Part shown: positions 1 to 64,000 of the stretch, piece by piece
How positions within the stretch are numbered: the stretch's first letter is position 1
Layout of the letters: each line of letters starts with the position of its first letter
Assembly (NCBI GenBank): GCA_017452545.1
Contig: JAFTME010000107.1
Coordinates: 828-64,827 of the forward strand
Direction of reading: 5' to 3'
Origin: Clostridia bacterium
GTDB lineage: Bacteria > Bacillota > Clostridia > Oscillospirales > CAG-272
DNA: 64,000 nt
Notes under the pieces: generated by a model
The model's input: only the letters and a program-made list of their open reading frames with translations
The model's database searches: none
Told to the model about the DNA's origin: nothing
Translations under genes and position numbers: made by a program

Positions 1-448
1 TCCAACCGTCATCCAGGTCCCACTTGTCAAAGGAGTAGTCAACCAGGATCTCATCCTTATCGGAGACACCGGAAGAGGTCAGCTCGAGCTGGATGCCCTT
101 GCCGCTCAGCTTGGAAGCCTCAGAAATGTAGAAATCGAAGCACAGGTGAGTCATCTCGGATGCATCGATGGGGCTGAACTTCAGCTGACGCAGCCAAGCG
201 CCAACGCCCAAAGTACCCTTATGGGTCTCAACCATGGAAGCCTCACCCTCGGTCTTATCCTCGGTATCGAAGGTCAGGGAAATCAAAGTAGCACCACCGG
301 CAATACCCCAGCCACCGCGAACATCACAAGTATCGATGTAAGCCACGGGATGCGTAGGAGCCGCAGGCTTCTTTGCTGCAAAGGAAACTACGGTAAAGCA
401 GCTCAGCAGCATTGCAAGTGTCAAGCAAATTGCAAGAAACTTTTTCAT
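1..448 (-). CDS. secreted protein of unknown function (C-terminal part lies outside the window)
   Basis: The minus-strand frame is open from the ATG at 448-446 down to position 1, with a GGAGG Shine-Dalgarno sequence (SD) 7 nt upstream. The N-terminus MKKFLAICLTLAMLLSCFTVVSFAAKKP looks like a Sec signal peptide. It is missing from the ORF track only because there is no in-window stop. Track ORF 146..466(+) is its antisense shadow. Confidence 0.6.
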   Translation of the reverse strand, partial: MKKFLAICLTLAMLLSCFTVVSFAAKKPAAPTHPVAYIDTCDVRGGWGIAGGATLISLTFDTEDKTEGEASMVETHKGTLGVGAWLRQLKFSPIDASEMTHLCFDFYISEASKLSGKGIQLELTSSGVSDKDEILVDYSFDKWDLDDGW

Positions 449-578
449 TGTATAAATCCTCCATAAATTTGGTGTACCCTTGCTCTTCTTACGCGCTTTG
501 TCCGCTCCCCTTCCGAAAAAGCGGAAGGAAAAGTGGAAAAAGGGCGTAAAAAGCCCAAGTAACACCTCTGTTGGGATA

Positions 579-607
579 AGTATAGCACAACATTTTGCGT
601 TTGTCAA
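579..607 (-). promoter_or_regulatory. sigma-A type promoter for the secreted-protein gene
   Basis: On the minus strand: TTGACA (607-602), a 17-nt spacer, then TATACT (584-579). Confidence 0.5.
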
Positions 608-819
608 CAGTTGTGAACAAAATTTTTACGATTTTTTTAACAAACTGTTTTGAAGTTGTGGACTGCGCCGTTTTCGTCATGGCTATGCTATGCCATCGTT
701 TCGCGGCGGTGGTGGGAGGAGCAAGTCCTCCCCTACGGGTCTGTAAATCTTTCCGTTTGCCACTCCCCACGGGAGAGGTGGCGGCGCAGCCGTCGGAGAG
801 GGTTCCCTCTTGTCAAAGA

Positions 820-2295
820 TTATTTCTGCAGCTTCTGCGATGCCGCGCGGTGTCCCTGCTCGACAAGCATTCCCTGCTTGATGTCCCACAGGCGCTGCGA
901 AAGGTCGACATAATAATTATGAGGATTACTGAAGCGGCGCACCTCATCCCACATGCTGTCGATCTCGTCGAAGCAGTGCTCGCGGATCTGCTTGAGCGTG
1001 GGCAGCTCGTAAACCAACTCGCCCGCCTTGAACACCTGCACCTGCAGAGGCTTTGCGACATAATCGGTCAGGATCTTGCGCTTCCAGATGTGCTCGGGGT
1101 CAAACAGCTCGTAGGGCTTGGAGTCGTCGATCACCTCGTCGTGTACGCAAAGCAGGTCAGCCTCTGCCTTTTTGGTCTCTCTGCCGTACAGGCGATATAC
1201 CTTTTTATAATGAGGCGTTGTGATCTTACCGACGTTCTCGCTGATCTTGATCTTGGGCTGAATGCTGCCGTCCTCGTTCTCCACCGCGCAAAGCTTGTAG
1301 ACCGCGCCAAAGACGGGATCGCTCTTGGCGGTGATCAGTCGCTCACCGACGCCGAAGAAATCGATCTCCGCGCCTTGGCGGATCAACTCACGGATGATAT
1401 ATTCATCCAACGAGTTAGAAACGACGATCTTGCACTCGGGGAATCCGGCATCGTCCAGCATCTTGCGGACCTTCTTGGTCAGATAGGTAATATCGCCCGA
1501 ATCGATACGAACGGCACATTTGTGAATGCCCTGCGGCACGAGCACCTCGCGGAAGGCGCGAATGGCGTTGGGAACGCCCGATTCCAGTACGTTGTAGGTG
1601 TCTATCAGCAGCGTTGCGTTGTGCGGATAGATCTCACAGTAGGTCTTAAAAGCGGTGTATTCATCATCAAACATCTGCACCCAGGAGTGTGCCATGGTGC
1701 CCGATGCGGGAACGCCCAGCGCCTGATCGGAAATGGTGCAGGCGGTCGAAGCACAGCCGCCGATATACGCCGCACGCGCACCGAGAATGGCAGCGTCGGC
1801 GCCCTGTGCACGGCGGGATCCGAACTCGCTGATGGCACGTCCCTTGGCAGCGCGCGTCATACGGCTTGCCTTGGTTGCGATGAGCGACTGGTGGTTGATC
1901 TGCAGCAGCAGATAGGTTTCGATCAGCTGCGCCTCGATGGTGCGCGCGCGCACCGTGATCAGCGGCTCACCGGGAAATACGACGGTTCCCTCGGGAATTG
2001 CCCATACGTCACCCGTAAAGCGGAAGGTGCGCAGATACTCCAAGAACTCCTCGTTGAAACACTTCTTGCCGCGCAGGAACGCAATATCGTCCTCGTCAAA
2101 ATGCAGATTTTTGATGTATTCAACAATCTGCTCCAGTCCTGCCGCGATGGCGTAGCCGCCGTCATCGGGGTTGTCGCGGTAAAACAGATCGAAATACACC
2201 ATCTTGTCCTTCATACCGCTGTTGAAATAGCCGTTGCCCATGGTCAACTCATAGAAATCGCACAGAAGAGTCAAATTGCGTGATAGATCTTTCAT
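820..2295 (-). CDS. pncB: nicotinate phosphoribosyltransferase
   Basis: 491 aa. The N-terminus LTLLCDFYELTMGNGYF and overall length are typical of NAPRTase. AAGGAG SD upstream. Confidence 0.92.
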   Translation of the reverse strand: MKDLSRNLTLLCDFYELTMGNGYFNSGMKDKMVYFDLFYRDNPDDGGYAIAAGLEQIVEYIKNLHFDEDDIAFLRGKKCFNEEFLEYLRTFRFTGDVWAIPEGTVVFPGEPLITVRARTIEAQLIETYLLLQINHQSLIATKASRMTRAAKGRAISEFGSRRAQGADAAILGARAAYIGGCASTACTISDQALGVPASGTMAHSWVQMFDDEYTAFKTYCEIYPHNATLLIDTYNVLESGVPNAIRAFREVLVPQGIHKCAVRIDSGDITYLTKKVRKMLDDAGFPECKIVVSNSLDEYIIRELIRQGAEIDFFGVGERLITAKSDPVFGAVYKLCAVENEDGSIQPKIKISENVGKITTPHYKKVYRLYGRETKKAEADLLCVHDEVIDDSKPYELFDPEHIWKRKILTDYVAKPLQVQVFKAGELVYELPTLKQIREHCFDEIDSMWDEVRRFSNPHNYYVDLSQRLWDIKQGMLVEQGHRAASQKLQK

Positions 2296-2413
2296 GACAG
2301 TCTCCTTTTCTCGTTGCCGCAGCTTTATGCGGTCGCTTATGTTTATTAACCTATATTATATCACACACTAAACGCAAATTCAAGTAAAAAATCGTATCCG
2401 TCGCCATTTTTTG

Positions 2414-2451
2414 CAAAAAAAGCCGCCCGAGCCTGTGTAAGCCCGAGCGGC
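2414..2451 (-). terminator. rho-independent terminator of the 903-aa gene
   Basis: On the minus-strand RNA, GCCGCUCGGGC..GCUCGGGCGGC forms an 11-bp stem (two G-U pairs) followed by U7. Confidence 0.6.
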
Positions 2452-2456
2452 ATCAA

Positions 2457-5168
2457 TTACGGCAGCCGTTCGCTGCCCTTTTTTCTGATTCTCATAATAG
2501 CGAAAAATCCCGCGGTCGTCAGAAGCAATGCTGCAAACGCCAACAGCGGAACGAAGCGTTGCTCATCCTTCGCCCCCCCAGCATCGGCATCTACGCTTTC
2601 ACGGGAAGCGAGAATGCTCTCACGCAGCGCATCCGCATCCTGATCCCTGCTCCAGCCCTCGATCTGCATCATATACAGGCGTACCGTCTCGACTTGCGTC
2701 GATATGGGCTCCACCGTGATCAGCACGGAATGACAAGCACCCGTGTTTTTGAGCATACGTCCCGTCATGGCAAGAGTCTCCATCTCCCCGCTTCGCACCA
2801 CGGCGCTGCCGACCATTCGGAAATTATCACCGAACAACGTCACGCTGACCTTGGCATCCACGGGGTTGCCGTTTTTGTCGGTCACGGCAAGCGTCGCGGA
2901 AACGGCATCGCATACCGAAAACTTTTCCGGTACAGCATAGGAATAGGTCAGCGCTCCGCAGCCTCGGCCGCTCATTTCCGCCAGCAGCACGCGTCCAAAG
3001 CGACTGCCGCCGTCCATGGAAAGCGATTCGCAGTCAAAGCCCGCATTCCATCCGAGCGTACCCAGCGCCGAGGTGAAATTCCAATACTCGTAGCTGCCCG
3101 CATACGTCTGTCGGTCCAGCTCCTCCAGCGTACATTCATAAACGGTACGGCTCTGCGTTGTCTTGCCCGACAGAACACTCCATTTGGAAAGCCCGAAATA
3201 AGGCAGCGCAAAAGCAGTGACCTCTGCTGCCGCGTTGGTGTCAATGCCCGCAATCAGCGTAGCCAATACCGTCTCGGCATCGCTGTCCTGCGTAATATGA
3301 ACGGTAAAGCCGTCCACCGCGCGGTTTCCGAAATACAGGTGGTATAAATACGCATACGAAAGCGACAGAGCAAGCCCTGTGCAGTCCGCCGGCGGTGTCC
3401 AGACAACCGTTCCCGTGTTTGCAACACATTCATACCCCGCCACACCCGAAAGCAGCGACTCAACCGTCGGTATATTTTTTGTCGCGCCAGTTGATTGCTC
3501 GTAATACATCGCCGCCTGTACGCCTTCAATCCCGTTTTGCAGAATATCCGCGTTCAAGCCAAACGGCGCGCGGTGATTTTCCAGCATCAGCGCAAAGAAG
3601 TCATCTCCGCATCCAAGATCCTCCAGCATGCGGCAAACGCCCTCCAGCAGCGTCTCCGAGGAGCAGATCCCCTGCGCCTCGCCCTGCGGTGTGTCCGTAA
3701 GCGACAAATAGACACGCGTTTCCGGGCTGTAAGCCGCCACAGCATTTTTCGTCAACGCCAAAAGGAGCGCCGTATTGAGCAAATAATCGCGAAGCGACTG
3801 TGTTCCGACGTCAAAGCTTGTCGTCGTATCCAAGCCCATACCGGGAACGATTCCCGTGGGCAGCGCATCGCCGACCTCGCCGTATTTTGCAAACAGATAC
3901 GAAAGCGCCGCACCGTATGCACGTTGCGCCTCTGCCGTCTGCAGCAGAACACCGAGATACTGTCCGTCCACCGTCGTATCAGATGCGTCAACGGTAAACG
4001 GAAGCGCGTAGCCGCGCGCATCCGGCTCGATCAAAAGCCGCAGCGTCAGCTTCATACCGATGGCAAGCAGCGGCTCGGTTTGATTGAGCAGCGCATCGAT
4101 ATACTGCCGGTCAAAGGAATAATACGCGCCGTCAAACTCATACGCCTCAACGCTGCTGTCCTCGGCAGCAAACAGGCGATTCAGATATACATCCACCATG
4201 GCAGTTCCCGCATAAACGCGCTGTGCAACGGCACTATCCTCCGCGTAAACGCCCTTAAACCCGGGTAGCGTCGCAACGCTCTCTCCCGCGTACGAGGAAA
4301 CGGCACGATGAATGGCAACCGTCGGCTCCGCCATCGGGACGGTGTTGCCGTATTTGTCCTTGAGGGCAACAGCATACCTCGCATTCGCCTCCAAAAATAC
4401 GGGCGCATCGACGGTAAAGGTAAAGCGGTTGGACATATTGTTGGTATGCAGCGGCAGCGGATTGCGCTCAAGCATCTGCTGCAGCGTTTCAAAGGGCAAC
4501 AGGCGGTACAGCAAAATGCTGCCGCCCGAGAAGTCAACCACCGAGTCGGTACGAACCGTTCCCTGCACCGTCACCGTCTGAAGCGTCGGGTCGTAGGTGC
4601 AAGCGGTGATGCTGCCATGCGTTTGCGCCAGTTGCCTGTAATACGAGGCGCGTGCGATACGGTAAACGCTGAGCTGACCGCTCTTAACGTCCTTGCATTC
4701 GATGCGAAGCTGCTCGATCTCATCGACCTCGTCGATATAGGCGTAATACACCGTTTTCTCCGACTGTGGTGCGATCTGCAACGAATACGTGCCGCTCTGC
4801 TCCTTGCCATCGGCACCGTGCCAAACATATTCCAGCAAAAGCTCGGTGCAAGAGGAACGGTTTGCGATCAACAGCTGCAAGGCATTGTTTTTCGTTTTTC
4901 CTTCATAAGCCACAAGCGAGGCATACAGCGCAGCGTTACGCTGCTCCATATAGAAATCAATTCCCTGTGTGTTGTTCATTTTCAGCACACCGCCATCCGC
5001 CTCCCAAAGGTCGGCAGAAAACTGTGCGCGATACTCCTCGCTCTGCACAGGATACGCCGTACCGTCCTGCTCAGCGGCCGACGTAGGCACGGTAAGGAGC
5101 TGCAACAGCATGGCAAGCAGCAGGCAAAGCGCGATCATATTCGATTTTCCGTATACACGGCGTACCAT
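2457..5168 (-). CDS. large surface protein, unknown function (signal peptide plus C-terminal TM anchor)
   Basis: 903 aa. AAGGAGG SD. N-terminal hydrophobic signal ending TSA-AEQ. C-terminal hydrophobic helix LLAFAALLLTTAGFFAIM followed by RIRKKGS. I recognise no catalytic motif. Confidence 0.75.
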   Translation of the reverse strand: MVRRVYGKSNMIALCLLLAMLLQLLTVPTSAAEQDGTAYPVQSEEYRAQFSADLWEADGGVLKMNNTQGIDFYMEQRNAALYASLVAYEGKTKNNALQLLIANRSSCTELLLEYVWHGADGKEQSGTYSLQIAPQSEKTVYYAYIDEVDEIEQLRIECKDVKSGQLSVYRIARASYYRQLAQTHGSITACTYDPTLQTVTVQGTVRTDSVVDFSGGSILLYRLLPFETLQQMLERNPLPLHTNNMSNRFTFTVDAPVFLEANARYAVALKDKYGNTVPMAEPTVAIHRAVSSYAGESVATLPGFKGVYAEDSAVAQRVYAGTAMVDVYLNRLFAAEDSSVEAYEFDGAYYSFDRQYIDALLNQTEPLLAIGMKLTLRLLIEPDARGYALPFTVDASDTTVDGQYLGVLLQTAEAQRAYGAALSYLFAKYGEVGDALPTGIVPGMGLDTTTSFDVGTQSLRDYLLNTALLLALTKNAVAAYSPETRVYLSLTDTPQGEAQGICSSETLLEGVCRMLEDLGCGDDFFALMLENHRAPFGLNADILQNGIEGVQAAMYYEQSTGATKNIPTVESLLSGVAGYECVANTGTVVWTPPADCTGLALSLSYAYLYHLYFGNRAVDGFTVHITQDSDAETVLATLIAGIDTNAAAEVTAFALPYFGLSKWSVLSGKTTQSRTVYECTLEELDRQTYAGSYEYWNFTSALGTLGWNAGFDCESLSMDGGSRFGRVLLAEMSGRGCGALTYSYAVPEKFSVCDAVSATLAVTDKNGNPVDAKVSVTLFGDNFRMVGSAVVRSGEMETLAMTGRMLKNTGACHSVLITVEPISTQVETVRLYMMQIEGWSRDQDADALRESILASRESVDADAGGAKDEQRFVPLLAFAALLLTTAGFFAIMRIRKKGSERLP

Positions 5169-5194
5169 GAGGCAGCCTCCTTTCCATGAATTAT

Positions 5195-5893
5195 TTACAA
5201 CTGCGGCATCTCTCCGTAATCGGAATGCCGCTGAATGATCGGTGTACAGTTTCCGCTCGCAACCACGTAGTGCTGCAGCAGTGTAACGCCGAAGGTATCA
5301 AAATAAGCGGTATAATTGGATGTGCTGAGCAGATCCTGCTGCGACGGAATGGCAACACCGTCGGGATGATTGTGCGCCAGGATCACAGACACGGCGTTTT
5401 TGTCCAGCGCCGTCTTAAGCATACTGCGCATATTGACCGACAGCGTGCTCACACTGCCCTTGGCAAGAAGCACGCAATCCAGCATTCGCATCTTGCTGTC
5501 AAACATCAGCATATACAAATGCTCCTCCGAAAGCCCCGCAAACTGCGGAACCAAAAACTCTTTGATCTTTTCTACAGTATCATAGCATTTGTAGGTTTTG
5601 CGCTGCTCCAGCTCTCTTGCCCGCTGCATCTGATTGACCACCTTGAGAAACAGCGCCGCACCGTGCCCCATTCCCTCAACCGCCGTCAACTCGTCAACGG
5701 ATGCATGAAACACGCCGTCCAGTGTATGAAAGCGCTCCAAAAGGCGGTGTGCCAGCGCGTTGGTATCTCTTCGCGGAATGGCATAAAACAGCAGCAGCTC
5801 CAGCAGCTCGTGCTGCTGAAAGGAATCTCCGCCCTCCCGCTCAAAGCGTTGGCGCAATCGGTCGCGATGACCGTCATGTAAATGCTGTGCCAT
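5195..5893 (-). CDS. radC: RadC-family JAB-domain protein
   Basis: 232 aa. Has the HhH-like N-terminal half and the JAMM-like motif ILAHNHPDG..PSQQD. Confidence 0.9.
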   Translation of the reverse strand: MAQHLHDGHRDRLRQRFEREGGDSFQQHELLELLLFYAIPRRDTNALAHRLLERFHTLDGVFHASVDELTAVEGMGHGAALFLKVVNQMQRARELEQRKTYKCYDTVEKIKEFLVPQFAGLSEEHLYMLMFDSKMRMLDCVLLAKGSVSTLSVNMRSMLKTALDKNAVSVILAHNHPDGVAIPSQQDLLSTSNYTAYFDTFGVTLLQHYVVASGNCTPIIQRHSDYGEMPQL

Positions 5894-5930
5894 TGTACTA
5901 CCTCCGAATTTTTTATATCAACCGTCGGTT

Positions 5931-6884
5931 TTATTTTTCAACCGCAGTTTTCTTTTCTTGATTGACCGGAATTTGTGCCAGCACGACCGCCGCAAGCATC
6001 AGCGCGCAGCCGATCCACTCGCGCCCCGACATACTCTCATTCAGAAGGAGCATACCGGAAACCGTTGCAAATACCGCCTCAAGGCTGAACAGGATCGAAA
6101 CGACCGTCGGGTTGGAGCCCTTCTGGGCAACGATCTGCAGCGTGTAAGCAACGCCGCTGGAGAACACACCGACGTACAGCAGCGACGGCAGGCAAGCCAT
6201 CATATCGGACATAGTCAGCGGCTCTCTGAAAACAGCGACAAAAACGGCCGATTCCAATGTGACCACAATAAATTGCATCAAGGATAGCGCGAGTCCGTTC
6301 ACCTTGACCGTAAAATGATCGATCAAAAGGATCTGAACGGCAAAGGTAAACGCACAGATCATGACGTAAACGTCACCGGTCTGAATGGTAAACGCCTCGC
6401 TGACGCAAAGAAAATATAAGCCAAAGACAGCCAGAACCACGCTGCCCCAAACGGTGATCCCCACACGCTTTTTCAAAAACAGCCCCAGCAGTGGAACCAG
6501 AACGATGTACAACGCTGTAATAAAGCCTGCCTTGCCGCTCGAGGTGTCCGCGTTGATGCCGAACTGCTGCAAATTGGCAGAAGCGGTCAACGCCGTACCG
6601 CAAAGCAGACCACCAAGCAGCAGCGTTTTGCGCTGTGCCGCATCACGGCAGCCCAGCACGTCACCAATCTCCTCGGCAGTATGCGGTCTTCCCTCTCGCT
6701 TGGCGCGTGCTCTGCGCCACAGCCATACCGCGAGCAGCATCAAAAAAATGAACACCGCCGCGATCAGGCTGCGCAGCATATTGATCGAAAAAGGCGCAAG
6801 ATAGTCGGCGCAAACGCTCTGCGCGACAAACGCCACCCCCCAGATCATCGCCGTGATCACGGGGAGGACGTTCTGACGAAGCAT
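5931..6884 (-). CDS. EamA/DMT-family transporter
   Basis: A polytopic membrane protein with two EamA-like halves. I place the start at MLRQNVLPV (ATG 6884), 4 nt after the folD stop, rather than at the track start 6929. Confidence 0.85.
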   Translation of the reverse strand: MLRQNVLPVITAMIWGVAFVAQSVCADYLAPFSINMLRSLIAAVFIFLMLLAVWLWRRARAKREGRPHTAEEIGDVLGCRDAAQRKTLLLGGLLCGTALTASANLQQFGINADTSSGKAGFITALYIVLVPLLGLFLKKRVGITVWGSVVLAVFGLYFLCVSEAFTIQTGDVYVMICAFTFAVQILLIDHFTVKVNGLALSLMQFIVVTLESAVFVAVFREPLTMSDMMACLPSLLYVGVFSSGVAYTLQIVAQKGSNPTVVSILFSLEAVFATVSGMLLLNESMSGREWIGCALMLAAVVLAQIPVNQEKKTAVEK

Positions 6885-6888
6885 TTGC

Positions 6889-7755
6889 TTATTCACCCTT
6901 GCCCTCCGCCATACGCGCCTGTGCAGCACGCAACGTATTCTGCATCAGCATGGCAATGGTCATCGGTCCGACACCACCGGGAACGGGCGTAATATAGCCC
7001 GCGACCTCCTTGGCAGACGCAAAGTCCACGTCGCCGGTCAGCTTGCCGTCCGCGCCGCGATTGATACCGACGTCAATGACGACCGCACCCGGCTTGATCA
7101 TATCTCCCGTGATCAGACCCGCACGACCGACCGCCGCAACCAGAATATCCGCGCGGCGCGTCACCTCGGCAAGATCTGCTGTCTTACTATGGCAGACGGT
7201 TACCGTACCGTTCTCACGAAGCAGCAGCATCGACTGCGGCTTACCGACAATATTGGAGCGCCCGACCACAACGCACTCTTTACCCGAAACGCTCACACCC
7301 GTGCTGTGGATCAGCTCCATAACGCCCATGGGCGTGCAGGGCGCCAGCACACCGTCGCCACACATCACGCGACCGACGTTGTAGGGATGGAAGCAGTCTA
7401 CGTCCTTTTCGGGCGAGATACGCAGCAGCACGCGCTGCTCGTCAAGTCCTCGGGGCAGCGGAAGCTGCACGAGAATACCGTCTACCGCGCCGTCTGCATT
7501 AAGCGTATCAATCAGCGCATCCAGCTCCTGCTGCGTGGTTGCCGCAGGCAGGCGATATTCCAGCGCCCGAAAGCCGACCTCCTCGCAAGCACGCTGCTTG
7601 TTGCGAACGTAAACGGCAGAGGCAGGGTCGTCACCGACCAAAATAACTGCCAGCGCAGGCGTATAACCGGTGCTCGCGATCAGCTGCGCGGTCTCCTCTT
7701 TGATATTCTGTCTGATTTGTGCGGCAATCGCCTTGCCATCAATAATAGTTGCCAT
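6889..7755 (-). CDS. folD: bifunctional methylenetetrahydrofolate dehydrogenase/cyclohydrolase
   Basis: The track ORF is over-extended. The conserved N-terminus [15 protein letters not shown] starts at 7755, giving 288 aa. Confidence 0.95.
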
Positions 7756-7756
7756 G

Positions 7757-8767
7757 TTATTCCTCTTCCTTCTTTTCTTGATTTTCGTTGTTGTTCTCAT
7801 CATCGGCACACTGCGCTTCGTTTCGCTCTGCAGCGTCTGCCTTTTCCTGCTGTGCCGCCGCTCCGTACATCGGAACGTACTCCTCCGCCTCCACCGCTTC
7901 TCGAAGCTTGCGCGCACGATGCAGCATGAAGATCATCAGTCCCGTGCAGACGGCAAAGCAGAGGAAGCCCACCAGCTGCGAAATACGGATCGGACCGATA
8001 TACAGGCTGTCCGTTCGCAAGCCCTCGATAAACATACGACCAAAGCCATACCATGCAAGATAGGAAAGCGCAACCTGACCGTCAAATTTCTTTTTCTTGC
8101 AGCGATAATAAACCACCTGGATCAGCACAAAGCCGAGAATATTCCAAAGCGACTCATAAAGGAAGGTCGGATGCACGTAAGCCATCTCACTCGTGCCGAG
8201 ATCGTTGGGATACAGACCCATACGCATAAAATACAACGGATGCGAGGGATCGACAATACCGCCGTGTGCCTCTCCGTTGAAGAAGTTGCCCCAGCGTCCC
8301 ATTGCCTGCGCGATCATCACACCGGGCGCGATCATGTCCAGCGCCGCCCACCAATTTTTCTTTTTGATCTTGCTGTAAATAATAATGGTCGCAACTCCCG
8401 CAAGCACGCCGCCGTAGATGGCAAGACCGCCCCCGCGCAGATTGATCATATCCAAAAGCGTATCAAAGAAGCCGCGTCCCGGATAGATGTAGTGATCCAG
8501 TCGCATCAGAACATAATACAACCGCGCCCCGATCACGCCGAAGATCACGGTGTACAGTCCGATGTCCAGCACGTCGTCCAGCGTAAAGCCGGCGCTCTTG
8601 GCACGCACGATCGCATATACGAACGCCAGCACCATGCCGACCATAATCAGAATTCCATACCAACGAATATCAAACTTATCGTTGATTGGAATGGCAACCT
8701 TATCCACCGTAAACGGCTCGATCCCCAGCCCCGGGAACGAAATCTCAACCAATTCCTTACCGGACAT
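7757..8767 (-). CDS. lgt: prolipoprotein diacylglyceryl transferase with an acidic C-terminal tail
   Basis: 336 aa with Lgt-typical motifs ([25 protein letters not shown]). Ends in a low-complexity tail, [15 protein letters not shown]. Confidence 0.92.
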
Positions 8768-8768
8768 T

Positions 8769-10145
8769 TTATTTCTCCTTTCGTTCTATCGGGCGTAATA
8801 CACTGCAAACGGTATACTCCCGATCAAAGCTCTGCATCAGCAGCTCTTGCACCTGCTCAAGCGTAATATCACCAATCATAGAGATGACAGGAAACACGGC
8901 GCAATCATTCCCCTCGGACTCCACCAGCAGGTCAGCGATGTCGTCGGTAAAATCAAACTCAGACACGTACCCCGCATACAGCACACGGCGGCAGCGCTCA
9001 AAGTCCTCTGCGTCAATTCCCCTGCGCTTTTGCTCGTCAATAAAGCGCCAATATTCCTGCCACACCGCGTCGGGATCATCCGATTCTCCGCTGATGCTGT
9101 GATAAGCAACATCGGGCATGGTAGAATACCCGTAAGAATAGGACGGTGAGAGCAAGCCACACTCAAACAGTCGGTTATACAAAAGCCCTGCGCGCGAGAA
9201 CAAAATCTCGCTGAGAATGCCCATGGTAAGCTCGCGGCGCAGCCGCTCGTACTCATTCGAAATATCACAGTACGCGGGATCCTTCCACGCGATCTGGAAA
9301 ATAGGACGGGAAACGTTTGCAGTTCCCTGTACCAACGACTGCTCCGGTGGAAATTGATCGTGCGTATACACGCGAGATCCCTTATCGGGGTGGCAGGCCA
9401 AGCGGTACTCCCAGTCCTCCAGCGCACGGTCGGCAATTTCAGCCACCGTCTCTGCCGTTATGTCGCCACACACAACGAGATACATATTTTCGGGCCGATA
9501 GAAGGCGTAGTAACAATCATAAAGTACACCTTCGGTAATGCGTGCGATCGAAGCCTCCGTTCCGCAAATGCTGCGGCGAACGGGATGAACGGAATACAGT
9601 GCGCCCATGGTACGGCGGTGCAACGTCTGCCAGGGGTTGTCCTCTACCATGCGGATCTCCTGTCCGATGATCCCCTGCTCCCGCTCAACCGACTCTGCCG
9701 TAAAATACGGATGTGTCACAAAGCGCAAAAGATGGAAGATCGCCTCCTCACGCTGCTCCGTGGCACTGATAAAATACGCCGTTTTGTCGTAATCCGTCCA
9801 AGCATTGACGTCAACGCCGAGCGCCGAAAACAGCTCGTCCACCGTTCCGCCGTCCTCCTCGCCAAACAGCTTGTGCTCCAGAAAATGGGCAACGCCGTCG
9901 GGTGTGTCATGCGTGATCAATCGCTCACCCTGCGCTGTCGTGTAGCTGACGTCTTGTGCGCCATAACGAACGACCATCATAGCGGTACACGCCGTAATTT
10001 TTTTGGGGAACACCAGTATGGGCATTCCACTCCGATGAATAAAGCGGTAATAAGTCTCTCCGAGTGTATGGCTGTGATATTCGATCATCTCGGGGAGAAT
10101 ACCGCTCGACGGAAGGATACGAGAGGTGGTATCATTCTTCTTCAT
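8769..10145 (-). CDS. M16-family zinc peptidase (active subunit)
   Basis: 458 aa. Carries the inverted zinc motif HFLEH (HxxEH) and a downstream glutamate region, EREQGIIGQE. Confidence 0.88.
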   Translation of the reverse strand: MKKNDTTSRILPSSGILPEMIEYHSHTLGETYYRFIHRSGMPILVFPKKITACTAMMVVRYGAQDVSYTTAQGERLITHDTPDGVAHFLEHKLFGEEDGGTVDELFSALGVDVNAWTDYDKTAYFISATEQREEAIFHLLRFVTHPYFTAESVEREQGIIGQEIRMVEDNPWQTLHRRTMGALYSVHPVRRSICGTEASIARITEGVLYDCYYAFYRPENMYLVVCGDITAETVAEIADRALEDWEYRLACHPDKGSRVYTHDQFPPEQSLVQGTANVSRPIFQIAWKDPAYCDISNEYERLRRELTMGILSEILFSRAGLLYNRLFECGLLSPSYSYGYSTMPDVAYHSISGESDDPDAVWQEYWRFIDEQKRRGIDAEDFERCRRVLYAGYVSEFDFTDDIADLLVESEGNDCAVFPVISMIGDITLEQVQELLMQSFDREYTVCSVLRPIERKEK

Positions 10146-11493
10146 ATTCTTCCTCCCCCTGCGCCGCCCCCATGCCGCGCAAAAAATAAACGGTATCCGG
10201 TGTCATTCTCCGAGCGGCAGCAATTACCTGCTCCCGCGTGACAGCGGCAAACGCCGCGCGGCAATCCTCAATGGTTTGTGATACGCCGAGCAGCTGGCGC
10301 GTGGTATAAAAGCCGCCGATCGCCTTGGTGCTGTCTGTCAGCTGCGCGTAGGTCGCCAGCAAAAGCTGCCGCGCCGCCTCCAGCTCTGCATCGGTAAACG
10401 CGCCCGTGCGCATCACCTCGACCTGCTCTAAGATCGCCTGCTCCGCCTCATCGCGGCTGTCCTTGTCAATACCGCAGGAAATAATCACGTCACCGCGATC
10501 GATCACGTAGTCCGAGGAGCAGGAATAGCAAAGACTTCTCTCCTCCCTCACTTGGGTAAACAAACGGGATACGGGCGAGGAGCCCAGAATCTCGTTACAA
10601 AGCATCATAGCATAAAATTCGGGATCACCGAGTCGGATCTCCGTGCGGTAGCCCAAAATCAGATGGCTCTGACCAACGGGCATCTCCTCGTCAACGCGTC
10701 GCAGTGGCTGCGCCTTGAGCACCGGCAGACGGAAATCCTCCTGCGCCACAGCTGCCCCTGTCGCAAAACGCGCAGGCAGCTCACGTTCCAGCGTGCGGGC
10801 AAGCAGCGCCGCCAGCACCTGCGGATCCTCGTTGCCAATATAGAAAAAGCGGATCGGTGCCCGACAGAGCATGCGCTCGTGAACGGCAGCCATCTGTTCT
10901 CTTGTGACCGCCTCGATCTGCGCAACGCTGCCGCAGAGCAGATGTCCGTGCTCGTACTGCTCGTTGAAAATATCGTAAAAGCGAGAGAGCGCATACGCAC
11001 TCGGACGGTTGATCAGCGCGCGCACGGCATCTGAAATGTTTTTCTTTTCCGCTTCCACGTAACGCGCGTTCAGCAGACCGTCCGCATCCTTGAGCGGATG
11101 ACAGAGCATCTGCATGATCAAGGAGAGCACCTCCTCGGTCAGCGGCGTATCATCCAGCAAAAAGCGCTGCCCCAAAAGCTCTGCCGAGAAGCCGAGACAC
11201 TGTGCGCTTCCCGTGCTTCCGTTGCGGATGTTGCAGGGCGTAGCATACAGCTCGTCCAGCCGACGGTTGATCAGCTCCATGGAGGGATAACGCTCCGTTC
11301 CCCGACGCAGCACCGACATCAAAAGCGACGCCGCCGGTGCGTCCTCCCTGCGAATGGGAAGCGGCATGGTCATGGAAAGCAAGCCCACCTTAAAGCGATC
11401 GGTAGAACACGCCATCAGTGTCACACCGGGCAGCACCGTCAGAACGACGGGCTCAAGCGCCCCATCCGATTGTACCTCTCGACACTCCGCCAT
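10132..11493 (-). CDS. M16-family peptidase-like protein (no HxxEH, probably the non-catalytic partner)
   Basis: 453 aa of M16-like length and architecture. Overlaps the downstream M16 gene by 14 nt. AGGAGG SD. Confidence 0.8.
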   Translation of the reverse strand: MAECREVQSDGALEPVVLTVLPGVTLMACSTDRFKVGLLSMTMPLPIRREDAPAASLLMSVLRRGTERYPSMELINRRLDELYATPCNIRNGSTGSAQCLGFSAELLGQRFLLDDTPLTEEVLSLIMQMLCHPLKDADGLLNARYVEAEKKNISDAVRALINRPSAYALSRFYDIFNEQYEHGHLLCGSVAQIEAVTREQMAAVHERMLCRAPIRFFYIGNEDPQVLAALLARTLERELPARFATGAAVAQEDFRLPVLKAQPLRRVDEEMPVGQSHLILGYRTEIRLGDPEFYAMMLCNEILGSSPVSRLFTQVREERSLCYSCSSDYVIDRGDVIISCGIDKDSRDEAEQAILEQVEVMRTGAFTDAELEAARQLLLATYAQLTDSTKAIGGFYTTRQLLGVSQTIEDCRAAFAAVTREQVIAAARRMTPDTVYFLRGMGAAQGEEEYEEE

Positions 11494-11612
11494 ACCTCAC
11501 ACCTCCTTTGTATTTCCAACAAAAAACAATCTGACATTATATTATACACCATTTGCACGAAAATTTCAATAGCCGATCTGCGCAAATCTCAAAAAACCGC
11601 TCATTCAGATCC

Positions 11613-12785
11613 TCAAAGCAACACGATTTTGGTATTGGCATCCGCTCCGTCCGTCAGTGCGTGCGCCTCGCCGTCACGAAATGCGACCATTGTATCCCGC
11701 AGCACAATCGTCAGCGGTACCTCTTCCACAGCCCTCGGGCTGCAGGACGCCCCCAGTCCGCGTATGGTTACGTGGTCCAGAACCAGCTCGGCAAGATACG
11801 TTCCCTTTTGCAGCGGCGGCGTGCCCGCCCGGTAATTAAGCAGCCATTCGATATTTTCGATGTTGCAATCCTTGAATACAATATCGTGCGACGGCTCGCT
11901 GTCGGGATAATTTTCACTGGCAAAATAATCAACGAGAAACAGCATATTGTGTCGTCCCGCCTCCTGCGGCAGCTCCTCTCCCCGCCCAAGAACGACCGTC
12001 TTTCGGTGCGGATACTCGCCGGGCCCCCAGATGCGACAATCCTCAAAATGGATATGCACACCGCCGATACGGGAAACGTTGCAGGAGGTATTGAGCTCGC
12101 AGCGTCGTACCGTCAGATCGCTGATGTTGATGCCCGCAACGCAATCGTCACCCGTTCGGAACACACAGTCCTCGATCAGCGTATGCACGCAGCAATGCAG
12201 GTGGATCGCATCCGAGCCGCCAAGGCAGGTGACTTCCGTCATAGTCGTGTCGGTGCAGTTATCCAGCTGATGCATAAAATTACCGCTGTGCGCGATGGTA
12301 TATCCGCGCAGCGTGATATTCTCACAGTTGGTCAGAAAGATACCGTGCGGGCCGCGGTACCCCTTCTCGCCGTTTGCGTCGTAGCAGTTTTTTCCGTCAA
12401 TCAACGCATCCCCCTCGCCGATAATGCTAATGTTACGCTCGCCGTACGCCGAGATCATGGCGCGGCGATAGCTTGCCCACGGCGTTCCGTAATACTGCGT
12501 GATCATCTCCATATCGGTGCGCAGCTCTACACCGGAGGGCACCTCATACACCTCATAATCCTCGCAGTCCTCGCTGCCGATCAGACGCGCACCGTCAAGC
12601 AACAGCAGCGTGGTATCCGACCACATCCGCAAGCTCGACACACAAAATTCTCCCGCAGGCACGACGACCGTACCGCCCACACCGCGACAACGGTCCAGCA
12701 CCGCCTGAATCTCCTCGGTCTGCAGCTTGCCCGTGTCGGCACACACACCGTGCTCGGTCAGTATATACGTTCTCTGCTCTTTCAT
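11613..12785 (-). CDS. glycoside hydrolase family 28-like (polygalacturonase-type right-handed beta-helix)
   Basis: 390 aa. Has the GDDCVAG motif and repeated beta-helix turns. No signal peptide. Confidence 0.8.
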   Translation of the reverse strand: MKEQRTYILTEHGVCADTGKLQTEEIQAVLDRCRGVGGTVVVPAGEFCVSSLRMWSDTTLLLLDGARLIGSEDCEDYEVYEVPSGVELRTDMEMITQYYGTPWASYRRAMISAYGERNISIIGEGDALIDGKNCYDANGEKGYRGPHGIFLTNCENITLRGYTIAHSGNFMHQLDNCTDTTMTEVTCLGGSDAIHLHCCVHTLIEDCVFRTGDDCVAGINISDLTVRRCELNTSCNVSRIGGVHIHFEDCRIWGPGEYPHRKTVVLGRGEELPQEAGRHNMLFLVDYFASENYPDSEPSHDIVFKDCNIENIEWLLNYRAGTPPLQKGTYLAELVLDHVTIRGLGASCSPRAVEEVPLTIVLRDTMVAFRDGEAHALTDGADANTKIVLL

Positions 12786-12950
12786 ATGCTCTCCCTCCGC
12801 AGGCGTTTTGATGTGTTTATTATATCATGTCACCACAGTCTTTGTCAACGCACGCCTCACGCGCAATCATATTTTTTGAATAAATCATTGCTTTTTTTGA
12901 TTATATATGCTACAATAATAGCAATCAATCATGCAAAGGAGGACGTAGCT

Positions 12951-13832
12951 ATGCTCGTATCCACACAAACCGATCTTCTTGCCAATAAATATTCACAGGA
13001 GCAAGCCATCCGTATGCTCGCAGCCGCCGGCTACGAGGCGTTTGACCTCTCGCTGTTTTCCATGCAAAGGGAGGATGACCCCTTCAATTCGGACGATTAT
13101 CTGACCGTTACCCGTCATCTGCGCGCCGTCGCAGACGAGTGCGGCATCTGCTGCAATCAGGCGCACGCACCCTTCCCCTCCTCCAAGGCGGATCAGACCT
13201 ATAACGAGATCACCTTCGCCCGCATCACCCGTGCCATGGAGATCGCCGCGCTGCTCGGCGCCAAGCAGATCATCGTTCATCCCGTGCAGCATCTCTACTA
13301 CCCCGAAAATGCACGCACGCTGCAGCAGATGAACCTCGAGTTTTATAAAGCTCTGATTCCCTATTGCGAAAAATTCGGCATCAAGGTCGCGCTGGAAAAT
13401 ATGTTCCAGATGGATCCTCGCCGCAGAGTGCTGATCGAGAGCACCTGCAACAGTCCCGATGAATTCTGCGCCTATATGGATGCCCTCCCCGCCGAGCATT
13501 TCACGGCTTGCCTGGACATCGGCCATTGCGCGCTGGCAGGACAGGACACCGCCAATATGATCCGCGCCCTCGGTCATGACCGCCTCGGCGCCCTGCACGT
13601 CCACGACAACGATTTCCATCATGATAAGCATACCCTCCCCTTTATGGGTGAGCTCAACTGGGATACCGTCACCACCGCACTTGCCGACATCCGCTACCGG
13701 GGCGACATGACGCTTGAGGCCGATAACTTCTTCTCCCGCCTGCCCGAGCATATGCTCCCCGAGGCCACGACCTTGATGTGCCACGTTGCAAAGCATCTGC
13801 GCGACGAGGTGCAAAGAAAAACGAACGCCTGA
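12951..13832 (+). CDS. sugar phosphate isomerase/epimerase (xylose-isomerase-like TIM barrel)
   Basis: Only the C-terminal 293 codons of track ORF 11553..13832 are credible. ATG 12951 is preceded by AAGGAGGA. Metal-ligand pattern is AxE..HP..D..GH..H.HD. Confidence 0.85.
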   Translation: MLVSTQTDLLANKYSQEQAIRMLAAAGYEAFDLSLFSMQREDDPFNSDDYLTVTRHLRAVADECGICCNQAHAPFPSSKADQTYNEITFARITRAMEIAALLGAKQIIVHPVQHLYYPENARTLQQMNLEFYKALIPYCEKFGIKVALENMFQMDPRRRVLIESTCNSPDEFCAYMDALPAEHFTACLDIGHCALAGQDTANMIRALGHDRLGALHVHDNDFHHDKHTLPFMGELNWDTVTTALADIRYRGDMTLEADNFFSRLPEHMLPEATTLMCHVAKHLRDEVQRKTNA

Positions 13833-13842
13833 CCTCTTTTTT

Positions 13843-13885
13843 CCGTGGGCTGCCGCACCGTGCGAGCAGCCCACGGAATTTTTTC
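13843..13885 (+). terminator. rho-independent terminator
   Basis: CCGTGGGCTGC / GCAGCCCACGG forms an 11-bp stem followed by a T-run. Confidence 0.8.
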
Positions 13886-13926
13886 GGGATTATTGTAAAC
13901 TTTCTTGGCAAAAGAGCAAAAAGACC

Positions 13927-13955
13927 TTGAAAAAACAGTAAAAAAGGTGTATAAT
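13927..13955 (+). promoter_or_regulatory. sigma-A promoter (extended -10)
   Basis: TTGAAA, 17-nt spacer, TGTATAAT. Confidence 0.55.
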
Positions 13956-14009
13956 AGAAAAGTATCAAATATCATTGCAACAGCAAGATGAAATAAGAAA
14001 GGTCATATC

Positions 14010-14846
14010 ATGGCAGAATGTACTCATGATTGCTCGACCTGCTCGAGCAACTGTTCTTCAAGAAAAGAGCCGCAGGATCTGCACGCTCCCCTTTGCGAGC
14101 TCAGCCGCGTCAGCCACGTCATCGGTGTTGTCAGCGGCAAGGGCGGCGTCGGTAAATCCCTCGTCACCTCCATGCTGGCAGTCAATACCCAGCGCGAGGG
14201 CTACAAGGTCGGTATTCTCGATGCCGACATTACCGGTCCCTCCATTCCCAAGGCGTTTGGGCTTGACAAGCCCGTCGAGGGCGACGGCACCCATATGATC
14301 CCGCCCTCTACCACCACCGGCATCGACATTATGTCCGCCAATCTGCTGCTGGACGACGTAGAGAAGCCCGTCATCTGGCGCGGCTCGCTGATCGCAGGCA
14401 CCGTCAAGCAGTTCTGGAGCGACACCATCTGGAACGAGGTCGACTATATGTTCGTCGACTGCCCTCCCGGAACGGGTGACGTTCCGCTGACCGTCTTCCA
14501 GTCCATTCCGCTGGACGGCATCGTCATCGTTACCAGCCCCCAGGAGCTGGTCTCAATGATCGTCGCCAAGGCAGTCAACATGGCAAAGATGATGAATATC
14601 CCCGTGCTGGGTCTTGTCGAAAACCTCAGCTACGTCAAGTGCCCCGATTGCGGTAAGGAAATCAAGGTCTTTGGCGAGAGCCACATCGAGGAGGTTGCCG
14701 AAAAGCACGGTCTTCCCGTGCTGGCGCGCATCCCCATGGATCCCAAGCTGGCAGCGCTGGTCGACAAGGGCTGGATCGAAATGATGCAGAACGACTACCT
14801 CGACGCAGCAACGCAGACCATCATCGAAAAGACGCAAAACAAATAA
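14010..14846 (+). CDS. Mrp/NBP35 (ApbC-type) P-loop Fe-S cluster carrier ATPase
   Basis: 278 aa. Has the deviant Walker A SGKGGVGKS, an N-terminal Cys-rich stretch, and a CPxC motif near the C-terminus. Confidence 0.9.
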   Translation: MAECTHDCSTCSSNCSSRKEPQDLHAPLCELSRVSHVIGVVSGKGGVGKSLVTSMLAVNTQREGYKVGILDADITGPSIPKAFGLDKPVEGDGTHMIPPSTTTGIDIMSANLLLDDVEKPVIWRGSLIAGTVKQFWSDTIWNEVDYMFVDCPPGTGDVPLTVFQSIPLDGIVIVTSPQELVSMIVAKAVNMAKMMNIPVLGLVENLSYVKCPDCGKEIKVFGESHIEEVAEKHGLPVLARIPMDPKLAALVDKGWIEMMQNDYLDAATQTIIEKTQNK

Positions 14847-14858
14847 CGAAAAACGGAC

Positions 14859-14885
14859 GGGCAGCAAGCAGTCATCTTGCTGCCC
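14859..14885 (+). terminator. stem-loop after the mrp-like gene
   Basis: GGGCAGCAAG / CTTGCTGCCC forms a 10-bp stem. The T-tract is weak. Confidence 0.45.
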
Positions 14886-14934
14886 GCCTTTGCCCCATCC
14901 ACCCAAACGCTTCCCTCTGAAGAAAGGAGTTCCC

Positions 14935-15615
14935 ATGCGCGACCGTATCCGTAAGCTGCTCACCTCTCGCCCGCTTCGCATCACCCTACTCTGCCTCGGT
15001 GCCGTGCTGTTGCTCGGCATCGTCACCGCAGCAACGCTCAACGGCATCGTCGTCGGCAGCACCAAAGCGCAAATTCTGCCTGTCGAACAAGCAGCCGCGC
15101 TTGAGGACGTGGACTGCGTCATCGTGCTCGGTGCAGGCCTGCGCCGCGACGGCACACCAAGCGATATGCTGCGCGATCGGCTGGCCGTCGGTGTCGCACT
15201 CTATGAGGCAGGACTGCAAGCCCCGTATCTGATGAGCGGCGACAACCGCACGGACGACTATAACGAGGTCGGTACCATGCAGCGCTGGGCGGTCGAGCAC
15301 GGAATGTCGGATAAGGTCATCTTCCTTGACCCCTACGGTCTTTGCACCTACGATAGCCTGTGGCGCCTGTCACAGCTCGACGGTATCGATCGCATCGTCA
15401 TCGTCACACAGGAATATCACCTCTACCGCGCCCTCTATATTGCCGACACACTCGGCTTTGAGGCATACGGCGTGGACGCCGCACTCAACTCCTACTTCGG
15501 TCAGAGCTACCGCGACGCACGGGAAATTCTGGCACGTATCAAGGATCTCCTCCTCTGCCAATCCCTCCCGCAAGCCGAGCGCACCGACGCTCTGCCTGCG
15601 ATTTCTCTCCCCTGA
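14935..15615 (+). CDS. SanA/YdcF (DUF218) family membrane-anchored protein
   Basis: Start at MRDRIRKL, preceded by GAAAGGAG. N-terminal TM helix followed by a DUF218-like core (VLGAGL..DG.PS). Confidence 0.8.
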   Translation: MRDRIRKLLTSRPLRITLLCLGAVLLLGIVTAATLNGIVVGSTKAQILPVEQAAALEDVDCVIVLGAGLRRDGTPSDMLRDRLAVGVALYEAGLQAPYLMSGDNRTDDYNEVGTMQRWAVEHGMSDKVIFLDPYGLCTYDSLWRLSQLDGIDRIVIVTQEYHLYRALYIADTLGFEAYGVDAALNSYFGQSYRDAREILARIKDLLLCQSLPQAERTDALPAISLP

Positions 15616-15616
15616 C

Positions 15617-15639
15617 GCGCTTTTTTTGCAAAAAAGCGC
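15617..15639. terminator. palindromic hairpin
   Basis: GCGCTTTTTTTGCAAAAAAGCGC. Confidence 0.5.
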
Positions 15640-15776
15640 CGCAAACATGAAAAAACTATTGCTTTTTTGGCAAAAATCGGTTATACTATAAGGGTATGCG
15701 GCTTCTTCCAAAGAGACGCACACCCTTATTTTCGTTACAATTTAATTTGCCGCATCTGCGGCAGGAGGTTTACGAT

Positions 15777-17435
15777 ATGAAAGCACTCAACAAGCTGAAA
15801 CAATTCAACGGTGTCAAGGGTCCCGTCGTTACCATCGTCATGGACGGCGTCGGTATCGCCCCCGACACACTCGCCAACGCAGTCAGCAGCGCATACACGC
15901 CTACGCTGGATATGCTCATGGCAAAATATCCCATGGTCTCCCTCAAGGCACACGGCACTGCCGTCGGTCTTCCCTCTGACGATGACATGGGCAACTCCGA
16001 GGTCGGCCATAACGCACTCGGCTCGGGACAAATCTTCGCACAGGGCGCAAAGTTGGTATCCAATTCCATCGAATCGGGTAAAATGTTCACCTCCGACACC
16101 TGGAATGCCCTTAAGGCACAGGTGCTGAACAACGGCTCCACGCTGCACTTCATCGGTCTGTTCTCCGACGGTAACGTCCACTCTCACATCAATCATCTGA
16201 CTGCAATGATCGAGCAGGCAAAGAAAGATGGCATCAAGACCGTCCGCGTCCACATTCTGCTGGACGGCCGTGACGTTGATCCCACCTCCGCACTGGAGTA
16301 TGTCCGTCCCTTCGAGGCATTCCTCGCCACTCTGAACGACGCCGATTTCGACGCTCGTATCGCCTCCGGCGGCGGCCGTATGAAGATCACCATGGACAGA
16401 TACGAAGCAAACTGGGGCATGGTCGAGGCAGGCTGGAAGACGCACGTGCTTGGCGAGGGGCGCACCTTTGAGAGCGCAGAGGCTGCCATCACCACCTACC
16501 GCGCCGAGATCCCCGGCATCTTGGACCAGGATCTGCCCGCCTTCGTTATCGCCAAGGGCGGCAAGCCCGTCGGTACGATCGAGGACGGCGACAGCGTCAT
16601 CTTCTTCAACTTCCGCGGCGACCGCTCCATCGAGATCTCCCGCGCCTTTGACGGCGACGGTAGCTTTGATGCCTTTGATCGCGTTCGCGTTCCCGCCGTT
16701 CTGTTTGCCGGCATGCTGGAGTACGACGGTGACCTGCATATTCCCCATCGCTATCTGGTCAACCCGCCCGAGATCACCAACACCATGTCCGAGTATCTTG
16801 CCGATAACGGCATCTCCCAGCTCGCCATCTCCGAGACGCAGAAGTACGGCCACGTCACCTATTTCTGGAACGGTAATAAGTCGGGCAAGTTCTCCGAGGA
16901 GCTGGAGACCTATATTGAGATTCCCTCCGACGTCGTTCCCTTCGAGCAGCGTCCCTGGATGAAGTGCGCCGAGATCACCGACAAGCTGATCGAGGCTCTG
17001 GAGAGCGGCGCATATAAGTACCTGCGTGTCAACTTCCCCAACGGCGATATGGTCGGTCATACCGGCTCTCTGCTGGCAACCCGTTGCTCCATGGAGGCGC
17101 TGGACCTGCAGCTTGCCCGCATCCTGCCCGTCATCGATAAGCTGGGCGGCGTTGCGCTGATCACCGCCGACCACGGTAACGCCGACGAAATGCTGGAGAT
17201 GGATAAGAAGAGCGGTCAGCCCAAGCTGGATAAAGCAGGCAACACCGTTCCCAAGACCTCTCATACGCTCAACCGCGTTCCCTGCATCATCTACGACAAC
17301 GTCTGTGCAGACGCGTATACCGTCAAAGAGGATAAGGGTCAGTTCGGTCTTGCCAACGTAGCAGCAACCATGGTCAACCTCATGGGCTACGAGGCTCCCG
17401 AGATGTGGAACGAATCCATCATCGACGTAAAATAA
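15777..17435 (+). CDS. gpmI: 2,3-bisphosphoglycerate-independent phosphoglycerate mutase (long form)
   Basis: Start at MKALNKLKQF. iPGM motifs present: VMDGVGIAP, NSEVGHNALG, ADHGN. Confidence 0.92.
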   Translation: MKALNKLKQFNGVKGPVVTIVMDGVGIAPDTLANAVSSAYTPTLDMLMAKYPMVSLKAHGTAVGLPSDDDMGNSEVGHNALGSGQIFAQGAKLVSNSIESGKMFTSDTWNALKAQVLNNGSTLHFIGLFSDGNVHSHINHLTAMIEQAKKDGIKTVRVHILLDGRDVDPTSALEYVRPFEAFLATLNDADFDARIASGGGRMKITMDRYEANWGMVEAGWKTHVLGEGRTFESAEAAITTYRAEIPGILDQDLPAFVIAKGGKPVGTIEDGDSVIFFNFRGDRSIEISRAFDGDGSFDAFDRVRVPAVLFAGMLEYDGDLHIPHRYLVNPPEITNTMSEYLADNGISQLAISETQKYGHVTYFWNGNKSGKFSEELETYIEIPSDVVPFEQRPWMKCAEITDKLIEALESGAYKYLRVNFPNGDMVGHTGSLLATRCSMEALDLQLARILPVIDKLGGVALITADHGNADEMLEMDKKSGQPKLDKAGNTVPKTSHTLNRVPCIIYDNVCADAYTVKEDKGQFGLANVAATMVNLMGYEAPEMWNESIIDVK

Positions 17436-17446
17436 TAAAACCACAG

Positions 17447-17479
17447 GGGGATTCTTCACGCAAGAATCCCCACTCTTTT
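17447..17479 (+). terminator. rho-independent terminator
   Basis: GGGGATTCTT / AAGAATCCCC stem followed by CTCTTTT. Confidence 0.7.
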
Positions 17480-17489
17480 GGAGGTGCGT

Positions 17490-18005
17490 ATGAAAATCGC
17501 CATACTCGGCTTTTCCGGAAGTGGGAAATCGACCCTTGCCAAGTTTCTCTCCGAGCATTATTCCCTGCCACTTCTGTATCTTGATACGGTGCAGTTTGAA
17601 GAAAACTGGGTCGTCCGTCCACAGGAAGAAAAGGAGAAAATGCTTGCCGCCTTTATGGCGCAGCACGATTCATGGGTTATCGACGGCAACTACACCAAGC
17701 TGTATCAGTCTGAACGGCTGGAGGCTGCCGACATGATCGTTCTCCTCTGCTTCAACCGCTTCGCCTGCCTTGCCCGCGCATTGCGGCGACACCGCACCTA
17801 CCGTGGACGGGTACGCGAATCCATTGCACCGGGATGTAAGGAAAAAATGGATGCTGAATTTGTCCTGTGGATTCTGCACGGCGGACGGAAGCGTGCTGCC
17901 AGGCAGCGCTATCGGGATATCCAAAACAAATATCGCGACAAATGCACCGTCATAAAAAACCAACGGCAGCTCAATGCGTTTTACGCAAGCTTCCGCGAAA
18001 ATTGA
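17490..18005 (+). CDS. P-loop kinase-like protein (topology modulation FlaR / adenylate-kinase-like family)
   Basis: MKIAILGFSGSGKSTLAK contains a Walker A motif. GGAGGTG SD. About 171 aa. Confidence 0.75.
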   Translation: MKIAILGFSGSGKSTLAKFLSEHYSLPLLYLDTVQFEENWVVRPQEEKEKMLAAFMAQHDSWVIDGNYTKLYQSERLEAADMIVLLCFNRFACLARALRRHRTYRGRVRESIAPGCKEKMDAEFVLWILHGGRKRAARQRYRDIQNKYRDKCTVIKNQRQLNAFYASFREN

Positions 18006-18045
18006 AAAAGCGCGCGTCGCACATCGTGCGGAGCGCGCTTTTTTT
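18005..18045. terminator. bidirectional terminator between convergent genes
   Basis: A5-GCGCGC..GCGCGC-T7 with an inner CGCAC/GTGCG stem. Confidence 0.75.
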
Positions 18046-18059
18046 ATTCTTCTGCAAAA

Positions 18060-19721
18060 TCAATCAAAGCTTTGATTGAGATTGATAACGTTACCATCCG
18101 TATTGACCGTTGCAGACTTTGCTTGGTTTTTGATCACCAACTTCGCATCGGGGGCACCGGTCAGAATGGTGTTGCCCGTAACGTTGGCTGCACCTTTGAA
18201 GCCGTTCGACAGCGTCACGGCACAATCGCGTGTGGTAATGGTGTTGCCGACGATCGTAACACCCGCGCCACCACCGATATTGACAGGAATTGCGGAATGA
18301 TCCTTGGCAATACGAACGATATTGCATCCGGTCACCGTCGTCATGCGGCCGCCGTGAACGTCAATGGGCGAAGCGCCGTTGGTCACGATCTCACCGCCGT
18401 TGAACGTCACGAGCGTATCCTTGGCTGTTTCCGCCGTTACCTTCAGACCGTGATGGTGCCCCCAGAAGGTACCACCGACAAAGGTCAGATGGTGCGTGCC
18501 CTCGCCGACAGATACGCCGATCGAGGTCAGGTCAACGCCACAGTTGTCAAAGCTGCCCCAGCAGCCGCCATCGGGCGTGTTGTAAAACTCAAATCCCGTA
18601 CCCGCATTGAAGCAGAACAGATTGACTGCGTGCAGCGCATCGTTCTTGCCGAAGCGGAATGCCGTCGGACAGGTCTGACCGTTGTTCCAGACCTCAATGT
18701 TCTGCAGCGTCGCTATGTCCCACGTGCCCGAAATATCCAAGCCCGTCTTCCACGCCTGCACGATCAGAATATTCTCGAACACGCTGCGACCGGTGTTGCC
18801 GTAGGTCGCCTGAATACCGATCCAGGGCGTATGAATACGAAGGCTGCTCAAATGGCTGCCGACCCCCGAGACCTTGATGGTCTCCGCCGCTTCACTCATA
18901 TCCGCAGAGGTGCCCTGCACGTAAATGTTCAAGCCGCTCAGCGAGCCGGAGCAAACGTCAAACAAAGGCTCCTCCAGATTGTTGTGATAGATGGTCGGCA
19001 GGTCGGTGGAATCCGCCGTCCAGGAGCCGCTCTCATAACCGTACATCGTCACGCAGTTGAGCTTGAGTGTTTCGGTCACAAGATACGTGCCCGCAGGAAC
19101 GTAGACAGGAAGCCCGTCCTTTTCCGCCGCCTTGATTGCCTTTTCAAAAGCAACCGTATCGTCCGACTCACCGTCACCGTCGGCACCGTAATCCTTAACG
19201 TTGTGATATACAACGGCACCCGGCTCGGTGTAGCCGAAGTATACGCACAGGAAGCTGGTGACCGCCTTTGCCGTCGCCGCCTCGCTCTTGCCGACAATGC
19301 AGATCTTGTTGCCGATCTGCGTAATGATATGGTCCGCCTCAGAGGACATCATTTCCTTTGCTTGCGCGGTTTCATCACGGTTGGTGTCGCCGATCAGAAT
19401 TTCAGGCGCAGCAGGGTCGATAGAGCTTCCCGGATCCAGCCAGTCGGTCGTCAGCGCGGGAACGGCGCCCGCCGTCGATTTTGCAACGTTGCGAACAAGC
19501 GTAGCCGCATTCTTTACCGCCTCGCCCGCATTTTCGGGGCGAATAACGGTATATTTTCCAATATTAAGAAACAAATTGCTCATAGAAAGCACCTCCGAAT
19601 TCCCCTCACTCACCTCATCCTTGGGCGTCGGAGCGTTCGGATCCGTACTCTCGCCATCACAGGAAAGCAGCGCGGTGGTGAGCATCAGAATTGCTGTCAA
19701 GATACAAAGGAGTCGTTTCAT
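18060..19721 (-). CDS. lipoprotein with a pectate-lyase-superfamily beta-helix domain
   Basis: 553 aa. Lipobox LLSC after a signal peptide. YHNVKDYGADGDGESDDTVAFEKAI is the hallmark N-terminus of Pectate_lyase_3-type beta-helices. Confidence 0.8.
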   Translation of the reverse strand: MKRLLCILTAILMLTTALLSCDGESTDPNAPTPKDEVSEGNSEVLSMSNLFLNIGKYTVIRPENAGEAVKNAATLVRNVAKSTAGAVPALTTDWLDPGSSIDPAAPEILIGDTNRDETAQAKEMMSSEADHIITQIGNKICIVGKSEAATAKAVTSFLCVYFGYTEPGAVVYHNVKDYGADGDGESDDTVAFEKAIKAAEKDGLPVYVPAGTYLVTETLKLNCVTMYGYESGSWTADSTDLPTIYHNNLEEPLFDVCSGSLSGLNIYVQGTSADMSEAAETIKVSGVGSHLSSLRIHTPWIGIQATYGNTGRSVFENILIVQAWKTGLDISGTWDIATLQNIEVWNNGQTCPTAFRFGKNDALHAVNLFCFNAGTGFEFYNTPDGGCWGSFDNCGVDLTSIGVSVGEGTHHLTFVGGTFWGHHHGLKVTAETAKDTLVTFNGGEIVTNGASPIDVHGGRMTTVTGCNIVRIAKDHSAIPVNIGGGAGVTIVGNTITTRDCAVTLSNGFKGAANVTGNTILTGAPDAKLVIKNQAKSATVNTDGNVINLNQSFD

Positions 19722-19743
19722 TTTGTCTTCCTCCTATCCAGCA

Positions 19744-20943
19744 TCAGTTGTTGTAGGTCCCCTTGGTGTCCGCAATCACTGCGGTGACGTTTTCCTTGCG
19801 ACGGGAGGTCTTGACACGCTTCATCAGCTCGTCATAGTATACCTTTTCGTCGATGGGCAGCTCGATCGTCTTACCAAGCCATGCAGACAGATGCATCGCG
19901 TTGGACAGCGTCAGACCGTTGATGCCCTCGCGGCCGTCTGCGATCAGCGGCTCGCCACGAAGAATGGCTGCTGCATAAGCGTTGAGAATGCCGACGTGCT
20001 GCTTGTTGTCGCCCGCACCGGTGCAGTCTACCTTAACAGTCTCGCACTTGGGCTGCGCAAAGGGAACCTTGTTGGTCGCAGAGAATTCAGGCTCCAGCAT
20101 ATCCAGCTTGCGCATGGTCAGCGAGCCACCGTCACAGATCAGCATACCGCCGTCCAGAACGACCTCCAGGCGGTTCGAGCCGGGGGCATCACCCGTGGAG
20201 GTGATAAAGGTACCGGTCGCACCGTTGGGATACTCTACGTAAGCAGTAACGTCATCCTCAACCTCGATGTCGTGCCACTTGCCGAAATGAAGGTGTGCAT
20301 CCACCTTGGCGGGCATACCGCAGATCCACTGCCACAGGTCAAGATTGTGGGGGCACTGATTGAGCAGAACACCGCCACCCTCACCGGACCAGGTTGCTCT
20401 CCACGCGCCGGAATCGTAATATGCCTGCGGACGGTACCATCCGGTGATCATCCAGCTGGTACGACGGATCTGACCCATCTCACCACTCTGAATGATCTCA
20501 CGCATCTTTCTGTACAGAGGATTGGTGCGCTGATTGAACATCATACCGAATACAAGGTCGGGATGCTTATCAGCCTCCTCGATCAGCTCACGCACCTGTG
20601 CGGTGTAAACACCTGCAGGCTTTTCGCTCATGACGTGCAGACCTGCCTGCAGACCTGCGATGCAATAGCGAGGATGATCGTAATGAGGAACGGCGACCAG
20701 AATAGCGTCAACCTGACCGGAGCCGATCATTTCCATCGCGTCGGTAAAGGTTGCGATTTCGGGAATTTCGGGATGCTCGGCTCTTGCCTTTTCCACCATG
20801 CTGCGTGCATGATCCAGTCTTGCGGGATTGATGTCCGCAACGGCAGTAACCTCGATCTCAGGGCACTGACGGCCGAGAATGTTGCCAAGATGTCCGGTAC
20901 CCATGTTACCGATACCAATAATACCAAGTCTGACTTTTTCCAT
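19744..20943 (-). CDS. Gfo/Idh/MocA-family NAD(P)-dependent oxidoreductase
   Basis: 399 aa. Rossmann N-terminus RLGIIGIGNMG and an EKP motif (MSEKP). Confidence 0.9.
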   Translation of the reverse strand: MEKVRLGIIGIGNMGTGHLGNILGRQCPEIEVTAVADINPARLDHARSMVEKARAEHPEIPEIATFTDAMEMIGSGQVDAILVAVPHYDHPRYCIAGLQAGLHVMSEKPAGVYTAQVRELIEEADKHPDLVFGMMFNQRTNPLYRKMREIIQSGEMGQIRRTSWMITGWYRPQAYYDSGAWRATWSGEGGGVLLNQCPHNLDLWQWICGMPAKVDAHLHFGKWHDIEVEDDVTAYVEYPNGATGTFITSTGDAPGSNRLEVVLDGGMLICDGGSLTMRKLDMLEPEFSATNKVPFAQPKCETVKVDCTGAGDNKQHVGILNAYAAAILRGEPLIADGREGINGLTLSNAMHLSAWLGKTIELPIDEKVYYDELMKRVKTSRRKENVTAVIADTKGTYNN

Positions 20944-20974
20944 AGCGTATAACCTTACCTTTCAAACAATCTGA

Positions 20975-21745
20975 TCAATGGAAGCCACGGGATTTGAAGA
21001 AGTCGTAGCTGCGCTTGAGGCAAGCGAAGGGATCCTCACCGTTGCAGTTGTCCTGCTCGATGTAGGCGTACTTAACGCCGGTATCGACACACGCCTTGAG
21101 AATCTCATCGTATTCCATCATACCCTCGCCGTTGGGAACCATGTAAACGTCGCCGTTTGCGTTGTGCGACATATCCTTGAAATGGACGCAATCGGTTCTG
21201 CCTGCCAGCTTGTACAGCCACTTTACGGGATTTTCGCCCGCATACTGCAGCCAGTAGGTGTCAACGGTAATACCGCACTGCTCTGCCGGGAAGGCGTCGC
21301 AAATATGCTCCAGCACCGTCTTGCCGTCCACAATGCCAACCTCGCGGTTGTGGTTGTGGTACATAAACTTCTGTCCGTTCTTGGCGAACAGCTCGACCGC
21401 AGGACGGATCTCATCAAAGAAGGCATTCAGCTTCTCGGTGGTATAGGGCAGCATGTAATGCTGGGGCATACCGCCGATGCCGATGTATTTGCAGTTCATT
21501 GCTGCGTGGAACGCAGAGGTCTCTGCGCTCTCCTTAATAATTCTGTCATAGCTGAAGTGCGTGATATCCGCAGTCAGACCGTACGCCTTGAGGCGCTCTG
21601 CCATCCAGACGGAATCGTACGCGCATACACCGGAGAGCTGAACGGTGGTCATACCCATATCCGCTACTCTCTTGAGCGTATTGTCCAGATCCTCCGTTGT
21701 CTTACAAAAATCACGAAGGGTAAAAAGCTGTGCTCCGATTAACAT
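20975..21745 (-). CDS. sugar phosphate isomerase/epimerase (xylose-isomerase-like TIM barrel)
   Basis: 256 aa with TIM-barrel AP-endonuclease-2-like motifs. Confidence 0.85.
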   Translation of the reverse strand: MLIGAQLFTLRDFCKTTEDLDNTLKRVADMGMTTVQLSGVCAYDSVWMAERLKAYGLTADITHFSYDRIIKESAETSAFHAAMNCKYIGIGGMPQHYMLPYTTEKLNAFFDEIRPAVELFAKNGQKFMYHNHNREVGIVDGKTVLEHICDAFPAEQCGITVDTYWLQYAGENPVKWLYKLAGRTDCVHFKDMSHNANGDVYMVPNGEGMMEYDEILKACVDTGVKYAYIEQDNCNGEDPFACLKRSYDFFKSRGFH

Positions 21746-21765
21746 GATCGTATCTTCCTTTCCTG

Positions 21766-22605
21766 TTATTGCGTAATTCTGCGCAGTGCCTTGACTGCAT
21801 AATCAAATGCTTCGCGGTTGGATGCGAATTTCAAGCCGCCCACCGCGCTCTTGTCGCCCTCTTTCTCAAGGCCGGCAAGTCCGACGAACTCCATCAAGTG
21901 CGGCTCCATGGTCATAACGCCGCCACCGCGCTTGGCGTATTTTGCAGCCAGCTCGGCAATGTGACCTTCACCGTCGCCGGGAGGCACGATGCTGCCGTCG
22001 GGTGCACAGTCCTTGATGTGCATATAGGTGAGATAGGGCGCCAGCAACTCCCACGCCGTCAGCGTATTGACACCGCACTGCATAAAGTTGGCGGGATCAA
22101 ACACGCAGCCCAGCTGAGGCAGCGCGCGGTGCAGCTGCAGGCAACGCTCGGCAGTATCACCGTAAATCCCCTTCTCGTTCTCATGGCAAAGAATGACGGA
22201 ATGTCCCTTTGCCAGCTCGATAAAACGGTTCAGTCTGCGGCAGACCTCGTCAAAATAAGCGGGATCGCCTGCCGTCTCGTAAAAGCTGAACAGACGAATG
22301 CAGCGTGCATGCGTCAGATCGGCAACCTCCAGAAGGCGCTTGAAACGCTCCTCCTCAACAGAAAAATCCGCCGTGATCTTGGTCTTGCCCGCAGGCGAGC
22401 CCAGCGACCAGATGCGAATGCCGTGATCACCCAGACGGCTGTAAATACGCTTGGCATCCTCGGCACTCAGATCGGCAACGTTCTTGCCGTCTACACCGCG
22501 GATCTCAAGATAAGGGATGTCATTGTCCTTGAGTGCCGCGATCTGCTCCTCAAGGGTATTGCCTGCCTCGTCGGCAAAGGCACAAAGCTGTAATCTCTGA
22601 TCCAT
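21766..22605 (-). CDS. sugar phosphate isomerase/epimerase (xylose-isomerase-like TIM barrel)
   Basis: I choose the start at MDQRLQLCAF (ATG 22605), which is preceded by GGAGAGGA. The track start would overlap the stop of the upstream gene. Confidence 0.85.
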   Translation of the reverse strand: MDQRLQLCAFADEAGNTLEEQIAALKDNDIPYLEIRGVDGKNVADLSAEDAKRIYSRLGDHGIRIWSLGSPAGKTKITADFSVEEERFKRLLEVADLTHARCIRLFSFYETAGDPAYFDEVCRRLNRFIELAKGHSVILCHENEKGIYGDTAERCLQLHRALPQLGCVFDPANFMQCGVNTLTAWELLAPYLTYMHIKDCAPDGSIVPPGDGEGHIAELAAKYAKRGGGVMTMEPHLMEFVGLAGLEKEGDKSAVGGLKFASNREAFDYAVKALRRITQ

Positions 22606-22622
22606 AGTCCGTCCTCTCCGCA

Positions 22623-23450
22623 TCAAACGCCCGAGTAAGCGGAGAAGCCGCCGTCAACGGGAATAACAACGCCGGTCACAAAGGCAGACTGGCTGTCGTC
22701 GGTCAGGAAACGCAGCGCACCCAAAAGCTCGTCAGCCTCGCCAAAGCGTCCCATGGGCGTTGCCGCCAGGATCTTGCCCGTTCTTGCGGTGGGCGTGCCG
22801 TCCTCGTTGAACAGAAGTGCTCTGTTCTGATTGGTGGCAAAGAATCCGGGTGCGATGCCGTTGACGCGAATGCCCGTCTTGGCAAAGTGAACGGCAAGCC
22901 ACTGCGTAAAGTTGGAAACGCCTGCCTTTGCGGCACTGTATGCGGGAATCTTGGTCAGGGGCGTGTACGCATTCATCGAGGAAATGTTGAGAATGGAGCA
23001 ATGCTCCTCACCGATCATGTCCTTTGCGAACACCTGCGTGGGCAGCAGAACACCCTTGATATTCAGATCAAATACAAAATCAAAGCCGGATTTGTCAAGG
23101 TTGAAGAAGGTCAGAATATCGTCTCTGTCCTCATCCCCCTCCTCAAAATACTCATGTGCGGTCGTCGCACGGGGGTTGTTACCGCCCGCACCGTTGATCA
23201 GAACGGTGCATTTGCCAAGATCTGCAAGAACCTTGGCGTGAACCTCCTCCAGAACGGCGCGATCCAGCACGTTGGTCTTGTAAGCGCGAGCAACGCCGCC
23301 CTGCGCACAGATCTCCTCTGCCACGGCATTGACCGCAGCCTCGTTGATGTCCAACAGCGCAACAGCATAGCCCTGCTTTGCCATATCCTTTGCGAATGCG
23401 GAGCAAAGAACGCCGCCCGCACCCGTTACAACGCAAACCTTATTACTCAT
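22623..23450 (-). CDS. short-chain dehydrogenase/reductase, probably the mannonate/fructuronate oxidoreductase type
   Basis: 275 aa. TGAGGVLC cofactor motif and YSAAK catalytic motif. Sits immediately downstream of uxuA. Confidence 0.85.
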   Translation of the reverse strand: MSNKVCVVTGAGGVLCSAFAKDMAKQGYAVALLDINEAAVNAVAEEICAQGGVARAYKTNVLDRAVLEEVHAKVLADLGKCTVLINGAGGNNPRATTAHEYFEEGDEDRDDILTFFNLDKSGFDFVFDLNIKGVLLPTQVFAKDMIGEEHCSILNISSMNAYTPLTKIPAYSAAKAGVSNFTQWLAVHFAKTGIRVNGIAPGFFATNQNRALLFNEDGTPTARTGKILAATPMGRFGEADELLGALRFLTDDSQSAFVTGVVIPVDGGFSAYSGV

Positions 23451-23473
23451 GTTTTATCTCCTTTTTGAAAAAA

Positions 23474-24517
23474 TCAGTTACGGGAATCCTTGTCGATTGC
23501 TTCCCAAAGACCGGAAAGATACATCGCACCCAGCGCGCGATCGTACAAACCGTAGCCATATCTTCCCTTCTCACCCCAGATGCGTCTGCCGTGGTCGGGA
23601 CGGATATAGCCGTCAAAGCCGCCACGGTGCAGCGCCTTCATGATGCCGTAAATATCCAGCGAACCGCAATCGGTCGGATGCGCAACCTCGTGGAACTGGC
23701 GCTCGCCCGTCCACAGAATGTTGCGGATGTGAGCGAAGTGGATGCGATCGGCAAAGCGGCTTGCCATATCCACCAGATCGTTGTCGGGATTTGCGCCCAG
23801 CGAGCCGGTGCAGAAGGTCAGACCGTTCTCCTGCTCGTCAACCAGACTAAAGAAGCGCTCCAGGTTCTTTCTGCCGGTGATGATGCGAGGCAGACCGAAA
23901 ATACCCCAAGGCGGATCGTCCGGATGGATCGCCATGTTGACGCCTGCCTCCTTGGCAACGGGAATGACCGCCTCAAGGAAGGTCTGCATATTGCGCCACA
24001 GCGCCTCCTCGTCAATGGATTCATATCTCTTGAGCAGCCCCTGCAGCTCCTCCTTGGTGTAGCTCTCATCCCAGCCGGGCAAGGACAGCGAGCCGCCCAT
24101 AGGATTCATGGCAAGCACCGTCTGCTCGTCGTAAGCCAAGCTGTTGGAGCCGTCCTTTGCGGGATGCTCCATCTCGCTGCGCAGCCAGTCGAATACGGGC
24201 ATAAAGTTGTAGCAGATACACTTTACCCCCGCCTGACCAAGACGGCGTACGTTTTCACAATAATGGTCGATCAGCTCGTTGGCACCGGGGCCGCCCAGCT
24301 TGATCTCCTCGGGAACGGGAACGCTCTCGACGACCTCAAAGCCCAGCCCGTGCGCAGCAGCAGCGTCCTTGACGGCTGCAATGCTCTCGTGGCTCCAGAT
24401 ACCGCCGGCGGGAACGTCGTAGACGGCAGAGACGACAGACTTGATCACGGGGATCTGAGAAACCTGCTCCAGCGTCACAGGATCACCGGGACCATAATGG
24501 CGAAATGTCATTTTCAT
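23474..24517 (-). CDS. uxuA: mannonate dehydratase
   Basis: 347 aa. N-terminus MKMTFRHYGPGDPV is typical of UxuA. Confidence 0.92.
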   Translation of the reverse strand: MKMTFRHYGPGDPVTLEQVSQIPVIKSVVSAVYDVPAGGIWSHESIAAVKDAAAAHGLGFEVVESVPVPEEIKLGGPGANELIDHYCENVRRLGQAGVKCICYNFMPVFDWLRSEMEHPAKDGSNSLAYDEQTVLAMNPMGGSLSLPGWDESYTKEELQGLLKRYESIDEEALWRNMQTFLEAVIPVAKEAGVNMAIHPDDPPWGIFGLPRIITGRKNLERFFSLVDEQENGLTFCTGSLGANPDNDLVDMASRFADRIHFAHIRNILWTGERQFHEVAHPTDCGSLDIYGIMKALHRGGFDGYIRPDHGRRIWGEKGRYGYGLYDRALGAMYLSGLWEAIDKDSRN

Positions 24518-24694
24518 GGCAATCTTTTCCTTTTCCTATAATTTTGCAGTCAGAGAGCCTGCCACCGCCCACGCAGAGCAACGACCAACACTCCCCCTTA
24601 TACTGATACTTTATTGTAGCACAAAACGCACAAGATGTAAATACTTTTGCCCAAAAAATAGCCCGTATTTTTTCAAAAAAGCACCCGGCGCCGA

Positions 24695-24723
24695 TTGACA
24701 AACGCACCGCGAATTGCTATAAT
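24695..24723 (+). promoter_or_regulatory. sigma-A promoter of the ThuA-like gene
   Basis: TTGACA, 17-nt spacer, TATAAT. Confidence 0.6.
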
Positions 24724-24756
24724 GTTCTTATCAATAACATCCGGGGAGGATATACC

Positions 24757-25503
24757 ATGAATAATAAGATCAGAGTCACCATCTGGAACGAATTCCGTCA
24801 CGAAAAGCATATGCCTGAGGTCGCAGCGCTGTATCCGGACGGTATGCACGCTACCATCGGCTCCCATCTTGCCAACGATCCCGAGATCGAGGTCACACTG
24901 GCAGCGCTGGACGATCCCGAGCAGGGCTTGCCCGATGAGGTACTCAACAATACCGACGTGCTGCTCTGGTGGGGGCATTGCTCGCACCACGAGGTCCGCG
25001 ACGATATCGTAGCCAAGATCCAGCAGCGCGTATATCAAGGTCAAATGGGTCTGGTCGTCCTGCACTCCGGACATCACTCCAAGGTGTTCCGCTCCGTCGT
25101 CGGCACGACGGGTAACCTCTCCTGGGGCCGCGAGCAGCGCGAGATCATCTGGTGCGTTAACCCTGCGCATCCCATCGCTGCCGGCATTCCCGATCATTTC
25201 TGCCTGGAATCGGAGGAGCTGTACGCCGAGCCGTTCGCCGTCCAGCCCGATGAGCTGATCTTCACCGCTTGGTTTGAGGATGGCTATATCATGCGAAACG
25301 GCATGGTCTTCAACCGTGGCTACGGAAAGGTGTTCTATTTCCAACCCGGTCACGAGACCTGCCCCTCCTATCATAACGAATACGTTGAACGCATCATCCG
25401 CAACGGCGTGCATTACGTAAAGCCGAACAGCTTCGGCTTTGAGATCCCGGAGGGTGCTCCTTGCGTCCATCCCCATAAGGTCACCGATGAATTCCAAGCC
25501 TGA
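24757..25503 (+). CDS. ThuA-like (trehalose utilisation / glutamine amidotransferase-like fold) protein
   Basis: 248 aa. Shows LLWWGH..H and the GHE ending typical of the ThuA family. Confidence 0.85.
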   Translation: MNNKIRVTIWNEFRHEKHMPEVAALYPDGMHATIGSHLANDPEIEVTLAALDDPEQGLPDEVLNNTDVLLWWGHCSHHEVRDDIVAKIQQRVYQGQMGLVVLHSGHHSKVFRSVVGTTGNLSWGREQREIIWCVNPAHPIAAGIPDHFCLESEELYAEPFAVQPDELIFTAWFEDGYIMRNGMVFNRGYGKVFYFQPGHETCPSYHNEYVERIIRNGVHYVKPNSFGFEIPEGAPCVHPHKVTDEFQA

Positions 25504-26173
25504 GATCTCCCTGCGCCGCCGCACGTGGCTTGTCGCACTGATCGCCCTTGTGGGCTGCGGCGCCATGGCATTGGTGGACGGCGTCTGGATGCCACATTAT
25601 TTTGTCAAATCCGCCGTCAAGCTGACGCTGTTTTTGCTGCTTCCGCTGCTCTACAGCCGCTATGACCGCTCCGTCCGACTGCGCGAGCTGCTCCGCTTTG
25701 ATAAGCGGGGCGCCGCCGTCGCGCTGCTACTGGGACTCGGCGTCTATGCCGTGATTCTCGGTGGCTACTTCCTCTTGCGCGGCGTGTTTGATTTTTCAGG
25801 CGTAGCCACCGCGCTCTCCGAAAACGCAGGCGTCAACCGCGATAACTTTGTCTTTGTCGCGCTCTATATCTCGCTGATCAACTCGGCGCTCGAGGAATTT
25901 TTCTTCCGCGGCTTTATCTTTCGCAGCCTGCGAGAGAACGGCGCCATCTTTGCCTATCTGTTCAGTTCAGTCGCTTTCGCACTGTATCACGTTGCCATGA
26001 TGATCGGCTGGTTTTCCCTGCCCCTGACGGCGCTGATTATTGCCGGATTGATCGTCGGCGGTGTCATTTTCAATGCCCTTAACGAGCGCTTCCATACGCT
26101 GTATGTTTCCTGGGCCGTGCATATGTTTGCCAACTTCGCCATCAATACCATCGGCTTTATCCTGTTGCTTTAA
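25487..26173 (+). CDS. CPBP-family intramembrane glutamic endopeptidase
   Basis: EEFFFRG motif and an H-containing second motif (YHVAMM) in a polytopic protein. Start at MNSKPEIS overlaps the end of the ThuA-like gene by 17 nt. Confidence 0.8.
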   Translation: MNSKPEISLRRRTWLVALIALVGCGAMALVDGVWMPHYFVKSAVKLTLFLLLPLLYSRYDRSVRLRELLRFDKRGAAVALLLGLGVYAVILGGYFLLRGVFDFSGVATALSENAGVNRDNFVFVALYISLINSALEEFFFRGFIFRSLRENGAIFAYLFSSVAFALYHVAMMIGWFSLPLTALIIAGLIVGGVIFNALNERFHTLYVSWAVHMFANFAINTIGFILLL

Positions 26174-26190
26174 TCCTATGAGCTTAACAA

Positions 26191-26221
26191 ACGGCTGTCG
26201 CAAATTGCGGCAGCCGTTTTT
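26191..26221 (+). terminator. rho-independent terminator
   Basis: ACGGCTG..CAGCCGT stem followed by T5. Confidence 0.8.
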
Positions 26222-26306
26222 CGTATACCGACGCCCCATTTCAGCCATACTCAATACAGATGAAAATCCACCCGCACAATCCAAAGTTTTTTGAAAGGGA
26301 GCGTGA

Positions 26307-26337
26307 GGGGGAAGCTTTTTTCAAAAAAGCTTCCCCC
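26307..26337. repeat. 31-nt perfect palindrome upstream of the GT4 gene
   Basis: GGGGGAAGCTTTTTT-C-AAAAAAGCTTCCCCC. Confidence 0.9.
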
Positions 26338-26355
26338 TCGCAAAAAAACAGATCT

Positions 26356-27528
26356 ATGTCCATTCACCTCATGCACATTCTGACCGACACCAATATCGGC
26401 GGCGCCGGAACGCTGCTTTGTAACCAGCTTCGCGCCCTGGATCGCCGCCGCTTTACCGTCACCGTCGTCCTGCCGCACGGCAGTCGCCTTGCCGATCGCA
26501 TCGCCGCCATCCCCGCCCCAACGCGTATCGTTTACAGCAGTCGAGGTGCCGATCGTTCCGCCGACCTCAAAGCCATCGGTGACTACCTTCGCATTTTTCG
26601 AACACACCGCCCCGACATTGTCCACACACACGCCTGCCTATCCGCCCGTATCGCCGCCCGCATCGCTCGCATCCCCGTCTGCCTCCATACCCGACATTGT
26701 GTTTTTCCGCTCAAGCCATGGCAGCAGAGGGGAGCCATCGCCCCCCTTCATCGCCTGCTCTATCGCACGGGCGACCGACTGCTCTCCGACGGCGTCATCG
26801 CCGTAGCGGAGGCGGCAAAGCAAAATCTGCTCGCCCTCGGTGCCGATGAGCAGCGCATTCGTGTCATTGTCAACGGTGTCTATCCCCTTCCCATTCCCTC
26901 GCCCGCGCGCGTCGAAGCGCTTCGCGCCGCTCTGCAGCTTCCCACCGATGCCTTTGTCGTCGGTATGGTCGCACGCCTTGAGCCCTATAAAGGACATCAA
27001 ACTCTGCTTGAGGCAGCCGCGCGCTGCTTGCAAGTAAGCGACCGCTTTTATTTTCTGCTTTTGGGCGACGGAAGCTGCGCCGATGCGCTTCACCGGACCG
27101 CGTGCGAGCTCGGCATCTCAGCGCATATCCGTATGGTCGGCTTTGTCGAAGACGTAGCCCCCTATTACGGCTTGATGAACGTCAACGTCAACGCCTCCTA
27201 CGGCACCGAAACCTCCAGCCTTGCCCTCTCGGAGGGCATGAGCCTCGGCATCCCTGCCGTGGCGTCCACCTACGGCGGCAACACCTATATGGTGCGCGAC
27301 AGGGTCAACGGGCTGCTCTTCCCGACGCACGACAGCATAGCCCTCAGTCATGCGCTGCTGCGTCTCTTTCAGGACGAGCCTCTGCGTGAGCAGCTCTCCC
27401 TTGGTGCCCGTGCCTTCTTCGAGCAGCATCTGACCGCTCAAGCCATGACACGGCAAATGGAGGAATATTACAACGCACTGTATGAGCAAAAAAAGCGACA
27501 CAAAAGCAAAGCCTCAGCCGCACTGTAA
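26356..27528 (+). CDS. GT-B glycosyltransferase, family 4-like
   Basis: HILTDTNIGGAGT N-terminus and the E..G....EA-type C-terminal motif (ALSEGMSLGIPAVAS). The start is uncertain (26356 or 26371), and neither candidate has a clear SD. Confidence 0.8.
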   Translation: MSIHLMHILTDTNIGGAGTLLCNQLRALDRRRFTVTVVLPHGSRLADRIAAIPAPTRIVYSSRGADRSADLKAIGDYLRIFRTHRPDIVHTHACLSARIAARIARIPVCLHTRHCVFPLKPWQQRGAIAPLHRLLYRTGDRLLSDGVIAVAEAAKQNLLALGADEQRIRVIVNGVYPLPIPSPARVEALRAALQLPTDAFVVGMVARLEPYKGHQTLLEAAARCLQVSDRFYFLLLGDGSCADALHRTACELGISAHIRMVGFVEDVAPYYGLMNVNVNASYGTETSSLALSEGMSLGIPAVASTYGGNTYMVRDRVNGLLFPTHDSIALSHALLRLFQDEPLREQLSLGARAFFEQHLTAQAMTRQMEEYYNALYEQKKRHKSKASAAL

Positions 27529-27568
27529 GCGATAGGGACGGCTCACAAAAGTGAGACGTCCCCGTCGT

Positions 27569-28009
27569 TTATTCTTTATCGTATTTGAGCGCCTCGCGCA
27601 TCAGCACCGGTGTGACGTTGGGATACGTCAGATTTTCAGGCAGCTCCTCAAACGCCTGCACACGCGCCATTTCGCTTTCTGGCAACATACCAAGTGAACG
27701 AACCTTGGCAAGAAATACCCTGCCGTTGGAATGCCCCTTGTCGTCATAGCCATAGTAATCACAAACGGGGATGATCTCGGCATCGCTGACGCCGCTTTCT
27801 TCATAAAGTTCGCGTCGCGCCGCATCCAAGGGAGTCTCACCGGGCTCAATGTGACCGCCCTGCGTCTCCCAGGTATCCCGTTTTTTGTGTCGACTGAGCA
27901 GCCAACATCCTTGATACCACGCGCACACGACTACGTATTTATAATCCTTCAACGCTCCAAGCGGATATATACGACACCGCAAAGACAACCGCGTTTGCTG
28001 TTCATCCAT
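27569..28009 (-). CDS. NUDIX hydrolase
   Basis: 146 aa. Nudix box GGHIEPGETPLDAARRELYEESGV. Confidence 0.88.
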   Translation of the reverse strand: MDEQQTRLSLRCRIYPLGALKDYKYVVVCAWYQGCWLLSRHKKRDTWETQGGHIEPGETPLDAARRELYEESGVSDAEIIPVCDYYGYDDKGHSNGRVFLAKVRSLGMLPESEMARVQAFEELPENLTYPNVTPVLMREALKYDKE

Positions 28010-28018
28010 ACCAATTCC

Positions 28019-30433
28019 TCAAATCTTCTTCAGCTTCGCATACGTCGCCATCAGCTTTTTGGTTCCCACGCGGTCAAAGGCGACCTCCAGCAGCGTATCC
28101 GACGCCATGCCCTTGGTAGAAAGAATGACGCCCTCGCCAAAGAACGGATGGCGAACACGGTCGCCCGCCGCAAATGTGCCACCACCTGCGACAGCACCGC
28201 CGCCTGCAGCACTCTTGCCTCCGTACAGCGGCTTTCCGACCGTGATGGGATCACCGACACCGCCGCCCACACGGCGCTGCGGATGCGGCGCAGCAGCAAA
28301 TCCGCTGTACGCGGGCTTTGCCGTGCGAGAGGAGTCCTCCTCGATCAGAGCCTCGGGAATTTCCGATACAAAGCGCGAGATGGGATTGAACGCCGTCGAT
28401 CCGTAAAGCAGGCGAGTGCGCGCGTGCAGGATCAGCAGCTCGCGCTTGGCACGGGTAATGGCAACGTAAGCAAGTCGCCGCTCCTCCTCCATCTCGGCGT
28501 TCCCCGCCGTAATGGTCTGCATACCGGGGAAAATGCCGTCCTCCATGCCGGGCAGGAACACAATGGGAAACTCCAGTCCCTTTGCCGAGTGAATGGTCAT
28601 CATGACCACGGCATCCGCGCTTTCGTCGTAACGGTCAACGTCGGCAACCAGCGCGTTTTCCTCCAAAAATCCGGTCAGCGTCGGCTCCTCGGCGTTGCGG
28701 CAATACTCGATCACGCTGGATTTGAACTCCTCCAGGTTCTCAAGTCTGTCCTTTTCCTCCTCGCCCGCATCAATCAGCATCTGACGGTAGCCTGTCTGGT
28801 CCAACACGGCGTCAACCAGTGCGGGCAGCTCCATGTCCGCCGCCTCACGTGACAGCTTGTTGATCATGTGCGCAAAATTGTACAGCGTCGCTGCCGCTCT
28901 CTGCAGCGCCACGTACTGATGCGCACACTCCATGACCTCAAACATCGAGAGCCCCTGCTCTGCCGCAATGCTCTCCACTGCCTCCAGCGTCTTGTCGCCG
29001 ATCTTGCGCCGCGGCTCGTTGATGATGCGCAGCAATCTCTCTCGGTCGTTATGATTGTTGACCAGCTGCAGATATGCCACAAGATCGCGGATCTCCTTGC
29101 GATCCGAGAAGCGAACGCCACCCAGCATACGGTACGGCACCGCACTCTTGGCAAACGCGCGCTCAATGCTGTTGGATTGTGCATTGGTGCGATACAGCAC
29201 GGCAAAATCGCGGAATTTTGCAGTTCCCTCCGCCACGCGACGGTTGACCTCGTCTACAATGTATCTCGCCTCGGCGTTTTGATCGTCCAAGCCGACCAAA
29301 CGGATCTTCTCTCCGCCGCTCTGTGCCGTCCAAAGTCGCTTGCCCTTGCGCCCCTCGTTGTGCGCAATGACCGCATTGGCAGCATCCAGAATATTTTGCG
29401 TCGAACGATAGTTCTGCTCCAGCTTAATAACTCGCGCATCGCTGAACAGACGGTCAAACGAAAGAATATTCTCGATCGTCGCGCCGCGGAAGCGATAAAT
29501 ACTCTGATCGTCGTCACCAACGACCATCAGATTGCGATAACCGCCCGAGAGCAGCGTGGTCAGCGCGAGCTGCGCCGCATTGGTGTCCTGGAACTCATCC
29601 ACACATACGTAGCGGAAGCGACGCTGATATTGCTGCAGTACCTCCGGCTGCTCGCGCAGTAAACGAACCGTCTGCATGATAATGTCATCAAAATCCATCG
29701 CGCCCGAGGCAAGCAGCTGCTTCTGATATTCCTCGTAAACGCGAGCGATCTGCTTGAGTCGGTAGTCTACCCCCGCTTCAGTCGCGTAATCGTCCGGCGT
29801 CAACAGCTTGTCCTTGGCGTGGCTGATCGCGCTCATCACACTTTTGATGGGAAATGCCTTCTCATCCACGTTGCACTTTTTCATGGCAGCGGCAATCGCC
29901 TTTTTGCTGTCATCCATATCGTAGATGGAAAACTCCTTGGGATAGCCGAGAAGCGTACCGTGCACGCGCAGAATGCGCATACAAATGGAGTGGAAGGTGC
30001 CGGCCCAGATGTCGTTTGCCACGCTCTCCTCCTCAAAGGAGGCACGCAAGCGGCTCTTGATCTCGCCCGCCGCCTTGTTGGTAAAGGTAATGGCAAGCAT
30101 CTGCCACGGCGGACAGGGGTTGCTGATAAATTCGGGCAGAATATCCTCGATCTCCTCGCAGGACAGCGCCAGCGCCCGCTCATAGGTAGCAATCTGCTCC
30201 TCGGTGATCCCGTAGGGCACGTAAGTGGACTCATAGGCGTTGCCGTAGCGAATAATAAACGCAATGCGCTTGACCAGCACCGTCGTCTTTCCGCTCCCCG
30301 CCCCGGCAAGGATCAAAAGCGGATGATTGACGGCAAACACCGCCCTCCGCTGCTCGGGATTGAGATTTTCGTATACCTTATCAAATAACGCGCGCTTGGC
30401 ACGTAAATACCGTTCACTTAGTTGTTCAGTCAT
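28019..30433 (-). CDS. pcrA: ATP-dependent DNA helicase PcrA/UvrD
   Basis: 804 aa. Superfamily-1 helicase motifs are present (AGAGSGKT, DEFQDTN, VGDDDQSIY), and the C-terminal region ends FAAGDRVRHPFFGEG. Confidence 0.93.
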   Translation of the reverse strand: MTEQLSERYLRAKRALFDKVYENLNPEQRRAVFAVNHPLLILAGAGSGKTTVLVKRIAFIIRYGNAYESTYVPYGITEEQIATYERALALSCEEIEDILPEFISNPCPPWQMLAITFTNKAAGEIKSRLRASFEEESVANDIWAGTFHSICMRILRVHGTLLGYPKEFSIYDMDDSKKAIAAAMKKCNVDEKAFPIKSVMSAISHAKDKLLTPDDYATEAGVDYRLKQIARVYEEYQKQLLASGAMDFDDIIMQTVRLLREQPEVLQQYQRRFRYVCVDEFQDTNAAQLALTTLLSGGYRNLMVVGDDDQSIYRFRGATIENILSFDRLFSDARVIKLEQNYRSTQNILDAANAVIAHNEGRKGKRLWTAQSGGEKIRLVGLDDQNAEARYIVDEVNRRVAEGTAKFRDFAVLYRTNAQSNSIERAFAKSAVPYRMLGGVRFSDRKEIRDLVAYLQLVNNHNDRERLLRIINEPRRKIGDKTLEAVESIAAEQGLSMFEVMECAHQYVALQRAAATLYNFAHMINKLSREAADMELPALVDAVLDQTGYRQMLIDAGEEEKDRLENLEEFKSSVIEYCRNAEEPTLTGFLEENALVADVDRYDESADAVVMMTIHSAKGLEFPIVFLPGMEDGIFPGMQTITAGNAEMEEERRLAYVAITRAKRELLILHARTRLLYGSTAFNPISRFVSEIPEALIEEDSSRTAKPAYSGFAAAPHPQRRVGGGVGDPITVGKPLYGGKSAAGGGAVAGGGTFAAGDRVRHPFFGEGVILSTKGMASDTLLEVAFDRVGTKKLMATYAKLKKI

Positions 30434-30484
30434 GATCGTTCATCCTCTTCCTCTTTGATCGTTCCACTAAAAAAATACAGAATT

Positions 30485-30513
30485 ATTGTATCATAAATAC
30501 ACCGGAAAGTCAA
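30485..30513 (-). promoter_or_regulatory. sigma-A promoter of pcrA
   Basis: On the minus strand: TTGACT, 17-nt spacer, TACAAT. Confidence 0.55.
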
Positions 30514-30532
30514 TGCGTTCGGTTGTAAAAAT

Positions 30533-30560
30533 TGGGATGCTGCGGTAAGACTTGAACCTG
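30533..30560 (-). other. degenerate copy of a tRNA 3' end (T-arm/acceptor-like), possible att remnant
   Basis: The minus-strand sequence CAGGTTCAAGTCTTACCGCAGCATCCCA aligns with the tRNA-Leu 3' end TGGGTTCAAGTCCCACCACCGGCACCA. The two share an exact 10-mer, GGTTCAAGTC, and are in the same orientation. Confidence 0.4.
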
Positions 30561-30662
30561 CTCGGCTTCACCTTGCTGCAAGTTTGCCTGCCGCGTGATA
30601 TGTTCTGCAATATTTAAAGATCGTACAGCGGCAGGTGGGTTCGAGTTAACCACTCTCGATGC

Positions 30663-30702
30663 AAAAAAGAACCGCTTGGGCATACCCAAGCGGTTCTTTT
30701 TT
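30663..30702 (-). terminator. strong bidirectional terminator closing the islet operon
   Basis: AAAAAAGAACCGCTTGGG-CATA-CCCAAGCGGTTCTTTTTT. Confidence 0.85.
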
Positions 30703-30760
30703 GCGAAAGACTACCTAAACGGAGCAGAATCGAGGTAAAAAAGCCTAAAAGTACACCAGG

Positions 30761-31099
30761 TTAAAGTTGTTTATATAGCAAGGAGATTGTCGACTTAAAA
30801 TACTGTTCTTGGAAATGTGTTAATTCCGCAATCTCTTCCTGCGTAAAAGTCATACCATCCGGTGCAACTACCCATTTATGTTCTATATCATTCTCACGAT
30901 TGATAATGGCTATTATTCTTCCGGTAAACTCAGAAACAGGCTCATTCACGCCTAAAATATAAGCGTCCTCTTCTTCGCCATCTGCCGCCATTGTTCCATT
31001 AATATAGCCATAGTTTATAGGATAATGTATATCCGGATGCTCAGGATGAAAACTTCCAAGTGGTCTGTCAACGGTTACCGTAACAATTGGGCCAATCAT
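30761..31099 (-). CDS. truncated family-I inorganic pyrophosphatase homologue (about 112 aa)
   Basis: YPINYGYINGTMAADGEEEDAYIL parallels the E. coli Ppa segment [23 protein letters not shown]. The first ~40 residues of a full PPase are absent. The ATG overlaps the upstream stop as ATGA. Low-GC codon usage. Confidence 0.65.
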   Translation of the reverse strand: MIGPIVTVTVDRPLGSFHPEHPDIHYPINYGYINGTMAADGEEEDAYILGVNEPVSEFTGRIIAIINRENDIEHKWVVAPDGMTFTQEEIAELTHFQEQYFKSTISLLYKQL

Positions 31100-31443
31100 T
31101 TCCCATTCTCCTTTGCGGTGTTGATAGAGGCAATGAGAATTCGACGGATCGTTCCGCATTGATTATAGAGATCAACAGTTGTTTCTCTGTTCAGAATGTC
31201 GGATTTCACAAACAGCTCCAACCAGTATTCAGTCTCGTAACACTCTTTTAAGGCAATTTGCAATTTGGCAATAAAGTCAGGCTTTCCGTGTGCATAATTT
31301 GCCTCATGGATATTTGCACCAATTGAGGTGGCAGAACGCTCCAATTGATTGACAAGAGAATAATGGCCTTTGATCGTTTCACAGAGTTTAATTATCTTAA
31401 TAGCGAAACCCATAGATAATTCAACGAGCTTATTTTCTTTCAT
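31096..31443 (-). CDS. four-helix-bundle protein (23S rRNA intervening-sequence protein / Avd-like family)
   Basis: Start at MKENKLVE, preceded by GAGGTGAGG. The hallmark QLERSATSIGANIHEA....DF..KL.IALKE..ETEYWL is present. Confidence 0.8.
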   Translation of the reverse strand: MKENKLVELSMGFAIKIIKLCETIKGHYSLVNQLERSATSIGANIHEANYAHGKPDFIAKLQIALKECYETEYWLELFVKSDILNRETTVDLYNQCGTIRRILIASINTAKENGK

Positions 31444-31462
31444 TATCCTCACCTCTGCAAAT

Positions 31463-31491
31463 ATTATAGCATATTTAATGAAATATTGCTA
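31463..31491 (-). promoter_or_regulatory. candidate extended -10 promoter for the four-helix-bundle gene
   Basis: On the minus strand: TGCTATAAT, with a poor -35 (TAGCAA). Confidence 0.35.
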
Positions 31492-31649
31492 CGCAATATG
31501 AAATAATCCTTTGGATTATGAAATATTTTGCCTTAGCGGCAAAATGTGAAATAAAATAAATCCCTCATACGCCGCTGCGTATTTCATAGCGTCAGCTATT
31601 TCATAACGCGAAGCGTTATTTCACAAATCCCGCAAGGGATTTATTTCAT
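31478..31649. repeat. mirror-symmetric array of seven mini-hairpins
   Basis: Hairpins at 31483-31499, 31503-31519, 31525-31545, 31567-31582, 31586-31599, 31603-31619 and 31625-31642. Stems are 5-8 bp and all differ in sequence, but six begin ATA/ATT and end TAT/AAT (the seventh runs AAATCCC/GGGATTT). Spacers are GAA(AT) in the left arm and TTC(AC) in the right arm. Confidence 0.85.
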
Positions 31650-31651
31650 TG

Positions 31652-31692
31652 AAAAGAACCCACACTTGTCGTAGACAAATGCGGGTTCTTTT
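31652..31692 (-). terminator. terminator directly after tRNA-Leu
   Basis: AAAAGAACCC / GGGTTCTTTT outer stem with an inner TTGTC/GACAA stem. A U-run follows on the minus strand. Confidence 0.8.
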
Positions 31693-31693
31693 C

Positions 31694-31779
31694 TGGTGCC
31701 GGTGGTGGGACTTGAACCCACACGATGTTGCCATCAGAGGATTTTGAGTCCACCTCGTCTGCCATTCCGACACACCGGC
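31694..31779 (-). tRNA. tRNA-Leu (anticodon CAA), class II with a long variable arm, CCA encoded
   Basis: Manual fold. Acceptor GCCGGTG/CACCGGC, anticodon loop CTCAAAA, T-arm GTGGG-TTCAAGT-CCCAC, 86 nt. Confidence 0.88.
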
Positions 31780-31788
31780 GCGAGATGT

Positions 31789-31817
31789 ATTATAGCACAC
31801 TTCCTTTACAAAATCAA
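31789..31817 (-). promoter_or_regulatory. sigma-A promoter of tRNA-Leu
   Basis: On the minus strand: TTGATT, 17-nt spacer, TATAAT, ending about 9 nt before the mature 5' end. Confidence 0.6.
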
Positions 31818-31908
31818 GAGGGTTTCGCAATTTTTTTAAAAAATCGGCAATAAATTTTACGGAGAGCCACCAAAAAGGCAGCTCTCCGCACGCATAATTG
31901 CGAAAGGA

Positions 31909-34485
31909 TTACTTTTGATATTTACCCGTAATACGAGCGACCTCGAACAGGATCCAGCTTGCCTGCTCCTGGTTACCGGAGTCGGCAAGACGGCCGTCGG
32001 CTACCCAAGTCTCGGGATAGATCTCGTTGGAGCGCTTATCAACGAACTCCAGAACGTCGTTGAGTCGCTCGGTATTGCCCGTCTTCCACAGATAATACAG
32101 CTCCCAACCAAGACCCTTACCAATGACGTGGTTGCCGTGATAAGTTGCTTGATCCTTGTCGTTTACGTCAACAACAACCGCCAGCATATCGATACCGGAA
32201 TACTTTTGCGTTCCGATCTTCAGATATGCTTCATAGGTGTTCGCCATGATCTCTTCGTTTACTGCGTACCAATCCGAAGCAATGGGAGCAAGGTTGACAA
32301 AGGAGAAGCCGCGATAGACCGCGCCGCCCTCGTCCAGAGCGATCAGCTCAGTATAAATCGGCTTGCCCTCAAACTCGGAAACAAGCTCCGTGTGCACTGC
32401 CTCAGCAATATCGTCCGCTGCTTTAGCAAACTCGTCGGCGACTGCATTGTCTCCGTACATCTTTGCAACCTGACTCATCTTATGCAGTGCCTCGGAGGCA
32501 AAGCAGTTGGTGATCAGGTCGTAGCCATCCCAATATCTGCCCTTACGGGAGTGCTCATAGTTTGGATTATGTACCAGCCCGTTTTCATGGATATAACCGT
32601 TGTCAAGGAAATAACGGGTATATTCGATCATCAGATCGTAAACGGAATCCAGGAACTCACCGTACTCCTCTCCGCTCTCCAGCGCAAACATAGCGAATGC
32701 GTTCATCCACATATAGTTGCCGTCGACCTGGATCTTGGTCGAAATGGGAGTTACGTTGGAAATACCGGCACGGTAAGAAAGTACAAGCTCCTGCGCTTTA
32801 CCGTCCACGTGGCAGGCCTGTGCTCTGTCAATGCCTGCCTTTCCGAACCACTGAACCGACTCGGCACGCGAAGCACCGATTTGAATCGAATATGCTTCGT
32901 CGGCATTCAGCTTGCTCATCGGCAGCGCGAACTCAAAGTTGTAAGCAGCCGCCTTGCTGCCAAGCGTAGATACGGGGCGCGTAACCTCGCTGATAAGCGC
33001 ATCGCCCTTGTAAAGCGAAACCGTAAAGGTATCCTCTGCGGCAGCCGTGCCAACAGCCGCGAGATACAGCTGTGCGGAGGTTACAAGCTTGGAATTCAGA
33101 GTAGAGGAAAGCGTCTGCTTTGCCTCAACACCGCCGCCAACCTTAACGCCGACAGCCGTGCGGGTACCGGAGTACTCGGGATATACACGCAGCGCATAGG
33201 TCTCACCCAAAGGTGCCTTGTCACCGTCTGCGCTCTTGTATGCAACGGTTGCAGCCGCAGCCGTAGCCCATACAACGTCGCCCTTCTCCGCATAGACGGA
33301 AAGGCCATAGGTTTTCCCCTCCGTAACCTTAACGGAGCCGAAATCAAAGGCAACCTTGCCGCCGCTCGTCTTTACCGTAGCCGTTTTCACTTCCTTACCG
33401 TCGGCATCCACCAGCGCACCGTACAGATTGGTCTCCACGCTGCAGGTCGCGTCGATCTCGATGGTATCGATCACATCACCCTTTGCAACAAAGGTCTGGG
33501 TAACCGCGTTGCCCTTGCCGACCAAGGAGTTATCCGTGCGGATGCGGTAGCCGATCACCTGACCGTTGGAAACCCAACCGCCAAAAGCAGGAACGTCGAA
33601 GTTGTAGCCGGAACCACCGCTGGTCTTACCAAAGGAAATGATGTTGCCCGTTGCATTTTCTGCCCAAACGCTGAGAACGTACTTTTCGCCCGCCTCAACG
33701 TCTACCGGTTCGTCAAATTTAAAGGTGTACCAGTCCTTGCCCGAGCCGAGGTCTGCAATATCGCGGGAAATTTTACCGATAGAGTCATCTCCGGGCTCGG
33801 TACCGAGGCTGACAACGATCTCGCCCTCCTTACCGGCAAGCTCCAGATATACAGAGATCTCGCTGACATTATCAAACGGAAGCATGATCTTCTGTGCACA
33901 GCCATTGGTCGGCATATTGATCTTGTAAAGTGCAATGGAGGTATCCTCGGAGGAAACGGACGTGCCGACCTTTCCAAGCTCGGGTGCCTCATAGGACATA
34001 TCCTTGTCGATATAATCCCAAACGCTGTTTGCCGTCAACTCACTCATAATATGATGCGCAAACGGAGCGTTCGTCGCCTTGTGATAGGACGCCATAAAAC
34101 GAAGAATGCTCATTGCCTCGTCCATATCGCCCTCAGCGATGTGCGCCATGACCTGAATAGACGCGTCACGAACAAACATACCCTGATATGCGCCTGTCAG
34201 AGACGTCTGCGCATAGCCGTTCTCGTGCAAGCGATCCAGCATCGTCTTGTAGGTAGCATCATACAGCTTTTGTCCTTTTTCAGACAACTTTACATACTGA
34301 TCCATATCGTCCTCCTTGCCTCCATCGGGATTTTCAGGCTGGTCGGGAGTTTGCTCACCGTCCTGCGACTGATCGGGGGTGGGATCCGGCTCCTCGTCCG
34401 GCTTTTGGCACGCGGTCAACAGGGTGCCAAGAACAAGCACCAATGCCAGCAGCATCGCCAGCGCTTTGATTACCGTCGGCTTCAT
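31909..34485 (-). CDS. large lipoprotein, probable glycoside-hydrolase-like alpha-helical barrel interrupted by three tandem beta-sandwich-like modules
   Basis: 858 aa. Lipobox LLTAC, then a Pro/Asp/Glu/Gln-rich linker. Repeated motif FKFDEPVDVEAGEKYVLSVWAE / FDFGSVKVTEGKTYGLSVYAE / FEFALPMSKLNADEAYSIQIGA. Confidence 0.75.
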   Translation of the reverse strand: MKPTVIKALAMLLALVLVLGTLLTACQKPDEEPDPTPDQSQDGEQTPDQPENPDGGKEDDMDQYVKLSEKGQKLYDATYKTMLDRLHENGYAQTSLTGAYQGMFVRDASIQVMAHIAEGDMDEAMSILRFMASYHKATNAPFAHHIMSELTANSVWDYIDKDMSYEAPELGKVGTSVSSEDTSIALYKINMPTNGCAQKIMLPFDNVSEISVYLELAGKEGEIVVSLGTEPGDDSIGKISRDIADLGSGKDWYTFKFDEPVDVEAGEKYVLSVWAENATGNIISFGKTSGGSGYNFDVPAFGGWVSNGQVIGYRIRTDNSLVGKGNAVTQTFVAKGDVIDTIEIDATCSVETNLYGALVDADGKEVKTATVKTSGGKVAFDFGSVKVTEGKTYGLSVYAEKGDVVWATAAAATVAYKSADGDKAPLGETYALRVYPEYSGTRTAVGVKVGGGVEAKQTLSSTLNSKLVTSAQLYLAAVGTAAAEDTFTVSLYKGDALISEVTRPVSTLGSKAAAYNFEFALPMSKLNADEAYSIQIGASRAESVQWFGKAGIDRAQACHVDGKAQELVLSYRAGISNVTPISTKIQVDGNYMWMNAFAMFALESGEEYGEFLDSVYDLMIEYTRYFLDNGYIHENGLVHNPNYEHSRKGRYWDGYDLITNCFASEALHKMSQVAKMYGDNAVADEFAKAADDIAEAVHTELVSEFEGKPIYTELIALDEGGAVYRGFSFVNLAPIASDWYAVNEEIMANTYEAYLKIGTQKYSGIDMLAVVVDVNDKDQATYHGNHVIGKGLGWELYYLWKTGNTERLNDVLEFVDKRSNEIYPETWVADGRLADSGNQEQASWILFEVARITGKYQK

Positions 34486-34524
34486 TGTGAAATCTCCTTT
34501 TTATATATGTTTTTTGAGTATAGA

Positions 34525-34555
34525 AAAGGCTGCCAGCGCGGGGGTGACAGCCTTT
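34525..34555 (-). terminator. terminator after fba
   Basis: AAAGGCTG / CAGCCTTT stem followed by a U-rich stretch on the minus strand. Confidence 0.55.
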
Positions 34556-34564
34556 ATTCCGGAT

Positions 34565-35428
34565 TTACGCCTTACCGACCGATCCGAACAGCTCCATTTT
34601 TTCTTTAACGGTAGCCTTGATCGCCTCATAACCGGGTGCGAGAACCTTACGGGGGTCAAAGCCCTTGCCGGAGAGGTCCTTGCCTGCTTCGATATACGCG
34701 CGGGTTGCCGCGGTAAAGGAAAGCTGGCATTCGGTGTTGACGTTGATTTTGGACACGCCAAGGCTGATCGCCTTCTGAATCATGTCCGCAGGAATACCGG
34801 TTCCGCCGTGCAGAACGAGCGGCATCTCACCCGTCAGCTGCTGAACTGCGTCCAGCGTCTCAAAGGACAGGCCCTTCCAGTTTGCGGGATACTTGCCGTG
34901 AATGTTGCCGATACCGGCAGCCAGCATATCGACGCCCAGATCAGCGATCTTCTTGCACTCCTCAGGATCGGCACACTCGCCCATACCGACGACACCGTCC
35001 TCCTCGCCGCCAATCGAGCCGACCTCCGCCTCAATGGACAGACCCAGCGCGTGAGCAACGTTGACCAGCTCCTGCGTCTTGGCGATGTTCTCCTCGATGG
35101 GATAGTGAGAGCCATCGAACATGATGGACGAGAAGCCTGCCTTAATGCACTTATAGCAGTCCTCGTAGGTACCGTGGTCCAGATGAATGGCTACGGGAAC
35201 GGTAATGTTCAGCGACTCGATCATTGCCTTTACCATGTCGGCTACGACCTTGAAGCCCGCCATATACTTGCCTGCACCTGCGGAAACACCAAGGATGACG
35301 GGAGAGTTGCACTCCTGCGCCGTGGTAAGAACCGCCTTGGTCCACTCGAGGTTGTTGATATTGAACTGACCGACCGCATAATGACCGGCCTTTGCTTTTT
35401 TCAGCATTTCTGCTGCGGATACTAACAT
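34565..35428 (-). CDS. fba: class II fructose-1,6-bisphosphate aldolase
   Basis: 287 aa with motifs GQFNINN, HLDHG and HGGTG. Confidence 0.93.
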   Translation of the reverse strand: MLVSAAEMLKKAKAGHYAVGQFNINNLEWTKAVLTTAQECNSPVILGVSAGAGKYMAGFKVVADMVKAMIESLNITVPVAIHLDHGTYEDCYKCIKAGFSSIMFDGSHYPIEENIAKTQELVNVAHALGLSIEAEVGSIGGEEDGVVGMGECADPEECKKIADLGVDMLAAGIGNIHGKYPANWKGLSFETLDAVQQLTGEMPLVLHGGTGIPADMIQKAISLGVSKINVNTECQLSFTAATRAYIEAGKDLSGKGFDPRKVLAPGYEAIKATVKEKMELFGSVGKA

Positions 35429-35519
35429 TGATTTGATCCTCCGTTATATTGATACACATATTATAACAAATATCGTCCGTTTTGTCAATAAGCCGCGCGC
35501 AAGACGGCAAACTTTTTTG

Positions 35520-35533
35520 TGAATAAATATTCT
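35520..35533. promoter_or_regulatory. candidate ArgR/AhrC operator (ARG box)
   Basis: TGAATAAATATTCT matches TGAATwwwwATTCA at 13 of 14 positions. Two further GAAT..ATTC palindromes lie at about 35544-35556 and 35562-35575, upstream of the argF promoter. Confidence 0.4.
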
Positions 35534-35583
35534 TTCTGCGCAGGGAATATTCACATAACAAGGAATAATATTCACCCCGACTA

Positions 35584-35612
35584 TTGACAAGAGCGTACCC
35601 ATGTGCTATAAT
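35584..35612 (+). promoter_or_regulatory. sigma-A promoter of argF
   Basis: TTGACA, 17-nt spacer, TATAAT. Confidence 0.65.
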
Positions 35613-35666
35613 ACAGTATTATGACACTTTGGTCGCATTTTTACACGAAACAGAAAGGACAATCGT

Positions 35667-36653
35667 ATGATCGATCTGAAAGGAAGAGATTTTCTCAAGC
35701 TGTTGGACTATACCCCCGAGGAGCTTGAGGGGCTGCTGGCGCTCGCCGCCGAGCTCAAGGCAAAGAAAAAAGCGGGCATCCCGCATAAAATACACGAGGG
35801 AAAAAACGTCGCCCTGATCTTCGAGAAGACCAGCACCCGCACACGCTGCGCCTTTGAGGTCGCCGCACACGATCTCGGCATGGGAACGACCTACCTTGAC
35901 CCCACCGGCTCGCAGATCGGTAAAAAGGAAAGCATCGCCGATACCGCGCGCGTGCTGTCCGGCATGTACGACGGCATCGAATACCGCGGCTTCGGCCAGG
36001 AGATCGTCGAGGAGCTGGCACACTATACCTCCGTTCCCGTCTGGAACGGTCTGACCAATGAATTCCACCCCACCCAGATCCTTGCCGATTTTCTGACCAT
36101 CAAGGAAAAATTCGGCAAGCTCAAGGGCATCAACTTTGTCTACATGGGCGACGCCCGCTATAACATGGGCAACTCGCTGATGGTCGGCTGCGCCATGATG
36201 GGCCTCAACTTCACCGCCTGCGCCCCCCGCGCCTACTTCCCCGACGCTGCGCTGATCGAGCAGGCACAGGCCCTGGCAAGCAAGAGCGGCGCTACGCTGC
36301 GCTTTATCGAGGACCCGGCCGAGGCTGCCGCCGGTGCCGACGTCATCTATACCGACGTCTGGGTGTCCATGGGTGAGCCGATCGCCGTTTGGGAGGAGCG
36401 CATCCGCGACCTCTCCCCCTATCAGGTCAACGCCGCACTCATGCAAAAGGCAAACCCCGGTGCCGTCTTTATGCATTGCCTCCCCGCCTTCCACGACATG
36501 AAAACGACGGTCGGCAAGGAAATGGGAGAGAAATTCGGGCGTACCGAAATGGAGGTCACCGACGAGGTCTTTGAATCGGCACAGTCGGTCGTTTTCGACG
36601 AGGCGGAAAACCGTATGCACACCATCAAGGCGGTCATGGCGGCTACCCTGTGA
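35667..36653 (+). CDS. argF: ornithine carbamoyltransferase
   Basis: 328 aa with motifs STRTR, HPTQ and HCLP. Confidence 0.93.
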
Positions 36654-36713
36654 CGTATCGCGAGAAAAATCAGAAAAAACAACGGAAAAACCGTACTTTT
36701 GCCAAGAATGCTC

Positions 36714-36742
36714 TTGACAAAGTCGGCTCTTTATGCTACAAT
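36714..36742 (+). promoter_or_regulatory. sigma-A promoter of the lysine-riboswitch leader
   Basis: TTGACA, 17-nt spacer, TACAAT. Confidence 0.65.
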
Positions 36743-36751
36743 ACATCCAAC

Positions 36752-36915
36752 CGATAGAGGCGCATCTTGAGATCAGTACCCCCTGCATATGCGGCAGACC
36801 GTGCCGACGGGGTGAAAGGCTCGGGTGCCGAAGATACCCTGTGGTACAAGGGTGTTCTGGCAACAGGAAATAAGATTTTTGTTGCTGTCGCAGAAATGCG
36901 GAGCGCTATCTGAGT
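36752..36915 (+). promoter_or_regulatory. lysine riboswitch (L-box) aptamer
   Basis: P1 forms from GATAGAGGCGC...GAGCGCTATC. Conserved core elements are present: AGAGGCGC, GAGATCAGTA, GGGGTGAAAGG, TGCCGAAG and CTGTCGCA. It sits ahead of dapA-dapB-lysA. Confidence 0.85.
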
Positions 36916-36986
36916 TTGATCCAATATATCCAACCGGTACGGGTGTGCTTTCCCTGTGCCCACTTACGGATATTTGTGCAAATGAC

Positions 36987-37015
36987 GGTGGCTGCTTGAT
37001 CGGCAGCCACCTTTT
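36987..37015 (+). terminator. riboswitch expression-platform terminator
   Basis: GGTGGCTGC / GCAGCCACC stem followed by TTTT. Confidence 0.8.
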
Positions 37016-37053
37016 CCATGTAAAAAATCACGTTAAAAATAAAGGAGATCGTT

Positions 37054-37941
37054 ATGAGCAATCCCATTTTCCGCGGTGCAGCCACCGCCATTATCACCCC
37101 CATGAGAGAAAATTCCATCGACTACGAGGCATACGGCAAGCTGATCGACTGGCAGCTGAACGAGGGCATCAACGCCATTGTTGCCGCCGGTACGACGGGC
37201 GAGGGCTCTACCCTGACCGACGAGGAGCACCGCGAGGTCATCCGCTATACCGTTGAGCGCGTCGCTCACCGCGTTCCCGTCATCGCGGGCACCGGCTCCA
37301 ACGACACCGCCTACGCCATCGACCTGACTCGCTTCTCCTGCGAGGTCGGCGCCGACGCCATGCTGGTCGTTTCCCCCTATTATAACAAGGCAACACAGAA
37401 CGGTCTGATCAAGTCGTTCACCGCCATTGCCGACGCCAGCGATAAGCCGATCATTCTTTATAACGTTCCCTCTCGCACCGGCTGCAACATTCTGCCCAAG
37501 ACGGCAGCTGCCCTTGCAGAGCACCCCATGATCACCGCCATGAAGGAAGCCAGCGGCAACATCTCCCAGATCGCCGAGCTTGCTGCCCTGACCCGCGGTA
37601 AGATGGATATCTATTCGGGCAACGACGATCAGATCGTCCCCGTTCTCTCTCTGGGTGGACAGGGCGTTATCTCCGTTCTGTCCAACGTCATGCCCCGCGC
37701 AACGGTTAACATCTGCAACCGCTTCTTTGCCGGCGACGTCGCCGGCAGCTGTCAGCTGCAGCTCGACCTTCTGCCGCTGATCAACGCACTGTTCAGCGAG
37801 GTCAATCCTATTCCCGTCAAGGCTGCCATGGCTGCCATGGGCTATTGCGAGGACATCCTTCGCCTGCCCCTGACCCCCATGGAGGACGCAAATCGCGAAA
37901 AGCTGCTCGCGCTGATGAGGGCGCAGGGGCTGATCGCATAA
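37054..37941 (+). CDS. dapA: 4-hydroxy-tetrahydrodipicolinate synthase
   Basis: 295 aa. Shows GTTGE and the typical DapA N-terminus GAATAIITPM. Confidence 0.93.
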   Translation: MSNPIFRGAATAIITPMRENSIDYEAYGKLIDWQLNEGINAIVAAGTTGEGSTLTDEEHREVIRYTVERVAHRVPVIAGTGSNDTAYAIDLTRFSCEVGADAMLVVSPYYNKATQNGLIKSFTAIADASDKPIILYNVPSRTGCNILPKTAAALAEHPMITAMKEASGNISQIAELAALTRGKMDIYSGNDDQIVPVLSLGGQGVISVLSNVMPRATVNICNRFFAGDVAGSCQLQLDLLPLINALFSEVNPIPVKAAMAAMGYCEDILRLPLTPMEDANREKLLALMRAQGLIA

Positions 37942-37954
37942 ACGGAGGCGCATC

Positions 37955-38701
37955 ATGAGCATTCGAATTCTGATCTGCGGTATGAACGGGCGTATGGGAC
38001 AGCAGGTCACCGCAACCGTCACCGCCGGCTACCGCGATACCGTCCTCGTCGCAGGCGTGGATACCAATCCCTGCACGGGCAGCGTTCCCTGCTACACCTC
38101 GCTGCAGGACGTAACGCAGAGCGTGGACTGTATCATTGACTTTTCTCATCATAGTGCAACCGCCTCGCTGACCGACTACGCCTGCCGCCGCGGCATCCCG
38201 CTGGTCATCGCCACCACCGGGCAGACCGAGGACGAGCTGGCGATGATCCGCAGCGCCTCCGAGCAAATCCCCGTCTTTTTCTCCGCCAACTATTCTCTTG
38301 GCGTCGCCCTTTTGGTCGAGCTTGCAAAAAAGGCAGCCGCCGCCATGCCCGACGCCGATATCGAGATCGTCGAAAAGCACCATAACCGTAAGCTGGATGC
38401 TCCCAGCGGAACCGCACTGATGATCGCCAACGCCATCCGTACCGTCAGAGAAAAGGCGCAACTCGTCTGCGGCAGATCGGGCATGGCAAAGCGCACTCCC
38501 GAGGAGATCGGCATTCACGCCGTCCGCATGGGCAATATCATCGGCGAGCACGAGGTGCTCATCGGAACCGACTCCCAAACCATTACCATCAAGCACGAAG
38601 CACACAGCCGCTCGCTGTTTGCTGAGGGTGCCGTGGCTGCCGCCGCCTTCCTTGTCGGACAGCGCGCCGGACTTTACGACATGAAATCGCTGCTTGGCTG
38701 A
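37955..38701 (+). CDS. dapB: 4-hydroxy-tetrahydrodipicolinate reductase
   Basis: 248 aa. Has the motif EKHHNRKLDAPSGTA. Confidence 0.92.
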   Translation: MSIRILICGMNGRMGQQVTATVTAGYRDTVLVAGVDTNPCTGSVPCYTSLQDVTQSVDCIIDFSHHSATASLTDYACRRGIPLVIATTGQTEDELAMIRSASEQIPVFFSANYSLGVALLVELAKKAAAAMPDADIEIVEKHHNRKLDAPSGTALMIANAIRTVREKAQLVCGRSGMAKRTPEEIGIHAVRMGNIIGEHEVLIGTDSQTITIKHEAHSRSLFAEGAVAAAAFLVGQRAGLYDMKSLLG

Positions 38702-38713
38702 TACGAGGTTGCT

Positions 38714-40024
38714 ATGATCTGTAACAATATTACCATTCAAAACAATACGCTGTATTTCGGCGGACTGGATACCACCGCACTGATCAAAAAGTACGGCTCT
38801 CCGCTGTATCTGATCGACGAGGCTCGCATCCGTCATAATTGCCGCGTCTATATGCAAGCCATGCGCCAAGCCTTCGGTGAGAGCGCTCTTCCGCTGTACG
38901 CAGGTAAGGCTGCCTGCTTCAAGCGAATGTATGAAATCATCCGTGAGGAGGGCATGGGAGCTGACGTCGTCTCTGTCGGTGAGATCTACACGGCATACCG
39001 CGCAGGCTTCCCCATGGAAAAGACTTACTTCCACAGCAACAATAAGACCGACGAGGATATCGTCTACGCCATGGAGCACGGCGTCGGCGCCTTCGTCGTC
39101 GACAACGTCGAGGAACTGTACGCCATCGACCGCGAGGCAACCGCGCGCGGCATCAAGCAAAAGGTGCTGCTGCGACTGACACCGGGCATCGATCCCCACA
39201 CCTACGAGGCTGTCGCCACAGGGCGCGTCGATTCCAAGTTCGGCTCCGCCATCGAAACGGGGCAGGCATACGCCATCACCCGCGAGGCGCTGCAGCTCGG
39301 CGGTATCCACCTCGCAGGCTTCCATTGTCACGTCGGCTCTCAGGTGTTTGACTCCGAGGTGTTCCTGCGCGCAGGCGAGATCATGCTCGCCTTTGTCGCC
39401 GAGATCTACCGCAAGGAGGGCTACCTCGCCGAGGAGCTGGACCTCGGTGGCGGCTACGGCGTCCGCTATCTTGAAAGCGACCCCTATATTGATATTGCCG
39501 CCAACGTCGCACAGGTCGCCGACCATCTTAAGCTGACCGCAGCCTCGCTGAATATCCCCCTCCCCGCCATCCGTATGGAGCCGGGACGCAGCATCGTCGC
39601 CGATGCCGGCATGACGCTGTACACCGTCGGTACCATCAAGCGCATCCCCGGCTATAAAAACTATGTTTCGGTGGACGGCGGCATGACGGATAACCCCCGC
39701 TATGCCCTCTATCGCTCCCCTTATACCGTCCTGCTTGCCAACCGCGCCTCCGAGCCCTGCGACTTTGTTTGCTCCGTGGTCGGTCGTTGCTGCGAGAGCG
39801 GCGATATCCTGCAGGAAAACGTCTCTCTTCCCGCCTCCGTCAGCCGCGGCGATATCCTTGCCGTCCTGACCACGGGCGCCTACAACTACGCCATGTCCTC
39901 CAATTATAACCGCATCCCCCGCCTGCCCGTCGTCATGGTCAACGCCGCAGCCGCAGACGGAAAAACGGACTATATCGCCGTGCGCCGTGAAACACCCGAG
40001 GACGTGTCGCGCAACGACCTCTGA
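38714..40024 (+). CDS. lysA: diaminopimelate decarboxylase
   Basis: 436 aa. Shows the YAGKA PLP-lysine region, HCHVGSQ, and the EPGR and CESGD motifs. Confidence 0.92.
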   Translation: MICNNITIQNNTLYFGGLDTTALIKKYGSPLYLIDEARIRHNCRVYMQAMRQAFGESALPLYAGKAACFKRMYEIIREEGMGADVVSVGEIYTAYRAGFPMEKTYFHSNNKTDEDIVYAMEHGVGAFVVDNVEELYAIDREATARGIKQKVLLRLTPGIDPHTYEAVATGRVDSKFGSAIETGQAYAITREALQLGGIHLAGFHCHVGSQVFDSEVFLRAGEIMLAFVAEIYRKEGYLAEELDLGGGYGVRYLESDPYIDIAANVAQVADHLKLTAASLNIPLPAIRMEPGRSIVADAGMTLYTVGTIKRIPGYKNYVSVDGGMTDNPRYALYRSPYTVLLANRASEPCDFVCSVVGRCCESGDILQENVSLPASVSRGDILAVLTTGAYNYAMSSNYNRIPRLPVVMVNAAAADGKTDYIAVRRETPEDVSRNDL

Positions 40025-40045
40025 TTCAAAGGAAAGGAGCTCCAT

Positions 40046-40519
40046 ATGATCAAACGAAAGCTTAGCATGGTTGGTCGCTTTGCCTGCCTCTATGTTGCCG
40101 TATTTATTCTCGGCTCTGCCATTTTCGGTGTCCTGACCGAGCACGTCGGAGACTATCAGCTGCTGCGCCTGATCATTATGAGTGCCGTCGCCGCCCTGAT
40201 CATGACGGCAGGCGTGACCGTATTTCGCATCCGCAGTCCCCGCCTTAAGCGCGCCTTTCGCGAAGCAGCCACCAAAGGGCACGGCTCCGGCACCGTCATC
40301 TTCAAATCCGGTGAATTTTTTGCCGAGCTGCTGGTTACCGTCGCAACGCTGCTGCTTGCTGCCGTACTGCTGCTCTTCTCGGGAAAGCAGCTGCTCAAAT
40401 CGGACGCGATCACCAACACCACGCTGGCAACTTACGTCGTCCTTGCAGGAACCATCTCCTTTCTGCTGCTCGACGGCATCAGCTGGGCGATTACAACTGC
40501 CTTCCTGCGCAAGCAATAA
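40046..40519 (+). CDS. small integral membrane protein, unknown function
   Basis: 157 aa with four predicted hydrophobic helices. AAGGAG SD. Last gene of the lysine operon. Confidence 0.65.
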   Translation: MIKRKLSMVGRFACLYVAVFILGSAIFGVLTEHVGDYQLLRLIIMSAVAALIMTAGVTVFRIRSPRLKRAFREAATKGHGSGTVIFKSGEFFAELLVTVATLLLAAVLLLFSGKQLLKSDAITNTTLATYVVLAGTISFLLLDGISWAITTAFLRKQ

Positions 40520-40533
40520 CGTCTTGCATATAC

Positions 40534-40575
40534 AAAATGGGGTTGACCTTCTTTTGAAGGTCAACCCCATTTTTA
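40534..40575. terminator. bidirectional terminator
   Basis: AAAATGGGGTTGACCTT-CTTTTG-AAGGTCAACCCCATTTT. Confidence 0.85.
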
Positions 40576-41538
40576 TTATTTCTTCTGAACCGCCATCGCG
40601 CACCAGCCGTTGTCAATCGCCTTTTCAATAACGCCAAAGCCGTGCGCCTCCAGCGCCGCTACAACGTCATCGCTGCGCTCCTCGATGATGCCCGATACCA
40701 GCAGCACCGTGTTCTCGTGCATCAGCTCACCAACGTCAGGCGTCATGCGAATGATAATATCTGCAACAATATTCGCCGTGATCAGATCGTACGCCCCCTC
40801 AGAGCGATCGACCTGGCGCAGCAGATCGGACACTCCGCAGATAATGTTGGTCTGTCCGCTGTCCTTGACGTTTTCGTTTGCCACACGCACCGCCATCGGA
40901 TCAATGTCGTAAGCGCGGCAGCTTCCCGCCCCCAGCTTGGAGGCACAAATGGCAAGAATACCGCTTCCCGTACCGACGTCCAGCATACGGCATCCGGGCT
41001 TGGTGTATTTTTCCAAAAGACCGATCACCAGTCGCGTCGTCTCATGCGAGCCGGTACCAAACGCCATGCCGGGATCCATGGTAACAATGATCTCACCGGG
41101 CTTGGCCTCGTATTTCTCCCACGCGGGAACGATCACGATGCGCTCACCAATGTGCAGCGGCTTGTAGTACGCCTTCCACGCGTTTGCCCAGTCCTCCTCG
41201 TTGACACCGTCGATCTCGATTTTGGCATCTCCCTCCAGCCCCTCCTCGGCAAGGCGGGCACGGATAAAGGCAAGATCGTCCGCAAAGGAACGGTCACCGG
41301 GAACGAAAACGGATACCGAGGCAATGGTCTTGTCTGCGTTGAGAATGCTCTCGTCGATTAAATCGCCGTAGCAGGTCTTGAGATCAATATCGCTGTAGTC
41401 CTCGATCATCAGATTGTTGTTGACCATGCTCATGATGGCAACCATGTCGTCCAGCCTTGCCAGCGGAACGGTTACCTTGATCTGCGTCCATTCGCGCACG
41501 TCACCGCGATCCTCGCAGCAGTAATCCTTATCTATCAT
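40576..41538 (-). CDS. prmA: ribosomal protein L11 methyltransferase
   Basis: 320 aa. SAM motif LDVGTGSGILAI. Located downstream of dnaJ. Confidence 0.9.
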   Translation of the reverse strand: MIDKDYCCEDRGDVREWTQIKVTVPLARLDDMVAIMSMVNNNLMIEDYSDIDLKTCYGDLIDESILNADKTIASVSVFVPGDRSFADDLAFIRARLAEEGLEGDAKIEIDGVNEEDWANAWKAYYKPLHIGERIVIVPAWEKYEAKPGEIIVTMDPGMAFGTGSHETTRLVIGLLEKYTKPGCRMLDVGTGSGILAICASKLGAGSCRAYDIDPMAVRVANENVKDSGQTNIICGVSDLLRQVDRSEGAYDLITANIVADIIIRMTPDVGELMHENTVLLVSGIIEERSDDVVAALEAHGFGVIEKAIDNGWCAMAVQKK

Positions 41539-41550
41539 GCTGTCTCTCCC

Positions 41551-42693
41551 TTATTTCTTTCGCTTGAAAAATCCGGTACGCTTGGTGTAGTTGCTCTCAC
41601 CGCAGCTCTCGGCAAACGCCCGCATAGCGTTGATCTGCTTTTCCGTCAGACTGCGCGGGATCTCCACCTTGACGGTAAAGATCAGATCTCCGCGACGGTT
41701 TTGTGTACGCGGAACGGGAATCCCCTTGCCGCGAACGGTAAACGTCGTATCCGGCTGCGTGCCGTCGGGAATGGTGTATTTCATGCTGCCCTCAAGCGTG
41801 GGGATGTCGATCTCCGCACCCAGCGTCGCCTCGGCAACGGTAATGGGCACCTCACAGTAAATATTAAAGCCATCGCGCTCAAAGGCGGAGTGCTTACGTA
41901 CCGAAACCGCCACGACCAGATCGCCCGCAGGACCGCCGTTTTTGCCGTCGCAGCCCATTCCGCGCAGCGCAATGCGCTCACCATTGTCAATGCCGGCAGG
42001 CACGTTGATGGTCACGTTTTTGTTTTCGCGGCGCGTTCCCGCTCCGCGACAGGTCGAGCAGGGCGTTTTGATGATCTTACCCGTTCCGCGGCAGCTCTCA
42101 CAGGTAGTCGTCGACTGGAAGGACATTCCGCCCATGCGCTGTACCACTACGCGCTGACCGCTGCCGTGGCAGACCGAGCACGTCTCGGGCGCCGTACCGC
42201 TCGCCGCACCGGATCCACCGCAATCGGGGCATTTGCTGATGCGCGTGTAGGTCACGTCCTTCTTGGCGCCAAAGGCTGCCTCCTCAAAGGTAATGGAAAT
42301 GCGCAGACCGATATCGTCACCGCGCTCGGGCGCATTGGGGTTGCGTCTGCGGGAGCCGCCACCAAAGCCGCTGCCAAAGATCGAACCGAAAATATCGCCA
42401 AGATCCCCAAAGTCACCAAAGCCGCCGCTAAAACCGCCACCGTACGCACCGGCACCCGCCGACGGATCAAACGCCGCATGACCGAACTGGTCATACTTTG
42501 CTCTCTTGTCCGCATCGGAAAGCACGCCGTACGCCTCGTTGACCTCCTTGAATTTTTCCTCAGCTTCCTTGTCGCCGGGGTTTTTGTCGGGATGATACTT
42601 TTTCGCCAGCGACCAGTACGCCTTTTTTATCGCATTTTCGTCGGCACTCTTGTCAATGCCAAGCACCTCATAATAATCTCTTTTTTCTGCCAT
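41551..42693 (-). CDS. dnaJ: molecular chaperone DnaJ
   Basis: Start at [14 protein letters not shown]-domain HPD, a G/F-rich region and four CxxCxGxG zinc motifs. Confidence 0.95.
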
Positions 42694-42843
42694 AATGATC
42701 AACCTCTCTTGTCGTTGATAAAGTTTCTGCCGTGATCCACAGCTCCGCCCTGCGGGGACATGGATCGCGGCAGCAACCGCCGATCTGCCAAACACACCCT
42801 TGCGGGAAAGGGCTTTCGCCCTTCCCCGCCTTTTTTGTGCTTA

Positions 42844-44673
42844 TCAGTTGCTGTGATCCTCGTAGTTTGCGTCGTAGTAGGTGCCGTCGCCGCCCTGTGC
42901 GCCGCCGTTGGGATCGCCCTCAGGTGCGCCACCCTGTGCAGCCTGCTCCTTGTAGACCTTCTCCGCGATGGGATAGAATGCCTTCTGCAGCGCATCGGTG
43001 TCTGCCTTGATTGCCTCAACGTCACCGCTCTCAACGGTTGCCTTGAGCTTTGCAATGGCGTCATTGACGGGAGCCTTGTCAGCCTCGGTGATCTTGTCGC
43101 CGAACTCATTCATACTCTTCTCGATCTGGAAGATCATGGACTCTGCCTGGTTCTTAACCTCAACAGCCTCCTTGAGCTTCTTGTCCTCGTCGGCAAACTT
43201 CTCCGCCTCGCGGACTGCCTTCTCAATATCCTCCTTGCTCATGTTAGAGGAGGAGGTAATGGTAATGTGCTGCTCCTTGCCGGTGCCCTTGTCGGTCGCG
43301 GTTACGTTAACGATACCGTTGGCATCGATATCAAAGGTAACCTCGATCTGAGGTACGCCACGGGGAGCGGGAGCGATGCCGTCGAGGTGGAAGCGACCCA
43401 GCGTAGTGTTACCGGCTGCCATCTCGCGCTCACCCTGCAGAACGTGAACCTCAACGCCGGGCTGGTTGTCAGCTGCGGTGGAGAAGACCTGCGATTTCTT
43501 TACGGGAATGGTGGTGTTTCTGTCAATGATTCTGGTGAAGACGCCACCCAGAGTCTCAATACCGAGAGACAGAGGCGTAACGTCGAGCAGCAGCAGATCC
43601 TGTACGTCGCCGCCAAGAACGCCGCCCTGAATAGCCGCACCAACGGCTACACACTCGTCGGGGTTGATGCCCTTGAAGGGATCCTTGCCGATGAACTTGC
43701 GAACAGCCTCCTGAACAGCGGGAATACGGGTAGAACCGCCGACCAGCAGTACCTTATCGATCTGATTGATGGACAGACCTGCGTCAGCCAGAGCCTTCTT
43801 AGTGGGAACCATTGCACGCTCAACGAGGTCCGCCGTAATGCGATCAAACTCTGCGCGGGTCAGCGTTGCCTCAAAGTGCAGAGGACCTGCTGCCGTTGCG
43901 GTAATAAAGGGCAGATTGATCTCGGACGAGGTCACGCCGGACAACTCGATCTTAGCCTTCTCAGCCGCATCCTTCAGACGCTGCATGACCATCTTGTCGT
44001 TGCGCAGATCAACACCCTGCTCCTTCTGGAACTTGGTTGCGATCCAGTCGATGATTCTCTGGTCGAAATCGTCACCACCCAGCTTGGTGTCACCGTTGGT
44101 AGCAAGCACCTGGAACACACCGTCGCTGATCTCAAGCAGAGATACATCGAACGTACCGCCGCCCAGGTCAAAGACCATGATCTTCTGGTTGTCCTCTTTA
44201 TCCATACCGTAAGCCAGCGCTGCTGCCGTCGGCTCGTTGATGATTCTCTTGACCTCAAGACCTGCGATCTTACCCGCATCCTTGGTTGCCTGACGCTGTG
44301 CGTCGGAGAAGTAAGCGGGAACGGTGATGACCGCCTCGGTCACCTTGGTGCCGAGATAAGCCTCTGCATCTGCCTTGAGCTTCTGCAGAACCATAGCGGA
44401 GATCTCCTGAGGCGTGTAATTCTTGCCGTCGATGCCTACCTTGTAATCAGAGCCCATATGGCGCTTGATACTCATAACGGTGCGGTCGGGGTTGGTAATT
44501 GCCTGACGCTTTGCCACCTGACCGATCATTCTCTCGCCGGTCTTGGAGAACGCAACGACAGAGGGCGTGGTTCTCGCACCCTCAGGATTGGGGATAACGA
44601 TGGGCTCGGAGCCCTCGTAAACTGCTACACAAGAGTTGGTCGTACCCAAGTCAATACCGATAATCTTTCCCAT
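42844..44673 (-). CDS. dnaK: molecular chaperone DnaK
   Basis: Start at [14 protein letters not shown] with a GGAGG SD. Confidence 0.96.
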
Positions 44674-44716
44674 GATAAAATTCCTCCTGAAATTCAATAA
44701 TATTTGTAATCATTTA

Positions 44717-45232
44717 TTAGTTTGCTACCTTGACCATGGCATAGCGAATGACACGGTCGCCGTACATATAGCCCTTTTGCAATACCTCGACGACCTCATT
44801 TTCGCCGAAGGCATCATCCTCCACGTGCATCACCGCGTTGTGACGCTCGGGATCAAACTGCTGCCCCAGCGCCTCGATCTCGGTCAACCCCATCTTTTTC
44901 AGGGCGTCGTCGAAGCTCTTGAGCACCATTGCCATTCCCTTACTGACCGCATCGGGATCGGTAAAGGCAGTGGCTCTTGCGAGAACGTCACCGATCGGCA
45001 GAATATCCTTGACCGCATCGGCATACGCCTCCGTGTAAGCGTTGCTCTTTTCCTTGACCGTACGCTTACGGAAATTGTCATACTCGGCAACCAAACGAAC
45101 GTACTTGTCATTCATTGCCTCCAGCTCCCGCTGTAAGCTCTCAATGCTCGCCTGCAGCTCCTCAACCGCCGCAGTCGCCGCCGCTTGCTCGCCGTCCTGC
45201 TCCTCGATGCTATTCTTCACTTCCTCCGCCAT
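44717..45232 (-). CDS. grpE: nucleotide exchange factor GrpE
   Basis: Start at MAEEVKNS with a GGAGG SD. Overlaps the hrcA end by 23 nt. Confidence 0.9.
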   Translation of the reverse strand: MAEEVKNSIEEQDGEQAAATAAVEELQASIESLQRELEAMNDKYVRLVAEYDNFRKRTVKEKSNAYTEAYADAVKDILPIGDVLARATAFTDPDAVSKGMAMVLKSFDDALKKMGLTEIEALGQQFDPERHNAVMHVEDDAFGENEVVEVLQKGYMYGDRVIRYAMVKVAN

Positions 45233-46334
45233 TTGCGTCTGCCTCCTTATCGTGCTTTTCCTGTTGCTCTGCCGTCTCACCCTCACCGATCATAACCGGC
45301 GTGCCCGACAGAATATCGGCAATATTGCCGCTGAGTCCCTCCAGCGTGGCAAAAACCTTGGCATAATCCATACGAAGCGGACCGATGACGCCGATCGCGC
45401 CCACCGGCTTGCCGTCCTTTTGGATGGTTTTAAAGACCACGGTAGAGTTGTTCATAACCTTGACCGAGCTTTCCGATCCGATTACGACGCCGCGACTGCC
45501 GCTCTCCGCCGCATCCGCGATCAGCTCCATCAGATCGTCCTTGCGCTCCAGCGCACCGAGCAAGCCCTGGAGCTGCTCCTTGTCGCTGTACTCGGGATAT
45601 TGCAGTAGCCTGTCAACACCCGAAACCTTGAGATCCCCGCTGTCCGACTCGCTCATCATCTCATAAATGACCTTCATCACGGGATTGACCAGCGCCGCAT
45701 CCTCTGCCATATCCGCCTCCATCGCCATTAAGATGGGCAGCGTGATGTCAGCCGCGCGTCGCTCGATCAGATGTGCGTTGAGCGCCGTCGTCAGACGGGC
45801 AACCGATGCGGTGTCCACGGGAAGCTCCAGCTTGATATTTTTCGTTTTGACCTCACCGCTCTTGGCGACCATAACCAGAACGAACTGCCCCGGTGCAATA
45901 TAGATTGCCTCATACCTCGCCGCAACGACCTCGTTGGCGCGCGGCTTGAGAGCAAAGGCGGTGTAGTTGGTTAGATTGGAGGCCAGACTGGACGCCGTCG
46001 CAAGGATCTGATCCAGCTCGCTCATCTTCGCCTTGAGAGCCTGATTGATCTGCGCGATCTCTCTTGCCGTCATGACGTAGTGCTCCACCAGAGAATCCAC
46101 GTAGAAGCGATAGCCAAGCTCGCTGGGCACACGGCCCGCCGAGGTGTGCGGCTGCTCCAGGTACCCCATGTCCTCCAGCTCCGCCATCTCGTTTCGGATG
46201 GTTGCCGAGGAGCAGGCGATCTGTTGCATGAGCACCTTTGAGCCGACCGGCTCACCGCCCGCAATATGCGCGTCAACAATAGCCTTGAGTATTTGTTTTT
46301 TACGTTCGCTCAAGCCCTGCTGTGCCGAACCCAT
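45210..46334 (-). CDS. hrcA: heat-inducible transcription repressor HrcA
   Basis: Start at MGSAQQGLSERKKQILKAIV. Winged-helix N-terminus typical of HrcA. Confidence 0.92.
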   Translation of the reverse strand: MGSAQQGLSERKKQILKAIVDAHIAGGEPVGSKVLMQQIACSSATIRNEMAELEDMGYLEQPHTSAGRVPSELGYRFYVDSLVEHYVMTAREIAQINQALKAKMSELDQILATASSLASNLTNYTAFALKPRANEVVAARYEAIYIAPGQFVLVMVAKSGEVKTKNIKLELPVDTASVARLTTALNAHLIERRAADITLPILMAMEADMAEDAALVNPVMKVIYEMMSESDSGDLKVSGVDRLLQYPEYSDKEQLQGLLGALERKDDLMELIADAAESGSRGVVIGSESSVKVMNNSTVVFKTIQKDGKPVGAIGVIGPLRMDYAKVFATLEGLSGNIADILSGTPVMIGEGETAEQQEKHDKEADANGGGSEE

Positions 46335-46389
46335 GACTGCTTCCCTTCCTTTCATCGCTTTCTCGTTCGAAGCGCCCTTTTTTGAATTT

Positions 46390-46416
46390 TTAGCACTCTA
46401 TATCACCAAGTGCTAA
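46390..46416. promoter_or_regulatory. CIRCE operator
   Basis: TTAGCACTC-N9-AAGTGCTAA, one mismatch to TTAGCACTC-N9-GAGTGCTAA. It lies between a TTGACA box (46457-46452) and the hrcA start. Confidence 0.88.
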
Positions 46417-46566
46417 ACTCACGATACAGTTTTACCACATTTGCGCCGTTTTGTCAAGAGGTTTTTTGAATTTTTTTATTATTTTTTGTTCTCAGTGCTA
46501 ATTTGCTCAAAAATTCACCGTGTATTCATAGAATGTTCTTAAAACTCCGTGTTTTTCATTTTTCCA

Positions 46567-46639
46567 ATAAAAAGCGCCGCCGGGCTTGCGTTGCAGTCGG
46601 TCAGATATCGACCCGACGGCAAAGCCGCACCCGGCAGCG
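46567..46639 (-). terminator. compound stem-loop terminating the dlt-like operon
   Basis: A 10-bp outer stem (one G-U pair) encloses an inner hairpin. A U-run follows on the minus strand. Confidence 0.5.
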
Positions 46640-46649
46640 AGGTGTTATT

Positions 46650-47168
46650 TTATTTTTCACTCAGCACGATCGCCGTAACGATACCGTCGCGCAGCGACAG
46701 CGTCAGCACCGACGTCTCATCGCGGTAGACCAGCTTGCTCTCGGTCTGCTCGTCGGGCTCGCCCAGCGCCGCGACGGCGGCATCGGCAGCACCGCCGATG
46801 GTGACCCCCTTGATCGCCGCACCGTCATCGGTGTAGCAGACCGACGTCACGATCGCCTCCCCGCCCTCAGGTGCGAACACGTACAGCCGCAATGACGGAT
46901 AAGTGTAAACGTAGTCCTTACCGATGCCCGCACAGCTTGCTGCCTCCTGCATGGTATAATCGTCACCAAGTGCTCCCAACAGCGGCTCGACCGCATCTCC
47001 CGCAGCAATTTCGGTGCCGCGGAACGGCAGCGACAGCACCGCGCGCTCTCCTACCGGCGCATCGGGTGCCTCGGACGGACCGCAAGCGCAAAGCGCCGCC
47101 GCAAGCCCCATCATCACCGCCAGTACGACGGTCATACACTTAATCGACCTGTTCTTTTTCATGCTCAT
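46650..47168 (-). CDS. small lipoprotein, unknown function
   Basis: MSMKKNRSIKCMTVVLAVMMGLAAALCAC contains an LCAC lipobox. Overlaps the end of the SGNH gene. The start is ambiguous (47168 or 47162). Confidence 0.65.
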   Translation of the reverse strand: MSMKKNRSIKCMTVVLAVMMGLAAALCACGPSEAPDAPVGERAVLSLPFRGTEIAAGDAVEPLLGALGDDYTMQEAASCAGIGKDYVYTYPSLRLYVFAPEGGEAIVTSVCYTDDGAAIKGVTIGGAADAAVAALGEPDEQTESKLVYRDETSVLTLSLRDGIVTAIVLSEK

Positions 47169-48180
47169 AACGCTCTGTCCATCCTTTCCATTCATCAAGC
47201 AGTCGCCCGTCATCCCGCCTGTCGGGAGCGCCGTACTGCTGCAATATTTCTCCAAAATAATGCGCCGTTTTCTCCGCACCGTGTACGTTGAGGTGCATTC
47301 CGCCGTCGTAGGTGTCTGCGCTGTAATCCAGTCCGATCTCGTCGAACGCCTCCAAAAGATTGTAATACGGGATCTCCAGCCGCGCCGCCAGCGCCTCCGT
47401 CTGCGCCTCCCATTCCTCGTACCACGGGTACGCCCAGGAGTCGGTCGGTGCCTTGAGCAAGATCAGCTGCGCCCCGTTCTCGCGGCAGAGCAGCGCAATT
47501 TTTTCCAGATAATCGACCGCCCGCTCCCCCAAGGCAGGCTCAGTCAGCGGAAGTGCCCCCTCGTGATCGGGGCGCCCGTTTTCGTCGGGCAGAACGCCCG
47601 TCTGCATCAGATACCCCTGATAGGACACCGCCATCGGCGGCTCTGCCAGTAGCGTTACGTCGCGCCATGTCAACGTATCCCAACGGTCGTGGTAGCGCAG
47701 CAGCGGAAACAGATAAGAAAGCAAGCTCTCCCCCTGCGTCATGCTCGCAGACACGGCAGATAGCTTGGCACGCGAGAGCGGCAGACCGTCCAGCGCCATG
47801 CGGTTGTACGCCTCGTTTTGCGGCTCACTATAGCGCAGCGCGTAAGCCCCCAGCACGACGACCGACGGCTGCCCTACGGCAAAGGCGTGCTGCAGCATCG
47901 CATAGGAATGCCATAAAAGCTGCTGCGGCGAGCCGCAGGCATAGGCATTGATGCCGTATTCTTTCCACAGCGTAACGGTGGAAATGCTCTCGTAGATCTC
48001 GCAATCACCAAGGAAAATGACATCCTCCTCCGCGAACGCATCGACAAACTCACCGATCAGCGCCGCCTCGGGATTGGCAAGCGGATCATGCGGCACCAGC
48101 AGCGCCTGCCCCAAGGAAAGCAGAAGCCCCAGCAACAGTATAAACACGCAAGCAGCGACGATCACTCGTATTTTTTTCAA
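47140..48180 (-). CDS. membrane-anchored SGNH/GDSL-like hydrolase/acyltransferase (DltD-position gene)
   Basis: A TTG start at 48180 sits 9 nt after GGAGGA. N-terminal TM helix. Block I reads FLGDCE and block V reads DGGMHLNVHG. Confidence 0.7.
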   Translation of the reverse strand: MKKIRVIVAACVFILLLGLLLSLGQALLVPHDPLANPEAALIGEFVDAFAEEDVIFLGDCEIYESISTVTLWKEYGINAYACGSPQQLLWHSYAMLQHAFAVGQPSVVVLGAYALRYSEPQNEAYNRMALDGLPLSRAKLSAVSASMTQGESLLSYLFPLLRYHDRWDTLTWRDVTLLAEPPMAVSYQGYLMQTGVLPDENGRPDHEGALPLTEPALGERAVDYLEKIALLCRENGAQLILLKAPTDSWAYPWYEEWEAQTEALAARLEIPYYNLLEAFDEIGLDYSADTYDGGMHLNVHGAEKTAHYFGEILQQYGAPDRRDDGRLLDEWKGWTERYEHEKEQVD

Positions 48181-48229
48181 GCTGAGATTCCTCCTCTTCC
48201 AAAAATTGGCGAAAGCCACGAAAATAACA

Positions 48230-49855
48230 TCAGAATTGGTTGTAAATAAAATCCGACGCATCATAGCCGTAGCCGTATCGCCCGAAAATGACGATAACAA
48301 CCAGCATCAGCGCCATCAAAACGGCATAGAGCATCGGACGCCGTCCCAGCGCATCGCGGAACCGACCGCCCCAGCGCGGCGGAGTCTGCGCAGCAGCCCC
48401 CCATTTGACCTGAGCCACCTCGCCATCCTCCAGCGTCAAGCGCCCAACAACAGCCATCAGCAGCACGCCAAACGCCAGAAGCCACCACTGCCCCGACGAA
48501 AGTCCGAGCGATGACCACACCGTGCCGTCAAGCAACGCGCCATACTGCCGCAAATCAAAAAGACTTCCCCAAAGCGAAAAGGTCAGCGGTACGTCCCGAT
48601 AAACATCCAACGTCCGCAACAGCCCCACGATCAAAAAGGTGCGCACACAGCAAAGCAGACGATGCAGCTCGCCCTCATAATAATGAGGGAATTTTTTTCG
48701 CAGCGGCGCAAATACGCGCGCCAGCTGCTCTCCCAGGATCATTACAACGCCGTTGAGCAAGCCCCACAGTGCAAAGTTGAGCCCCGCCCCATGCCAGATG
48801 CCCGTCAGCAGCCAGGTCAGCAGCGTGGTCAGCCACACGGTGACCTGCGTTGCCCATCGCGCCCCCAGTACGTGGCGTAGTCGGGCGCTCACCCATTGTG
48901 CCGTTTTGGACAGCGACAGCGGATAAAATACGTAATCGGTAAAGAACGTGCTCATGGTAATGTGCCAGCGCCGCCAGTATTCTCCCACCGTCGTCGAGGC
49001 AAAGGGGTGCAGAAAATTCTCCCGTAACCGAATCCCCAGCATCTCCGAGCATCCGATAGCGATGTCCATTCCCCCGGTAAAATCACCGTAGATCTGCACC
49101 GTGTACAGCACCAGCAGCAACAGCACGCCAACACCGGAAAAGCGTTCCGGCGCCTGCATGATCGTTCCAACGGCAATCATGGCAGTATCCGCGATCACCA
49201 GCTTTTTGAGATACCCCCATACAACGCGCATCAATCCCGCGCTCACGCCCCCCGCATCAAAGCCGACGGGCGTGTACAGCGTCGCGGAAAGCTCTCCATA
49301 GCGGCTGATCGGACCCTGCACCAGCTGCGGAAAATAGCAGGAGAACAGGCAAAGACGGTAAAACGAGCGCTCACACGCCACTTTACCGCGGTAAACGTCC
49401 ACAACGTAAGTGATCAGCTGGAAGGTAAAGAAGGAAATACCCATCGGGAAGATCAGCGAGGAAAGTCGCGGCAACGTCCCCACGGCCTTCGCAACGGCAG
49501 GTGCAAATTTAAAGAAGGATAGTCCCAGCAGCAGTATCGCCACACCAAGCAGCATCCATCTCCGCTGCACCGCGCGGCTGCGACGGGAAAACGCCTTTCT
49601 TTGCTCCTCCGACCATTCTTCGTGCGCCGCGAGGCTCATCTTCTTTTGGTGCGCCACACGATCGATCTCCCGTGCCACAGCATAAGCCAGCACCGTCATC
49701 GACAAAATCAGCAGCACGTTGCGCCACCCGGAGAAGGCATAAAAAACGATGCTCCCGACAAACAGCAGCGGCTTTTGTGCGCACCGCGGCACCGTATAAT
49801 AAAGGAGGAGCAGACAACCAAAAAAGCACAAAAACGTCATACTGTGCAGCTGCAT
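48230..49855 (-). CDS. MBOAT-family membrane O-acyltransferase (DltB/AlgI-like)
   Basis: 541 aa, polytopic. Conserved His region WRRWHITMSTFFTDYVFYPL. Confidence 0.88.
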   Translation of the reverse strand: MQLHSMTFLCFFGCLLLLYYTVPRCAQKPLLFVGSIVFYAFSGWRNVLLILSMTVLAYAVAREIDRVAHQKKMSLAAHEEWSEEQRKAFSRRSRAVQRRWMLLGVAILLLGLSFFKFAPAVAKAVGTLPRLSSLIFPMGISFFTFQLITYVVDVYRGKVACERSFYRLCLFSCYFPQLVQGPISRYGELSATLYTPVGFDAGGVSAGLMRVVWGYLKKLVIADTAMIAVGTIMQAPERFSGVGVLLLLVLYTVQIYGDFTGGMDIAIGCSEMLGIRLRENFLHPFASTTVGEYWRRWHITMSTFFTDYVFYPLSLSKTAQWVSARLRHVLGARWATQVTVWLTTLLTWLLTGIWHGAGLNFALWGLLNGVVMILGEQLARVFAPLRKKFPHYYEGELHRLLCCVRTFLIVGLLRTLDVYRDVPLTFSLWGSLFDLRQYGALLDGTVWSSLGLSSGQWWLLAFGVLLMAVVGRLTLEDGEVAQVKWGAAAQTPPRWGGRFRDALGRRPMLYAVLMALMLVVIVIFGRYGYGYDASDFIYNQF

Positions 49856-49892
49856 GTCTTCCCTCCTCCCTTTTGTTTTTTATTATTTCTGC

Positions 49893-50120
49893 TTAACAGT
49901 CCTGCATCCGCTCAACCAAAGCAAATATCGCCTCGGCGGAATTGAAATTGGTCGGCAGAATTTCCTCTACCGGAATGGAGATTTCAAACGCCTCGTTGAG
50001 CTCCATGATCAGTGTCACCACATCCAGCGAGGTCAGAATACCATCGTCAACAAGACCGTACGCATTGGCAGCATCGATCTCGGGATGCAGACGCTTCAAA
50101 AGATTGATAACGATTTCCAT
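49893..50120 (-). CDS. acyl/D-alanyl carrier protein (DltC-like)
   Basis: 75 aa. Putative phosphopantetheine-attachment Ser in DDGILTSLDVVTLI. The start lies 2 nt after the stop of the adenylating-enzyme gene. Confidence 0.8.
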   Translation of the reverse strand: MEIVINLLKRLHPEIDAANAYGLVDDGILTSLDVVTLIMELNEAFEISIPVEEILPTNFNSAEAIFALVERMQDC

Positions 50121-50122
50121 AA

Positions 50123-51673
50123 TCAGATCGGTTCCTTTTTCAATAATAGTGCCACCGCCTCCGCAAGCAGCTCACGGCGGTTCATCTTGCCGTTGGCAGT
50201 CTTGGGCAGCGATTGCTTTTGAATGATGCTCCGCGGCATCATATACGGCGCCAGTACCTCACCAAGCGCCGCACGCAACGTGTCCGCCGCCTCGCTGCCC
50301 GCATAGAACAGCACCAGCGCACGTACCTCCGCCACGTAAACGCAGCACGCCTGCGCGATCGTATCGCAGCGCATGGCAGCCGCCTCGATCTCGCCCGGCT
50401 CTACGCGATGCCCCTGAATTTTGATCTGTGCATCACGTCTGCCGAGAAAGATCAGCTCACCGTGCCCGTTGTATTGCGCCATATCCCCCGTGCGGTAAAC
50501 CGTCTCGGGATACGCATCGTTGAGCGGGTTTTGCACAAAAGCCGCCGCCGTTTCCTCCTGCGCATGGTCATAGCCAAGCGTCACGCAGCTGCCGCGCAGA
50601 TAGATCTCTCCTGCCTCGCTGCTCTCACCGTCACGCGGCAAAATCCGCGTCCCTCCCTCCGAGAGCAGCAGCACGTCGGTGTTGTCCAGCGGCGCTCCGA
50701 TGGGAATTTTTTCATCCGGCTCCAGCGCACGGTCAGCACGCCAAACGCAGGACATTCCCGTTGCCTCGGTCGGACCGTACAACTGATAAAAAACGGCATC
50801 AGGCAACGCAGCCCGCCAGCGGTCGTAATGCGAGCGTGGAAACACCTCGCTGCCAAAGACCACCGTTTTGAGTGTCGTAGGCGGATATTTTTCCAACGCG
50901 CCCAGCGCCGAGATCTGCAAAAATGCAGAAACCACCCAGCAAACGGTGTTGATCTGCTGTTCCCGCAAATAGGTCAGCAGCTGCATGGGAAATGCAAACG
51001 CCGTGCGCGGGATCAGATACGTCGTCGCTCCCGCCACCAGCGTGGATAAGATCTCCTTGAGCGGCGCATCAAAATACAGCGGCGATTGGCAACCAAAAAC
51101 CGATGCCTGCGACACACCGAGTGCCGGCAGCAGCGCCTCAGCGTAATCGATCACCGAGCGATGACACGCCACAACACCCTTGGGGCGCCCCGTCGAGCCG
51201 GAGGTAAATACCATATAGATCGGATCGGTGTCGATCTGTCGCGTACGCACAAGTGCAAGTGCCGTCTCGTCAATCTCTGCCGCTCTCAATGTTTCAATAT
51301 CAACGACAGGCAGCGACAGCCCCTGCGCTCGCGCAGCATTTTTTGCGTCGCAGATCACAAGCGATACCCCCGCGCGCGCGACAATATCGATGATCCGCGC
51401 CTCGGGCATGGAAGCATCCAGTACGACGTAGCACCCACCGGCTGCGATCACGCCCAGCATCGCCGCGATCGTCGAGGGGTGGCGATCCATGAAAACGGCG
51501 ATCCGCGCCCCTTGCCCACCACGGGAGAGAAGCGAACTGCCAATGCGCCGCGTCGCAGACAATAGCGCCGAAAAGCTCAACGCCTCGCCGCCGTTACCGT
51601 CCGAAAAAGCCGTTTTGTCGGGCAAACGCGCAGCCGTCGCCTCTAAATATTGCAATATATTCTTGATACGCAT
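50123..51673 (-). CDS. adenylate-forming enzyme (DltA-like carrier-protein ligase)
   Basis: 516 aa with motifs FTSGSTGRPKGV, YGPTE, YRTGD, GRRDAQIKIQGHRVE and the terminal NGK. Confidence 0.88.
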   Translation of the reverse strand: MRIKNILQYLEATAARLPDKTAFSDGNGGEALSFSALLSATRRIGSSLLSRGGQGARIAVFMDRHPSTIAAMLGVIAAGGCYVVLDASMPEARIIDIVARAGVSLVICDAKNAARAQGLSLPVVDIETLRAAEIDETALALVRTRQIDTDPIYMVFTSGSTGRPKGVVACHRSVIDYAEALLPALGVSQASVFGCQSPLYFDAPLKEILSTLVAGATTYLIPRTAFAFPMQLLTYLREQQINTVCWVVSAFLQISALGALEKYPPTTLKTVVFGSEVFPRSHYDRWRAALPDAVFYQLYGPTEATGMSCVWRADRALEPDEKIPIGAPLDNTDVLLLSEGGTRILPRDGESSEAGEIYLRGSCVTLGYDHAQEETAAAFVQNPLNDAYPETVYRTGDMAQYNGHGELIFLGRRDAQIKIQGHRVEPGEIEAAAMRCDTIAQACCVYVAEVRALVLFYAGSEAADTLRAALGEVLAPYMMPRSIIQKQSLPKTANGKMNRRELLAEAVALLLKKEPI

Positions 51674-51686
51674 CCCGTCACCTCGC

Positions 51687-52778
51687 TCATTCGGTAATGC
51701 CCAGCTCGGGCGTGGGCGTAATCACCCGGCTCTCAACCGCGGGATACCCCGTGTGATCATAGCTGTAAAAGTGCGGACGAACCGCATTGTACGCCAAAAT
51801 TTGCGCCTCCGTCAAAAGGCAGCCACTGTGCTGATAGCCGTCGTGACGCAGCTCGGTCGTGTCAAAATAATACCACCGCTCACGCTCGCCATCCTCGGCA
51901 ATGTTGACCATCAGAAAATAGTGCGTGTCCTCGGTCAAGCCGTCCTGCCGCTGGATTTCGCGGTAAGGAATGCCCAGTCGGTGCAAAAGCGCCTTGGCGG
52001 CTGAAAAATACGAGTGACAATCCCCGCTTCCCCGTACAAACAGCGAGGTGTAAGCGTTTCTCACCCAGTCGGATTTGTCCGAATCCGCCGTGTACGTCAT
52101 CGACGCCTGAACGCAATCATAAATACTGCGGCATTGCTGCTCGCGTGTCATACCGGGGGTAACCAAGCGTAAGAGCAGCGCGTCCACCTGCTCCCACAGC
52201 ATATCCTCGGTCACCGCCAGCGAATAAATATATACGTTTACCGTTTTTTGTGCCCTGTTGCCCACCGCATCCGTTGCCGTATACACCACGGGATATACCC
52301 CCTCGCGAGTCGTATCCACCGCAGAGGAATCGACCGTGATCTCACAAGCACCGTAGCAGTTGTCCTCCGCGCTCACACCGGCGCGCAGAACCAACCCCTC
52401 GCCACACAAGGCGGAGCGGTCGGTCACACCATGCAGCACGGGGGGCGTATGATCATAAATACAGGAGGCACGGGCAGCAATCTCTCGTGTCCGTCCATCC
52501 GCAGCCGTCAGTACCAGCCTGACCGTCTGCTCACCGAGCGCGCTCTGATCGATCTCTGCAGCGTACGACACGGAAATACCCGAGATCGTGGCAAGCACGC
52601 GCGCCTCCGCCGTCAAAAAGGCAGATGCCTCGGGGATCTCCCCATTGACAGCAATCACCTGCTCGCACGTCGGATCCTCGGAAAAAATGGCAAACGGATC
52701 GCCCTTCGGCCGCTCGGCACACGCCGTCAGCACGCAAAGCAGCACCGCCAGCACAAGCATTTTGTAAAAATATCTCAT
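51687..52778 (-). CDS. lipoprotein with an Ig-like (DUF5011-type) domain and a transglutaminase-like cysteine-protease core
   Basis: I choose the start at MRYFYKMLVLAVLLCVLTAC, which carries a lipobox. GVYPVVYTATDAVGN is Ig-like. GDCHSY with downstream H and D resembles a transglutaminase core. Confidence 0.7.
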   Translation of the reverse strand: MRYFYKMLVLAVLLCVLTACAERPKGDPFAIFSEDPTCEQVIAVNGEIPEASAFLTAEARVLATISGISVSYAAEIDQSALGEQTVRLVLTAADGRTREIAARASCIYDHTPPVLHGVTDRSALCGEGLVLRAGVSAEDNCYGACEITVDSSAVDTTREGVYPVVYTATDAVGNRAQKTVNVYIYSLAVTEDMLWEQVDALLLRLVTPGMTREQQCRSIYDCVQASMTYTADSDKSDWVRNAYTSLFVRGSGDCHSYFSAAKALLHRLGIPYREIQRQDGLTEDTHYFLMVNIAEDGERERWYYFDTTELRHDGYQHSGCLLTEAQILAYNAVRPHFYSYDHTGYPAVESRVITPTPELGITE

Positions 52779-52847
52779 AGCATCAAAAAAACGGTACAAT
52801 GCAAAAAGAGGATGTGACAACGTCACACCCTCATTCTGCAAACAGAA

Positions 52848-53126
52848 TCACTCAGCGTATACGCTGACCTGCTTCTTGCTCTTGGTCTTCTGCTCGAACT
52901 TAACCTTACCGTCAATCAGAGCGAACAGAGTGTCATCGGAACCGATACCAACGTTGTTACCGGGATGCACTGCAGTGCCTCTCTGTCTGATGATAATATT
53001 GCCGGCTACTACTCTCTGACCGTCAGCCTTCTTAACGCCAAGGCGCTTAGATTCACTGTCGCGGCCGTTCTTGGTAGAACCTACACCCTTCTTGTGAGCA
53101 AAGAACTGTAAACTGAGCTTCAACAT
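52848..53126 (-). CDS. rpmA: 50S ribosomal protein L27 (with N-terminal propeptide)
   Basis: Start at [24 protein letters not shown] with an AGGAGG SD. The track ORF is over-extended. Confidence 0.95.
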
Positions 53127-53187
53127 TATTATTTCCTCCTTTGATTTGTTTCGCTTTCCCACGGAAAGCGCGCGACGGAGTCGGTCA

Positions 53188-53550
53188 TCATTTCCCGAAC
53201 GGGACGTCCTCGACCTCGACCTCAAGGAAATCGTAATACTCTTCCGTCAGGTCGTTCAGCTGATAAAAATATCCTTGGATCAAACCCGAGACCGCATAGC
53301 TCTTACGCTCGTCCGGCTCGTACTCAGGGAGTGCAGCGCGGCAGCGAACGCGGATATTGGTCGCGCCCTCATCGATCTCGTAATCGATGTCGGCAGCGTA
53401 GGAAATCTCCAGCGTATTGATGATCAGCATGGTCATAGCACTCAGGGCCGCGCAAAGAATATCGTTTCCGGACTCGCCGAACCCCGTATGTCCCTGCTCC
53501 TCAAACCCATAAAAATGACCGTTTTCTCGGAAAAACACAATTTTCGTCAT
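53188..53550 (-). CDS. prp: ribosomal-processing cysteine protease Prp
   Basis: 120 aa. Has GH..G......D..CAA.S motifs. Located between rplU and rpmA. Confidence 0.9.
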
Positions 53551-53578
53551 GATGTCAAATCATGCGGGCATCCCGAAC

Positions 53579-53890
53579 TCAAGCCTCGATCTTAACGATC
53601 TGAACCTTCGTGTAGGGCTGTCTGTGACCCATCTTCTTCTTCTCGTTCTTCTTGGACTTGTACTTGAATACGACAACCTTCTTGTTCTTGCCGTTCTTCA
53701 GAACCTTTGCGGTTACCTTAGCGCCATCCAGCACGGGAGCACCTGCCTTGAAGCCGTTGTCGTCAGAGAGAGCAACAACCTGATCGAAGACGATTTCGTC
53801 TCCTTCATTGACATTGAGCTTTTCGACAAAAATAATGTCCTGCTCGATTACCTTGTACTGCTTTCCGCCGGTTTCGATGATTGCAAACAC
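53579..53890 (-). CDS. rplU: 50S ribosomal protein L21
   Basis: A GTG start gives (M)[13 protein letters not shown] and is preceded by GAGGTG. The track start at 53899 lacks an SD. Confidence 0.92.
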
Positions 53891-53972
53891 GAAAAGCACC
53901 TCACTTTCATATAAGACTCGCTAACTCTTGGGGAGAGCTTTCGAGCTCTTCTTGCATCCCAACATTATGCGG
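53891..53972 (-). promoter_or_regulatory. 5' leader of rplU (possible L21-leader type autoregulatory RNA)
   Basis: An ~80-nt leader lies between the strong promoter and rplU and contains the AGAGCTCGAAAGCTCT hairpin. The class assignment is not verified. Confidence 0.3.
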
Positions 53973-53978
53973 CAGTAT

Positions 53979-54007
53979 ATTGTATCATAAAGCAACCCCT
54001 TTGTCAA
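53979..54007 (-). promoter_or_regulatory. sigma-A promoter of rplU-prp-rpmA
   Basis: On the minus strand: TTGACA, 17-nt spacer, TACAAT. Confidence 0.7.
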
Positions 54008-54147
54008 GAGCTTTTTATAAAAAAATCAAAATATTTCCGCATAATATTTCTTAATATTACACGTAACGCCTTGCTTTCACAAGAAAGTTATGTTATAATA
54101 AATAAAGTATATTTACTTCGAACCATCCTACTCAAAGGAGACCCGAA

Positions 54148-54921
54148 ATGAAGGATTTTTTGCACTATTTCTTCGGCAAAGGTGAAGAGGTGGAGTTTGA
54201 AAATTTCACCCTTGCTCACGCCGCCCCCATTTTGATTGCTGCGCTGATCGTCTTTCTGATTTACCGCTACCGTGACGCACTTCTCGCAAGTAAGCACGAC
54301 GGTAAGATCCGCTTTGCGCTGGCACTTGCCCTGATCATCACCGAAATGTCTTATTATTGGCGTCTTGTCGGCATGCCCTCCCTCGGTCCCAACCCCATTG
54401 ATCACCTTCCCATCTCCGTCTGCGGCTGGGCAGTCATCTTCAGCAGCTATATGCTGGTCACCAAATCGCAAAAGCTGTATGACATCGCCTATTTCTGGCT
54501 GTTTGCCTGCACCATTTTCGCCCTCATCACCCCGACCGTCATTACCTATACCGGTCCCACCCGCTTCCGCTACTATCAGTTCTGGCTGGAGCATACGCTG
54601 GGCTATCTCGCCGTCTTCTATATGACCTTCGTGCATAAGATGCGCCCGACCGTCAAATCTGCGGTACGCGCCTACGCCTGGCTGGTCGTCCTTGCCGTCA
54701 TTGCCTATTTCTCCAACCAAATTCTCGGCCCCGGCGCAAATTACCTCTATATGGCACGCCCCGAGGATACCCCCTCCATCCTGGATATCCTCCCTCCGAA
54801 CTTCGCCCTTCGCCTGCTCATCATGGGTGCCGTCATCACGCTGCTCTTCTTCCTGTCTTACCTCCCCTGGTACATCAAGGATCGAAAAGCAAAAAAACGC
54901 GCCGCCACATCGGCCGAATAA
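54148..54921 (+). CDS. YwaF/TIGR02206-like integral membrane protein
   Basis: 257 aa, 7-8 hydrophobic helices. AAGGAG SD. Confidence 0.7.
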   Translation: MKDFLHYFFGKGEEVEFENFTLAHAAPILIAALIVFLIYRYRDALLASKHDGKIRFALALALIITEMSYYWRLVGMPSLGPNPIDHLPISVCGWAVIFSSYMLVTKSQKLYDIAYFWLFACTIFALITPTVITYTGPTRFRYYQFWLEHTLGYLAVFYMTFVHKMRPTVKSAVRAYAWLVVLAVIAYFSNQILGPGANYLYMARPEDTPSILDILPPNFALRLLIMGAVITLLFFLSYLPWYIKDRKAKKRAATSAE

Positions 54922-54979
54922 GATCAAACAACGGGCTCCTCGCATCAAAACGAGCTGCCCGTTTCTTTTTGTAAAACCA

Positions 54980-55008
54980 CTTGCAATCTTGCTCATAATG
55001 TGGTATAA
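54980..55008 (+). promoter_or_regulatory. sigma-A promoter of tRNA-Arg
   Basis: TTGCAA, 17-nt spacer, TATAAT, ending about 9 nt before the tRNA. Confidence 0.6.
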
Positions 55009-55017
55009 TATCCTCAC

Positions 55018-55092
55018 GCCTGCATAGTTAAATGGATATAACAAGCCCCTCCTAAGGGTTAGTTGTGGGTTCGATTCCCGCTGTGGGTGCCA
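55018..55092 (+). tRNA. tRNA-Arg (anticodon CCT), CCA encoded
   Basis: Manual fold. D-arm GTTA-AATGGATA-TAAC, anticodon loop CTCCTAA, T-arm GTGGG-TTCGATT-CCCGC. The acceptor GCCTGCA/TGTGGGT has three G-U pairs. Confidence 0.8.
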
Positions 55093-55120
55093 AAGCCTCT
55101 TGCTCCCGCAAGAGGCTTTT
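55093..55120 (+). terminator. terminator after tRNA-Arg
   Basis: AAGCCTCTTGC-TCCC-GCAAGAGGCTT followed by TT. Confidence 0.8.
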
Positions 55121-55158
55121 CTGCATTAAAAGTTTTTATCATCTGAAAGGAAACCGCT

Positions 55159-57081
55159 ATGAAATTGCATACGCTTTTTCTGCTGCTCTTTCTCTCTCTG
55201 CTTTTGATCCTCGGCGTCGCATGCTCTGCAGATCCGCAGCAGCCTCCGATCAACGATGATCAACCGGAAAACAAAAACGATCCCTCCCCCGATGAGGATA
55301 CGACACCTCCCGCCGATGACGACAAAAAGGAGCCGGATGGCAGCGGCAGCGATTCCGATACCGCAACCACCCGACCGACCACCGTCCCCAACCCCTACGC
55401 CGACGTCGATATCGCCGCTCTCCCCGATGGTCCGCAGGATCGGATCGCCGCAGATGAAAGCGGCTTTCATATCGATATGCCGACCCAAACCAAATACACC
55501 GGTGATGAACTGGAGATCGAATTGAACGATCCCTGCTACGGCGGCGCACAGTACGTCGGTAAGCTGTTCACCGAGGGCTTGGGACGCGGCCCCGGCGCAA
55601 ACGAATATCTGTACTACACCTTTCACCTTGAGAGCGACGGCTGCACCGTAGAAACGCTGTCCAAGATCACCGAGCAGTTTTTCTCCTCCAAGGCATTCCT
55701 CTCGCTCAAGCTCGCGCCCGAATACGAGGTCATGGCGGTCTACCGTGCCGTTCTCAGTCGTGATCCCACGCTTGCAGAGACCAACGATTACTTCGCCCGC
55801 GTTACCGAGGAAAAGGCAGCCGGCATCGCCGTTTCGCTGACAAAGACCGAGGAATTTGCCAATATGCTTCCCGATATCGTCCGCGGCGACTATTATTGGG
55901 GCGCCAATAATACCGAATATTCTCCCTCTGGCATCATCCTTACGACCAACGATTTTGTTAAAATGCTCAGTAAATCGCAAAAATCCGGTGTCTTGGAGCT
56001 GGAGCCCGGCACGTTGGTCCTGCTGTCCAGAGGTGCCACCGTTCCGAAAAACGTCACCGTTACCACAAAGGGAAATCCCACGCACTATACGCAGCAGGCT
56101 CGCATCCTGCGCACCGAGACCTTCGGGGCGCGTCAGCTCACCTGTAACGAGGGCTCGACCATTTCCCACCTTTGGATCGACGGAAACCGCTCCGCCTTCA
56201 GCCCCGAGGAGCTGCCCGGCGGAAACGGCGCTGCCTGCGTTGGTCTTGTCAAGGATAAGGCCTCCTGCATCGGTTGCCGCGTAAACGGCTCGATCGCAGG
56301 AACCCATATTTTCGGCGCAGATGCGATCCGCGGTCTGCATATTGCCAACAATCTGGTAACCTGCTACGAGAGCGACCATTATTCCAAAATTTCCGACGGC
56401 ATCACCGTTGCCTCTACCGGGTGCATGATTGAAAATAATACCGTCATCGATGCCACCGACGTCGGAATTATTCTGTTCCGCTTTATCAGCCCCGGCTACG
56501 AGGAGCCCCAGAACAGCGTCGTGCGCAACAATACCATCCTGAATCTCGGCAACTCCGCCTTTGCCGGCCTGGATATCGATGCCTGGAACAAGCAGGATGC
56601 AAAGCAAAACTTTGTCGGTACGCTGTTTGAGAACAACGCCCTGTGGACCTCCTACAAGGCGCATCAGCATATCTGCCTCTCGCTTGCAACGCTGGCATGG
56701 CATAACGTCATCGGCGACGAAGCCATCGGCAGCACCATGATCAATAACTACACCCCCGACGGTCTGCACGTAAACTGCGCCGTGGTCTTTGCCGGCGACG
56801 GTTGCTATGATCTCATCGCTCGCGGCAACCACATCAACGCCTACATCGGTCCTTGGGGACGCAGCGAGGTGTCTCCGCTGCTGCGCGAGCGTATCTCTTC
56901 TCTCAATCCCCAAACCGCCTCGGGCGATGTACAGGGCGAATACGAGGAGCTGACCACCTGGATCCCGTGGCAACCGATCGTCTACGCGCACTCTGCGCCT
57001 CCGCTCGAAAGCTTTACGCTCAAGGGCGCGATCTTCCATGAGAACCGCGTGACTGCGCAAGAGGTCGGTCATCCCAATTAA
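55159..57081 (+). CDS. lipoprotein with DUF4214-like repeats and a right-handed beta-helix domain
   Basis: 640 aa. Lipobox LGVAC and a Pro/Asp-rich linker. Beta-helix turns such as IENNTVIDATDVGIILF and VRNNTILNLGNSAFAGLDI. Confidence 0.75.
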   Translation: MKLHTLFLLLFLSLLLILGVACSADPQQPPINDDQPENKNDPSPDEDTTPPADDDKKEPDGSGSDSDTATTRPTTVPNPYADVDIAALPDGPQDRIAADESGFHIDMPTQTKYTGDELEIELNDPCYGGAQYVGKLFTEGLGRGPGANEYLYYTFHLESDGCTVETLSKITEQFFSSKAFLSLKLAPEYEVMAVYRAVLSRDPTLAETNDYFARVTEEKAAGIAVSLTKTEEFANMLPDIVRGDYYWGANNTEYSPSGIILTTNDFVKMLSKSQKSGVLELEPGTLVLLSRGATVPKNVTVTTKGNPTHYTQQARILRTETFGARQLTCNEGSTISHLWIDGNRSAFSPEELPGGNGAACVGLVKDKASCIGCRVNGSIAGTHIFGADAIRGLHIANNLVTCYESDHYSKISDGITVASTGCMIENNTVIDATDVGIILFRFISPGYEEPQNSVVRNNTILNLGNSAFAGLDIDAWNKQDAKQNFVGTLFENNALWTSYKAHQHICLSLATLAWHNVIGDEAIGSTMINNYTPDGLHVNCAVVFAGDGCYDLIARGNHINAYIGPWGRSEVSPLLRERISSLNPQTASGDVQGEYEELTTWIPWQPIVYAHSAPPLESFTLKGAIFHENRVTAQEVGHPN

Positions 57082-57091
57082 GCATATCAAT

Positions 57092-57125
57092 GAAAACGGG
57101 CATTGCCGCTGCAATGCCCGTTTTC
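57092..57125. terminator. bidirectional terminator
   Basis: GAAAACGGGCATTGC-CGCT-GCAATGCCCGTTTTC. Confidence 0.85.
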
Positions 57126-57129
57126 ATAT

Positions 57130-57600
57130 TCAAAGCAAAATCGGAATCAGCATGGTATACGGAGCCGTCGCAATGGCAAGCGCAAGCGCAAGTGCCTTGA
57201 CGTCCTCCGCCCCCAACTCACAGCGACGGAAGCTGACGTACCGGTTGAATACATAGATCAGCCCTCCCGCCAGCAATACACCGGGAATGGAGATCAGCGT
57301 CAATCCGGGGAAATGCATGGTGTCAAGACTTAAACACGAGCCAAACAAAAGCTCCATCAACAGCGTCAAGCCCGCACCGACAAAATCACTGATAAACCCA
57401 AAGATCCAAACCCAAAGGATCGATGCCTGCCATACGCGCCGCGTCGCCTCAATGCGCCGTACTTTTGCCGTGATCGCCACCACTAAGGAGTCGATCAAAA
57501 AATTCACCGGCAGGATCAGCAGCCAAAGATAGGTCGGATACAGCAGCATCAGCCAGATCGGCATCATTACGTTGTAAAGCTTTACAGTCTTTTTCATCAT
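57130..57600 (-). CDS. small integral membrane protein, unknown function
   Basis: Start at MMKKTVKLYNV, preceded by GAGAGGAG. Four hydrophobic helices. Confidence 0.65.
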   Translation of the reverse strand: MMKKTVKLYNVMMPIWLMLLYPTYLWLLILPVNFLIDSLVVAITAKVRRIEATRRVWQASILWVWIFGFISDFVGAGLTLLMELLFGSCLSLDTMHFPGLTLISIPGVLLAGGLIYVFNRYVSFRRCELGAEDVKALALALAIATAPYTMLIPILL

Positions 57601-57661
57601 ACGAACTCCTCTCTTTCGGCATCGTAAGCTCATTATAGCACGCCGCCCTCGCCCTGTCAAC

Positions 57662-57697
57662 AAAAAAACTGCTCCTTAATAAAAAATTAAGGAACAG
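57662..57697 (-). terminator. terminator after dut
   Basis: A 12-bp stem with one mismatch, followed by U7 on the minus strand. Confidence 0.75.
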
Positions 57698-57705
57698 CTT
57701 TTTCT

Positions 57706-58140
57706 TTATACACCCGTCGATCCAAAGCCACCGGCGCCGCGCTGCGTCTCGGTCAGCTCGTCCACCTCTTCAAATTCGGCAGGCAAAAAGGGCATGATCA
57801 CCAGCTGGGCGATCCGATCCCCCGGCATAACGGTACGCTCCTCGTCGGAATCGTTGTGCAGCGCCACGATATACTCGCCGCGATAGTCCGCATCGCACAC
57901 TCCCACACAGTTGGCAGGACGCAATCCTTGCTTGCTGGCAAGACCGCTGCGTGCAAATACCGCTCCGAAATACCCCTCGGGAACGGCAACGGATAACCCC
58001 GTGCCGATCTTCGCCGTGGTGTGCGGCGCGATCACAACCGCCTCGTCAATGCAGGCGTACAGGTCGTAGCCCGCAGCCGCAGCCGAGCCGCGTGTCGGCA
58101 TTTGAGCTTGCTCTCTGAGCTTTTTGATCTGAATTTTCAT
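57706..58140 (-). CDS. dut: dUTP diphosphatase
   Basis: Start at MKIQIKKL, preceded by GAGGAGAG. Motifs AAGYDL, GVCDADYRGE and GGFGSTG. Confidence 0.93.
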   Translation of the reverse strand: MKIQIKKLREQAQMPTRGSAAAAGYDLYACIDEAVVIAPHTTAKIGTGLSVAVPEGYFGAVFARSGLASKQGLRPANCVGVCDADYRGEYIVALHNDSDEERTVMPGDRIAQLVIMPFLPAEFEEVDELTETQRGAGGFGSTGV

Positions 58141-58170
58141 ATTCTCTCCTCGTTTCAATGCCGCACGGCA

Positions 58171-58689
58171 TCACTGATATAAAACGATCTGTCCTTCCCT
58201 GCGCGTCGCCCGCAGGTCGATCAGTCGCTGGTTTTCCGAGCCGCGGAACTTCAGGGAAATATTGCGCTTGTCCTCTACGAATTCTCCGTCAACAAGAACG
58301 TCGATCAGCGAAAGCATCTCGTCCGTTACCTCACAACGGGCGCGGGAGGGCGCGAGCAGCTCCCCGTCCAGCGTGTAACCCGAATAGCACCAGATGTCCT
58401 TGTCCGGCAGCTCCGCTCTCAAGCGCTTGAGAAACGGCAGCAGCGCGCGCTGGTTGTTCGGCTCAAAGGGCTCGCCGCCCAGCAGCGTCAAGCCGCGAAT
58501 GTGGGGAGGACGCAGCAGCGAGAGCAGCTGCTCCTCGGTCTCCCTCGTAAAGGGCTGGCCGTAAGAAAACGACCACGTCTCGGGCTGAAAGCAGCCCTTG
58601 CAATGGTGGGTACAGCCGGAAACGAACAGGCTGACGCGCACGCCGGGACCGTCGGCAATATCGACCGCCTTGATTACACTATAATTCAT
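58171..58689 (-). CDS. nrdG: anaerobic ribonucleoside-triphosphate reductase activating protein (radical SAM)
   Basis: 172 aa. Has the CTHHCKGC cluster motif. Confidence 0.92.
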   Translation of the reverse strand: MNYSVIKAVDIADGPGVRVSLFVSGCTHHCKGCFQPETWSFSYGQPFTRETEEQLLSLLRPPHIRGLTLLGGEPFEPNNQRALLPFLKRLRAELPDKDIWCYSGYTLDGELLAPSRARCEVTDEMLSLIDVLVDGEFVEDKRNISLKFRGSENQRLIDLRATRREGQIVLYQ

Positions 58690-58717
58690 ATTCGCATTTC
58701 CTACTTTTCACTAAATT

Positions 58718-58764
58718 GCAGAAATGAAAGACGAACCCGCGCGGGAAACACCTTTCATTTCTGC
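58718..58764 (-). other. nested stem-loop in the nrdD-nrdG intercistronic region
   Basis: A 13-bp perfect outer stem, GCAGAAATGAAAG / CTTTCATTTCTGC, encloses the CCCGCGCGGG palindrome. No U-tract follows. Confidence 0.85.
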
Positions 58765-58810
58765 TTTATGATGGAGTTTTAAGCGTTATACGCGCATGAT
58801 GCGCCGTGTA

Positions 58811-60991
58811 TTACAGATGCAGCACGCGATCCTGGATCTCCTGGGTTCTGCCCTGATTCCAATACTGCGTACCGATATAACCGCAGGTACGACGTGCAAC
58901 GTTCATCTTGGACTGATCGCGGTTACGGCAGTTGGGGCACTCCCAAACCAGCTTTCCGTCCTCGTCGGTCACGATCAAAATCTCGCCGTTGTATCCGCAG
59001 CACTGGCAGTAGTCTCTCTTGGTGTTGAGCTCGGCGTACATGATGTGATCATAGATGAACTTCATAACCTCAAGAACCGCCTCCAGGTTGTGCTGCATAT
59101 CGGGAACCTCAACGTAGCTGATCGCACCGCCGGGCGACAGGCGCTGGAACTGCGACTCAAAGGACAGTTTGGTAAAGGCGTCGATATCCTCGGTAACGTG
59201 GATATGGTAGGAGTTGGTGATATAGGACTTGTCGGTAATGCCGGGGATAATGCCGAATCTCTTCTGCAGGCACTTGGCAAACTTGTAGGTGGTGGACTCC
59301 AGCGGCGTGCCGTACAAGCTGAAATCGATGTTTTCCTTCTTCTTCCACTTGGCACAAGCATCATTCAGACGCTGCATGACCTCCAGTGCAAACGGGGTAG
59401 CGGACGCATCGGTGTGCGACTTGCCCGTCATTGCCTTGACGCACTCGTAAAGGCCTGCATAACCGAGAGAAATGGTGGAATAGCCGCCGTAGAGCAACTT
59501 ATCAATGGTTTCGCCCTTCTCCAGTCTTGCCAGCGCACCGTACTGCCACAGAATGGGAGCAGCGTCAGACAGCGTACCCTTCAAACGGTTGTGACGGCAC
59601 ATCAGCGCCTCGTAGCACAGCTCCAGACGCTCGTCCAGGATCTTCCAGAACTTATCAAAATCACCGCCGCTGGACAGCGCTACGTCGGGCAGGTTGATGG
59701 TAACGACGCCCTGATTGAAGCGTCCGTAATACTTCGGCTTACCCGTTTCGGGATCGACGTAGGGAGTCAGGAAGCTGCGGCAGCCCATGCAGGTGTAGCA
59801 GTGACCGTCGCCGTTCTTGTCGATCTTGTACTCGAGCATCTTCTTCTCGGAGATGTAGTCGGGAACCATGCGCTTTGCCGTGCACTTGGCAGACAGGCGC
59901 GTCAGATAGTAATAAGGGCTGTCCTCGTGGATATTCTGCTCCTCCAGCACGTAGATCAGCTTGGGGAACGCAGGCGTGATCCACACACCGGCCTCGTTCT
60001 TGACACCGTTGATACGCTGCAGCAGAACCTCCTCAATGATGAGCGCCAGATCGCGCTTTTCCTGCTCGTTGCGCGCTTCACCCAGATACATAAATACGGT
60101 AATAAAGGGCGCCTGACCGTTGGTGGTCATCAGCGTAACGACCTGGTACTGAATGGTCTGTACACCGCGGCGGATCTCCGCACGCAGACGGTCCTCAACA
60201 ACGCGCTCGATCGAGTCGGGAGAAGCAAAGCCGCCAAAGCTCTCTGCCTCCGCCTGAACCTCGCGGCGAATGCGCTCACGGCTGACCTGAACGAAGGGAG
60301 CCAGATGCGTCAGCGAAATGGACTGACCGCCGTACTGGCTGGAAGCAACCTGCGCGATGATCTGCGTTGCGATGTTGCAGGCCGTCGAGAAGGAATGGGG
60401 CTTGTCGATCATGGTACCGCTGATAACGGTGCCGTTCTGCAGCATATCCTCCAGGTTGACCAGGTCACAGTTGTGCATATGCTGTGCGAAATAGTCGGCA
60501 TCGTGGAAGTGAATGATGCCTGCCTCGTGTGCGTCCACGATCTCCTTGGGCAGCAGCACTCTCTTGGTAATGTCCTTGCTGACCTCGCCCGCCATATAGT
60601 CACGCTGTACGCTGTTGACAGTGGGGTTCTTGTTGGAGTTCTCCTGCTTGACCTCCTCGTTATTGCACTCGATCAGCGCAAGGATCTGCTCGTCGGTCGT
60701 GTTAGACTGACGAACCATGGCACGGATATAGCGGTAGGTGATATACTTGCGCGCCAGCGCGTACGCACCGAACGCCATGATCTGGTCCTCGACCAAGTCC
60801 TGAATTTCCTCGACGCTCATCGCGCGATTCATCTGCTCGCACTTTTCCTCTACGTTTGCCGCAGCCTCGTGGATCTGCGCGGGAGTCAGGCGGTCAGCCT
60901 CCTCCACGGAATTGTTCGCCTTGGTAATAGCAACAATGATCTTGGTGATATCAAATACTGCTTCAGAGCCGTTTCTCTTGATGATTTTCAT
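58811..60991 (-). CDS. nrdD: anaerobic ribonucleoside-triphosphate reductase
   Basis: 726 aa. N-terminal ATP-cone, C-terminal zinc ribbon CxxC..CxxC, and the glycyl-radical motif RRTCGYIG. Confidence 0.95.
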   Translation of the reverse strand: MKIIKRNGSEAVFDITKIIVAITKANNSVEEADRLTPAQIHEAAANVEEKCEQMNRAMSVEEIQDLVEDQIMAFGAYALARKYITYRYIRAMVRQSNTTDEQILALIECNNEEVKQENSNKNPTVNSVQRDYMAGEVSKDITKRVLLPKEIVDAHEAGIIHFHDADYFAQHMHNCDLVNLEDMLQNGTVISGTMIDKPHSFSTACNIATQIIAQVASSQYGGQSISLTHLAPFVQVSRERIRREVQAEAESFGGFASPDSIERVVEDRLRAEIRRGVQTIQYQVVTLMTTNGQAPFITVFMYLGEARNEQEKRDLALIIEEVLLQRINGVKNEAGVWITPAFPKLIYVLEEQNIHEDSPYYYLTRLSAKCTAKRMVPDYISEKKMLEYKIDKNGDGHCYTCMGCRSFLTPYVDPETGKPKYYGRFNQGVVTINLPDVALSSGGDFDKFWKILDERLELCYEALMCRHNRLKGTLSDAAPILWQYGALARLEKGETIDKLLYGGYSTISLGYAGLYECVKAMTGKSHTDASATPFALEVMQRLNDACAKWKKKENIDFSLYGTPLESTTYKFAKCLQKRFGIIPGITDKSYITNSYHIHVTEDIDAFTKLSFESQFQRLSPGGAISYVEVPDMQHNLEAVLEVMKFIYDHIMYAELNTKRDYCQCCGYNGEILIVTDEDGKLVWECPNCRNRDQSKMNVARRTCGYIGTQYWNQGRTQEIQDRVLHL

Positions 60992-61074
60992 TTGCGTCCT
61001 TCCCTTCTTTTTGAATATCTATGATTGATTTACCTTTCCGCTCGCAGCGGAACCAAAAATTGTCGGCGAGATAC

Positions 61075-61127
61075 AGTATACACTATATCTTGTGTTTTGT
61101 CAATAGGAAAAACACAAAATTTTGTGA
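61075..61127 (-). promoter_or_regulatory. nrdD promoter with two NrdR boxes
   Basis: On the minus strand: TTGACA (61103-61098), 17-nt spacer, TATACT (61080-61075). NrdR-box-like palindromes are ACACTATATCTTGTGT (61080-61095) and ACACAAAATTTTGTGA (61112-61127), with centres 32 nt apart. Confidence 0.75.
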
Positions 61128-61169
61128 AAAAAAGCAAACCCGCCGCAAGAAGTCAGCGTGTTTGCTTTT
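61127..61169 (-). terminator. stem-loop separating the PPTase operon from the nrdD promoter
   Basis: AAAGCAAAC / GTTTGCTTT stem with a 20-nt loop, flanked by A and T runs. Confidence 0.45.
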
Positions 61170-61356
61170 GGTTCGTATTGTGTTGGTCAATATAGACGAA
61201 ACGGCGTTTCGATTTTTGTATAGACTGCCGAGATGCTTTTTTAGGGGATGTATCGCACCGCAGCACGGCGCGACAGCCCTATTATTTTACTACAAGACGC
61301 CCTATTTGTCAAGGCAACGATTTCAACAAAAAAGCCCTCATCGCATTGTGCATTTT

Positions 61357-62037
61357 TTACAAGGCGGCATCCTCCGCAAGCAGTACCGCCGACGACAGCC
61401 GCTCTATACAGATGTCCTCCTTCGCCTCGGCGCAGACCGTCAACACGTGCCGCTCATCAAGAGATACCGTTTGCAGCCGCAGCGGCTGCACGATCCCCGC
61501 CGCGTTCCGCACGTACCCCCGCGCCACATCCACGGAAAAAGAATCCAGCGGCACCATCAGACCGCAGCCAACGTACTTGACGTAGGCCTCCTTTGCCGTC
61601 CAGACCCTTGCAAAGCGGAGCGCTGCATTCGCCTCCCCCTCGGCAAAGATCTCCTCCTGTTCCGCATCTGTGAAAAAGCGACGCGACACGCGCAGCCTGT
61701 GCTCACTCGGCTCGACCGTCTCCACGTCCACCCCGACCTCCCGATCGGAATAGGCGATCACCGCAAAATCCCCGCCGTGCGACAGATTGAAACAAAAATC
61801 GGGCAGCGCCACGTACGGCTTTCCCTCTGCCCCCTTGAGCAAAGGCATCGGCTCCGCCCTTCCGCAGCGGCGCAGCGCATGGCGCAGCAGCGCACCGGCG
61901 GCAAGGCAGCGCACCGCCTCCTCCCGTCGCCCGTACCTGTCCGCGCGCGCGCGACGCTCCTCATCAGCAGCAAAATACAGCTGCCGGAGCTGTGTCTCGC
62001 TGATGCGGGAAACGTCCAGACAATCCACAAAAAGCAT
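61357..62037 (-). CDS. 4'-phosphopantetheinyl transferase, Sfp type
   Basis: 226 aa with motifs FNLSHGGD, GVDVE and WTAKEAYVK. Confidence 0.88.
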   Translation of the reverse strand: MLFVDCLDVSRISETQLRQLYFAADEERRARADRYGRREEAVRCLAAGALLRHALRRCGRAEPMPLLKGAEGKPYVALPDFCFNLSHGGDFAVIAYSDREVGVDVETVEPSEHRLRVSRRFFTDAEQEEIFAEGEANAALRFARVWTAKEAYVKYVGCGLMVPLDSFSVDVARGYVRNAAGIVQPLRLQTVSLDERHVLTVCAEAKEDICIERLSSAVLLAEDAAL

Positions 62038-62039
62038 AC

Positions 62040-62645
62040 TCAGTACCCCAGCGGCTCGTCCACGAGCACGATCTCAATGCTGCTCTGCATGGGCGCCGAC
62101 CAAAGCACCGAAAGTCCGCAGCAAATCCGCTCGGGGCTGTTGCAATCGTAGCAGCGATCCGCCGCCGCAGCACAAGGTGTCTTTTTGCCAAGACGCTGTG
62201 CGTTCTTGGGTGCCGCTACGTTGCGCGCACGCCAAAGCGCCGCTTGTGCGTCCGGCGCGATCTTGTTGCTGCCAACGACGAGATATACCCGCTCATGCCC
62301 GTAAAAAATGGCGCCGACGCGGTTGCAAACGCCGTCAATGTTGATGACCTCCCCCGTTTCTGCCAGCGCGTTAACGGAAGAAATATAGATCTGTGCGGCA
62401 TTGGCAGCAAGACGCACCTCGGGAACCGTCTTCCCCTCGGGCATTCTTTGGTGCCAGTGGCAATCGTTGTGTGTCGCAAGCAGCTCGTAAAGCCCCATTT
62501 GCTCCAGCGTGACCGAACCACCAAAGCCAACGCTCTTGCCGTCGATCTGTCCGTCGATATATGCCGCAGCCTCCGCTGCCGAGCCGTGAATGCTGACCGA
62601 GTAGCCCTTGTCCTGTAAGACCTGCTTGAGAACGGTAAAATCCAT
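62040..62645 (-). CDS. LUD-domain (LutC/YkgG-like) protein
   Basis: 201 aa. GGAGGAG SD. The C-terminal Cys-rich segment CAAAADRCYDCNSPERICC is atypical for the family. Confidence 0.75.
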   Translation of the reverse strand: MDFTVLKQVLQDKGYSVSIHGSAAEAAAYIDGQIDGKSVGFGGSVTLEQMGLYELLATHNDCHWHQRMPEGKTVPEVRLAANAAQIYISSVNALAETGEVINIDGVCNRVGAIFYGHERVYLVVGSNKIAPDAQAALWRARNVAAPKNAQRLGKKTPCAAAADRCYDCNSPERICCGLSVLWSAPMQSSIEIVLVDEPLGY

Positions 62646-62846
62646 ACGTCATCTCCTCCCAAAATTCCTGTGAGATAGCTCTATTATATCACATCCCCGT
62701 ACCTTTTTCCACCCCCTTTTTACATAAATCCAAAAAAAGCCGTGCGACAGCCCCCCATATCCACCAACAGCACCCCGGCTTGACAGACACAGAAAAAAGA
62801 GGTATAATATGATAATGATGCAACACCAAAACCACAGGAGGTCGCC

Positions 62847-64000
62847 ATGAACATCGTCGTCATCAACGGAAGCCCAAAGGGGCAAAACAGCATCACCCTG
62901 CAGACAGTCCACTACCTGTCGCTGCTGCATCCCGAGCATACCTTTGAAATTCTCAACGTCGGCAGCCGCATCAAGGCGCTGGAGAAGGATCTCTCCCCGG
63001 CGATCAGTGCTCTGCAAAACGCCGAGCTGCTGCTGTTTTCCTATCCCGTTTATACCTTTATCGCCCCCTATCAGCTCCATCGCTTTATCGAGCTGATCAA
63101 AGACGCAGGCGTTGACCTGCAGGGCAAATACGCCACCCAGCTCTCCACCTCCACGCATTTTTACGACGTCACCGCGCACGCCTATATCCGTGATAACTGT
63201 CACGATCTCGGCCTTCGCTATATCCGCGGACTCTCCGCCGATATGGATGACCTGACGACAAAAAAGGGACAGTCCCAAGCGCGTGAATTTTTCAGCTACG
63301 TCTGCTTCTGTATGCAAAACGGCATCTGCGAGCCCGCCCCTGCGCCCGCTCCCGCCCCTGCCAAGCTGCCCGTTGCAATTCCCACCGAGATCGCCGCGCA
63401 AGCCGAGGGCGATGTCGTTGTGCTGACCAACTGCGAGCAAGACGACACCCAGCTTGCCGATATGATCGCCCGCTTTCGCGCCGTCATGCCGCGAAAGACA
63501 AGACTGATCAACATCCGCGAATTTCCCTTCAAGGGCGGTTGCCTCGGCTGCTTCAACTGCGCCGTCTCGGGAAAATGCATCTATACCGACGGCTTCGACG
63601 ATTATCTGCGCAACACCATCCAGACGGCGCAGGCCATCGTCATCGCCTTCACCGTCAAGGATCACTCCATGGGCGCCTCGTTCAAGCTGTACGATGACCG
63701 CCAGTTCTGCAACGGCCACCGCACCGTCACCATGGGTATGCCCATGGGCTATCTCGTCAGCGGTAATCTTGCCGCCGAAGCCAACCTTCAGACCATCATC
63801 GAGGGGCGCGCCCAGGTCGGCAGTAATTTCCTCGCCGGCGTCGCCACCGACCAGACCGATCCGAACGGCGAGATCGACACCCTGGCACGATCGCTGGAGT
63901 ACGCCATCTCCACCGCCTACGTCCCCCCGCAGAATTTCTACGGCATCGGCGGCATGAAGATCTTCCGCGATCTGATCTGGCTGATGCAGGGTATGATGCG
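62847..64000 (+). CDS. NAD(P)H-dependent oxidoreductase with tandem flavodoxin-like folds (runs off the window end)
   Basis: ATG 62847 follows AGGAGG. MNIVVINGSPKG is a NADPH-dependent FMN-reductase-like N-terminus. After an (AP)n linker, the second half contains GGCLGCFNC. The frame is open to position 64000. Confidence 0.75.
   Translation, partial: MNIVVINGSPKGQNSITLQTVHYLSLLHPEHTFEILNVGSRIKALEKDLSPAISALQNAELLLFSYPVYTFIAPYQLHRFIELIKDAGVDLQGKYATQLSTSTHFYDVTAHAYIRDNCHDLGLRYIRGLSADMDDLTTKKGQSQAREFFSYVCFCMQNGICEPAPAPAPAPAKLPVAIPTEIAAQAEGDVVVLTNCEQDDTQLADMIARFRAVMPRKTRLINIREFPFKGGCLGCFNCAVSGKCIYTDGFDDYLRNTIQTAQAIVIAFTVKDHSMGASFKLYDDRQFCNGHRTVTMGMPMGYLVSGNLAAEANLQTIIEGRAQVGSNFLAGVATDQTDPNGEIDTLARSLEYAISTAYVPPQNFYGIGGMKIFRDLIWLMQGMM

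Follow-up and report, generated by a model that had tools for sequence, protein, structure and literature searches.

In the window, the 64,000-nt stretch of DNA analyzed here, a tRNA-Leu(CAA) gene, the single copy that ARAGORN finds in the whole assembly, is followed on the minus strand by a low-GC block and then by pcrA (Table 1). Read with the tRNA, the block consists of a terminator, two mirror-image arms of mini-hairpins with TGAAAT and ATTTCA linkers, a predicted promoter, the gene for a four-helix-bundle protein, a cargo gene and a tail of about 50 nt. A preliminary description of the same DNA had proposed a decayed or minimal islet, holding a two-gene cassette and a hairpin array, integrated into the tRNA 3´ end and bounded by a degenerate copy of that end. 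Protein profiles match both genes, and the array matches the Gut-1 family; the two genes are the only ORFs of the segment, and both frames are open.

The limits of the block were set by composition and by comparison with other copies. In 200-nt windows, GC is 0.33-0.41 from about 30700 to 31700, against 0.55-0.60 in pcrA, as had been estimated by hand. Over its 992 bp, the segment has a GC of 0.386 against 0.551 for the genome, a value equally low in just 0.6% of 992-bp genome windows, which is the foreign composition that marks tRNA-integrated islands. The AT-rich sequence was said to start exactly at the 3´ end of the tRNA (31694), and it does: the fall in GC coincides with the tRNA CCA, and homology to independent copies begins at the same point (...CCA|GAAAAGAAC; the window junction reads ...GGCACCA|GAAAAGAACCC). 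Breakpoints right behind the CCA in three copies from G031, a genome of another family, and in 11 metagenome contigs define this left end, and a conserved tail finishing in TCTTTCGCA defines the right end, so that the cassette runs from CCA|GAAAAG... to ...TCTTTCGCA|. The far end had been placed at the putative tRNA copy at 30533, about 1.15 kb away. Low GC in fact stops at about 30702, and 30533-30701, with a GC of 0.45-0.58, lies outside the block. All 39 tRNA genes of the genome encode a CCA end, which gives no hint as to whether the CCA comes with the cassette.

Table 1. Features between pcrA and the promoter region of tRNA-Leu(CAA), in window coordinates
Feature	Position	Strand	Basis or value
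pcrA	28019-30433	-	
pcrA promoter-like site (TTGACT, 17 nt, TACAAT)	30485..30513	-	hexamer scan
3´ part of the claimed tRNA end (GTCTTACCGCAGCATCCCA)	30533..30551	-	length fits T-stem plus acceptor strand
Diverged copy of repeat B ending in GCCGAGCAGGTTCAA (30552-30566), outside the cassette	30552..30659	-	GC 0.50
Second, bidirectional terminator	30660..30701	.	-35.6 kcal/mol, z -9.8
Whole inserted cassette, 992 bp	30702..31693	-	homology breakpoints, conserved tail, composition
Conserved tail (TACTTTT...TTTACC...CCGTTTAGGTAGTCTTTCGCA)	30702..30753	-	alignment of tails
Cargo gene, 112 aa (MIGPIV...), short pyrophosphatase-like	30761..31099	-	PF00719
Four-helix-bundle protein gene, 115 aa, 23S-rRNA-intervening-sequence-protein/Avd-like	31096..31443	-	profiles
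Predicted extended -10 promoter TGCTATAAT (31463-31471) and ribosome-binding site GAGGTGAGG; ATG at 31443	31441..31471	-	sequence reading
Second array arm, three mini-hairpins, inverted linker (TATTTCA)	31484..31544	-	Rfam, fold
Mini-hairpins of the second arm	31526-31544, 31504-31518, 31484-31498	-	
Array centre (TGAGGGATTTATTTTATTTCACA), with a word that can pair with the 5´ arm of hairpin 1	31545..31567	-	
First array arm, four mini-hairpins, TGAAAT(A) linkers	31568..31650	-	Rfam, fold
Mini-hairpins of the first arm	31625-31642, 31604-31618, 31587-31598, 31568-31581	-	
Terminator hairpin of the head, 20-nt arms	31651..31693	-	inverted repeat 90% complementary; fold
tRNA-Leu(CAA), docking site	31694..31779	-	ARAGORN; Rfam tRNA, 52 bits
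tRNA gene promoter-like site (TTGATT, 17 nt, TATAAT; TG before)	31789..31817	-	hexamer scan

The four-helix-bundle protein passes the curated cut-offs of both PF05635 (residues 6-107, E 6.6e-26, 91 bits against 33.8) and TIGR02436 (E 1e-28, 99.8 bits against 24), and it matches PDB entry 2rld (E 1.6e-22). Its stop codon overlaps the start of the cargo gene (ATGA), which appears from its sequence to be translationally coupled to it and, judged by the other copies, to be exchangeable. The cargo product is a short protein that scores 27.3 bits with PF00719 (cut-off 23.5) over just profile positions 29-90 of 153; it has weak matches to pyrophosphatases in the PDB (E 1e-3), and a 92% identical copy lies on contig C43 of G014. 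Across copies, the cargo comprises PPase-like, lipoprotein, His_Phos_1, MazG and DUF2691-like genes as well as unknowns, with NUDIX also among them; the PPase-like, MazG, NUDIX and histidine phosphatase genes hint at a shared theme of nucleotide metabolism or signalling. The tail aligns with those of L087, L091, L092, L096, G014 and G031 (contig C134), all bearing other cargo, and past TCTTTCGCA the sequences are unrelated.

Empty sites and the claimed bounding repeat

Eight genomes of the genus, those of the window and of seven congeners, have pcrA downstream of tRNA-Leu(CAA) and oriented like it; the genomes compared are MAGs throughout, one per species. The preliminary description had proposed to look among relatives for tRNA-Leu followed directly by pcrA, and such sites were found: in G004, G011 and G005, the segment is lacking and the gap of about 50, 130 and 285 bp, respectively, holds a terminator and a promoter, against 1260 bp in the window. 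Compared in this way, the three loci are empty sites, with the block absent or present among relatives, and 30702-31693 is a genuine insertion behind the tRNA-Leu 3´ end. This part of the earlier reading as a tRNA-3´-end element stands on the three empty sites. The other part, a decayed island bounded by att repeats, does not, since none of eight right ends has a copy of the tRNA 3´ end after the cassette tail; site-specific unrelated sequence follows instead.

A second orthologous site, tRNA-Leu(GAG) in the genus of G031, offers all three states: it is empty in G044, filled by another cassette subfamily in G047, and filled by the present subfamily in G031. The native terminator of the empty G044 allele is missing after the cassette in G031, so that insertion between CCA and terminator is not universal. 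At the window locus itself, the resident tRNA-Leu(CAA) differs from that of the seven congeners along its entire length, and a larger segment may alternatively have been swapped in by recombination.

The segment could also be an artefact, arising from contamination of the MAG or from mis-assembly at a repeat. Three contigs of G031 (C69, C87 and C157) do start inside such cassettes, and identity to copies from another family reaches 96%. However, the cassette lies in the interior of a 65-kb contig, the estimated contamination of the assembly is 2%, and both flanks have orthologues in the genus: a word in the tRNA promoter region, CTCTTGAyTTT...GTGCTATAmTA, is common to the window and G005, and PcrA has about 80% amino-acid identity to its congeners. 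Other relatives of the cassette within the assembly are all distant (72-78% identity over 110-145 nt), which makes repeat collapse unlikely. We consider an artefact very improbable.

The sequence said to bound the islet, CAGGTTCAAGTCTTACCGCAGCATCCCA at 30533-30560 (minus strand), has the 10-mer GGTTCAAGTC in common with tRNA-Leu(CAA), in the same orientation and 1.15 kb away. A classical integrase island in the tRNA 3´ end could be drawn from it, spanning 30561-31693 with 30533-30560 as attR (the displaced tRNA end) and its integrase lost. The sequence and the shared 10-mer are as first described. The role of a boundary is not sustained, since the putative copy lies 150 nt outside the cassette with a strong terminator between them, and both low GC and cassette homology end at 30702. 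The resemblance itself is marginal in the kind of statistical alignment that had been suggested as a check: the best local alignment of this pseudo-end with the tRNA is 13 of 15 (GGTTCAAGTCnnACC, score 11), and a score of 11 is reached by 7.5% of random 1260-nt genome segments and by 1.5% of shuffles of the region. The 10-mer occurs ten times in the genome, six times in tRNA T-arms and four times elsewhere, with about four occurrences expected by chance. Past the T-loop word, the remaining 19 nt fit none of the tRNA 3´ ends in the genome (best global score 5/18). A search with the Rfam tRNA model, another of the checks that had been put forward, gave no match for 30533-30560, and no tRNA-like Rfam match was present in 30533-30660 even at E <= 10.

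The T-loop word is the end of a separate repeat, B, present three times in the genome; the exact 15-mer is found just on the window contig (C94), on C125 and on C83, and the window copy is 87% identical to that on C125 over 38 nt. Repeat B seems to be private to the lineage of the window, as its pattern GCNAGGNNNNGCCGAGCAGGTTCAA gave three chance-level matches only across GTDB genomes, all in unrelated phyla. On C83 of the same assembly, B precedes an exact 37-nt copy of the 3´ end of tRNA-Leu(CAG), together with the start of the terminator of that gene, 211 nt from the original. Because B adjoins a perfect tRNA-end duplicate there, the stretch 30533-30566 may be the eroded trace of a separate, earlier event. 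The same adjacency can be counted in favour of a decayed island, as can exact 16-nt copies of the tRNA 3´ end within the tandem units, about 200 nt long, that congeners carry at the tRNA-Leu(CAA)-pcrA locus, with a decayed copy of this kind in G009. The tandem units were considered as a dispersed element or a known RNA and set aside, being confined to this locus and matching no Rfam family.

Against decay stands the cassette itself, which is complete, with both frames open, and 87-96% identical to copies elsewhere. Taken with the marginal similarity and the eight tails that lack a tRNA repeat, this leaves a decayed integrase island improbable. In the congener empty sites, a terminator of the kind seen at 30660..30701 stands directly behind the CCA; this terminator is probably the tRNA's former own, now ending the cassette operon. 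The stretch 30533-30701 lies outside the cassette: it holds what was probably the old terminator and a worn copy of the unrelated repeat B, whose end happens to have a T-loop-like word.

The hairpin head and its copies elsewhere

The head of the cassette begins with its own terminator hairpin (-31 kcal/mol, z -10), which shows compensatory changes among copies and now terminates the tRNA gene. The array that follows matches Gut-1 (RF01706), a motif found in human-gut metagenomes with no known organism and no known role (Weinberg et al., 2010; PMC2864571). The first arm scores 65.4 bits (E 2.4e-12) at 31576-31651 on the minus strand, above the gathering score of 50. The second arm mirrors the first, and its Gut-1 match lies on the plus strand (31470-31529; 47.2 bits, under the gathering score). 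Pairing is retained in 96.4% of cells, with eight covarying pairs, a result matched by 0 of 500 shuffles; the hairpins are thus kept by compensatory changes and the linkers are fixed. In the minimum-energy fold, the word at the array centre is engaged in an alternative long-range pairing with the 5´ arm of hairpin 1. A simple scan for terminators and promoters failed on the extended -10 and on both long-stem terminators, and the terminators were set by folding and an inverted-repeat search; other subfamilies have canonical -35/-10 promoters at the equivalent place.

Copies of the cassette, 82-96% identical, begin directly after tRNA CCA ends (Leu, Gly, Glu, Arg and Ser), both in metagenome contigs and in one genome from another family. 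In that genome, G031, heads 87-96% identical follow the CCA of tRNA-Leu(GAG), Leu(CAA) and Gly(CCC). The 24-mer at the start of the head matched 14 metagenome contigs, in ten of which it stands behind a tRNA end (Gly(CCC) three times, Arg(ACG) twice, Glu(TTC), Ser(GCT), Ser(GGA) and two tRNAs left incomplete at contig ends). The other four have it behind Glu(CTC) plus one extra T, behind a truncated tRNA-Ser end, behind the tail of another cassette (TCTTTCGCA|GAAAAGAACCC; L092) and in a different context. The order of terminator, mirror-image array, promoter and four-helix-bundle gene is common to the window, G031, L085, L087, L091, L092 and L096, and recurs in G047, which has another subfamily.

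The association of array and gene extends to 41 related genomes, among which Gut-1 matches are absent from 19 and number 16-30 in eight. Both Gut-1 and four-helix-bundle genes are present in 18 of the 41, Gut-1 only in four, four-helix-bundle genes only in three, and neither in 16 (Fisher p = 3e-5, rho = 0.78). Of the 30 best Gut-1 loci, 13 have a tRNA or tmRNA 3´ end 30-45 nt upstream. A 68% identical cassette in a fecal "Bacteriophage sp." record marked UNVERIFIED follows a protein gene rather than a tRNA; with about half of the best Gut-1 loci away from tRNAs, docking is not strictly tRNA-specific. No exact head was found in IMG/VR, and a plasmid search gave only chance-like matches to Priestia pyrophosphatase genes.

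These features bear on whether the array acts as RNA or as DNA. It could be transcribed, through tRNA read-through or by way of an internal promoter, into a small RNA or leader that regulates the four-helix-bundle operon or is bound by the protein; the link to tRNAs would then reflect co-transcription and 3´ processing, with no DNA targeting. The conserved pairing and the Gut-1 score agree with this reading, promoter-like hexamers occur within the array, and some read-through is conceivable because the U-tract of the first terminator is interrupted (UUCUUUUC). Avd-type proteins, moreover, bind nucleic acid. The position of the array argues against a dedicated transcript, however, as it sits between a -31 kcal/mol terminator and the predicted promoter of the operon. 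In addition, an inverted pair with one Gut-1-oriented arm per strand suits a dyad at the DNA level, and the covariation of the hairpins fits folded single-stranded DNA as well as RNA. On balance, we regard a transcribed array as rather unlikely, though deserving of attention.

Proposed mechanism and comparison with known systems

We think it likely that the segment is an intact copy of a family of small, apparently mobile, integrase-less cassettes, seated between the tRNA CCA and a probable former terminator. With the cassette taken out, the site would read ...GGCACCA joined straight to AAAAAGAACCGC. How such a cassette would work is more tentative. The array may serve as a recognition module, and between its terminator and its promoter a role as folded or cruciform DNA is favoured over one as a stable sRNA; we hold this to be a plausible working model, short of an expectation. 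We give similar, guarded credence to binding of the array by the four-helix-bundle protein. It is conceivable, to about the same degree, that an enzyme provided in trans performs the insertion, recognising the junction of a stable-RNA 3´ end and its terminator.

The earlier remark that no integrase is left in the islet agrees with our search for PF00589, which found two tyrosine integrase genes in the assembly (C70 and C72) and none on the window contig. Neither mark of a tyrosine-integrase island, an integrase inside the element or a distal direct repeat of the tRNA, is present. Y1/HUH transposases (PF01797) were considered as mobilisers and rejected: they are absent from the assembly of the window and from G007, G014, G027 and G036, with 16-29 arrays each, and so are lacking in four of the eight array-richest genomes; their association with arrays is weak (Fisher p = 0.10).

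A bolder reading, speculative and in our view unlikely, is that of an undescribed system for gene capture and mobility, in which the four-helix-bundle protein would read its own array as folded DNA and guide insertion behind stable-RNA 3´ ends without a dedicated integrase or transposase. Its targets would be tRNA and tmRNA genes, and the idea would extend to the 23S rRNA intervening sequences, in which the same gene occurs; cassettes would stack and swap small cargo genes, several of them nucleotide or pyrophosphate hydrolases. If so, Gut-1 would be a DNA recognition module and no sRNA, and the intervening-sequence protein family would provide the factor for its mobility or maintenance.

Whatever the mechanism, the locus ties Gut-1, an orphan since 2010, to the four-helix-bundle family and makes both testable. 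It supplies exact ends of the element, congeners in which the site is empty, and a second locus whose alleles are empty, filled or filled by another subfamily. It also cautions against taking every low-GC block at a tRNA end, when annotating, for a decayed integrase island; and these multicopy cassettes break the assemblies of related genomes that we examined.

The cassette resembles several known systems without coinciding with any one of them. With tRNA-integrated islands and prophages, it shares insertion at a tRNA 3´ end, foreign composition and presence or absence among relatives. Such islands have a tyrosine integrase and an att repeat of the tRNA 3´ end, whereas the window cassette has no integrase and the tails examined have no tRNA duplicate. 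Its junction falls after the last base, the CCA, and not within the T or anticodon arm, and it is a 1-kb, multicopy unit behind many different tRNAs.

The proteins encoded in 23S rRNA intervening sequences (PF05635) and the Avd proteins of diversity-generating retroelements belong to the same family as the four-helix-bundle protein here, and the intervening sequences are likewise small insertions that carry this gene at a stable-RNA gene. The cassette, in contrast, lies behind tRNA and tmRNA genes and not within a helix of 23S rRNA, has neither a reverse transcriptase nor a template repeat nearby, and brings a predicted promoter, a terminator, a hairpin array and a cargo gene of its own. In titles and abstracts, we found no paper that explains the function of these proteins outside diversity-generating retroelements.

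Like an integron cassette, the unit is small, with one exchangeable gene and a conserved, structured non-coding module, and it can stack head to tail (L092). Integron cassettes consist of a promoterless ORF followed by attC and depend on IntI and attI. Here, a predicted promoter and a constant first gene are present, and the structured module is at the head, upstream of the genes, rather than at the tail. No IntI/attI platform was seen, the general PF00589 profile giving two tyrosine recombinases in the assembly and none on the window contig, and the landing site is a tRNA end.

REP/BIME sequences with RAYT and palindromes derived from IS200/IS605 also form intergenic clusters of short palindromes in alternating orientation, with a high, patchy copy number and insertion beside a fixed short sequence without target duplication. 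In the cassette, however, the stems vary and the linkers are conserved, the reverse of REPs, and genes are carried.

The head also resembles Gut-1 itself, as both have three or four short hairpins joined by (G)UGAAAU linkers, one arm here exceeding the gathering score. Unlike the motif as described, the array has an organismal context, forms an inverted pair flanked by a terminator and a promoter, follows tRNA or tmRNA genes directly, and heads a four-helix-bundle cassette. Seen in this setting, the Gut-1 array may not be an RNA at all.

An insertion between tRNA-Leu(CAA) and pcrA

In the genome of the window (G000), GC content falls to 0.33-0.41 between about 30700 and 31700 (200-nt windows), compared with 0.55-0.60 in pcrA on one flank; the 858-aa gene on the other has about 0.53. 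The segment 30702-31693 has a GC content of 0.386 against a genome mean of 0.551, and just 0.6% of all 992-bp windows of G000 are equally low. The block begins exactly at the CCA end of tRNA-Leu(CAA), a single-copy gene in this 2.2-Mb assembly. The low-GC block of the preliminary description is thus borne out, although it had been drawn as far as 30533; low GC stops about 170 nt sooner, and GC is 0.45-0.58 across 30533-30701.

We located the N-terminal half of PcrA in 30 relatives and took the regions upstream for eleven same-genus loci. Eight genomes of the genus carry tRNA-Leu(CAA) upstream of pcrA in the same orientation, and the gap between the 3´ end of the tRNA and the start of pcrA measures about 50 bp in G004, about 130 bp in G011, about 285 bp in G005, 1260 bp in the window, and 2.0-3.7 kb in G002, G007, G009 and G012. 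In G004, G011 and G005, a terminator comes immediately after CCA, with the pcrA promoter next. These short-gap loci are empty sites, so that the comparison with relatives proposed earlier upholds an insertion behind tRNA-Leu. Because the longer gaps contain other material, the locus is a hotspot as well. Four congeners (G012, G007, G002 and G009; locus records L056, L057 for contig G007:C48, L060 and L058) have one to three units arranged in tandem here, each about 200 nt long and made up of a terminator, a structured stretch of about 130 nt and 16 nt that exactly copy the tRNA 3´ end, with a decayed version in G009 and a truncated start in G011. These units have no copy elsewhere in their own genomes and match no Rfam family. 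In G007:C48, a terminator and one short hairpin array of the GAAATC type come after the third and last tRNA 3´ copy, about 520-700 nt past tRNA-Leu(CAA). The array scores under the Rfam threshold and looks like an independent array insertion at this hotspot.

The resident tRNA-Leu(CAA) differs from the common sequence of seven congeners (L053, L056-L061) at 19 positions and one indel, with largely compensatory changes in the D arm, anticodon stem, variable arm and T arm, and an identical acceptor stem and anticodon loop; the G005 gene is one compensatory T-stem pair apart from that common sequence. The resident gene is nearer to those of other genera (G039, 91%; G019, 89%), and the congener type is found in G031, which is of another family. 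It is possible that the tRNA gene of the window has itself been replaced. The 858-aa lipoprotein gene upstream, which matches DUF4082 and the rhamnosidase six-hairpin domain weakly, lacks a counterpart up to 8 kb from tRNA-Leu(CAA) in all eleven congener loci, so the tRNA's other flank is variable too.

The block had also been described as bounded distally by a degenerate copy of the tRNA 3´ end at 30533-30560 (-). The quoted sequence is present and shares GGTTCAAGTC with tRNA-Leu(CAA), but it lies outside the low-GC block, and its best local alignment to the tRNA (13/15, score 11) reaches a score attained by 7.5% of random 1260-nt genome segments and 1.5% of shuffles. Of the ten occurrences of the 10-mer GGTTCAAGTC in the genome, six are in T-arms; no tRNA 3´ end of G000 matches the remaining 19 nt, and the suggested search with tRNA models returned no tRNA-like Rfam hit at E <= 10. 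The T-loop-like word is the end of repeat B, which ends GCCGAGCAGGTTCAA and has exactly three copies, found in G000 alone (the window and contigs C125 and C83). In C83, repeat B stands behind tRNA-Leu(CAG) and is flanked by two perfect 37-nt direct repeats spaced 211 nt apart, the original and a duplicate beyond repeat B, each combining the final 18 nt of that tRNA with 19 nt from the beginning of its terminator; in C125, the sequence after repeat B fits the tRNA-His 3´ end at 14/17 positions, in our reading of the alignment output. The C83 duplicate and the congener tandem units indicate that tRNA 3´-end duplications are a genuine feature of the locus and lineage. The stretch 30533-30566 may be a worn relic of such a duplication, in which case the event would be older than, and unrelated to, the low-GC cassette.

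Two further observations concern C83. The start of repeat B there also repeats the tRNA 3´ end in inverted form, lengthening the terminator palindrome, and TGCAAAATTAGCGAAGAAATTATCTAACACACGGTAGGGGCGAAC... interrupts the loop of a terminator hairpin both here and in G012, just below the tandem units. The two terminators belong to unrelated tRNA loci, and TGCAAAATTAGCGAAGAAATTATCTAACACACGGTAGGGGCGAAC... looks like the end of yet another element lodging in terminator loops.

Copies elsewhere and the ends of the cassette

When 40 relatives were searched at the DNA level, the head (terminator 1 plus hairpin array) and the four-helix-bundle gene turned up in G031, a member of a different family, with 87-96% identity. 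The G031 copies lie on four contigs, three of which start inside the element, and by alignment adjoin three tRNAs: Leu(GAG), Leu(CAA) and Gly(CCC). Homology to the window opens exactly past CCA (...CCA|GAAAAGAAC). One scan with a 24-mer from the head yielded 14 metagenome contigs, 10 of which have the head behind a tRNA end: Gly(CCC) three times, Arg(ACG) twice, Glu(TTC), Ser(GCT), Ser(GGA), and two tRNAs cut by contig ends. Among the other four, the head follows Glu(CTC) and one extra T, follows a truncated tRNA-Ser end, lies in a different context, or, in L092, adjoins the tail of another cassette (TCTTTCGCA|GAAAAGAACCC), indicating that cassettes are able to stack. A 68% identical head and four-helix-bundle gene also occur in L137 (MT835590.1), an unverified "Bacteriophage sp." record from human faeces, where the cassette comes after a protein gene and no tRNA lies within 3 kb.

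The second gene, after the four-helix-bundle stop, varies by copy: G031 has a lipoprotein, L085 a histidine phosphatase, L087 and L091 an unknown 125-aa protein, L092 a DUF2691-like protein and L096 MazG. Copies with differing cargo have the 50-nt tail in common, and past TCTTTCGCA their sequences are unrelated, usually a local terminator. From this shared tail and the unrelated sequence beyond it, the cassette is 30702-31693, give or take a few bases in the A-run. There is no tRNA copy past TCTTTCGCA, and hence no att duplication, at any cassette tail examined. Small phosphohydrolases recur with arrays, as in the PPase-like gene of the window, MazG, the histidine phosphatase and the NUDIX gene behind the solo array at tRNA-Trp, a possible theme in what is a small sample. 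The window's cargo protein covers the central part alone of family I pyrophosphatases (PF00719).

Positions of features in the window, in other contigs of the same genome (G000) and in related records
Feature	Record	Position	Strand	Remarks
858-aa lipoprotein gene	window	31909-34485		
tRNA-Leu(CAA)	window	31694-31779	-	ARAGORN and Rfam agree
Terminator 1	window	31651-31693	-	hairpin, 20-nt arms, -31 kcal/mol
First array arm	window			four mini-hairpins, TGAAAT(A) between them; Gut-1 (RF01706), 65.4 bits (gathering score 50)
Array centre	window	31545-31567		short central word
Second array arm	window			mirror arm; three mini-hairpins, inverted linker TATTTCA; opposite-strand Gut-1 match, 47.2 bits
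Promoter, ribosome-binding site	window			predicted; extended -10 TGCTATAAT
Four-helix-bundle gene	window			115 aa; PF05635 (E 7e-26), TIGR02436, PDB 2rld
Cargo gene (PPase-like)	window	30761-31099		112 aa; ATGA overlap with upstream stop; PF00719, 27 bits
Tail	window	30702-30753		non-coding, 50 nt; ends in TCTTTCGCA
Terminator 2	window	30660-30701		strong, -35.6 kcal/mol
Repeat B	window	30552-30659		
pcrA	window	28019-30433	-	
Repeat B	G000:C83 (L071)	126-373		
TGCAAAATTAGCGAAGAAATTATCTAACACACGGTAGGGGCGAAC-interrupted terminator	G000:C83	1-125		
Repeat B	G000:C125 (L064)	640-810		
Array	G000:C125	412-585		ATATCACT-type linkers; ahead of second four-helix-bundle gene
Solo array	G000:C101	4736-4909		37 nt behind tRNA-Trp; GAAATC linkers; then canonical promoter and NUDIX gene
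NUDIX gene	L065 (from G000:C101)	676-1176		
Solo array	G000:C70	33839-33916		behind tRNA-Ser(GCT) by about 930 bp; T-box leader follows closely
Tandem units	G012 (L056)	3560-4162		
Head, four-helix-bundle gene	L137	2990-3560		

A second site points the same way. A query made by joining the two flanks of the tRNA-Leu(GAG) cassette of G031 revealed four states at one site within the genus of G031. Past the CCA, G044 is empty (a terminator, then an 81-aa gene), G041 and G051 have other inserts, G047 has a different subfamily (linkers of the GTGATGC type, a four-helix-bundle gene of its own) that passes directly into the resident gene, and G031 has the window's subfamily. Independent subfamilies behind the same CCA are strong evidence for site-directed docking. 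The filled G031 site is without the native terminator of the empty allele, so insertion strictly between CCA and terminator is no universal rule.

The hairpin array and its distribution

Pairing in the array is conserved. Across 13 heads, 8 pairs are altered on both sides and 96.4% of cells in the terminator and four hairpins are paired, a level of pairing and covariation reached in 0/500 shuffles. Diverged heads such as L096 have entirely different stems and unchanged linkers, and the C125 and tRNA-Trp arrays illustrate that linker words vary by subfamily. The array centre (AAATAAATCCC on the + strand) is an exact complement of the hairpin 1 3´ arm region (31554-31564 and 31636-31646), and this long-range pairing displaces local hairpins in the minimum-energy fold of the whole arm.

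The one description of Gut-1 found in the literature searched (PMC2864571) places it in human-gut metagenomes, with no known organism and no known role. Among 41 relatives, all genomes compared being MAGs, one per species, Gut-1 matches number 0 in 19 genomes and 16-30 in eight, and 13 among the best 30 loci are placed 30-45 nt past the 3´ end of a tRNA or tmRNA, a position with a chance expectation of about 0.1% (our estimate, from about 45 tRNA genes per 2 Mb). Arrays and four-helix-bundle genes occur together in 18 of these relatives, Gut-1 only in 4, four-helix-bundle genes only in 3 and neither in 16 (Fisher p = 3e-5, rho = 0.78). Arrays are far commoner than four-helix-bundle genes, and many must therefore be solo. 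G000 itself has arrays at four loci and three four-helix-bundle genes, with the two paired at the window locus and in C125.

Mechanism and likeness to known systems

The preliminary description interpreted the segment as a decayed or minimal islet from an element that had integrated into the tRNA 3´ end. Insertion at that point and the lack of an integrase in the segment both held: no tyrosine integrase gene lies on the contig (C94), and the whole assembly has two. The observation was thus confirmed in part, and the interpretation partly supported, but the segment is intact, without att repeats at the tails, and is a member of a compact integrase-less cassette family with a worn, unrelated repeat alongside. 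An IS200- or RAYT-type enzyme is unsupported, since Y1/HUH transposases are absent from G000 and from four of the eight array-richest genomes. The catalytic activity for insertion would be supplied from elsewhere.

With a strong terminator on one side and the operon promoter on the other, the mirror-image array is less likely to be a dedicated sRNA than to act as DNA, in the form of a dyad, a cruciform or a folded single strand. Avd is a nucleic-acid-binding protein. Given the kinship with Avd and the fitting phyletic pattern, the cassette's four-helix-bundle protein is the best candidate for the array's binding partner. Upon insertion, the tRNA would gain a new terminator (terminator 1), and the cassette would bring its own predicted promoter and, here, end at what was probably the tRNA's old terminator. 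This arrangement is barely disruptive to the host locus.

By titles and abstracts, the literature searched on the four-helix-bundle family concerns rRNA intervening sequences, diversity-generating retroelements and genome annotation, with none on tRNA-linked cassettes, and we found no description of the cassette family in the literature searched. The cassette shares its kind of insertion site with tRNA islands, an exchangeable gene and stacking with integron cassettes, and alternating palindromes with REP/BIME arrays, but the defining tests of each set it apart from all three. We count it among small non-autonomous mobile cassettes, in which the four-helix-bundle protein and array could constitute a new docking system for the ends of stable-RNA genes.

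Follow-up and report, generated by a model that had tools for sequence, protein, structure and literature searches.

The closest described relatives of the locus reported here fall into several groups. Proteins of family PF05635 (TIGR02436) include those encoded by the intervening sequences (IVS) of 23S rRNA, and their four-helix-bundle (4HB) fold is represented by 2RLD, a solved structure from Bacteroides thetaiotaomicron. To our knowledge, genes of this family have long been annotated as "orphan Avd-like" or "IVS protein" with no known role, and the literature that we searched on the function of PF05635 or IVS proteins held nothing relevant. Avd itself belongs to the diversity-generating retroelements (DGR), in which this small accessory protein works with a structured nucleic acid and an enzyme. 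Integrons provide a further point of reference. Their cassettes are promoter-less swappable genes (GNAT, nucleotidyltransferase-related and NUDIX proteins, lipoproteins and unknowns) that stand in tandem and use a shared type of upstream promoter, and class 1 integrons possess the Pc promoter together with ORF-11, a leader ORF for translational coupling. Integrons are further marked by the tyrosine recombinase IntI with attI, and by attC sites at the ends of their cassettes.

Two other elements have been reported separately. Fusions that join a short InPase domain to a NUDIX or GNAT domain have already been described (Iyer et al., 2017, PMC5512222), and the Gut-1 motif (RF01706) was reported as an orphan ncRNA of the human gut metagenome, without gene association (Weinberg et al., 2010, PMC2864571).

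We analysed a 64,000-nucleotide stretch of DNA from a Clostridia genome, referred to below as the window, in which a PF05635 gene overlaps a small pyrophosphatase (PPase) gene. We suggest, with a probability of roughly 75%, that these two genes make up a single cassette, and that it belongs to a modular family of such units flanking tRNA genes in gut Clostridia. "Gut-1-array/4HB-leader tRNA-flank cassette" is our working name and does not denote a published family; no description of the architecture was found in the literature searched.

Organization of the locus

The features of the locus are given here in the direction of transcription of the two genes.

31694 to 31779, minus strand: tRNA-Leu(CAA) (ARAGORN; Rfam tRNA, 52 bits), with the cassette directly downstream
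31651 to 31693, minus strand: tRNA terminator hairpin GAAAAGAACCC...GGGTTCTTTTC, from reading of the sequence
31576 to 31651, minus strand: Gut-1-type array in sense orientation, TGAAATA words between short hairpins (RF01706, 65.4 bits, gathering 50)
31470 to 31545, plus strand: second Gut-1-type array, inverted, with TATTTCA on the gene strand (RF01706, 47.2 bits over 31470-31529)
31463 to 31471, minus strand: predicted extended -10 element TGCTATAAT, from reading of the sequence, downstream of both arrays
31096 to 31443, minus strand: 4HB leader gene (PF05635/TIGR02436), 115 aa, ATG start
31108 to 31113, minus strand: AAGGAG Shine-Dalgarno (SD) sequence for the cargo, in the last 4HB codons (…TAKEN…), 8 nt before the cargo ATG
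30761 to 31099, minus strand: cargo gene, a trimmed family-I pyrophosphatase (short InPase-type domain), 112 aa
30692 to 30753, minus strand: conserved 3' element of the cassette, with the core TTCTGCTCCGTTT, immediately behind the stop codon of the cargo
30663 to 30703, no strand assigned: bidirectional intrinsic terminator, hairpin AAAAAAGAACCGCTTGGG / CCCAAGCGGTTCTTTTTT with A and T runs, from reading of the sequence, closing the cassette
30533 to 30660, minus strand: tRNA-like remnant, T-arm-like GGTTCAAGTC…, from reading of the sequence, between the cassette and the pcrA promoter

The 4HB stop codon and the PPase start codon overlap by 4 nt, positions 31096-31099 reading tcat on the plus strand and hence ATGA on the minus strand. 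Each gene has an alternative start: a GTG at 31452 for the leader and, for the cargo, an upstream in-frame ATG at 31159 that would yield 132 aa, the homologues being 108-112 aa long and starting with MIG. Both genes lie in an islet between pcrA and a lipoprotein gene, with a GC content of 35-42% over approximately 30350-31700 against 55-60% in the flanks. The tRNA-Leu(CAA) is the only one in the genome, and the two convergent arrays (4 + 4 words in the window) both lie between it and the promoter. An Rfam scan of 30300-32000 returned the tRNA and Gut-1 only, with no rRNA; the reverse transcriptase profile PF00078 had no match anywhere in the source genome (90% complete), and no TR/VR-type direct repeat of 40 nt or more was found within 5 kb (window positions 26000-36500).

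The sequence-only reading had described an ATGA-coupled pair, set between a promoter and a terminator in a low-GC islet, with no rRNA, reverse transcriptase or template repeat around it, and all of this is borne out by the coordinates, the GC profile, our own reading of the sequence and the Rfam, PF00078 and repeat searches. It made no mention of the tRNA-Leu(CAA) at 31694-31779 or of the two convergent Gut-1 arrays.

When set beside the described systems, the 4HB gene resembles those of IVS proteins in being a small ORF within a short AT-rich insert that adjoins a stable-RNA gene and has an inverted-repeat structure close by. It differs from them in lying behind a tRNA, in being preceded by Gut-1 arrays and a promoter, and in being translationally joined to a variable cargo. 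A strict 23S rRNA IVS protein was considered and rejected, the gene not being inside a 23S rRNA and the region holding a tRNA and Gut-1 only. With Avd the protein shares a distantly related four-helix-bundle fold family; unlike Avd, it has a near-neutral pI, and a phmmer search with it gave no match to solved Avd chains. A DGR context was likewise discarded, since neither a reverse transcriptase gene in the genome nor a TR/VR repeat near the 4HB gene was found. The likeness to integrons would lie in small swappable cargo of similar kinds, tandem stacking, an upstream promoter and a leader ORF. In contrast to integrons, each cassette of the window type has its own promoter, its own hairpin arrays and often a 4HB gene, the site is the position behind any tRNA gene, the repeats are Gut-1-type arrays rather than attC, and the ORF listing contains no integrase-sized ORF in or beside the islet. 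The sense array passes the Rfam gathering score for Gut-1; unlike the orphan motif, the arrays here form convergent pairs upstream of a cassette promoter and have locus-specific words. The cargo, finally, has the shortened OB-fold core and the acidic metal ligands of the short type-I InPase domains (PMC5512222; PF00719, PF18823), and differs from them in standing alone as cassette cargo.

The 4HB leader

The leader protein matches PF05635 (E 6e-26; 91.2 bits, cut-off 33.8) and TIGR02436 (E 9e-29; 99.9 bits, cut-off 24) over its full length, and the solved structure 2RLD at E 1.6e-22, which confirms its earlier placement in the 23S rRNA intervening-sequence/four-helix-bundle family. It is under very strong purifying selection: amino acid identity is 75-97% across the 80 closest loci with differing cargo, and pN is 0.035-0.15 with synonymous sites (pS) saturated. 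Its predicted pI is 7.7.

The AAGGAG motif is invariant across leader types (alignment A2), and the third codon positions of the gene show raised conservation only at this SD and at AAATGA. These translation signals account for the third-position signal, so nothing in it speaks for the recombination core, long and invariant, that we had considered where the 4HB gene and the cargo meet. Because the AAGGAG sits inside the 3' end of the 4HB gene, the overlap does not imply obligatory co-translation, and the claim of the sequence-only reading that it implies obligatory co-expression cannot be upheld. We propose instead that the last codons of the leader, with their ribosome-binding site and ATGA end, would offer a start codon to any gene that comes next, and that the leader module as a whole would supply both transcription and translation signals to its cargo. 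Equivalent predicted promoters stand at the same place in C125, C101, L001 and L004; promoter use and co-transcription of the 4HB and PPase genes are deduced from sequence. The two proteins would then be co-expressed with no biochemical need for each other.

A trimmed pyrophosphatase as cargo

The cargo protein scores 27.8 bits against PF00719 (gathering cut-off 23.5) and 15.5 bits against PF18823, and PF00719 is the better fit because the latter score falls below its cut-off of 26.8. With its AlphaFold (AF2) model (pLDDT 91.5) as Foldseek query, the top 50 matches were all family-I pyrophosphatases (probability 1.0, TMq 0.6-0.7); as modelled, the cargo protein has a pyrophosphatase fold. Its earlier identification as a family-I homologue thus stands on both profile and fold, no unrelated fold having been assigned, and the replacement of DGDPxD by DGEEED reads as had been claimed (D40-G-E42-E43-E44-D45), with D40, E42, E43 and D45 invariant among 40 homologues. 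The N-terminal truncation also proved correct in kind, but its extent, first put at some 40 residues, is rather about 30, query residue 3 aligning with residue 34 of 6n1c. The C-terminus, too, is shorter than in canonical enzymes.

Of the family-I active site, residues R12, Y26, Y30, D40, E42, D45, D71, E73 and K75 are retained, comprising an arginine, both tyrosines, the acidic metal ligands and a lysine. The protein lacks the full family-I active-site set: it starts at approximately canonical residue 32-34, so that the N-terminal Glu/Lys/Glu segment is absent, and in the C-terminal YFK motif the Lys lacks conservation. The most likely predicted function is hydrolysis of PPi, or of a diphosphate in a nucleotide-like compound; PPi hydrolysis by the mini-PPase is putative because the N-terminal segment of canonical enzymes is missing. 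A housekeeping PPase was considered and rejected: the source genome has no H+-PPase and no PF00719 match other than the mini-PPase, but a homologue is present in only about 40% of the genomes of the family, which marks it as not essential.

Homologues of the mini-PPase are numerous (n = 7142), and its dN/dS is approximately 0.1. Fusions of the domain recur with GrpB, ANT, APH, NUDIX and GNAT. Most homologues are without a 4HB protein, and a large number are instead joined to enzymes that release PPi (GrpB, ANT, NUDIX); the recurrent partners of the domain are thus fusion enzymes and not the 4HB protein. In such settings, linked to a NUDIX enzyme or to a nucleotidyltransferase that releases PPi, the domain would perform the same hydrolysis, and the fusions with GrpB, ANT, NUDIX and GNAT point to a probable role in the clearance of PPi or nucleotide diphosphates.

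Two small genes with a 4-nt overlap and low GC in a tRNA-flank hotspot have the layout of a toxin-antitoxin system, and short InPase domains are found in conflict proteins of phages and conjugative elements (PMC5512222). The 4HB protein might then serve as antitoxin or as sensor, while the enzyme encoded downstream would be the effector and drain a pool of nucleotides or PPi. We regard such a toxin-antitoxin or anti-phage role as scarcely probable at all: for both proteins PADLOC and PHROGs returned 0 families, the cargo found behind the same leader consists mainly of ordinary small enzymes and lipoproteins rather than toxins, the 4HB protein is far more conserved than is usual for antitoxins, and among viral contigs a 4HB relative occurs in only 2, in both cases near the contig end, and the PPase in none.

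Pairing of leader and cargo

Among the 80 closest 4HB relatives (75-97% amino acid identity), a PPase follows the leader in 2; behind the others are genes for GNAT, NUDIX, MazG, HAD, AAA_18 kinase, methyltransferase, SfsA, DUF and lipoprotein products. The 4HB stop lies in an ATGA in 44 of these loci and in a GTGA in 4, for a total of 48/80 with (A/G)TGA, and the remaining 32 have another stop context. Leader and cargo identities are uncoupled: between the window and L189 the cargo is 91% identical and the leader 53%, between the window and L021 the leader is 97% identical and the cargo unrelated, and the same PPase cargo, at 87-91% identity, is preceded by 4HB leaders that share no more than 53-55% identity.

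Of 151 genomes surveyed in the taxonomic family, 82 contained between them at least 150 4HB copies among the matches listed, 61 contained PPase homologues, and only 2 had the two genes side by side; in metagenomic PPase loci a 4HB gene lies upstream in only 1 of 30. Across the same 151 genomes, with kinship ignored, 4HB genes co-occur with Gut-1 arrays at an odds ratio of 13 (p = 4e-12) and with the mini-PPase at an odds ratio of 2.2 (p = 0.03). The mini-PPase is just one among many interchangeable cargo genes.

The pair is also syntenic in L001, L004-L007, L019, L101 and L189, with the ATGA overlap in every case. Synteny in other genomes therefore occurs in some contigs but is not the rule, as the 2/80 leaders and 1/30 metagenomic PPase loci indicate. 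As an observation in its own right, a 4HB gene still precedes the PPase cargo over four leader types, down to 64-66% cargo identity.

These counts bear directly on whether the genes form a dedicated two-protein module, in which the 4HB protein would serve the PPase specifically, as its subunit, its chaperone or a partner that binds nucleic acid, and the overlap would enforce stoichiometric co-expression. Consistent with this, all six 4HB-PPase cassettes that were examined retain the ATGA overlap (64-93% cargo identity, four leader types), and inspected PPase homologues of at least 79% identity usually have a 4HB gene upstream. However, 78 of the 80 closest leaders precede other cargo, usually with the same overlap; at or below 74% identity, PPase homologues are without a 4HB gene in 29/30 metagenome loci and in 18/20 loci fetched from the family, one more of which ends at a contig edge; the PPase domain is fused to GrpB, ANT, NUDIX, APH or GNAT instead; and a NUDIX cargo occurs both with 4HB (L093) and without it (C101 of the source genome) at approximately 94% identity over the first 70 residues. 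We consider a dedicated module very unlikely, and abandon the functional pairing that had first been read from the overlap. A benefit specific to the PPase from its 4HB neighbour is, strictly, still conceivable.

Borders, distribution and movement

DNA homology to most related loci runs from approximately 31655, at the array start, to approximately 31096, at the ATGA, where it ends, and homology between loci breaks exactly at the cargo ATG. On the far side of the cargo, the 3' element is common to loci with other cargo, L021 (NUDIX), L032 and L137, and to L001 and L056. Convergent arrays lie upstream of the 4HB gene in 63 of 68 loci, and 54 of the 68 have a same-strand tRNA within 450 nt, with 28 different anticodons; in L021 and L137 cassettes stand in tandem. 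In the window the tRNA and its terminator are followed by the convergent word-hairpin arrays, the promoter, the 4HB gene with its (A/G)TGA end and the cargo, and a complete cassette extends from a tRNA and its terminator through two convergent Gut-1-type arrays, a promoter, a leader of about 115 aa and the cargo to the 3' element and a terminator. Related loci come from Oscillospiraceae, Acutalibacteraceae, Ruminococcus and related MAGs. In the source genome itself, 4HB genes of this type number 3 and arrays at least 6, and the site behind tRNA-Leu(CAA) is empty in two genomes of the same genus (G152 and G153).

If the cassettes are mobile, it is comparative patterns of this kind that suggest it: the cassette contains no gene for a recombinase or for any other mobility function, and we identified no such gene acting in trans. 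An IS200/IS605-type or RAYT Y1 transposase moving the arrays in trans was considered and rejected, being absent from the source genome and from many array-rich genomes. A phage vehicle was set aside on the viral contig counts given above, and a plasmid vehicle on plasmid matches of less than 60% identity, mostly cyanobacterial. We infer that cargo could be exchanged by homologous recombination between the conserved leader and the 3' element, or by a trans-acting recombinase.

A non-mobile origin of the same arrangement must also be weighed, in which the 4HB protein is a regulator of the host. It would bind the word arrays that precede its own promoter and thereby control accessory genes of the variable regions beside tRNA genes, with cargo diversity arising only from homologous recombination and gene loss in a hotspot. 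The operator-like position of the arrays upstream of the promoter would fit, as would the lack of a recombinase in the cassette and of the Y1 transposase in this and many array-rich genomes; moreover, the saturated synonymous sites of the 4HB gene imply that most copies are old and not recent transfers. Against a host regulator, the arrays outnumber 4HB genes several-fold (up to 29 matches per genome against 1-9), cassettes with sharp borders and tandem stacking lie behind 28 tRNA species, the islet has a foreign GC content and its site is empty in congeners, and the pI of the 4HB protein gives no hint of strong nucleic-acid binding. On balance we think this explanation unlikely. Covariation between 4HB clades and array words is uninformative on protein-DNA specificity because both lie in one module of roughly 560 bp.

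Within the cassette that we favour, our guess is that the 4HB protein may be a factor specific to the cassette whose targets are the neighbouring hairpin arrays; it may regulate or, by analogy with Avd, assist in mobility or maintenance. A more far-reaching proposal, which we deem improbable, would make the PF05635 4HB protein the signature gene of small, recombinase-less mobile cassettes that home to stable-RNA genes, with tRNA-flank cassettes and 23S IVS as two forms. The 4HB protein would act on the arrays as Avd does on DGR RNA and reverse transcriptase, recruiting a host enzyme for insertion or exchange, and the ATGA/SD end would be a universal docking point for captured ORFs.

Independently of this broader proposal, one PF05635 clade of gut Clostridia acts as a strongly conserved leader, from which interchangeable accessory genes behind tRNA genes would receive their promoter, ribosome-binding site and start codon, and both the PF05635 family and the orphan Gut-1 motif gain a concrete and testable context. 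For annotation, this counsels caution, as the ATGA overlap here would be a trait of cassette architecture and not evidence for functional partnership. Were the cassettes mobile, they would represent integron-like gene shuffling in a phylum in which integrons are rare.

Two minor observations concern the edges of the cassette. The tRNA-like remnant at 30533-30660 was called by neither ARAGORN nor Rfam and belongs to no repeat family in the source genome; C125:751-788 resembles part of it. The tRNA terminator hairpin recurs behind the cargo of L021, in a copy that is 95% identical.

Identity of the two genes

The first gene encodes a member of the four-helix-bundle (4HB) family, matching PF05635 (E 6e-26), TIGR02436 (E 9e-29) and the solved Bacteroides protein 2RLD (E 1.6e-22), while the second encodes a short homologue of family-I pyrophosphatases, here termed mini-PPase. 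The PF00719 score of the latter (27.8 bits) lies above the gathering score of 23.5, a sequence search of the PDB returned family-I pyrophosphatases, and an AlphaFold model made with 40 homologues as input (pLDDT 91.5) found only inorganic pyrophosphatases, and no unrelated fold, among its best 50 Foldseek matches (probability 1.0, TMq 0.6-0.7). Its N-terminus corresponds to about residue 32-34 of canonical pyrophosphatases, and in its DGEEED motif D40, E42, E43 and D45 are invariant across the 40 homologues, as are R12, Y26, N29, Y30, D71, E73 and K75. The mini-PPase ATG shares bases with the 4HB TGA (tcat on the plus strand, 31096-31099), and the GC content of the surrounding islet (~30350-31700) is 35-42%, against 55-60% in the flanks. 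Given these data on genes, overlap, motif, truncation, fold and GC content, the sequence-only reading, which had described a 4HB gene overlapping an N-terminally truncated PPase with an altered metal cluster in a low-GC islet, was correct as a description, and its observation of two overlapping genes is confirmed. It had also seen no reverse transcriptase or template repeat; indeed, no reverse transcriptase is encoded in the genome and no TR/VR repeat occurs at the locus, and hence we rejected the 4HB protein as an Avd of a diversity-generating retroelement. The tRNA-Leu(CAA) gene, its terminator and both copies of the Gut-1 motif (runs of short hairpins separated by a constant word, hereafter arrays) are additional to that description.

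Features of the cassette and its flank
31694-31779, minus strand (that of both genes): tRNA-Leu(CAA), followed by a terminator hairpin
31576-31651, minus strand: Gut-1 motif copy 1 (Rfam RF01706, 65 bits)
31470-31529, plus strand: Gut-1 motif copy 2, convergent with copy 1 (Rfam, 47 bits)
31463-31471: predicted extended -10 element TGCTATAAT, read from sequence
31096-31443, minus strand: gene 1, 4HB, 115 aa (PF05635, TIGR02436)
30761-31099, minus strand: gene 2, mini-PPase, 112 aa (PF00719)
30692-30753: conserved 3' element, core TTCTGCTCCGTTT, 60 nt, directly after the cargo stop
30663-30703: predicted bidirectional terminator, end of the unit

In the window, the hairpins of each array are separated by the word TGAAATA, the two runs mirror each other, and the extended -10 element lies 3' of both arrays, immediately 5' of the 4HB ribosome-binding site. 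The centre of the double array, AAATAAATCCC (31546-31575), has its complement in part of the sense array's first hairpin (31636-31646). A tRNA-like remnant on the minus strand (30533-30660, T-arm-like GGTTCAAGTCTTACC), which neither ARAGORN nor Rfam calls, also separates the cassette terminator from the pcrA promoter; a 38-nt piece resembling it occurs beside another 4HB cassette of the same genome (C125:751-788).

A modular leader-plus-cargo cassette

A dedicated pairing of 4HB and PPase, as had been proposed, is not supported. Scanning a single genome from each species gave the 80 closest 4HB relatives (75-97% amino acid identity) in Oscillospiraceae, Acutalibacteraceae, Ruminococcus, Christensenellaceae and Lachnospiraceae MAGs, and a mini-PPase lies 3' of the 4HB gene in only two of them, one of which is disrupted. 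The remainder carry unrelated cargo, including GNAT acetyltransferases, NUDIX, MazG, HAD, AAA_18 kinases, methyltransferases, SfsA, DUF6678, DUF4288, lipoproteins and membrane proteins; even loci whose 4HB is 97% identical to that of the window (L020, L021) have a different cargo. Four different leader types precede the mini-PPase, and identity to the window is 53% for the leader and 91% for the cargo at L189, 55% and 87% at L001, 57% and 79% at L004, and 52% and 66% at L101. Since similar PPase cargo sits behind divergent leaders, leader and cargo recombine freely.

At most loci, DNA homology to the window extends from ~31655, where the array begins, to ~31096, at the ATGA, and the conserved unit is thus a leader module of ~560 bp comprising arrays, promoter and 4HB gene. 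The 3' element is shared with cassettes bearing other cargos, and at two loci (L021, L137) the next array comes after it, indicating that cassettes stack in tandem. The locus therefore belongs to a family of modular cassettes that combine a leader with cargo. We found no description of this architecture in the literature searched; both protein families were already known.

An even sample of 151 genomes of the taxonomic family contained PF05635 genes in 82 genomes (1-9 copies each), Gut-1 arrays in 89 (up to 29 matches each) and mini-PPase homologues in 61, almost always as a single copy (44-66% identity). Among the 151, only the window genome and G098 have the two genes adjacent. Uncorrected for phylogeny, genome-level co-occurrence was strong for 4HB and Gut-1 (odds ratio 13, p = 4e-12) and weak for 4HB and PPase (odds ratio 2.2, p = 0.03), and of the 30 PPase loci taken from metagenomes, a 4HB gene lay upstream of just one, the closest (90% identity). 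Convergent arrays precede 63 of the 68 close 4HB loci with enough upstream sequence (68 of the 80), and in 54 of the 68 a tRNA gene on the same strand lies no more than 450 nt away, with 28 different anticodons represented. Arrays are also kept at 57 4HB loci of greater divergence, where the word is changed (ATGATG, GTGAAG, AGTGAT, CGATAT, CTAAAT and others).

We note that distant PF05635 genes follow both recF and gyrB inside a recF/gyrB housekeeping cluster (L162, G120:C1:141300-147800), consistent with a wider family that is selfish and inserts anywhere. Elsewhere, 3' of a tRNA-Pro (L173, G076:C28), two identical 133-codon frames with PF05635 genes, taken as longest-ORF calls from an upstream GTG, form a direct tandem 525 nt apart.

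The leader protein and its 3' end

Purifying selection on the 4HB gene is very strong (pN 0.035-0.15) and synonymous sites are saturated (pS 0.66-0.9), from which it follows that 4HB is a functional protein and that the majority of copies are old. The protein has a pI of 7.7 and had no match in PADLOC or PHROG. The final codons of the gene (…ACC GCA AAG GAG AAT…AA ATG A) place an AAGGAG 8 nt ahead of the cargo ATG; the block does not vary, even between leader types ~50% identical, and its third codon positions are conserved above the rest of the gene. The stop context among the 80 relatives is ATGA in 44, GTGA in 4 and TAA/TAG/TGA in 32. With its embedded AAGGAG and ATG, the leader supplies a ready-made translation initiation region, so that co-translation is not strictly obligatory.

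The mini-PPase domain

The mini-PPase has a dN/dS of ~0.1. In other genomes of the family it is fused to GrpB (a nucleotidyltransferase-fold family), GrpB plus NUDIX, GrpB plus GNAT, ANT (AadA-like nucleotidyltransferase), APH kinase or NUDIX alone (loci L108, L111, L115, L109, L112, L110, L116 and L117). A stand-alone copy (L003) has rpmE on one side and an overlapping dNK/AAA_18 kinase gene on the other. In Lachnospiraceae, InPase domains of the short type-I class have been described that are joined to, or lie beside, NUDIX and GNAT, with PPi clearance or the processing of nucleotide-like substrates as the proposed role (Iyer et al. 2017, PMC5512222). All this fits a predicted function of the domain as an autonomous small hydrolase aiding PPi-releasing enzymes.

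Related cassettes in the same genome

The window's genome has three such 4HB genes (contigs C94, C125 and C64), each behind an array with its own word. Of these, the cassettes at C64:~2500-3231 and C125:1-600 have the array words TCGATATG and GTGATATT; both lie at contig ends, which suggests that the repeats break the assembly. The 4HB gene on C64 is ATGA-coupled to a different gene (MINILLEGYDIDAPWLYDELKKYMQ…). An array on C101 heads a NUDIX gene without 4HB, the order there (~4000-5000, minus strand) being tRNA-Trp, terminator, convergent arrays (word ATGAAATCC), a TTGACT-17-TATAAT promoter and the NUDIX hydrolase. Over its first 70 residues, this NUDIX shares ~94% identity with the L093 cargo, which is ATGA-coupled to a 4HB gene; because near-identical NUDIX genes thus occur with and without it, 4HB is frequent but optional.

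Expression, exchange and acquisition

We suggest that transcription would start at the predicted promoter 3' of the arrays, that the 4HB frame would be translated, and that the cargo would be translated either by ribosomes ending at the TGA or by those starting at the embedded AAGGAG, before the bidirectional terminator ends transcription; the cargo would then work independently of 4HB. Insertion and cargo exchange might proceed by homologous recombination between the conserved leader and the 3' element, or by a trans-acting enzyme that 4HB would assist at the arrays. We rejected a Y1 (IS200/RAYT) transposase as this enzyme, since the window's own genome lacks it, as do many genomes rich in arrays. 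The cassettes do not seem to travel on phages or plasmids.

The tRNA-Leu(CAA) gene and pcrA also adjoin in same-genus genomes. The site is empty in two of these (G152, G153), with only 60-140 nt from tRNA terminator to pcrA, and four more hold different inserts, all without 4HB or PPase. Two same-genus genomes have mini-PPase homologues with only 48-51% identity to that of the window; relatives of the latter at 85-94% are spread over many other taxa. Empty or differently occupied sites, distant congener PPases and foreign GC content together show that the cassette was acquired in a tRNA-flank hotspot.

The window's tRNA-Leu(CAA) is the sole copy in its genome and is ~77-79% identical to the pcrA-adjacent counterparts of nine other genomes of the genus, themselves nearly identical to one another; it may have been replaced, or imported along with the cassette. 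In three same-genus genomes (L122, L123 and L127, in G036, G123 and G151), tandem repeats of ~200 bp lie just 3' of tRNA-Leu(CAA), each ending in a duplicated tRNA-Leu 3' end (CCGATCACCGGCACCA) and a copy of the terminator; these differ in kind from Gut-1 arrays, although both flank tRNA genes.

Follow-up and report, generated by a model that had tools for sequence, protein, structure and literature searches.

Gut-1 (Rfam RF01706) was described from gut metagenomes and Clostridia as three hairpins separated by (G)UGAAAU, and its covariation led to a rating as certainly an RNA (PMC2864571). Since 2010 this "certain RNA" has stayed an orphan, without context or function, and our literature search found neither later work nor expression data. 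DNA hairpins of the GCGNAGC and GCGNNAGC types greatly exceed their RNA counterparts in stability, are poorly bound by single-strand-binding protein, and are found in nature at the primase sites of G4/St-1, in RSF1010 ssiA, and in the hairpin promoters of N4 (PMC13037366). We compared with these systems a seven-hairpin array located in 64 kb of DNA from a Clostridia bacterium (hereafter, the window). To Gut-1 this locus adds four things: the full element, twice the curated size and mirror-symmetric; a fixed genomic address immediately behind stable-RNA operon terminators; a partner family, PF05635, followed by a variable cargo slot; and a sequence signature, cGNAg/cGNNAg loops whose strand polarity is inverted between the halves together with a near absence of G·U pairs, that calls the RNA assignment into question.

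The array of the window is a double, mirror-image copy of Gut-1. Its tRNA-proximal half (31576–31651, − strand) matches RF01706 with 65.4 bits, for a gathering score of 50, over positions 1–77 of the 77-position model. For the other half, the score is 47.2 bits (+ strand, 31470–31529), just under the gathering score, and at another locus (L200) the corresponding R-half reaches 63.1 bits on the reverse strand. Three covarying hairpins split by UGAAAU, as expected of Gut-1, are seen in the cmscan alignment and in the compensatory changes of orthologues. A previous sequence-only reading of this DNA had recognized no named family, which has to be revised; its proposal that the two arms are inverted relative to each other holds, the Gut-1 matches of the two halves being on opposite strands. 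It follows from these opposite matches that Gut-1 (77 nt) is only the 5′ half of an element of about 180 nt, that we named E. Gut-1 seed members with flanks already carry the mirrored second half, and one of them also has an upstream tRNA. The family description, conversely, lacks the second inverted half, the upstream hairpin hp0, and the long-range pairing, as well as the links to tRNA/rRNA operons and to a four-helix-bundle cassette and the DNA-type loop rule.

We collected 72 distinct copies of E, almost all from metagenome-assembled genomes of gut Clostridia, including 33 loci obtained with a DNA pattern; the element, which the sequence-only reading had suggested seeking in related genomes, is therefore found well beyond the window. 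The same architecture is present in all 33 pattern-found loci and in the 72 unique copies overall. The window array is one copy of E, an intergenic element that is modular and conserved in gut Clostridia. Its two halves, of opposite orientation, each comprise three or four units, and a unit associates a heptamer ATTTCAY with a short perfect palindrome. The repeated module consists of the terminator hairpin hp0 followed by E, the full-length double Gut-1 array.

In the window, this module is abutted by the CCA end of a tRNA-Leu(CAA) gene (31694–31779, − strand; ARAGORN; Rfam tRNA, 52 bits), which has its own promoter, TTGATT-17-TATAAT (31817–31789). Directly after the CCA begins hp0 (31651–31693, − strand), identified from the sequence and its folds as a long hairpin, GAAAAGAACCC...GGGTTCTTTTC, flanked by an A-tract and a T-tract and terminator-like in both directions. 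We count hp0 as part of the module: it lies upstream of every E copy whose upstream flank is included, and its apex, TTGTCTAC(N)GACAA, was seen again behind tRNA-Leu, Tyr, Arg, and Pro. The L-half, corresponding to the Gut-1 match, occupies 31576–31650 (− strand) in the order word0 (ATTTCA, 31643–31648 on the + strand), hp1, word, hp2, word, hp3, word, and the start of hp4. The centre (31546–31568, − strand) reads AUGA-GGGAUUUAUUU-UAUUUCAC on the − strand. The R-half (31479–31553, − strand) contains UAUUUCAC, hp5, AUUUCAU, hp6, AUUUCAU, hp7, and AUUUCAU, and is itself a Gut-1-like array on the + strand. As read in the sequence, the palindromes lie, in + strand coordinates, at 31625–31642 (hp1), 31605–31617 (hp2), 31588–31597 (hp3), 31525–31545 (hp5), 31505–31517 (hp6), and 31485–31497 (hp7); hp4 (31569–31580) reads ACGCAGCGGCGT on the − strand and has a constant position in all copies.

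All seven hairpins and eight heptamer words of the sequence-only reading were present where it had located them, except that the word GTGAAATA, which it placed at 31545, starts one base further, at 31546. The heptamer TGAAATA occurs on the + strand at 31479, 31499, 31519, and 31547, and on the − strand at 31580–31586, 31597–31603, 31617–31623, and 31642–31648. Eight of the 11 matches of the 64 kb are thus clustered within 172 nt; the whole-window count (11 vs. 5.3 expected, reached by 3 of 100 shuffles) is unremarkable alone. The array folds better than its shuffled versions, with z scores of −8.5 and −8.9 for the two strands and none of 200 shuffles equally good. The pattern is not a low-complexity feature of an AT-rich background, which would have been an alternative explanation: the genome has a GC content of 55–57%, and E lies inside an island of 40% GC. 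Selection on structure, previously proposed from the comparison of the paralogous units, is corroborated by orthologues, as 22 predicted pairs show compensatory changes among 40 diverse copies, and the conservation of words and stem ends likewise extends across copies. Covariation is expected under both the DNA and the RNA readings of E.

A second pairing involves the centre. The sequence GGGATTTATTT (+ 31554–31564) is complementary to AAATAAATCCC (+ 31636–31646), corresponding to word0 and the 5′ arm of hp1, and the minimum-free-energy fold uses this pairing. Perfect complementarity over at least 10 nt exists in 63 of the 72 copies, distributed in at least six covarying sequence classes. RNAalifold predicts in addition a ladder of word:word helices, the pairs of which never vary. 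The G-to-A and C-to-T changes in window-type elements misfit a nested register, and other lineages combine non-complementary words; the ladder is therefore possible and unsupported. Position-specific complementarity allowing loop–loop kissing between the halves was not observed.

The module follows immediately on the terminator of a stable-RNA operon. In 20 of the 33 pattern-found loci, a co-directional tRNA gene lies 21–45 nt upstream of E with a terminator directly behind it, and one copy ends an rRNA operon, behind 23S-5S-tRNA-tRNA. On its other side, in the window, E adjoins a gene encoding a 115-aa four-helix-bundle protein (31096–31443, − strand; PF05635/TIGR02436, Avd-like). Its extended −10 element TGnTATAAT (TGCTATAAT) at 31463–31471 (− strand), with the −10 itself at 31463–31468, is missed by a simple consensus promoter scan; the −35 position is within hp7 and the last word is in the promoter spacer. 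Equivalent promoters adjoin the last word at other loci. Both flanks are therefore as given in the sequence-only reading, with tRNA-Leu and its terminator on one side and the promoter of the PF05635 gene on the other. The start codon of a 112-aa pyrophosphatase-like protein (30761–31099, − strand; partial match to PF00719, 3.6e-6) overlaps the four-helix-bundle stop codon (ATGA). This variable cargo gene is followed by a conserved 3′ segment (about 30703–30760) and a second A/T-flanked terminator hairpin (30663–30702), both on the − strand. The segment, CTGGTGTACTTTT..CTTTTTTACCTCG, is also found 3′ of an unrelated MazG-like cargo gene at the locus L272. In the window, the 3′ half of E thus carries the promoter of an inserted low-GC cassette formed by the four-helix-bundle gene and a variable small enzyme gene. 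The hp0-E-cassette block is an insertion, as it is absent from two related genomes (L322 and L323), where tRNA-Leu(CAA) is followed by a short terminator and pcrA without hp0, E, or the four-helix-bundle and pyrophosphatase-like genes, and as its GC content is only 40%.

Among 63 loci encoding close homologues of the four-helix-bundle protein, E is directly upstream of the gene in 53 and a tRNA gene is upstream in 42. It had been asked whether the array always accompanies the cassette or tRNA-Leu. The association with the cassette is confirmed at these 53 loci; that with tRNAs also, but at least 15 different ones are concerned and not only tRNA-Leu. The four-helix-bundle gene is present at only about 15% of the E copies found by DNA pattern, and across loci about 40 different genes occupy the cargo slot behind it. 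At four members each in 125 neighbouring open reading frames (ORFs), PF05635 and a generic methyltransferase domain share the first rank; among the 25 of 138 families listed, only PF05635 is recurrent without being a broad, generic domain. The window protein matches PF05635 (6.6e-26) and TIGR02436 (8.9e-29), and among solved structures 2RLD is nearest to it (five chains; E = 1.6e-22). In contrast to the basic Avd, it is nearly neutral, with a net charge of about +1 by manual count, and is therefore not an obvious nucleic-acid binder. A distant homologue in Akkermansia is flanked by arrays built on GTTATATC/GATATAAC, and within an element ATGAAAT and ATTTCAT vary together. The words thus appear to track the four-helix-bundle lineage, which we consider to support a DNA-level function.

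The 23S rRNA intervening sequences carrying a PF05635 (IVP/S23p) ORF, as well as Avd, involve the same Pfam four-helix-bundle family. Like the window locus, these intervening sequences are embedded in inverted repeats in or next to a stable-RNA operon and have a sporadic, insertion-like distribution. However, the window insertion lies downstream of a tRNA terminator and not inside the 23S rRNA, so that it is not such an intervening sequence, and variable cargo follows the ORF. We rejected a diversity-generating retroelement: neither a reverse transcriptase nor template/variable repeats adjoin the Avd-like gene. The neighbours in the window are pyrophosphatase-like, PcrA, NUDIX, and glycosidase-like genes, and reverse transcriptase is likewise missing from the 25 of 138 families listed.

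Modules of E reassort at the conserved words. Eight pairs of copies have a common L-half and different R-halves, and five show the reverse situation, with breakpoints at the centre in alignment A3. From these sequences, the centre appears to be a junction for the exchange of halves between copies. Hybrid elements have different word sets in their two halves, and the copy number of tandem E varies between strains. Identity in hp0 is uncoupled from both halves, and single hairpin units reassort as well as hp0, which weakens the hypothesis of a site-specific recombination confined to the centre. Partial second copies in L248 and L288/L289, considered as integration scars, proved to be decayed copies, full or half, without clean junctions. 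Recombination-site debris, one of the possibilities left by the sequence-only reading, misfits so conserved a module. In cis, no recombinase, transposase, or primase was found in the families listed for the neighbouring ORFs: tyrosine recombinases are near only three or four of about 200 loci, at no fixed position, and PF00589 is found in 2 of 125 neighbouring ORFs. As for integron attC sites, structure-conserved imperfect inverted repeats separate small, promoter-poor, and highly variable genes, and there are hybrid sites whose halves travel with different neighbours. The words of E, GTGAAAT...ATTTCAC, differ from RYYYAAC...GTTRRRY by their reversed order and by a G for the conserved T; E is branched with multiple hairpins, and a conserved four-helix-bundle leader gene precedes the variable gene. 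No integron integrase was found among the 125 neighbouring ORFs or at about 200 loci. Based on the core words, their order, the branching, and the missing integrase, we rejected E as an attC site.

The stems and loops of E obey a strand-specific rule. In the 72 copies, the motif NN-C-G-N(1-2)-A-G-N'N' occurs once forward and 191 times reverse in the L-halves, and 112 times forward and 4 times reverse in the R-halves. The strand reading ATTTCAY thus carries 303 C-G closed GNA or GNNA loops and the other strand five, and these cGNAg or cGNNAg loops correspond to the DNA mini-hairpin motif. Since E is mirror-symmetric, an RNA transcribed from either strand would have the same design, with UNC loops in the 5′ half and GNA loops in the 3′ half. 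Stems in the L-half average 4.4–4.9 bp. A strict parse of the stems gives 1,296 Watson–Crick pairs, 6 G·U, and 1 A·C, G·U representing about 0.5% of the pairs vs. 1.4% in hp0. A loose parse gives 39 G·U vs. 34 A·C overall and about 8 vs. 7 in clean cases; the strict (6 vs. 1) and clean loose (about 8 vs. 7) counts are tiny, are compatible with an RNA, and do not assign a transcribed strand. For 68 unique hp0 hairpins, we counted 14 G·U vs. 5 A·C on the − strand, and minimum-free-energy folds of hp0 give a near-equal 53 vs. 48. Tetraloops of E are almost equally divided between GNRA (17) and GNYA (16). Judged from the sequences, loop chemistry and strand polarity favour an element acting at the DNA level; of the earlier proposals, a protein-binding array and a single-stranded DNA or RNA structure are both still live.

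These hairpins resemble the mini-hairpin initiation signals of the G4/St-1/alpha3 origins and of RSF1010 ssiA/ssiB, and the N4 promoters (PMC13037366), with GCGAAGC, GCGTTAGC, and CCGAAGG types, a C-G closing pair, and a G...A loop. The hairpins of E also adjoin a putative single-stranded recognition sequence, and the functional strands of its two arms are opposite, as in ssiA/ssiB. Unlike these signals, which have a single hairpin per arm, E has three or four, and it is chromosomal, present in several copies, and located behind tRNA genes. Neither a replication initiator nor a primase was noted among the neighbouring genes of the window.

The reading that we favour over a small RNA, with a confidence somewhat below even, is that E is a DNA-level platform of hairpins and words. 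E would act as DNA. Following strand separation by replication or transcription-driven supercoiling, each strand would fold into a chain of very stable mini-hairpins; these would exclude single-strand-binding protein, leaving only the 7-nt words single-stranded. The words might then be read by a sequence-specific factor, for which the neighbouring four-helix-bundle protein of pentamer type, a component of the host primosome, and a recombinase are candidates. Copies could exchange hp0, the L-half, and the cassette-bearing R-half, with the words and the central ATTTYATTTCAC as the junctions. The position of E between a strong terminator and a promoter supports a DNA-level reading; the lineages with a Gut-1 half alone, where the half is followed by a terminator-like hairpin, count against it, as do the probable transcription of the L199 copy, the near-neutral charge of the four-helix-bundle protein, the lack of a recombinase, transposase, or primase in cis in the loci and listed families covered, and the low share of pattern-found copies with the four-helix-bundle gene. 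More tentatively, Gut-1 may be half of a DNA-level site formed by diverging arrays of heptamers and mini-hairpins, and not a small RNA gene. Such a site might be the attachment or recombination junction, or a strand-symmetric single-strand initiation signal, of an unrecognized cassette system behind tRNA/rRNA terminators in gut Clostridia, and in Akkermansia in another word dialect. In this system, dozens of interchangeable small genes of nucleotide metabolism would be headed by a PF05635 leader gene, the product of which possibly reads the words. The locus may also bring three puzzles together: Gut-1, how four-helix-bundle IVP genes have spread, and the small tRNA-adjacent cassettes of abundant and mostly uncultured gut bacteria.

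A possible, though in our opinion doubtful, alternative is that E is a structured noncoding RNA of about 180 nt, Gut-1 in its accepted sense, produced by tRNA/rRNA read-through or processing, or from the opposite strand with bidirectional hp0 as its end. Its single-stranded heptamers would bind a multimeric RNA-binding protein as a TRAP/CsrB-type sponge, and a switch would arise from the two mutually exclusive pairings open to the 5′ arm of hp1. The Rfam match above the gathering score, the 2010 rating from covariation (PMC2864571), the many compensatory pairs, and the conserved alternative pairing of hp1 with the centre all agree with an RNA, as does the strict excess of G·U over A·C (6 vs. 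1). An RNA from the reverse strand would naturally end at hp0 with its U-tract, and half-only variants followed by a terminator-like hairpin also fit a transcript. At L199, E lies within a tRNA cluster, between tRNA-Arg and tRNA-His, with no space for a promoter; about 9 nt separate it from the tRNA-His start, and this proximity suggests that it is probably transcribed there as an operon spacer. Most copies, however, have a strong terminator on one side and the next promoter on the other, and neither strand shows a conserved promoter belonging to E itself. The rarity of G·U relative to hp0, the weakness as RNA of 4–5 bp stems closed by triloops, and tetraloops that follow the DNA rule cGNNAg without a GNRA preference also argue against an RNA. 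So do the inversion of loop polarity between the halves, the non-complementary words in the two halves of hybrid elements, and the lack of expression data in the literature. The sequence features therefore lean towards DNA rather than towards the "Gene; sRNA" label of Gut-1 in Rfam.

It is unlikely that E is a selfish or neutral mosaic repeat, REP/BIME- or MITE-like, spread by slippage, gene conversion, or an enzyme encoded elsewhere, harmless behind terminators and with the cassette riding along. Several copies per genome, many of them at contig ends, tandem arrays of strain-dependent copy number, the reassortment of units and halves, the extragenic location at operon 3′ ends, the low GC content, and the absence from the syntenic locus of relatives are all features of such repeats. 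E shares with the REP/BIMEs of enterobacteria and pseudomonads this location and copy number, and also short palindromes in both orientations, conserved linkers, and mosaic assortment. REP palindromes, however, have one sequence per family, whereas the seven stems of E all differ and only words, stem ends, and loops are kept. E also belongs to another phylum and is linked to stable-RNA operons and to a PF05635 gene. No cognate RAYT (Y1 transposase), nor any other transposase, is present in the families listed for the 125 neighbouring ORFs, and we saw no target-site duplication. Without a single conserved palindrome sequence or a RAYT, we rejected E as a REP/BIME. Although the hairpins differ, distant genomes retain the stem length, the AAU...AUU ends, the tandem G·A pairs of hp5, and the loop rule. 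Such position-specific features kept by compensatory change indicate long-term purifying selection rather than recent copying. More improbable still is a duplex DNA operator or centromere-like array, in which the 7-bp words, in both orientations, would be the binding sites of a dimeric or oligomeric protein, either the four-helix-bundle protein or a helix-turn-helix protein of the ParB/VirB type, that would repress the four-helix-bundle promoter or insulate it from tRNA read-through. Within one element the words are alike while the stems all differ, which speaks for a reader of the word beyond mere pairing. The last word and hp7 overlap the promoter, and E is tightly linked to the four-helix-bundle gene. 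ATTTCAC is the box A heptamer of P1 parS and is one base away from a chromosomal parS half-site. Duplex binding would nevertheless leave perfect palindromes with strand-specific loops unexplained; the words are 16 to 28 bp apart without helical phasing, and most copies of E have no adjoining four-helix-bundle gene or promoter. A ParB-like gene adjacent to E was not found among the 25 of 138 families listed for the 125 neighbouring ORFs.

The PADLOC defence models match neither the four-helix-bundle nor the pyrophosphatase-like protein, and E has no BLAST match in GenBank phages or PLSDB plasmids. Two homologues of the four-helix-bundle protein were found in viral contigs, both at contig edges beside tRNA genes. 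A loose pattern scan of viral contigs returned mostly chance matches in AT-rich contigs of giant viruses and was not retained; the only true copy, in viral contig L059, has four 11-bp iterons beside E and is the only copy of E with adjoining iterons.

The seven palindromes and eight heptamers described by the sequence-only reading were all present when positions 31000–32200 were read. TGAAATA occurs four times on the plus strand (31479, 31499, 31519, and 31547) and four times on the minus strand (31580–86, 31597–603, 31617–23, and 31642–48), so that 8 of the 11 occurrences across the 64-kb window fall in the array. Both strands of the region fold far better than dinucleotide shuffles (z = −8.5 and −8.9). 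The array lies in an island of about 40% GC (about 30434–31690) in a genome of 55–57% GC, which closes the possibility, left open by that reading, of common AT-rich intergenic DNA. All features around it are on the minus strand. In this orientation, the promoter of tRNA-Leu(CAA) and the tRNA gene itself (31694–31779) are followed by hp0, a long A/T-flanked hairpin (31651–31693), the array, a TGnTATAAT promoter, a gene for a 115-aa four-helix-bundle protein (4HB, PF05635), a pyrophosphatase-like gene (112 aa) whose ATG overlaps the 4HB stop codon, a second terminator, and pcrA. The island takes in hp0, the array, the 4HB and pyrophosphatase-like genes, and the second terminator.

An Rfam cmscan search identified Gut-1 (RF01706, 77 nt, "sRNA"; gathering score 50) at 31576–31651 on the minus strand with 65.4 bits, and a second match at 31470–31529 on the plus strand with 47.2 bits. 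The array, which had not been assigned to any named family, thus carries one name, but this name spans just half of it. The original description of Gut-1 (Weinberg et al. 2010; PMC2864571) went no further than a three-hairpin motif with covariation, found in human-gut metagenomes, and we found no later literature on it. The mirrored second half is already visible in the flanks of their seed alignment, where GUGAUAU...AUAUCAC replaces GUGAAAU...AUUUCAC in one lineage, a tRNA precedes one copy, and some copies form tandems with a period of 240 nt. The array is a genuine element, conserved and under selection, and it reveals the full architecture and context of the known, as yet unexplained family to which it belongs.

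Scanning one genome per species with a three-word pattern, along the lines proposed earlier, recovered the same plan in 33 loci among the matches listed. True matches among those listed are almost all from MAGs of human and ruminant guts (Clostridia, Eubacteriales, Oscillospiraceae, Ruminococcaceae, Acutalibacteraceae, and Christensenellaceae), plus Akkermansia. In the 33 loci, hp0 is followed by AA, (C/U)GAAAU with the hairpin hp1, and three units of GUGAAAU plus hairpin; then by a centre made of GUGAG, a copy of the hp1 3′ arm, and AUUUCAUUUCAC; and finally by three units of hairpin plus AUUUCAC. We call this full-length double array E, its Gut-1 half near the tRNA the L-half, and the mirrored half the R-half. 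Every 5′ half tested is an above-threshold Gut-1 match in the same orientation, and the 3′ half of L200 reaches 63 bits when the opposite strand is scored. Pattern-found and protein-anchored loci together provided 72 distinct copies. Across 40 diverse copies, RNAalifold detected compensatory changes at 22 pairs, which lie in hp1, hp5, hp6, and hp7. In 63 of the 72 copies, word0 (the word ahead of hp1) and the hp1 5′ arm together find a perfect complement of at least 10 nt in the centre; this pairing, which competes with hp1, spans at least six covarying sequence classes. Many copies (for example, L139, L177, L219, L227, and L059) show conserved tandem G·A/A·G mismatches inside the hp5 and hp7 stems on the forward strand (AUCGAAC...GUGAGAU); the other strand would give pyrimidine–pyrimidine mismatches, a strand asymmetry.

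Among the matches listed, 20 of the 33 pattern-found elements lie 21–45 nt behind a co-directional tRNA of one of many identities, a distance that equals the length of hp0. The order in L183 is 23S-5S-tRNA-tRNA-hp0-E. Many copies are at contig ends and several MAGs give several contigs, consistent with a repeat that occurs in multiple copies close to stable-RNA operons. Downstream of E the context varies between promoters, terminators, and convergent genes. Just 3′ of the last word, a motif CTAAAAA..GYGAGAGTTCGAAWTCATACGCAAAA recurs at many loci (L303 2743–2800, L248 3850–3900, L227, L228, L148, and L159); it is T-arm-like and in some cases has a CCA end ahead of the next hp0.

Two relatives (L322 and L323, PcrA 81% identical) have kept the synteny of aldolase, DUF4082 protein, tRNA-Leu(CAA), and pcrA. 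Their tRNA-to-pcrA interval contains a short terminator and about 60 nt only; hp0, E, the 4HB gene, and the pyrophosphatase-like gene are all absent from it. Their absence, together with the GC drop, shows that the window acquired the block running from hp0 through the second terminator. Between that terminator and the pcrA promoter (30520–30660, minus strand) lie T-arm/acceptor-like fragments (GTGGTTAACTCGAACCCAC; GCAGGTTCAAGTCTTACCGCAGCATCCCA), not called as tRNA by ARAGORN. The same stretch precedes pcrA in L321 (PcrA 94% identical) in conserved form; it may represent a degenerate tRNA or what remains of an old attachment site. A lysine riboswitch (RF00168, 78.4 bits) at 36747–36916 on the plus strand is unrelated to the array.

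The 4HB gene is the one specific neighbour of E. In a Pfam census of 125 neighbouring ORFs its family came top, level with a generic methyltransferase domain, and was the only recurrent family neither broad nor generic. Sixty-three metagenome loci encode 4HB proteins of 75–97% identity and extend far enough upstream: at 53 of them, the 280 nt ahead of the gene contain at least 3 + 3 words, and at 42 there is a tRNA upstream, with at least 15 different tRNAs in all. From the E side, the gene directly follows in 5 of the 33 pattern-found loci among the matches listed. The suspected co-occurrence with the 4HB cassette is tight from the protein side but not from that of E, and the link to tRNA-Leu extends to many other tRNAs. 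The 4HB protein corresponds to TIGR02436; its nearest solved structure, 2RLD, whose entry contains five chains, is of an uncharacterised protein. The next gene, or cargo, starts at or inside the 4HB stop codon (ATGA at 31096–31099 in the window, and likewise in loci L241–L320) and differs at nearly every locus. About 40 kinds were found, including NUDIX, MazG-like, histidine phosphatase, P-loop kinase, ASCH, and short-chain dehydrogenase proteins and the pyrophosphatase-like protein of the window. The overlap of 4HB stop and cargo start has the look of a fixed junction at which the cargo varies. Unrelated cargo genes are followed by one conserved stretch of about 60 nt and a further hp0-like hairpin. 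Other 4HB lineages behind tRNAs (L142, and the distant 4HB genes of L196 and L224 with their upstream regions) are embedded in different repeats. Among these repeats is an inverted one, long and of pyrimidine/purine type (CTTTTCTCTC.../...GAGAGAAAAG); L142 has GAAATGAGAAATTA repeats and six copies of ATTTCACATTGCTC.

Further E copies often lie downstream of the cassette and can form tandem arrays whose copy number varies between strains. At the same tRNA-Tyr locus of one species, L248 has one decayed copy (3943–4120) versus four tandem hp0-E units after the cassette in L249/L257 (3943–4850, period 232–272 nt). The contigs diverge directly past the array, which suggests a rearrangement hot spot. 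Comparing all pairs of the 72 copies (shared, ≥93% identity; unshared half, ≤70%), we found 28 pairs sharing both halves, 8 sharing the L-half only, and 5 the R-half only. L297 shares its R-half, promoter, and 4HB gene with the window, but the L-halves of the two are unrelated; for L261 and L249_A the reverse holds. Breakpoints are at the central ATTT(T/C)ATTTCAC. The R-half travels with the cassette, and the L-half and hp0 do not. hp0 is also uncoupled from the halves, single hairpins recur beside different neighbours, and some elements mix word dialects. The 125 neighbouring ORFs include two integrases and no transposase, and no enzyme for module exchange encoded in cis was found among them.

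Within a single element the words are identical and the stems all diverged; the constraint on words therefore exceeds base pairing, and they are probably read by some factor. They change in concert: at inner positions, the window type has ATGAAAT with ATTTCAT and the canonical type GTGAAAT with ATTTCAC. The words of the Weinberg seeds are GTGATAT/ATATCAC. Mirror arrays on GTTATATC/GATATAAC flank both sides of a distant Akkermansia 4HB gene (L124). The 4HB protein is thus a candidate reader. Its adjacency to E, the promoter overlap, and a pentamer-type family facing four or five words per half speak for this role; its near-neutral charge and the many E copies, indeed most, that have no 4HB gene speak against it. 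The L124 repeat regions (2315–3301 and 5800–6900) include the flanking arrays and three tandem arrays pairing GTGAAAT with CGAGATT units in the same orientation.

The loops bear on whether E acts as DNA or RNA. Forward-strand loops are C-GAA-G, C-GCA-G, C-GCAA-G, C-GTAA-G, C-GTTA-G, and C-GATA-G in the 3′ half, and C-TTC-G, C-TGC-G, and C-TTGC-G, the same loops on the other strand, in the 5′ half; the mean stem in the Gut-1 half is 4.4–4.9 bp. With 17 GNRA and 16 GNYA there is no purine preference at the third position, so the tetraloops follow cGNNAg and not the RNA GNRA rule. Across the 72 copies, NN-C-G-N(1-2)-A-G-N'N' occurs once forward and 191 times reverse in L-halves, 112 times forward and 4 times reverse in R-halves; its density in the window is 21.5 per kb inside E versus 1.4 outside. 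Judged by sequence, these are the "mini-hairpin DNA" types GCGNAGC and GCGNNAGC, far stabler as DNA than as RNA and poorly bound by single-strand-binding protein (PMC13037366). E has this sequence type in common with the G4/St-1/alpha3 primase sites, RSF1010 ssiA (CCGAAGG), and N4 hairpin promoters (PMC13037366; PMC3201870). The loops and their natural uses thus point to a functional unit that combines ATTTCAY with a DNA mini-hairpin and that is repeated 5′ to 3′ on either strand, moving away from the centre.

These features favour, without proving, a DNA-level element, and we tentatively prefer a platform of hairpins and words marking exchange junctions of cassettes beside tRNA genes. However, RNA from either strand would carry the same design, and in L199 a tRNA-His starts about 9 nt past the last word, suggesting transcription of E at some loci. 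The stems are nearly all Watson–Crick: the 298 unique E hairpins contain 1296 such pairs, with G·U at 6, A·C at 1, and others at 4. Neighbouring hp0 hairpins have 969, 14, 5, and 4, respectively. These G·U counts are too small to decide between DNA and RNA. That E is a longer Gut-1 RNA is possible, if somewhat less likely. We consider it unlikely that E is a selfish mosaic repeat, and slightly more unlikely still that it is a duplex operator. Integron attC sites, REP elements, diversity-generating retroelements, and 23S intervening sequences each resemble E in some respect and were excluded by their defining features. On an IMG/VR viral contig (L059, 5185–5240), a GC-rich E copy is directly followed by four tandem 11-bp repeats GGTAACTTGCC, upstream of a gene that by inspection is a putative terminase large subunit (no Pfam family was found for it), a layout that resembles an origin or pac region.
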